A DNA stretch of 63,629 bases, the filler included, from Reclinomonas americana ATCC 50394 (Eukaryota): NCBI GenBank assembly GCA_048213135.1. It is 6 parts of 2 records of this genome, joined end to end, with 100 filler letters (N's around TTAATTAATTAA, not from the genome) between each part and the next. Parts side by side here need not be neighbours in the genome. Positions count along the whole stretch, not along the records: positions 18,220 to 37,377 come from PS015020.1; 5 more parts are not named here. The stretch is one strand, 5' to 3'. Below are positions 1 through 63,629 of the stretch, piece by piece; positions within the stretch are counted from its first letter, which is position 1; each line of letters opens with the position of its first letter. The notes below the pieces were generated by a model. The model was given only the letters and a program-made list of their open reading frames with translations, did no database searches and was not told where the DNA came from. The translations under genes were made by a program, and so were the position numbers.

Positions 1-999
1 CATCACTCGCCTCCTCTCTCTCTTTCTCTCTCACTCCCTGTGTGTGAGTGAGTGAGTGTGTATGTGTGTGTCTCAAGACGCAACGAGCATCGACCAATGT
101 TGTTGTCACTGCGACGAGAATGAGCAGGAGAGCAGTGGCGGAGAGCACTGCGCGAGAGGAAAGCATTTTCGTTTTCTTCTTCTCTGTGTATGTGCGTGCG
201 TGTGTGTGTGCGTCTCTCTCTCTCTCTTGTGTTTGTTTGTGTGTGTGTGTCTCTCTCTCTCTCTTTCTCCGCGTGTGGAAGCAGGTGCGAGGGCGGTTGC
301 GAGACGAAATTTGTGTCCGGCTCCATGCCCCCCCAATACATGCAATGCATTATCTGTGTCCAAAAAACACTTCAACCAAATTCGTCGCGCGGCTGTTGTG
401 TGTGGGTATGTGTGCGTGGGAGGCGATGGCGGAGAGGGGTGAGAGTGGGGGTGCAGGTTGGTGGTGGTGCGTGTCGTGGAGACGGGCCGGCTGCAGGAGA
501 GGTGTGAAGAACCGAACATTCGAAATCACCAAATCCAGCAGTGCTGTGCTGGTCTTCGCTCTTCACGTCTTGTTTCGTCCTCGACCATGGCGCATCTATC
601 GATGCTGCAGGTAGGTAGCACCAGATTTCACGGCTTTGCGAGCTGCTTCGCACGGCGCCGGTACCGGTCGCGGCACTCGAATCAAAGGATTCGGGGGAAA
701 TACTTGCACGTGTTGTTGTATAAATCACGTCAACAGTCGTGATGACACAATCATGTTAACAATAGTTGCAAAAGTTCCGGGACCAGTGTGATTCACTCTC
801 GGAGCCAGAGCTTCGAGCAGTCCGGCGCCGCGCGCGAACACTCGGCTCCCCATCGTGTTCCAGTCTGGTCATGCTTTCTTTGCTACACTGCACACGATGG
901 CGATACCACTCCCTCCCCGCCGCCGGCGCGCTCCTCGTAAACGGCACTAACAGCTGCTGACTGCTGACGCGGCAGCAACAAACGTGCTCATAAATTTCA

Positions 1000-3694
1000 T
1001 TACAACTCAATAGTAAACTGTCCACATTTCTCTCTGATTATCCGCATCACGTCAAGCACCTCCTGCGCCGTCGGTCGTTCACGGTGCATACTCATGCAGC
1101 GAATGCCCAGTTCGAACATGGGCTCGGCAATGCGCGGATTCCACTCCACAGCGCGGTCCACCAAGTCCATCACACGCAAAGTGGTTGGCGATTCGTCCCA
1201 CTCCACAGACCACTCGCACGCCGCCCTTGCGGACTTGCCAGTGACCAGCTGAACCAACACCACACCCACGCTGTACACGTCGTGCTTGGGATGTGGACGA
1301 CGCACGCGCATCGCCAGTGGGTCCATGTAGTCTAGTGTGCCGGCAGCGCTCGTCGTCTGCGAGATGAGACACTGTGAGCGAATACAACAGGAGACAGAGA
1401 GAGCTCGAGACTCAATAGAGTAAACAAACCTTGCCATCAGCAATCGACCGCGCAATGCCAAAGTCACCGAGACATGGCTCGAACCGGTGATCGAGCAAAA
1501 CATTAGAGGGCTTGATGTCGCGGTGCACCACTTCATTCTGCAGGGGAGGGTTATGAGGCGACGAACAATACATGGATGCATCATCAAATGGGAAGACTGA
1601 GAAGAGTAGAGAACGGGAGAACAGGAGAGAATGTAAGTGAAGAAATGATCGACAAGGAGAAATTGGAGAAAGAGTGCGAACACGGAGAAAAGTGCGAGGG
1701 AGAAAACAAGATTAAGAAAGGTTTCAACATCGAATTAACCTTGTGCAAGAACGCTACAGCCTCGGACAGTCCGAGACCAATCTGCACACGCTGCAAAACA
1801 GAGAGTGGTGTCCACCCGGCACGCCGTAGCAGCAGCAGATCCTCCAAGTTTGGAACTCTGTGTGCTATCGCAGTGAGGTGATGCAGGAGGACGGGGCGGG
1901 AGAGCGACGGGCACGCACTGCAGGGCCTTGTACACAAGACAGCGTGCCTTGTCGTCGCCCACCGAGTAACCGACGAGAGGCACAAGGCGACGATGACGCA
2001 GGCGCCCGAGGGTAATGATCTGCGAGGTGGGAAAAAGATGAGGAGAGAGAAAGAGGGTAGAGAGGAGAGAGGAAGAGACGCAGACCTCGCTCTCAAACGA
2101 CTCCATCGTCCACGGTGCTTCGGGGTCGAGCACCTTGATGGCCACGTGCATCTCGCGAAGCAGAGTGATAAACACGGCGCCCTGACCACCCTCACCGACC
2201 ACAAGGTCTCGCGAAAAAGAGTTGGTGGCGTGCACGATCTCGAACCACTCGAAGCGCTGCACTGTGGCGTCGGCTGAGAGAGGATAAAGAATATAGCAGT
2301 GATATGTAAGATGCATAAGAATAATAATGACAGCACAGGGAGAGAGAGAATTCATACCTTGGGCAAGGATGAGCTCTTGTTCTAGCTGTGCAATCACTCG
2401 CACGCGATCGTCCGCCAGATTTCGAGCGTAAGCCGCGTCTCTTTCTTGACGTATCCGTTCGAACTCAGCCGCAGCAGCTTCATGCAACCGACGTTGTTCC
2501 TCTTGACGAGCACGCTCAGCTTCACCCTCGGCAAGTAATTGCAGACGGCGAACTTCTTCCTCGTGCTGTCTACGTGTTGCAGCGGCTTCGTCCTGCAGAC
2601 GACGGTTCTCCACTTCTTGCTGCTGGGCTCTTACCGCCACCTCCTGGAGCTGCAGTCGAAGTACCGTAGCTTCATCATGAATCTCACGAGAAACTCGGTG
2701 CGGGAAGGCAAAACTGCGATCAGTTTGCGAGAAAATGTTCCTCACAGAGTGACCGGATCTCTCCATCTCATCCACGACACGTTCCAGCACGACGACCACA
2801 TCGTCCAGTTCAGGCCGATCCTCCGGCTGTTGTGCCCAGCAACGACGTATCAATTCAGCCAGGGCTCTGTACGACAGTCAGATAAAGTGTGCACTGCAAG
2901 AGTTACAGCAAATCTCCAGCATGTCACCTCGGAGTCTCTTCGGGGATATCATCACGCTCGCCTGCTTTCACTGCCACGCGGACTTCGTTATCATCCGCGA
3001 CAGCGGAATATGGGATCTGTATGTCTAAATATGAGTCCAACAGAACGCTGCGAACTTCTTCAGCCACATTGGTGACATACATCGCGAGTTACGCATTCGA
3101 GCATCACCAATGCCAGACCAAACACATCGCTTTTGGGAGTATGTCGCGGGCGCAGTCCGAAAACCTCTGGTGCCATATACCGAACAGACCCGCCGACGCC
3201 AGTGGCAGAGGAAGCCGCTGAGCTCGCTGGTGTTTTTGACCTCGTTTCCGTCTTGGCAACAGCAAGCCCTAAATCGGATATTCTTGGAGCATACAATACA
3301 TGAGTCGTTTTGCACAAGAAAAACACACAACCAGCAATCCACTCACTTGGCACCCTCAGTCAAAGACACCAGAATGTTGGCCGGTTTGACGTCACGGTGT
3401 ACAATACCGTGACGATGGAGATGCGCAAGTCCGCGTGCACCCTGCGCGACCCATAAGAGTAGCTGGTGCAATGGCTGAGAAGTAGGACCGGAGCGACGAA
3501 TGATCGCAGCAAGATCCTGTAGGTGAAATAGGTTGAGTTGTCAACACAGAACCTTGGAGAAGTATGCACGTACTCCTCCATCAGCGTACTCGAGGACCAA
3601 CGACGTCAGCTGACCCACACGACAAACTCCGAAGCATGACAACACGTGCGGATGTGCAATCTGCCGCATCAGGCGACCTTCGTCCTCAATCTCT
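1000..3694 (-). CDS. Tandem protein kinase (5'-partial): TKL-type kinase, coiled coil, then IRAK/RLK-Pelle-like kinase; about 10 exons
   Basis: Spliced translation gives kinase 1 (HPHVL, VLEYADGG, HRDVKPAN, ISDLGLA, YMAPE, KSDVFG, CWAQQPEDRP), an E/Q/R-rich coiled coil, and kinase 2 (RFEWFEIVHATNSFS, GEGGQGAV, VAIK, HRDIKPSNVLLD, GDFGIAR, GTLDYMDP). GT-AG introns keep the frame. The 5' end runs into a (CA)n tract and the scaffold end. Confidence 0.9.
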
Positions 3695-3734
3695 CTGCGA
3701 CAAACACACACCGTGGACAAGGAATGCACGCGTA

Positions 3735-3823
<89 letters not shown>

Positions 3824-3947
3824 CGACGTACTACTACTACTACTACTACTACTACCTACCTACCGACCTACTACGTACGTAACCGTAACCGTACCGTACC
3901 GTACGTACGTTACGTTCGTTTACGTTTACGGACGGTACGGTACGTAC

Positions 3948-4047
3948 NNNNNNNNNNNNNNNNNNNNNNNNNNNNNNNNNNNNNNNNNNNNTTAATTAAT
4001 TAANNNNNNNNNNNNNNNNNNNNNNNNNNNNNNNNNNNNNNNNNNNN
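3948..4047. other. Artificial scaffold linker N44-TTAATTAATTAA-N44 (also 18120-18219, 37378-37477, 55308-55407, 61838-61937)
   Basis: An identical 100-nt pad containing a six-frame stop 12-mer recurs five times. Genes are cut at these points. Confidence 0.97.
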
Positions 4048-4054
4048 TTCTTCT

Positions 4055-4105
<51 letters not shown>

Positions 4106-4167
4106 GCTCCTCGTCTCTCCATCTCCCTTTCCCCATGTGCACACACGCCATCGCAGCAGCACACGCA

Positions 4168-4642
4168 CCTCGCCTTGGCCTTCTTTTCGCCCTTCAACCA
4201 CTCCAGCGGATCAAAATCCGCCGACATACGACGCAGAGCGGACAGGCGATGATGGCACTCGCATTGCAGCGCCTTCGTCATCTCAAACGTGGCCGCCATG
4301 AACCGCACATAGTTCATGCACCTAAAGGCCAGGCAACATAAGCGCGACACAATAAGAACAACACTTGCAATCGAGTCACAGAACTCTGGATTGTCGAGGT
4401 CAAGGACAGCGCGTGACCCCGACCCACTCGCCATGACTGCCTCCGCGCTGCAGCACAGGGGAAAGTAATTTTCTCTGCGCGTTCGGGCATGTCACACACT
4501 TCGGCATTCTCACTCCCCACACAAGCAGCGCACATACCTTGGCCTCTGTGTCGACGAGCGCAGACGCAGTGCCGCTGCGCGAAGCACAGCGACGTGCGCG
4601 AGAGAACAGGGAAAACCCAACGATTAGATTTCCACGATCCAT
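4168..4642 (-). CDS. Unknown protein, 5' exons of a gene truncated by the scaffold end
   Basis: Possible splice path MDRGNLI | RPS (8-nt exon 4538-4545) | AEAVMAS...DLDNPE | CMNYVRFMAATFEMTKALQ...FDPLEWLKGEKKAKAR, then a GTGCGT donor. No family recognised. Confidence 0.4.
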
Positions 4643-4873
4643 TCCGTCGACACCGCATCATTTCCCACTGCTGCATCGTGCAGTCATCGACAAGGTCAGT
4701 CGTCGCTCTCTCACGAGAGTTCCATATGCACACAAGAGAGACACACACCGAGAGACAGAATCCACTTTGTGCACAAAGTGGGGGCGGGCGTCGGTCTTGT
4801 CTCTGTTGATGTGAATGTGCACGTGCACAACTCACACTCACACACTCTCACACATGCGCAGACACCGCGAGCA

Positions 4874-6175
4874 ATGAGGTGGCTCTCCACTGTGCTCTCC
4901 AGATGTACCACGCGATCGAGCTGGCCCACAGGACAACGGCGATGGGCGTCGCGTGATGCAGTTGCTGCACCTGCGCACTTGATTCGCAATCTGGCGATTG
5001 TGGCGCACGTCGATCATGGAAAGGTGACTGAGAGATGAGAGAGAGAGAGAGAGAGAGAGAGCTGCAGGCTGTCTCTCTCCTCCTCCTCCTCCCTCTCCCC
5101 ACTCTCCCCTTTCTTCTTCTCTTTGCCTCTTGTCTCCCTCCCCCTCCCTTCCCTCACTCCTCCCCCCTCCCTCCCTCCCNNNNNNNNNNNNNNNNNNNNA
5201 AGCAGAGGAAAGAGATGACATGGGTTGAAGCTGGAGCAAGTATTCTTCTAGCGCTCGTGCAAAATTCTGTTGTTGCGTGAGAGGGAAGCAATGAGAAGAA
5301 GACGGAGGAAGAGAACAGAAGAGACGAGTCGTTAATCAACGCTGGCGTTCTTATGCTTCTTGTGGTCTGTTGTTGTGTGCGTGAGAGGAAGAGAGGAGAG
5401 GGTAAGGGAGACTTGAGAATGAGAAGATTTGAGAAGAGAATAGATGGGAACGAGAATGAAGTGCTTTTGGATGAGAAGAGAACATGAGAGAGAAGACGGA
5501 CGAGATTACGATCGCAGCCGGCGCTGTGATTTATTTGTATTCCGTGTGTGAGATAGGAGATGAGAAGTGAGGGTCTTGAGAAGAGACAGGCAAGGAGCAT
5601 ACGAAAGAGAAGAGACCAGACAACATGGATTGAAGCCGGCGCTGTTTTACTCTTCGAGTTGCAGTCTGGTGATGTTTGAGTATGTGTGTGGGAGAGAAAA
5701 AGAAAGGAGAGGAACTTGAAATGCGGGAGACTTGAGATGAGAGACACAAGCGAGAGAGAGAGAGACAAGTAGCATGACAAGAAGAGAGATATGAGACAAG
5801 AGATTTCGCCATTGTTGCTGCTTTCGCCAGCCTGTTACAACCCAGTCCTCTCAGCGTCTTTGAAAGAATAGCCTCTCTCTCCCTCCCTCCCTTTCCTCGC
5901 CCTCCCTCCCTCCCTCCCTGACTCTCGCCACACAGATCCGCAACGAAACGCACGGCAGCGCCGTGGTAAACTCGCTCTTCCTGCGCAAGGATCGCCACTG
6001 TGGCGCGCTGGGCACGGAAGGCCGTCGTGGTAAGCTGATTGCCATGGAAGCCGGCAAGACGACGGCATACACCCTGGCGCAGTTGGAGGCGCGCGGCGCA
6101 CTGTGGGTCGGATCGGGCGAGCAGGTCTACAGTGGAATGATTATCGGCGAACACACCCGACCAGGCGATCTGGAG
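4874..6175 (+). CDS. typA: Mitochondrial TypA/BipA translational GTPase (fragmented; middle and C-terminus lost in assembly gaps)
   Basis: Exon 4874-5023 has an Arg/Ser-rich transit-like leader then IRNLAIVAHVDHGK (G1 box). Exon 5936-6175 has the BipA C-terminal signature (RRGKLIAMEAGKTTAYTLAQLEARGALWV..GEQVYSGMIIGEHTRPGDLE). N gaps lie at 5180-5199 and 6236-6255. Confidence 0.9.
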
Positions 6176-6269
6176 GTGCGCTCGAAGAGAGAAGCTCGCC
6201 AGCAACTTGGGGGTTTCCCTCACCGCCCTCCCCCCNNNNNNNNNNNNNNNNNNNNAGAGAGAGAGAGAG

Positions 6270-7811
6270 AGAGAGCACCACCAGTAGGAGCGCGGAAATA
6301 ACAGGAGACCACGCGTTCGTGCATGACGTGTACGTGAGTGATCTCTACTATGCAGCGTCCGTGGTCCGTGGTTGAAAACAAGATACAGTGGTTCATCAAC
6401 ACGCCTCGCCTCAAGGTCAGTGCAAATGCATATGGATGTGGAGATCCAGAGAGAGAGAAAGAGAATGATCACCAACAGAATAACAAGTATCGACATCAAG
6501 TTGAGCCAGAACCGGCAGCCTCATGTGCGGCGTTGACGTTGATTCCTGCAAAAGAAATGCACAAGCAGACTTAGGAGTCAGTCTTTCCGTGTGTACATGC
6601 ACCTCACGTCTCTTGAGATTCAAAATAAAATCACCAGTGTGCCAGACAACAGCCGAGCTCTCGCTGATCGACGTGACGACAATGCGTCCGTCATGCAGGA
6701 TGCCCATCATGCTGAGAATTGGCACCCCTCCAGTGCTCGGGACCAAGGCGACAGGCTCGCCAGACTGCGCATCGTAAATGCACGCGCGCCACTGGGTAGC
6801 CTCTGTTGTGACGCATCGATAACATCATTCGTGTCAATATTTTCGAATTCATGGTCAACAGCAGAACCAGCACTCACGCATAGTCAGGTCGGTCGCGATG
6901 AACCTGAAGTCCGTCGATATAGAGGCGGCCATGCAGATTGCACGGGAGTCACCCTTGCGGCTTAGCAAGGCACCGGCTGCAGAGTAAACGCTAAAGGTTC
7001 CGTCGTTGCGCACCACGACAATGTTCCGGTCTGGCAGAACTGCCATGGCGGGCGTGTTACAGGGCTCGATGTTGATGCGGGAGACAGTCACGTTGCCGGA
7101 GCCTGCAGCCCCCAGGTCGACAATAGTCACCGCACTGCCCATGGCAGTCTGCTGGCCCACAGTAGAGAGCAGCACCGCGCCAAAGGCAATCAGGCTTCCG
7201 TCGGCCGACATCGCCAAGGCGTGCACCACGTACAAATCGCCCGCGGCCGGTCGGGGAAGAGCGGCGGTAGTGTCCGACTCCGGCGCATCTACTTGGATGA
7301 CTCGCACATGTTCTCCGTTGTCCGCACGCCAGACACGAACAGTCTTGTCTTGGCATGCGCTTACAACAAAGCGCCCGTCGGCGGACGCCGCCAGCTTGTT
7401 AATGCGCTCGAACTTGTGCTCTCGACCACTCCACACCAACTTCCCGTCGCCGGTCTCGCCCGCCGCGCGCGGCAAACTCTGCGCAAGGGCGTTGGAGATG
7501 TCCCACACGGCCACCTCGCCATTGTCATGGCCGACCGCCACCAGCGTCTGTTTCGCGGATGGCACAAAAACCGCGGCGCTGATACTTCGTGCAGCACGCA
7601 CACTGCACAACAACGAGAGAGTGTCTGCGTCGAAAACGCGAAAGTGCTCGTCGCTGCTTGCACAGCAGATGAGTTGCTGGTGTCCGTGCGGTGCTTGCAG
7701 CGGCGCTGGTGACACGGTCATGGCCGTCACCTTTCCCTCAATGCCATGAATGACGCCGGCGGTGGTCGCCACATGCACGCGAGCGGAACCTGACGATGAA
7801 CAGCAGCCCAT
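6270..7811 (-). CDS. WD40-repeat protein with N-terminal MGCCSS dual-acylation motif (3' end uncertain, near gap)
   Basis: MGCCSSS start; WD-like blades (GHDNGEVAVWD; SADGRFVVSACQDKTVRVW). The frame continues across GT-AG introns near 6875 and 6602. Confidence 0.75.
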
Positions 7812-7878
7812 TGCTTTGGCGCCGTGACTGAAGAGAGAGAGTCGCCAGGAGCTAAAAATTCATTACAATATTAAGCAA

Positions 7879-9422
7879 TCACTTTTTCACTCTCGCTTTC
7901 CTTCCTGAAGGCTCCGCCCTCTTCTTTGCCTTCGCCTTCTCTTCCACCTTCGCCTTCTCCTCCACCTTCTTCTTCTGTTTCCTCTTTGCAGGCGGTTCTT
8001 CCTCTCGACCTTCCACCTCCTCCTCCTCTTTCCGCGGTCTCTTGGCCTTTTCGAGTCGCTCACGACCAATCTTGCCGAGTCCGCGCTTCGCCAGTGCGTC
8101 GGCATTCAGCCCCCCCACCTGACATACACACACGCCGGTCAGCATCGTAAAGCACCCTCATTCCCGTCACCGCCCACTCACACACACCATATCCGTCCTC
8201 TCCTTGAACTGCGGCAGGCGAGCGGCAAAGAGCACCGCCTGCGCCCATCCCGCATGCGATCCGAAGCGGTCGACAAAGGCCTGTGCCACAGTCGCCATCT
8301 TGCGCTCCGTCAGGCTCTTTGTCGAGTCACTCGAGTGGTCCATGTACAGCGCAAGCGCCAGCTGCCAGACGTGGGTGTCGACAGGCACCTCCGACGGCTG
8401 GTCGAGGGAGTACAAGGCGACGCAGGAGGCCACCTGCTGGCGTGGCAGAGGAGTGAGAAGACATGTACAGTCACTCTCCACACTCTCTCCCTCCCCGCAC
8501 TCGCCTTCCTCCCCACACCCGACAGCACCCGCAGCTGCGCCCTCACATCCTCCGCATCCCTGTTCTCGCGTCGCACACGCATCCAGTACTCCTCCACGCT
8601 CGTGCCCGCCTCGTCGGCCCAGCGACGCAAACACGCCAACGACTCCGCCACGAACTTGGCGCGATACCCGAATCCCAACGAGCGCAGCTCCTCCTCCGTC
8701 GCCGCCTTCTCCATCTGCTCAAACGTGGGGAACGAGTACCACTCGCGCCCATCGTACCGCGCCACAACGTCGCCAAACCGCCGACACAGTGCCTCCACCA
8801 TGCCCGCGATGCGCGACACGTTGTTGTTGGAGGAGCACACAAACGACAGCATGCACTCGAACGGCGCCTGCTGCAGCACACGCACGCCGGGGTAGTGTGG
8901 CGCCAGCAGCGCAAAGTGCGTCGGATCGGCACGACTCCACTGCTCGTAGAGTGGAACGAGTGGCACCGACAACTGAAAGTAGTCGTGCAGGATCGGGAAC
9001 AAGGCAAGTGAGTCCTTGCAATCATCATCATCGTCGCCATGAATGGTGCGGAAGAGCACATCGGTGGCGGTCTGATGCAGCTCCACGAGGTGGTGGAGAA
9101 GGACGCCGACAAAGGAGCACTCTTTGTGTGTGTGATTGAGAATGAGATTGAGGGAGAGAGAGAGAGAGAGAGAGATGCGACACACTGACCAACAACGGAC
9201 GGGTCGCACTGGGTGACCACGGTGGGTGCGTTGGGGCGCACAAAGGTGAAGGGTCGAGTGGGGAGGGGAGCGGGCGACCATCTGTGATGGTGGTGAAGTG
9301 AGAGGAGGAGAAATGCAAGGAGGGAGAGGCAGGGAGACTCACCGAAAGGCTTGCCCGCCGAGAAGAGTGACGTCGAGACGCAACTCGGCGGCGCTGGTGA
9401 GGCACAGCGACACAAGTCGCAT
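7879..9422 (-). CDS. OGG1: 8-oxoguanine DNA glycosylase (HhH-GPD family) with basic C-terminal NLS-like tail
   Basis: ELRLDVTLLGGQAFRW, GVRVLQQAPFECMLSFVCSSNNNVSRI, LRSLGFGYRAKFV, GVGRK|VASCVALYSLD, VPVDTHVWQ, AGWAQAVLF. Contains one GC-AG intron (8434-8504). Confidence 0.95.
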
Positions 9423-10675
9423 GGCAGAGTGATATTGATCGAAGGTGTCGCGATGCTCCGGCGGGACGATGTGCGTCGTGCTACACACGGAGACTCGGCT
9501 GGCGCGTGTTGCTACTGCAGCCACAAGGAGCCTGCATGGGCCCCCTCTATATTGTTACGCTGCGTTTTATCGCCATCGATGTATTCGTGATCTCGAACGC
9601 CTCCCGATCCGGAATGCACAATTGGTTGCGAAAGAAGCAATCAGCAGCCGAGGTTTGTGCGTCACGATGCGCCCAAAGGCCAGTCGCACACCGTGCGCGT
9701 GCAGTCGCCTGTGGTGTTGTGAAGGGCGCAGAGAATGCAGACATACCGTCTTCGCCGCCGGTTCGTGCACGTGAATTGCGTCCGACGACGGAGGCGAAAC
9801 TCGCATCCGCGGACGTGATATGCGTCATTGGGAAGGCGCTCGCTTTTCGCCCGTCGTTGTCCCTCTGCCGTGGATGCGAATCCAAACGAGCGGTGAACGA
9901 ATAATGTTGTGCGCATTGCGCCACACTCTCTTGCACGGCTCCGATATAATGGCAAAAAGCCGCAGACGCGTGCACTCACAGGGAGTCACCCAGTTTACCA
10001 CTCACTCCCACGCATGACTTTCTTTGGGAGCCACTGCTTGCTGTCTGTGGGGATGCGGTGACTGCAATTACAAAGCGAAAAGCCATGTCGCCATTCGGAA
10101 AATCCTGCATCTGCCTGTCTGCACGGCGCCGTCACCTCTCTGCATGGCATGCCGAGTCACACGCACAGCACGCGAGAGTGGTGCACATTCCTGACCCTCC
10201 TTCGGCACTGTCGACGTCATCACGGGCATTCGCATATATCGCACTAGGTCAGAATTTCGAATCTGGATCGATATCGCGTCATAATCGAGACCAGCCGCCA
10301 GCGCTGCGTGCCCTCCACACTGCACTGCACTTCCCCGACGCAGCCTTCCATCCTCTCGCCCTATCCCGCGCCGCCGTATCTCCGCATCTCGCACAAACAG
10401 CAATCATCATCGCAGCGCGTGTTCGAAAAGAGTAACCACCACCACTCAATCAATGCCACTGCTGCAGCTAACTGCGCTAAACTGCTCCAGTGTCGCACTC
10501 GCGCGCGGTGTGTGGGAAAAAAAGGAGAGCACAATGACCGGGCGCATACAGAGTGAGGAGGGAGACGGAGAGGAAGGGTATTTTTTCGAGATGCGGCGAC
10601 GCATCTCGCCAAATCAAGTAAATCGCACAAGTCACTTTCTATCGCACCTTGTGAGCAGAGACCACCTCGATCCAC

Positions 10676-11344
10676 ATGGGCAACGAAGCCAGCTCCTCCT
10701 CACCCTCCTGCGTGATCGCCGGGGCGCCCAACAGCGCACCCGACGCCACCTGGACAGCCTCCGCACTGCCCGGCACACGCTCATCTACCCCCACCACCGA
10801 CTCGGCGGTGCACCAGTCGCCATCACAAAAATGCGACGCTTGCACTCTCGGCCCACAAGTCGCCTTGCCCCCGTGCCCGCGCACTGTGCTGGTCATCATG
10901 TCGTCGCCACCACCATCATCAGCGACAACAACAACAACAACACCGTCGTCCTCGCACCTTCCGCTGCGTTCGGCACTGCTAAAGGTGCTTCCGCGGGCGC
11001 GTCCTTTGGCCGATCGCGTCACGCGCTGGATGAACGACGTGGAGGCTGCGGAGCAAGTCAACGCGCACTGGTACCAGCGCTCCTCCTCGCCCTCATCAAC
11101 GTCGTCCTTGTCTTCCGCCGCCGCCACGAGATCGTCGCCGCCTTCCTCGGCTGCATCGCCACCACCACCACCACCATCGACGGCGGCTTCGCAGTCGTCC
11201 CGCTCGGTGTCGTCGTCGTCGATTGGCTCGCTGTGCCAGTCGATGCTGCAGCGGGCGTTGCTGCAACAGCAGCAGGTGCCGAAAACGGATTCGCTTGCGA
11301 GAAGAGCAGCGGAGACGGAGACCGCCGTCGAATCTGCGCCGTGA
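10676..11344 (+). CDS. Unknown Ser/Pro-rich protein with N-myristoylation-like start (MGNEAS)
   Basis: Intronless 222-aa ORF with an MGxxxS start and coding-like codon use; mostly low complexity, no recognised domain. Confidence 0.45.
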   Translation: MGNEASSSSPSCVIAGAPNSAPDATWTASALPGTRSSTPTTDSAVHQSPSQKCDACTLGPQVALPPCPRTVLVIMSSPPPSSATTTTTTPSSSHLPLRSALLKVLPRARPLADRVTRWMNDVEAAEQVNAHWYQRSSSPSSTSSLSSAAATRSSPPSSAASPPPPPPSTAASQSSRSVSSSSIGSLCQSMLQRALLQQQQVPKTDSLARRAAETETAVESAP

Positions 11345-12246
11345 CTGTGCATGTAGTTGTGTTGTTGTTGTTTAGCGTAATGAATGCAGTCCGTGCTGTT
11401 AGTTTACTTGGCGTCGCCGTCGTCGGAGCACGAGGCCAAAAGAGAGGAGATGCGCACAAAGCGTGTGGCGTCGACTGTGACAATACCTTGGGAATGTGCG
11501 CGCGTGGTGGAAACAAAAGGCGGTCGTGGGTGGCGATGTTTTTCGCAATCACGAGAGGAGAGAGAGAAAAACAATGAGTCTGTGCATGTGACTTGTTCAC
11601 AGCGAGAGCCACGAGTGGTGCAACAAATACCGGACATGTACATAGTCGAATAACGACGCACAGAGCGTGTGGCGTGCAGCGAAGGAGACATTGTGGCGCT
11701 TCTCTCCCTCCACCCCTCCATCACAGCAGCGGTCATAGGTCGCGCCACCCACCGTGAAAGAGATGACGTAGCGCACGCTGTCAACGTTGCATTGCGCAGC
11801 GATCGCGTTGAACGAAGAGGAGAACACAGATCGTGATGCACTCACTAGGAGACGCGACTGCTATCGGCGACGGCCGCAGACGATGCCATACGTGTCCGGA
11901 CGATGCGAAACGTGAGATTGGTGCACAGGATAATGGTTGTGGACACAAAGTTGAAAACGCGAGAGAGATACCGCAGACATACAACAACAACGAAGTGCGT
12001 GCAGACAGTGGCGACAGAGCAGCGATAGAGTACGTGCATGTGCTCTGCTTTCGTCGATATGCGGACACGCAACATCAATTGTGCGACATGAGAAAAGCAT
12101 GCATAATGCATGTATTACCTTTTTCACTCTCACTCTCACTCTCACTCACTCTCTTTCATTTTCGGCGCATTGCACACAGCCGCAAATCAGTTCTCTTCTC
12201 TTCTCTCCTTCTTCTTGCAATCTACTCTTTTCCTTCCTCCCCTCTC

Positions 12247-24856: not shown

Positions 24857-27800
24857 TCAGACGCGAGGCTTGGTAAACGTAAACAGAGGGACGATGACGT
24901 CGGGGCCGTAGTAATCGAGCTGGAACATGGTCTTGCGCACGGTTACAAGGACAAAGCCCGCCGATGCTTGCTTCCACTGCGCAAAAGGGATGAGCGAAAA
25001 AGGGGATAACTCATACTAGCGGCGAGAAAAGCGAACCAGGTCGTTGGGAGAGCCTGAGCCCAGGTCGGTTGGGTCGTCTTGGAAACCACCACCGCTGTTC
25101 GGAGACCGGTGAGCACACGGGACACAGGCGAAACGAAAAGGAAGTCTGCGTACCTGATAATGTGCGGCGTTCCATTGGTCAAGTCCTCTGTGAAGCCGAC
25201 TCGCTTGTGTGAGCCACTGAGGAAACAAAGAGAGGCTGCTCGAGCACACACGCAACGCTGCAATTCGAGATTGTGATTGTGTCCGGCAAAGACAACATCC
25301 ACCGAGTAGGCGCGGGCAATCGGCAAAACTTTCTGCTCGCATTCCAGCCTGTTACACACATGCATGGCGAACCACGGCAGGCATGTTTCACACGCACGCA
25401 CCTGCTGCATTTCTGCCAACCCTTCCATATTGGGATCACCGGCAAAGCAAGGGTGGTGGCTGAACAGAATGTTGAAGTCGCCACGGAGGGTAGCATCGGA
25501 GGCCGACTGCGCGACAAAGCTGAGCATGGCTGGGTTGTTGACCTCGCGAAGGGCCGTCTGGTTCATGAATGTCTTGGTGAAGTACGAGTCGACTGTGCGG
25601 GACAAGGAGAAGAGGGAGGGTGAGGGAGGATGGTGGAGAGGGAGAAGAAAGGGAGGGGGTGGGAGGGTGAGGGAGGAGGACGGAGTGGGAGGGAAGAGAA
25701 GGGAGAGGGAGGATGGAGGGGGAGGGAGGGAGGAGGAGAGGGAGAGGGGGGAAAAACAGATAACATCCAGAAGACGATCGAGGACTGGATTATGTAGCAA
25801 GGAAACGGGAAGAGAGAGAAACGGGTGGGAAGGGAAAGTGGGATAAAGGGAGGGGGTGGGAGAGAGAAAACGAGAGGAAGAGATACGGAGAGCATGTACA
25901 GCAGCATAGACGATCACGGACTGCATAATGAAAATGCTGTTCCACTGAGACCACGGGGTCCACGATCAAGGACGGCATGGCGAGAGACGACAGATACAAA
26001 GAGGGTGGGAGAGTGAGAGGGAGGGAGAAAGTGAGGGAGAGGGAGAGAAACAGAGCAAGTCGAGTACTGATGATCACGGAGTGGATTACGATCGCGAAGA
26101 CGCTATTCGACTGAGAAGGTGGAAATGAGAGCAAGGACGACATGGAGTGGAGAGTGCGGACGAGAGACAAAGAGAGTCCCGCACATTACCGAGGATCTGA
26201 TATGCAGGCGCCCTTCGACTGAAATTATCGACTCCACAAGGAATAGAAGACACAGAGGAGAGAGGAGGAGCGGAGATGCAAGGACTGATGTGAACAACGC
26301 ATGGGAGAATGTGCACACACACACTGCTGCATACAGAGAGAGACAGAGAGTGACTGACGAGGTGAAACGAAACTCAAGTTCGTGGACGAGAAGCCGGTGA
26401 ACGTGATGTTGAAGCCTGTGCCGTCATGACAAACGACATCAGCTCATTATCAGCTCAACTCAAGCTGAAGCAACTCACCATCGTTGGCTCCCGGGGTAGT
26501 GTCAGCGATTGTTTCCCGGAAGTTATACCTGTGCGGCGCCAAGGTGAACAAGACGAATGCAGACCAGCAGAATCGAATGACGCGCACCAGTAGTACGGCA
26601 TGTGCCACCGACCAGTGGGACTTTGGTAATTGAACTGGCCCCACGGGTTTCCTGTGAAGCATCGCCGACCAATGAGTCCACAGCACATAAAGGGGCTACA
26701 CTCTGCCACATTACGGACCAAAATCGTGATTGCCGAGCACAGCGTTCCACGGAATGTTGGTGAGCGAACTCGCGGTGTAAATCTGCAGATGGCGAGGGTG
26801 AGTTGAGGGAGGCACAATTGTGAGCGGCAGTTGAACGCACGTCTTCAAAGGAAGTCTGGAACTGAGGGTCGGTGGCGCTGAGCACACCAGCGTTATCTGC
26901 GTCACGAAGAGAGCGTGTGTGTTAAGTAGGGATGTGAGTCTTGTCATGCACGCGCGGAGACATGCGCACAAAAATTATCTCCGACGGTCAGCACCTGTAC
27001 AGACGGACGGTAAATGAGCGCGCGGGCGGGCCAGAAATGGAGGGCGGCCGCAGACGCAACTCGCTGGCAATTGTACTTGTAGCACACTTGGCCGAGAATG
27101 TTGGCCACATTCTTTTGCAAATACTGCACGGCAAATGAAAAAAATCGTGAGCAAACAGAAGCGAAGACCACGAGAGAAGACCTGCGCACCATTCCCTGCA
27201 CGCCCCAGTCACCGATGACCGCAAAACGGTAGGAGGGAGCTGCGAGGGAGGGAAGAATGAGGGAAGAGACAAAGGGATGGTCAAGCATGGAGACGCAACA
27301 GAGATCGGCGGGCGGATCAGTGTGACGAGTGAGGACCAGAACCAGCACGAGGAGCGCGCCGAGGGCCAACACCGATATCACCGTGATGATCATGCACAGT
27401 CGCCACTTGCGCCTGTGGAGAGCGGAGGAGAGAAGGGAGGGAAAGGGAGAGAGAGGAGAAGATGAAGGAGAAAGAGAGTGAGAGGGTGAAGGAGACGTGA
27501 GCATGAAGGGGAGTGAGAGGATGAAGACGAAGGAGAACACGAAGGAGTAGAACATGAAGAAGTGGGTGAAGGCGAAGCAGAAGGATGAGCAGAACAACAA
27601 AGACAGCGAGGAAGAGAAGAAGCGCGAGGACGAAGAGGAGGAGGAGAACATGAGGAGGAGAAAAGGAGAGTGAGAAGACGAGGCGGGAGCAGTGGAACAT
27701 GAAGGAGGAGAACATGATGGAGAGGACACGATGAAGACGAAGGAGAACGATGAGGAGAAGAAGAACAAAGACGACGAGGCGGGGAACATGAAGGAGAAGG

Positions 27801-27876
27801 AGGAGTGGAGAGACCATGAATGAGAGCGAGGTGTAGCACGATGGTGGGGACAGTGAAGCAGGAGGAGAAACAGAAG

Positions 27877-27922
<46 letters not shown>

Positions 27923-28203
27923 AGAAGAGACGTACGACGTACGTACCGACCGTACCGTCCGGTACGGTACGTACGTAGTACGTTCGTTCGCGTCGTACGT
28001 ACGTACGGTACCGGGTACCCGGGTACCCGGTACCCGTACCGTACCGTACTACGTACGTACCGTACCGTACTACGTACGNNNNNNNNNNNNNNNNNNNNCG
28101 TACCTCCGGTTCGTCGTTAACGTTCGTAACCGTTCGTTACCGTACCGTACGTACCGTACGTACCGTACGTAACCGTACGTCCGACGTAACCGTCGAACGA
28201 GAG

Positions 28204-28235
<32 letters not shown>

Positions 28236-28550
28236 TGCACAATTGTTAGACTCGCATGCATGCAGTCAGGGAAAAATTTCTCGCACATCACGATGCATTC
28301 TCTCAGTCTCTCTCATCTCACTCACTCACCCACTCGCGATTGAAATGTTTGTTCTCGCAGCAGCGGGCGCCGAGTTGTACAAGACACCACTGCCATCGTT
28401 GACTGAGGGAAGTGAGCGCAAACTGCCTGTGCGCAGAGGATGAGGCCCACTGCTGCTTCCTCCTCCTCCTCCGCTTCCGCCTCGGCCGAGGCCACCAGGA
28501 GGCCCGCTCTCTTCGTCGCGCAGGCGGGTGTGGAAGTTGTAGCCGCTCAT
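24857..28550 (-). CDS. Tartrate-resistant/purple acid phosphatase-like metallophosphoesterase, type II membrane protein
   Basis: Motifs GDWG, VLTVGDNFY, VLGNHDF, RWHMPYYW, FSHHP, FAGHNHNL, IISGGG. A TM helix (CMIITVISVLALGALLVLVLVL) follows RRKWR. The probable first exon 28550-~28333 lies across a 20-N gap. Exon path in 25600-26400 is uncertain. Confidence 0.88.
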
Positions 28551-28659
28551 CGACGAGGGAACGAGGAGAGAACACGAATGTGCAGGACATCATGATGTCG
28601 GTTTTCATGAGTGTGTGCATGCTTAATGATGTGTGGTGGTGGGGGAGGAGGAGAGGGTG

Positions 28660-29460
28660 TGCTCCCACAGTGCACGTGTTGGCATCGTCGTTGTCGGTGA
28701 GTGGCGAACGATGAAGTATTGGGTGCACCATACCGATCGCGATCGACGTTCGCGCTATTCGGCTCCACGCTGCGCTGTGGTATATGCATGTGGAGAAGTG
28801 CTACGTGGAGGAGTTGTCTTCGTCGTTGGTGTCGTCGTTGGCAAGTGGCGAACGATGAATTCGAAGTATTGACGTCGACGCGCGCACCATACCGATCGAC
28901 GTTCGCCCTTCGACTCCGCGGGTGTGTGCAGAAGTGTGGTAGGGGTACGCTGCATGTTGCAGTTGCCGGTGTTGCCATCGGCGAGTGGCGATAGAGTACT
29001 TGGTGCATGTACCATCGAAAGAACGAGCAAAATCGATGCGATCGCGAATTCGAATTCGAAGTTCAAGGCTTGCTCGATACCTGGCTCTCCGTGGAGTGTG
29101 CAGGAGGGTGGCGAAGGTGCAGCAGGTGCTGTCTTTGTTGTCGATATTGCATGTGTTGTCGGCGAGTGGTGAATGACGGCGCCGGCTGCATGCGCAGAAC
29201 GGAAATCGATCCGGATACGTACGTCGGTATCGCAGTTGACGGCTTCCACGCTACTTTTCGGCTCCGCAGGTGCGAGTAGAAGTGTGGTAGGGTACGCTGC
29301 ATGTTGCAGTTGCTGGAGTTGCCATCGGCGAGTGGTGGCGAACGATGGAGTACTTGGTGCAGGTTGCCATTGCAATTGTGGACGGCAAGTTCAAACGAAT
29401 TCGAATTCGATGCGCAAGGAGATCGCTGCGACGCGAACTGAACTGAGATGGCCATAGAAC
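28660..29460. repeat. Degenerate ~140-180-bp tandem repeat in a divergent intergenic region
   Basis: Recurring gtcggcgagtggcgaacgatg..gtacttggtgca and agaagtgtggtagggtacgctgcatgttgcagttgc blocks, about 5 copies. Confidence 0.7.
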
Positions 29461-29775
29461 AGCGGCAGGCTTGTGATGTATCTGCTCGTCGCCTCCATAG
29501 CTTTCTTTCTGCCTCCCTGTTTGGAGTTTGGCTCGACTGCAAAACGAGTCGACGTCGTGCACATGCATGCCATAATTTAGATTGATCGTTCGTCCGTCTT
29601 CTTTTCTCGTAAGTCTCCGCTTAGGATGCACGCAGCTGCATTGCTTCGTATATAGATCAAGTTGCTGTTGCCGAGGAAGGCGCCGGAAGATTGCACCAAC
29701 CGATATCCGAACACACATCCGTTGAAGTTTTAAATTTTTCTGTTTTCATCGAGTGAGGAGAGAGAGAGAGAGAAA

Positions 29776-31113
29776 ATGGACTGTGCAATCGGCATCGACC
29801 TCGGCACCACCTCCTGCTGTGTCGGCGTGTGGGTGCGTGACACACACGCACGCACACTCCACGCAGCGACAACTCTCCTCACACCACCACGCACAGGAAA
29901 ATGACGCAGTGACGATCATTTCCGATGAAAAAGGCAACCGCCAGACCGCAGCCTACGTCTCCTTCACCGACGCGGAGCGCCTGGTTGGCGACGCCGCAAA
30001 GAGCGCAGCGGCCATGAACCAGCGCAACACAGGTGTGTGCGTGCATACGCACAGTCAGAGAGAGAGAGAGAGCCACACACACACACGACTCACACACATC
30101 GATGGTGCCCAGTTTTCGACGTGAGGCGCCTGATTGGTCGCAAATATGCGTCGCTGTCACCGGAAGAGCGGGCTCTGTGGCCGTTTGCTGTGGTGCAAGG
30201 TGGCGACGACCGCCCATTGATTGAGGTCACGGAAAAGGAGGAGAGCAAGCGCTTCTCGCCCGAAGACATCGCCGCCATGCTGCTGGCCAAGGCAAAGGAG
30301 ACGGCCGAGTCGCGCCTCGCCAAGCCGGTCTCCAAGGCAGTCATCGCAGTGCCGGTGTACTTTAACGAGGCGCAGCGTGCAGCCACGAGGGAAGCCGGTC
30401 GGATGGCTGGCCTCGACGTTGTGCAGCTGCTGCATGAGCCCGTGGCGGCGGCCATGGCGCACGGACTGCACAAGTTGCAGGAGGCCGCTCGCACGGTGCT
30501 GGTGTTTGATTTGGGTGGTGCCACTCTCGACGTGTCCCTGCTGATAGCGACGGATGGTGCGTTCGAGGTCAAGGCCGTAGCGGGCGACACGAACTTGGGC
30601 GGCCACGACTTTGACACTCGCCTGCTGAACTTTTTCGCGGACGAGTTCCAGCGCAAGTTCAGGCAGGACATGCGCACCAAGCCACGTGCTGCGAGCCGTC
30701 TGCGCGCCGCCTGTGAGCGTGCCAAGCGAGACCTGTCGTCGCAGATACGGGCGGAGGTCAATATTCAGTCGCTGCACGACGGCTTCGACTTTTACTCGGC
30801 CATCACCCGTGCGCGCTTCGAGGAGATCGCCGCCGACCTCTTCCAGCGATGTATCGAGGCAGTGGAGACTGTGCTCCGCGACGCCAACCTCACCAAGGAC
30901 CAGGTTCACGATGTGGTGCTGGTTGGCGGTGCGACCCGCATGCCCAAGGTGCACGAGCTGCTTTGTGCGTTCTTTGACGGCAAGGAGCTGCACGCCAGCA
31001 GCAGCAGCCCCGACGAGTCCATTGCCTACGGGGCCGCCCTGTACGCGGCCACATGCGCCGACCCGGACGCAGTCGACGCCGAAGTGGAGGCCGTGCAAGC
31101 GGATCGGCAGTGA
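29776..31113 (+). CDS. Atypical Hsp70-family protein consisting of the nucleotide-binding domain only
   Basis: [87 protein letters not shown], then a stop about 24 aa later. Two GT-AG introns. Confidence 0.92.
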
Positions 31114-31422
31114 TTCGAAGAAAAATAAACAAGGAATAGAGGTGTGTATGGCCTTCCGAAGAGGCGATGGTCAAAGTGATCAACCAGCGGCTGTGTTACA
31201 CTACCGAAGGAATTGAGTCGGTACCGGTGTACACGCCGTATCTGCAACAACACCAACATATTCATTCACCAACAAACAAGCAACAGCTGCCTTGATGACC
31301 AAGTTCAACCCTATCCAAAACATCAACACAAACACCAGTCTCGATGCGGCAGCAGGTTTCTTTTGTGTGTCTGTGTGTAGACGCTGCGATGCCAGACGGA
31401 GAGCGCAACGATGAGTTGCCGG

Positions 31423-32788
31423 CTAATCTTGCCGATCGCGAAGCCGATGGCGGCACCGGAAAATGAGCAGAGCAGAACACGGAACCACCAGGGCTGTCAG
31501 AATGATGCCAATGGTGTGCGGCCAAGACAATATTTGTTGGTCGCGCACCACACCATGATTGTCGGCACGGTCGCTCTCTCGACCTCCAACCGATGGCACG
31601 AAATCCAGAGGCCACATACACACTATGTTGACATCACTGCAACTCACAACGTGCTGTCCGTCTGGAGTGACGGCGACAGACCGCACCCGCGAAGTGTGTC
31701 CCTCCAACCGCCGCACTTCCTCGCCACTCTCCAGTGACCACACGCGCAGTGTCCTGTCCCAACTCCCACTCACCACGTGCTCACCATCGGGAGTGATAGC
31801 GACAGTAGGCACCGCATCAGTGTGTCCCTCCAGTCGTCGCACTTGCTGTCCACTCGACAGTGACCACACGCGCACCGTCTTGTCAATGCCACTACTCACT
31901 ACATGCTCGCCATCGGGAGTGACGGCGACTGACCACACCACGCCAGCGTGCCCTTCCAGGCGGCGCACTTCTTCGCCACTCGCGAGGGACCATACTCGCA
32001 CCGTCCCATCGCCGCCCCCACTCACGACATGCTCGCCATCGGGAGTGACGGCGAGAGACGCCACCCACGCTGTGTGTCCCTCCAAGCGTCGCACTTGCCT
32101 GCCACTCGCCAGCGACCACACTCGCACTGTCCTGTCTTTGCTCCCACTCACCACATGTTCACCATCGGGAGTGACAGCGACAGACGTCACCCGCATCGCA
32201 TGTCCTTGCAACCGATACACTTCCTCGCCACTCGCCAGTGACCACACTCGCACTGTCTTATCGATATCCCCGCCGCCGCTCACGACGAACTGACCATCGG
32301 GAGTGACGGCGACACACATCACCCAGTCAGTGTGTCCCTCCAGTCGTCGCACCTCCTTGCCACTCACCAGCGACCACACTCGCGCAGTCATCTGCATGTC
32401 ACCACTCCCCAGTACAATGTGCTCCCCGTCGGAAGTGACGGCGACAGACGATGCCACGAGCGGGAAGAAGCGTCGTCTGACGGAGAAAGAGATTACACGT
32501 GTCAATCAATGCATGCACAGATCCACAATGTATCATTGTAACACACACACAACAGAGAGAGAAGAGCAGACGAGAGGAGGAGAACGGAAGCAAGCAGAAA
32601 GAGGAAGTCGGTGTGCATGCAACAGACAACACACACAATCACAAGCTGTCTCTCTCTCTCTCTCTCACACATACGCTCTCTCGCTCACACACTCACCCGC
32701 TGCTGTCTGTCTCTCCCTTCACAGACTGCATCACTGCCAGTGCACCAATGGCAACAATGAGAAGCCAACACCTGCTGTTGCGGAACAT
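31423..32788 (-). CDS. Predicted type I membrane protein: signal peptide, 7 highly similar WD40 repeats, TM helix, short basic tail
   Basis: Exon 1 (32788-32697) MFRNSRCWLLIVAIGALAVMQSVKGETDSSG joins in phase 2 to exon 2 (32476-31423). 42-aa repeats GHxxxVxSVAVTPDGEHVVSGxxDxTVRVWSLASGEEVRRLE; C-terminal TIGIILTALVVPCSALLIF-RCRHRLR. Confidence 0.8.
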
Positions 32789-32831
32789 TGAAAAGAGGTC
32801 CTGTTGTTGTCCTCTTCTCCTCCTTGTTTTC

Positions 32832-35780
32832 ATGGTGGAGCCTCGACTTCTCCGCTGGTCCGACGTTCTGCAAAGCCTCGATGCAGACAAAGGCGATGAC
32901 GGAGAAGAACAAGGGGAGAAGATGATGACGCGAGAGGAGGTAGTGACTGCATTGGAGACGCAATGTGGAGTGCGAGTGTTGCGCGCGACACATGTGGCCA
33001 ACTTGTGCAAGTTGCATGAGTGAATGAGTGTGAGAGAGAGAGGGAAGGGGAAGGGGAGAGTGTGCATGTGTGTGTGAGTGTGAGTGTGAGAGTGTGAGTG
33101 AGAAAGAGAGAGAGAGAGAGTGAGCGAGCGAGCGAGTGAGCGAGCGAGTGAGTGAGTGAGTGAGTGTGTGTGTGTGTGTGTTTGTGAGGACGATGTGTTG
33201 ATTGATGGGGAATGCAGGTATGTGAAGGCGTGTGATGTGACGCGGAGGAGATTGAGTGGTGAGGGAGAGGGGATTGTGGTGCTGGGAGTGGAAGGCGATG
33301 AAGCGGATCAGCGGCTGCGACAGGCGTTGTGGAGGGAGCGATTGGTGAGCTGGTTATTGTCTTCTCCCCTTCTTTGTCTCCGTTTTCGGCATCTTCTTCT
33401 CCAGTGCCCTTCTCTTTGGTCTTCTTCTTGTTTTCTACTCCCTCCTGTCATCTCTTCTCGTCTCCTTGTCCTCCTCATCCTCTTCTTCGCCTTCATTCTT
33501 TCTCTTCTCTGTGTCCGTCTCCTTCATCTTCTTCTGCTCTTGTGTCATTCTCTTTATTCTTCTTGTTTTCTACCCAGTGTCGTCTCTTCGTCTCTTCCTC
33601 CTCGTCATCCTCTTTCTTTGCATTCTCGTTCTGTCTCCTCATCATCATCCACTTCGTCGTCTTGTTTGTCTTCCTCTTCTCTTCATCTTCTACTTCTTCT
33701 CTTGTTTCATTCTTTGTTCTTCTTGCTTCTACCCAGTGTCGTCTCTTCGTCTCTTCCTCCTCGTCGTCCTCGCTGTTCTTCTTCCCCTTCTCTGTCTTCG
33801 TTTCTTCTCCCTCCTCTTCCCTCTTCCTTCCACCTTCTCTGTTCACTCGTCATTCTCTTTGTCGTCTTCGTTCTTCTTCCGTCACGTCTTTTCCTCTTCT
33901 TCCCCTTCTTCTTCTTCCCCCCCTCTTTCCCATTTTCTCCATCTCACACCCACCGCCCCACCCAGGACTCTCTGCTTCGAATTCAGGAGTTTGAGCGCAC
34001 CGACAGCACATTTTGTCGCCAGGTACCACCGCCAGGGAGTGCGAACGCGATTCGTGCCGGCCTCCCACTCACTCGTCCCTCGCTCTGCAGTGCCCCTTCT
34101 GCAGCAAGATCTTTGCAGGGAATCGGTAAGCTCGTGCTCGACTTTCGCCCTTGCCCCCCATCAGCGCACTGACGTCTCCTGTGTTCCAGAGGCGTCTTGT
34201 TCGACCACATGTTTCGTGAGCACTCGTTTTCGTGTGGTCGGCGCGACAACATGTTGCGTCTCCCTTGCGCTCTCGCCAAGCAACACTCAGTACAACTGAT
34301 GGTTATCTGTGCATGCAGGGTTCTGGTTGACGAGTTTCTGTTGCGTGCCCACATTCACATCTTACAAGTCTCCCCACGCTGCCGCTGACGTTATTTTTGC
34401 GTCCTAGCGACATGATCTCCGACATGGTCGGCTCTCACATCATGTGCTTGTACTGCGAGAAAGTGTTCCCCGATCACGCCACGCTCAAGCGACACATGGT
34501 TTGCTTGCACAGACTGCCATCACAAGAGTGCACTCTTGTGTGCTCACATCTGCTTAATGCTTTATTGCAGCGCAAGAAGAAGCACTTTCGACTGTCGTCC
34601 TCACACACCTGGGATCGCTACTACCTCATCAACTATCTGGTCTGTTGGCTGCCCCATCCGCTCGCGCACTCCACTCGTCTTGCTGATCTTCCTCTTTGTG
34701 ATGCAGGAAATGGGCCTCACGTATGTGGAGCAGGAGCGAGAGCCGGACGAGGTGGACGGGTCGCAGTCGACAGCCACGGCCACTGGTTCACAGATGTTGC
34801 GCGCTTGACCGTCTGTCTCGATTTCCTTGTTGCCAACCAACCACCTCTGCAGCGACGACGACGACGACGGAAACGAAGATGAGGAGGAGGATGAGGGGGG
34901 CGGCGGCGGAGGCGGTGATGATGCACGTGAGTGGGAGGAGTGGGACGACGAGACCGACGAATCGCTTCTCCCAACTGTGTCACCGTGCCTGTTGTGTGGA
35001 GTGGCGTTCCAGTCGCGTGCCGCCGCCGATCTCTTGCGGCACATGATCGACGTGCATCACTTCTCGCTGACCGACCTGTGGCACTCGTTGGGCACGTCGT
35101 TTTACGACCGAATCAAGGTCAGTGTGGTTTGAGGAGATGGGCGCTTTGCGCGCAGCCTTGTTGACTTGTGCGCGCGTGCGTGCTGGCAGGTCGTCAACTA
35201 CATTCGCAAGCAAGTCTCCACGGGTGTGTGCCCGCGCTGTGGGGGGCGTGCGGGTGACGGCGGGTTGCAGCAGCACTTTGCCGAGAGTGAGGTGCGGTGT
35301 GCACACCTTTTTCTCCGATTCATTCTCACTCACTGTCTCTCATTCTTGAAGTGCGTGTCCATGTTGGCCCACGTGCTCTGCCACGAGAGGCATCGCTATG
35401 AGGACGCGGTGTACCTGTTTCCGGTGCTCGACGGCGATGTACTGCTGCAAGCCGTCGATGGCGACGATGATGACGACGATGACGACGGTGGTGACGGCGG
35501 TGAAGGCGTGGAAGAAGAGGATGACGACGCGTTTGCAAGTGGAAGTGGTGTGGCATCGTCGTCTGTCACACGAGTCGACACGGTGCGAATCATTGCGGAG
35601 GAGCTACCGCGTGCTCCATCGCCCGAGCGCATGGAGAGAATACGACGCGTGAGTGCACCATCGTCGTCGTCAGCAACAACAACAACGGCGGTGACAGCGA
35701 CGCCCACGGCAGCGGCCGATGCAAGTGGCTGGCGACCAGCGCCGTCACATAGAGGTGGAGGGAGAGCGTGGGGAAAGTGA
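32832..35780 (+). CDS. ZNF277: C2H2 zinc-finger protein of the ZNF277 family, 12 exons
   Basis: QEFERTDSTFCRQCPFCSKIFAGNR..LFDHMFREHSFSCGRRDN, CLYCEKVFPDHATLKRHMRKKKH, WDRYYLINYLEMG, CLLC..LLRHMIDVHHF, FYDRIKVVNYIRKQ, YLFPVLDGDVLL. Confidence 0.9.
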
Positions 35781-36047
35781 CCATGAAAGAGGCACCAGCA
35801 CTTGCAGTTGGCGACATCGCACTTGAGTTCACGCTGCTCTGTCCAAGATATCGAACTGTCTTCGATTTTCTTGCAGTAATGCCAATTCGAGTTTTCTCTC
35901 TTTTATTGCTTCTGGATGTCTTAGTTCTTCTGCTCCTCACTAGGAGATGCGGACTACCATGCAGCTGTGGCTGGTTTTGTTTGCAATCCGGACAAATCGC
36001 GATGACTCATCACGCAGACTGTCGTTGTGTGTTGTGATCATAGCCGA

Positions 36048-37130
36048 ATGGCGGCCGAGGTCGATGACAAGGCCCGCGAGTAGTTCCGTGACTCTCCAGC
36101 CTCCCTCTTACACACTCTAACACACACACACACACACTCACTCTCTCTTTCCCTCAGTCTCAACGCCGGTGCCACGTTGTTACGCACCACTGGCAACACA
36201 CTGCGCGGTGCCTCACAAGCCCTGCGCCTGTTCAACAAGGCGCTCTTCCTCAGACCCGATGGTGACGCACACACACACATGCTCTCCCTCTCTCTCTCTC
36301 CCTCACTCAACTCTCTCTCACAGACGCCTCTCTGTACCTCGGTCGCGGCGAGTGCTACGTCCGTCTGTGCGACCTCTCCTCGTCCATTGCCAACTACCAC
36401 CGCGGACTGCAACTCATTGCCGACCTCACTGCCATGATGGAAGAAGAAGAACAGGAGGAGGGGAGAGGAGGAGAACAGCAGCAGCTTCCTCCACCTCTTC
36501 CTCCTGTCGAGCAATCAGCAGGTCGACCTGTGGTGCCTCCTCACGGGGACTCAGCACGCGACTATGATGAAGTCGATGGGACTGTGATTGGCAGTGAGCA
36601 GCAGCCACCGACGCTGTTTGTGGGAGAGAGTGTTGGTGATGCGACGGCGACGGTGGTGGTGGTGCCGTCTGGCAAGGGTGCGCGGCATGCGGCTGTGAGC
36701 AGTGGATTGTCGTCGAGACAGAGTGAGCGCACGACGCAGCAGTTGACACCGTCGCCGGAGATGGTGTTGGATGCACCCGTGCGTGCGCCAGTGGCGAAGA
36801 AGAAGGAGTCGGTGATGGTTCGTGAATCGCATCATCAGCAGCAGCAACAGCAGCAGCAGCACCATGAGCAGCTGGAGTCGCAGCAAGCGATGCGACCGTG
36901 GTCGGCGGTGGATTCGGAGCCACCGGCGAGTATGGGCGGGGCAATGTCGGGGCGAGAGAGCGGTCGCAGTTCGGTGGCCAGTGGTGGTCTGCCCACGTCG
37001 CAGCCGTCGTCGCGACAGCCATCGCCATCGCCATCGCCATCGCCGTCTCCTGCTGCGTCCATCTCGCCGCCTGTGGTGCCCAGTGCCAGGGACACAGCTC
37101 GACCGTCGACCATGTCGGTGGAGAATGTTG
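36048..37130 (+). CDS. TPR protein resembling the TTC16 N-terminus (3'-partial), followed by a low-complexity insert
   Basis: ALRLFNKALFLRPD|DASLYLGRGECYVRLCDLSSSIANYHRGLQL is a TPR pair resembling TTC16 as I recall it. The gene runs to the scaffold end. Confidence 0.65.
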
Positions 37131-37477
37131 GTCTTGGTGCGTGGTGTGGGTGAAGGAGGAGTCTCCTCTCAACTACTAGCGTCTCCATTTGTGTTTCCCC
37201 TTCTCTGTCCTCTTCACTGCTTCTTGTCTTCCACTCTCTATCACACAATCACACTCTGCCTCTCTTCCTCTCACTCTTGTGTGGCCATCACTTGCCCTAT
37301 CTCTTTTCCAGCACGTTCCGTGATTCAACATGTTCATCCTCCTCACTGGTTCTTGTCTCTCTCTCTCTCTCTCTCTCNNNNNNNNNNNNNNNNNNNNNNN
37401 NNNNNNNNNNNNNNNNNNNNNTTAATTAATTAANNNNNNNNNNNNNNNNNNNNNNNNNNNNNNNNNNNNNNNNNNNN

Positions 37478-62894: not shown

Positions 62895-63586
62895 GGTGGG
62901 AGGGGAAAGGGTGAATAAGACAAGGAAGCATGAGTGGATGCAGGAGGAGTGAGAAGCGAGTGGACGAGAGAAGGGAAAGCAGCAGGAGAGTGGACGAGTA
63001 CGAGAATGAAAACGAGCGAGTGGATGTGAAAGAGCAACAGAAAGTGACGAGCCAGTGGGAAGAGGAAGAGAGCTGCAAGGAGTAAGTGGATGAGACACAA
63101 GCAAGTGGATGAGTGTGAGAGATAAAGGGAGTGAATGGATGAAGGAGCGAGTGGATATGTGAGTAACTGAGCGAATGAGCAGGAAAGAATGTGAGACGCG
63201 AGTGGATGAGAGAGAGAGAGAGAAGTGAGGAGCAATGTAAGCGGATGTGAGAGAGACGTGAGGAGAGAGTGAAAGATTGACGAGCGGGTGGGAAGAGAGG
63301 GAGACAAGCAAGAAGCGAGTTGATATGTGAGGGACGAGAGAAGAGCGAGTGGATGAGTGAAAGGAGAGAGAACAGGAGAGATAAGTGAGCGGATGAGCAG
63401 GAAGAGAGTAAGGAGGGAGTGGGACGAGAGGGAGACAGGCAAGAAGCGAGAGGATACGTGAGTGACAAGAGTGAGTGGACGAGTGCGTGAAATGCCGACA
63501 GCGAATGGATGACAGAGACAGCAAGGAGCGAGATAAGGAGGAGAGAATGTGAGCATGAGAGAGAGGAGTGAGGAGTGTGGATGAAG

Positions 63587-63629
<43 letters not shown>
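62895..63629. repeat. Intronic degenerate minisatellite (gcgagtggatgag-like) ending in (GA)n
   Basis: Many tandem variants of aagcgagtgga(t/c)gag. Confidence 0.75.

Follow-up and report, generated by a model that had tools for sequence, protein, structure and literature searches.

Within the analyzed window, i.e., a stretch of 63,629 nucleotides made up of six parts of the Reclinomonas americana ATCC 50394 genome, the minus strand between positions 32833 and 31423 carries a predicted two-exon gene built around a WD40 propeller. Upstream of it, the plus strand between 33496 and 38178 carries a sortilin/VPS10-EGF gene, and on the downstream side the end of a convergent Hsp70-like ORF is 310 bp away from the stop codon. 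This Hsp70-like ORF is 51-58% identical to its best matches, and the Atlas clusters nearest to the Cse1 ORF of the window are mostly from marine protists. As the first-pass annotation had pointed out, the plain ORF track hides the architecture of the WD40 gene, the signal-like part being encoded on a separate exon. The features are listed below, with positions counted along the window.

32697..32833, minus strand: exon 1, opening on ATG, 45 codons and 2 bases, signal-peptide-like N-terminus
32729..32770, minus strand: putative signal-peptide h-region CWLLIVAIGALAVM, residues 22-35 (heuristic; mean Kyte-Doolittle value 2.66 over 14 residues)
32477..32696, minus strand: predicted intron, 220 nt, GTGAGT...CAG, with many microsatellites
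31423..32476, minus strand: exon 2, 1054 nt, including the TAG stop at 31425-31423
31609..32469, minus strand: seven-blade canonical WD40 β-propeller, residues 3-289 of the exon 2 product P0002 (Pfam, AlphaFold2, Foldseek)
31519..31608, minus strand: stalk of ~30 residues with no predicted structure (AlphaFold2 pLDDT <50, residues 293-327)
31459..31515, minus strand: predicted transmembrane helix TIGIILTALVVPCSALLIF, P0002 residues 321-339 (mean Kyte-Doolittle value 2.44 over 19 residues)
31426..31458, minus strand: Arg-rich C-terminal tail RCRHRLRDRQD, 11 residues, five Arg and two Asp

Exons, splice sites and upstream sequence

The ATG of exon 1 lies at 32833 in the context caccATGa, and the frame that it opens (P0001) leads from a basic stretch through the 14-residue hydrophobic run to QSVKG/ETDSS. 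The 3′ end of the exon reads AGC GG|GTGAGT, a perfect match to the donor consensus with 32697 as the last exon base, and the intron closes with ctttctccgtcag, so that the first base of exon 2 is the A at 32476. On translation, the junction 32697/32476 is in phase, GG and A forming a Gly codon. From there the frame of exon 2 (P0002) is open over 350 codons down to TAG, and the spliced frame predicted by joining the two exons by coordinates comprises 396 codons with no internal stop. This is in agreement with the coordinates and the GG|A phase that the first-pass annotation had given for what is a predicted junction.

The frame of exon 2 opens past a stop codon at 32508-32506, and a single AG acceptor is located between this opening and blade 1. 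Because the earliest in-frame ATG of exon 2 is residue 27, which falls within blade 1, an upstream coding exon is needed for the whole propeller to be made. Enumeration of ATG-containing, phase-compatible choices within 2.7 kb returned 57 donors, seven of which match GTGAGT at no fewer than five of the six bases and two perfectly; the chosen one of these two gives the shorter intron (220 nt vs 1596 nt). The exon 1 proposed here is the nearest upstream ATG-bearing frame, and it ends in a perfect, phase-compatible GTGAGT donor. Splice sites of the same types occur in two homology-supported introns of the neighboring sortilin/EGF gene (GTAAGT...CAG and GTGAGT...CAG). A second donor, GTGAGC, is present 8 nt downstream; it belongs to another frame, ending at 32689, whose N-terminus is likewise hydrophobic and signal-like. 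In codon usage, exon 1 scores higher in the proposed frame than in the two others (LLR -0.13 vs -0.46 and -0.30), but 24% of random window segments score as high or higher, i.e., the score is not significant. The 45-residue peptide has no Pfam match.

A longer gene with upstream domain exons was considered and rejected, because the same strand is free of Pfam families over 5 kb and the opposite strand is occupied by the sortilin/EGF gene. In particular, 15 ORFs with a length of 90 residues or more lie on the minus strand at 33496-38178, i.e., over ~5 kb upstream, and neither NACHT nor any other Pfam family was found in them.

The propeller, its repeats and its relatives

Exon 2 matches the Pfam WD40 family PF00400 in six stretches (E=1.6e-71; 234 bits vs a cut-off of 27), TRF reports a period of 126 with 5.8 copies and 75% matches, and seven blades are present in the AlphaFold2 model, in line with the ~126-bp WD40 units described at first reading. 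The model, computed without an alignment, has a mean pLDDT of 83.4 and a pTM of 0.78, with the propeller blocks mostly at pLDDT 87-97, and its 28 strands are arranged as the seven blades of a predicted closed propeller. Since the N-terminal strand formed by residues 3-5 of exon 2 supplies the fourth strand of blade 7, exon 2 begins exactly at the closing strand. The top Foldseek match is the WD40 domain of PkwA from Thermomonospora (5yzv; 43% identity, rmsd 1.4, target-normalized TM-score 0.95); further matches include WRAP-derived designs, the Nostoc WRAP protein (2ymu) and WDR5. No enzymatic or signaling domain was found in the 396-residue protein.

The repeats had been called seven near-identical units, a description that does not survive alignment. 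The five inner repeats (units 2-6) share 72-79% identity in DNA and 67-79% in protein (median 74%), and the outer two are diverged: unit 1, which is without GH, is 33-60% identical in protein to the other units, and unit 7 33-52%. Over all 21 unit pairs the medians are 60% for amino acids and 67% for nucleotides. In the available part of Hu et al. 2017 (PMC5587647), WD40 proteins with an internal identity of at least 0.7 are classed as highly and those with at least 0.4 as moderately repetitive, and the accessible text of Pereira and Lupas 2022 (PMC9218822) puts high repetitiveness at a median blade identity above 60%. Against these limits as excerpted, the gene is borderline between moderately and highly repetitive, depending on whether the median of units 2-6 (74%) or of the 21 pairs (60%) is taken.

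Nei-Gojobori rates were estimated from the 10 pairs among units 2-6. The 33 scaffold columns give dS 0.67 and dN 0.09, a ratio of 0.13, and the nine variable columns, which were picked after looking at the same five units, give dS 1.06 and dN 0.85, a ratio of 0.80. The first-pass annotation had proposed a per-site dN/dS comparison across the repeats as a check; the ratio is below 1 in both sets of columns. With a synonymous divergence between repeats of ~0.7, recent homogenization is excluded, and the repeats share a common origin but have not been homogenized recently. Residues H2, S20, D24 and W30 are invariant across units 2-6, and this invariance, together with the scaffold ratio of 0.13, argues for retained function.

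These data bear on the suggestion that the locus is an unexpressed relic, i.e., a stranded WD40 exon that is untranscribed or joined to no start codon. The lack of an ortholog in the databases searched and the microsatellite-rich flanks would suit such a relic; however, 350 open codons, seven well-formed blades with a closing strand and an intact tetrad, the scaffold dN/dS of 0.13, a confident AlphaFold2 model obtained without an alignment, and a clean acceptor with an in-phase upstream exon all speak against it, and we regard it as very unlikely. The membrane-protein reading developed below, which we weigh evenly for and against, includes the view that this gene of a microbial eukaryote is intact, restricted to its lineage and made up of two exons, with a 396-residue product.

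The variable strings listed in the first-pass annotation are all present, and their clustering exceeds chance. In a column test on the four units of exactly 42 amino acids, the columns named a priori as homologous to those of HNWD proteins, i.e., 5 and 7 around Val6 and 23 and 25 around Asp24, have a mean pairwise difference of 0.96 vs 0.19 in the other 38 columns (permutation p=9e-5). On the strand map of the AlphaFold2 model, these columns map to the d-a loop, to the b-c turn and to the beginning of strand a. The same distribution is seen in other WD40 proteins: among 240 listed relatives, 121 have at least five units of exactly 42 residues, 68 of which have a mean unit identity of at least 60%, and in these 68 repetitive proteins of mixed architectures seven of the nine most variable columns are common to the present gene (Spearman 0.55). 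Hu et al. state this pattern for highly repetitive WD40 proteins generally, in the part of the paper available (PMC5587647). The position of the variation is thus generic to repetitive WD40 propellers of any architecture and, on that published text, already described; being generic, it provides no pointer to an NLR origin.

Our data consequently do not lend support to the proposal that the gene encodes a HET-E/HNWD-type, NLR-derived sensor at the cell surface, i.e., an allorecognition, prey or non-self receptor diversifying by repeat shuffling. What speaks for it is that the variable columns sit on either side of the conserved Val and Asp in just the way that codons 7/9 and 25/27 bracket codons 8 and 26 in HNWD proteins (PMC1805685, from the accessible portion), and that some of the listed relatives are STAND/NB-ARC/NACHT-WD40 proteins, one of them named as from the protist Reticulomyxa. 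However, the repeats, at 67-79% identity, fall short of the 85% criterion found in the available text of PMC4986451, the dS of ~0.7 leaves no recent homogenization, and the dN/dS of 0.80, at columns chosen post hoc, is not above 1, so that "HET-E-like hypervariable" is not an apt description of the repeats. An NLR origin loses its footing as well, the pattern recurring in the 68 mixed-architecture relatives and being published as general (PMC5587647, as excerpted), with no NACHT in the 5 kb upstream, no NOD domain nearby and no paralog in the window. We consider a sensor of this kind highly improbable.

No ortholog was found among the matches listed from a 5.8-billion protein collection (near and longer lengths), GTDB genomes and metagenome contigs. 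The listed matches from the protein collection are generic WD40 relatives, at most 59% identical and aligned over the propeller alone; none of the listed relatives covers the stalk, helix and tail, and a search of the ESM Atlas with P0002 residues 281-350 gave no usable match. Within the window no paralog was found, and the only other WD40 signal is a weak and diverged one at 6858-7859. The highest-identity matches listed (53-59%) are metagenome proteins of mostly prokaryote-like architecture. Matches at 47 GTDB species-genome loci reach at most 46% identity over long alignments (52% in one short segment), and those at 78 metagenome loci at most 57%.

Hydrophobic segments are found in part of these relatives. 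Among the 120 near-length proteins listed, 13 have an N-terminal, 17 an internal and 2 a C-terminal segment, and 89 have none; the corresponding numbers for the 120 longer proteins listed are 6, 48, 1 and 68. An N-terminal and a C-terminal segment together occur in none of these 240 listed relatives. Each of the seven listed relatives named as sigma-70 family carries a single helix that separates its sigma part from its WD40 part, which implies a propeller outside the cytoplasm; in two bacterial relatives (P0064 and P0084), a signal or anchor accompanies a repeat consensus that is almost the same as here. Judged by sequence, prokaryote-type propellers come closest to the present one, and many of these apparently lie behind a membrane helix. 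The statement of the first-pass annotation that WD40 domains are normally intracellular holds for eukaryotes; the nearest relatives in sequence, however, include bacterial proteins whose propeller lies behind a membrane helix.

This kinship raises the question of origin, which is distinct from that of topology. A bacterial-type gene for a secreted or periplasmic WD40 protein could have been acquired by horizontal transfer and have received a eukaryotic signal-peptide exon later, an account that concerns origin only and would be compatible with a type I membrane protein. It would fit with the mostly prokaryote-like top matches listed (53-59%), with PkwA of Thermomonospora as the best solved match, with a propeller contained in one intron-free exon, and with the bacterial relatives in which the same repeat consensus accompanies a signal or anchor. 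Against this, no close donor is apparent (GTDB at most 46%, 52% in a short segment; metagenomes at most 57%), and a test for foreign composition is negative, the codon score resembling that of neighboring genes and the GC3 of 0.63, vs 0.64-0.79 in the neighbors, being native. Furthermore, consensus-like repeats converge in sequence, so that ancestry can be read only poorly from identity. Horizontal transfer from a bacterium would thus be possible but unsupported by these comparisons, and we give it little credence.

Membrane topology and proposed role

The exon 1 peptide has, by heuristic assignment, the n/h/c layout of a putative signal peptide, with likely cleavage after residue 40, where small residues occupy positions -3 (V) and -1 (G). 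If the first ATG is used, the n-region is long, i.e., 21 residues with seven basic ones. A signal-peptide rule, defined after the peptide had been seen, is passed by 16 of the 741 ATG-started open stretches of the window. At the other end of the protein, the AlphaFold2 model has a helix at P0002 residues 320-349, and 11 residues follow the hydrophobic stretch. A helix and a basic tail, as noticed at first reading, are both there, the helix (Kyte-Doolittle mean 2.44) being followed directly by RCRHRLRDRQD, and one hydrophobic helix followed by a basic flank is the layout of a type I single-pass protein. In the predicted ectodomain there are no N-X-S/T sequons, only three Cys and no blade disulfides.

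A GPI signal is a C-terminal hydrophobic stretch that ends the protein without a charged tail. A GPI-anchored protein was considered and is rejected, because a charged tail of 11 residues, including five Arg and two Asp, follows the helix.

The spacing of the tail, with R-x-R repeated, resembles Arg-based ER retention signals. Given this likeness, the designation "cell surface" is not established even if the protein is of type I, and the protein could reside anywhere in the endomembrane system.

Tail-anchored proteins lack an N-terminal signal and have a single helix no more than ~30 residues away from the C-terminus. The main rival to a type I topology is a cytosolic WD40 protein of this kind, or a type II protein resembling Sec12/PREB, in which exon 1 would be mis-modeled or would not encode a signal, and the propeller would be an organelle-surface scaffold held by the C-terminal helix. 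In favor of this rival, a helix with only 11 residues behind it has the geometry by which tail-anchored proteins are defined, and the overall size and layout are reminiscent of Sec12/PREB. GH-WD propellers of eukaryotes otherwise reside in the cytosol or nucleus, neither sequons nor a disulfide pattern is present, and exon 1 does not reach significance in its coding score. However, exon 2 has no start before blade 1, so that some upstream exon is required; whether the favored exon or the alternative frame that ends at 32689 is used, the N-terminus is hydrophobic and signal-like; and a helix followed by a basic tail is what the positive-inside rule would predict of a type I protein. We therefore hold the cytosolic alternative to be unlikely, although it deserves more weight than the other explanations weighed above.

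The reading that we prefer is a single-pass type I membrane protein whose WD40 propeller would serve as a luminal or extracellular binding platform with no signaling domain, and we put its prospects at about even. The predicted order is signal peptide, seven-blade GH-WD propeller, stalk of ~30 residues, helix and 11-residue Arg-rich tail. The cleavable-looking signal peptide of exon 1 would carry the propeller across the ER membrane, and the helix and basic tail would stop transfer, leaving the propeller on the luminal or extracellular side. In the five inner blades the H-S-D-W scaffold is complete, with their differences mainly in the d-a loop and b-c turn, i.e., on the top face, which in propellers is the usual ligand-binding surface. 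Such a protein may act as a membrane-tethered platform in adhesion, in the capture of cargo or partners, or as a co-receptor; the absence of an enzymatic or signaling domain suggests a binding platform and not a self-contained receptor.

The architecture is unusual for a eukaryote: to our knowledge, eukaryotic GH-WD propellers are textbook cytosolic or nuclear scaffolds. By analogy, a precedent for a propeller beyond the membrane may be seen in the relatives with hydrophobic segments, i.e., the sigma-70 set, P0064 and P0084. Several observations count against a type I protein. Sequons and blade disulfides, the usual marks of the secretory pathway, are absent, in contrast to the disulfide-stapled propeller that the available text describes for CRINKLY4. 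The codon score of exon 1 is not above random, its n-region is long, and there is a second donor 8 nt downstream. Finally, the pairing of an N-terminal with a C-terminal hydrophobic segment is not seen in any of the 240 listed relatives, and no ortholog was found in the collections searched.

A bolder proposal, which we judge to be a long shot, is that a eukaryote displays a GH-WD propeller outside the cell, with top-face residues that can be diversified for prey, kin or symbionts and with signaling through a co-receptor. The protein would then, just as improbably, be the counterpart of the membrane-anchored WD40 sensors of bacteria, and its evolution would proceed through amplification of blades and divergence of loops.

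At present the locus stands as a gene prediction and a lead, and the claimed kinship with fungal allorecognition NLRs fails. If a natural GH-WD propeller were indeed routed through the secretory pathway, it would mean that the fold works outside the cytosol without disulfides or glycans, and protist surface biology would gain a new kind of ectodomain.

Comparison with known WD40 systems

Sec12/PREB proteins have ~400 residues, one propeller and a membrane helix near the C-terminus. Sec12 has no signal peptide, a cytosolic propeller and highly diverged blades; it is absent from the Foldseek matches listed (ranks to 50).

Among the papers listed in a literature search for eukaryotic secreted or extracellular GH-WD propellers, only work on CRINKLY4 and a review on cyanobacteria came up, which is no proof that none has been described. 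The CRINKLY4 receptor kinase of plants, according to the available portion of its description (bioRxiv 10.1101/2020.08.10.245050), is, as proposed for the present gene product, a eukaryotic type I protein whose seven-blade propeller lies on the outer side. Its propeller has one disulfide per blade, is closest to BLIP-II/UVR8, and is followed by a Cys-rich domain and a kinase (same source, as excerpted), whereas the gene described here has GH-WD blades and, set beside that partial account, neither the disulfide pattern nor a kinase.

HNWD/HET-E proteins of Podospora anserina, in the parts of the literature at hand, are likewise built from 42-residue units whose variable pairs, in the d-a loop and in the b-c turn, each bracket a conserved residue. 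In contrast to these proteins, the present gene has no NACHT and no N-terminal effector domain, and its predicted topology is not cytosolic. Concerted evolution of the repeats, polymorphism in repeat number between isolates and exchange between paralogs are further marks of the HNWD/HET-E group. In the accessible text of Paoletti et al. (PMC1805685), HNWD repeats are up to 100% identical and four codons are under positive selection, and Dyrka et al. (PMC4986451), in the portion available, define high internal conservation as more than 85% identity. Repeats that are ~85-100% identical in HNWD/HET-E on these accounts compare with 67-79% here, where dS is ~0.7 and dN/dS is below 1.

PkwA of Thermomonospora curvata (5yzv) and WRAP of Nostoc punctiforme (2ymu) likewise have seven GH-WD blades on an H-S-D-W scaffold, and the likeness extends to a high internal identity and to variation at top-face positions. 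They are, however, bacterial and parts of kinases or other multidomain proteins, whereas the present gene is a spliced eukaryotic one in which only a signal-like N-terminus and a C-terminal membrane helix accompany the propeller.

In bacterial sigma-70-TM-WD40, kinase-TM-WD40 and orthocaspase-TM-WD40 proteins, the propeller is likewise predicted to be non-cytoplasmic and has a similar repeat consensus; for cyanobacterial orthocaspases, an extracellular WD40 part is predicted in the available text of a review (PMC7475262). These bacterial proteins have an N-terminal cytoplasmic output domain and an N-in anchor, in contrast to the C-terminal anchor, the 11-residue tail and the absence of an output domain in the present gene. 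Should the type I reading prove true, eukaryotic and bacterial uses of repetitive WD40 sensors would be linked.

Donor hexamer and 5′ region of the WD40 gene

The first exon of the WD40 gene, a predicted two-exon gene on the minus strand, ends in the donor GTGAGT. This hexamer occurs 93 times on the two strands of the window, which holds 741 N letters in 15 runs, against about 32 occurrences expected from base composition, and the excess is partly due to (GTGA)n microsatellites; because of it, a match to the donor consensus, taken by itself, supports a splice site less strongly here than it would in most genomes. Microsatellites are dense in the putative promoter of the gene:

32900–34300: region 5′ of the WD40 gene, its putative promoter

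They comprise (GTGA)n at 33070–33178 together with CA and CT runs. Both strands of the region also carry long low-complexity open frames, Ser/Leu-rich and Lys/Glu-rich, for which no Pfam match was found.

Neighboring and other open reading frames

29785–31113, plus strand: Hsp70-like ORF, from database matches
6858–7859, minus strand: second WD40-like ORF (Pfam WD40, PF00400, E=7e-10)
15617–16960, minus strand: exon-sized ORF matching Cse1/exportin (E=1.8e-35)
23232–24458, plus strand: exon-sized ORF matching acyl-CoA oxidase (E=1.1e-7)

The Hsp70-like ORF is convergent with the WD40 gene, and its best database matches reach just 51–58% identity. Of a 642-residue Hsp70, just the half that binds nucleotides is matched (query residues 6–379), and the substrate-binding domain was not found elsewhere in the window. 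The second WD40-like ORF is of an ordinary, diverged kind and is unrelated to the repetitive propeller encoded by the WD40 gene: along a stretch of 38 residues, the two share no more than 42% identity. By their matches, the Cse1/exportin ORF and the acyl-CoA oxidase ORF are ordinary eukaryotic housekeeping genes. The ESM Atlas protein clusters closest to the Cse1/exportin ORF consist mostly of diatom and haptophyte records, a weak hint at the lineage.

The sortilin/VPS10-type gene

37426–42006, plus strand: large gene of the sortilin/VPS10 type, carrying BNR/Asp-box repeats together with teneurin-like EGF modules

Relative to the WD40 gene, it lies about 4.6 kb upstream along the window and is read from the other strand. 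EGF-type introns of phase 1, about 60–80 nt long, can be seen in it near 38240–38301 and 40201–40282. The product is a type I sorting receptor that bears a propeller, as the predicted WD40 gene product does.
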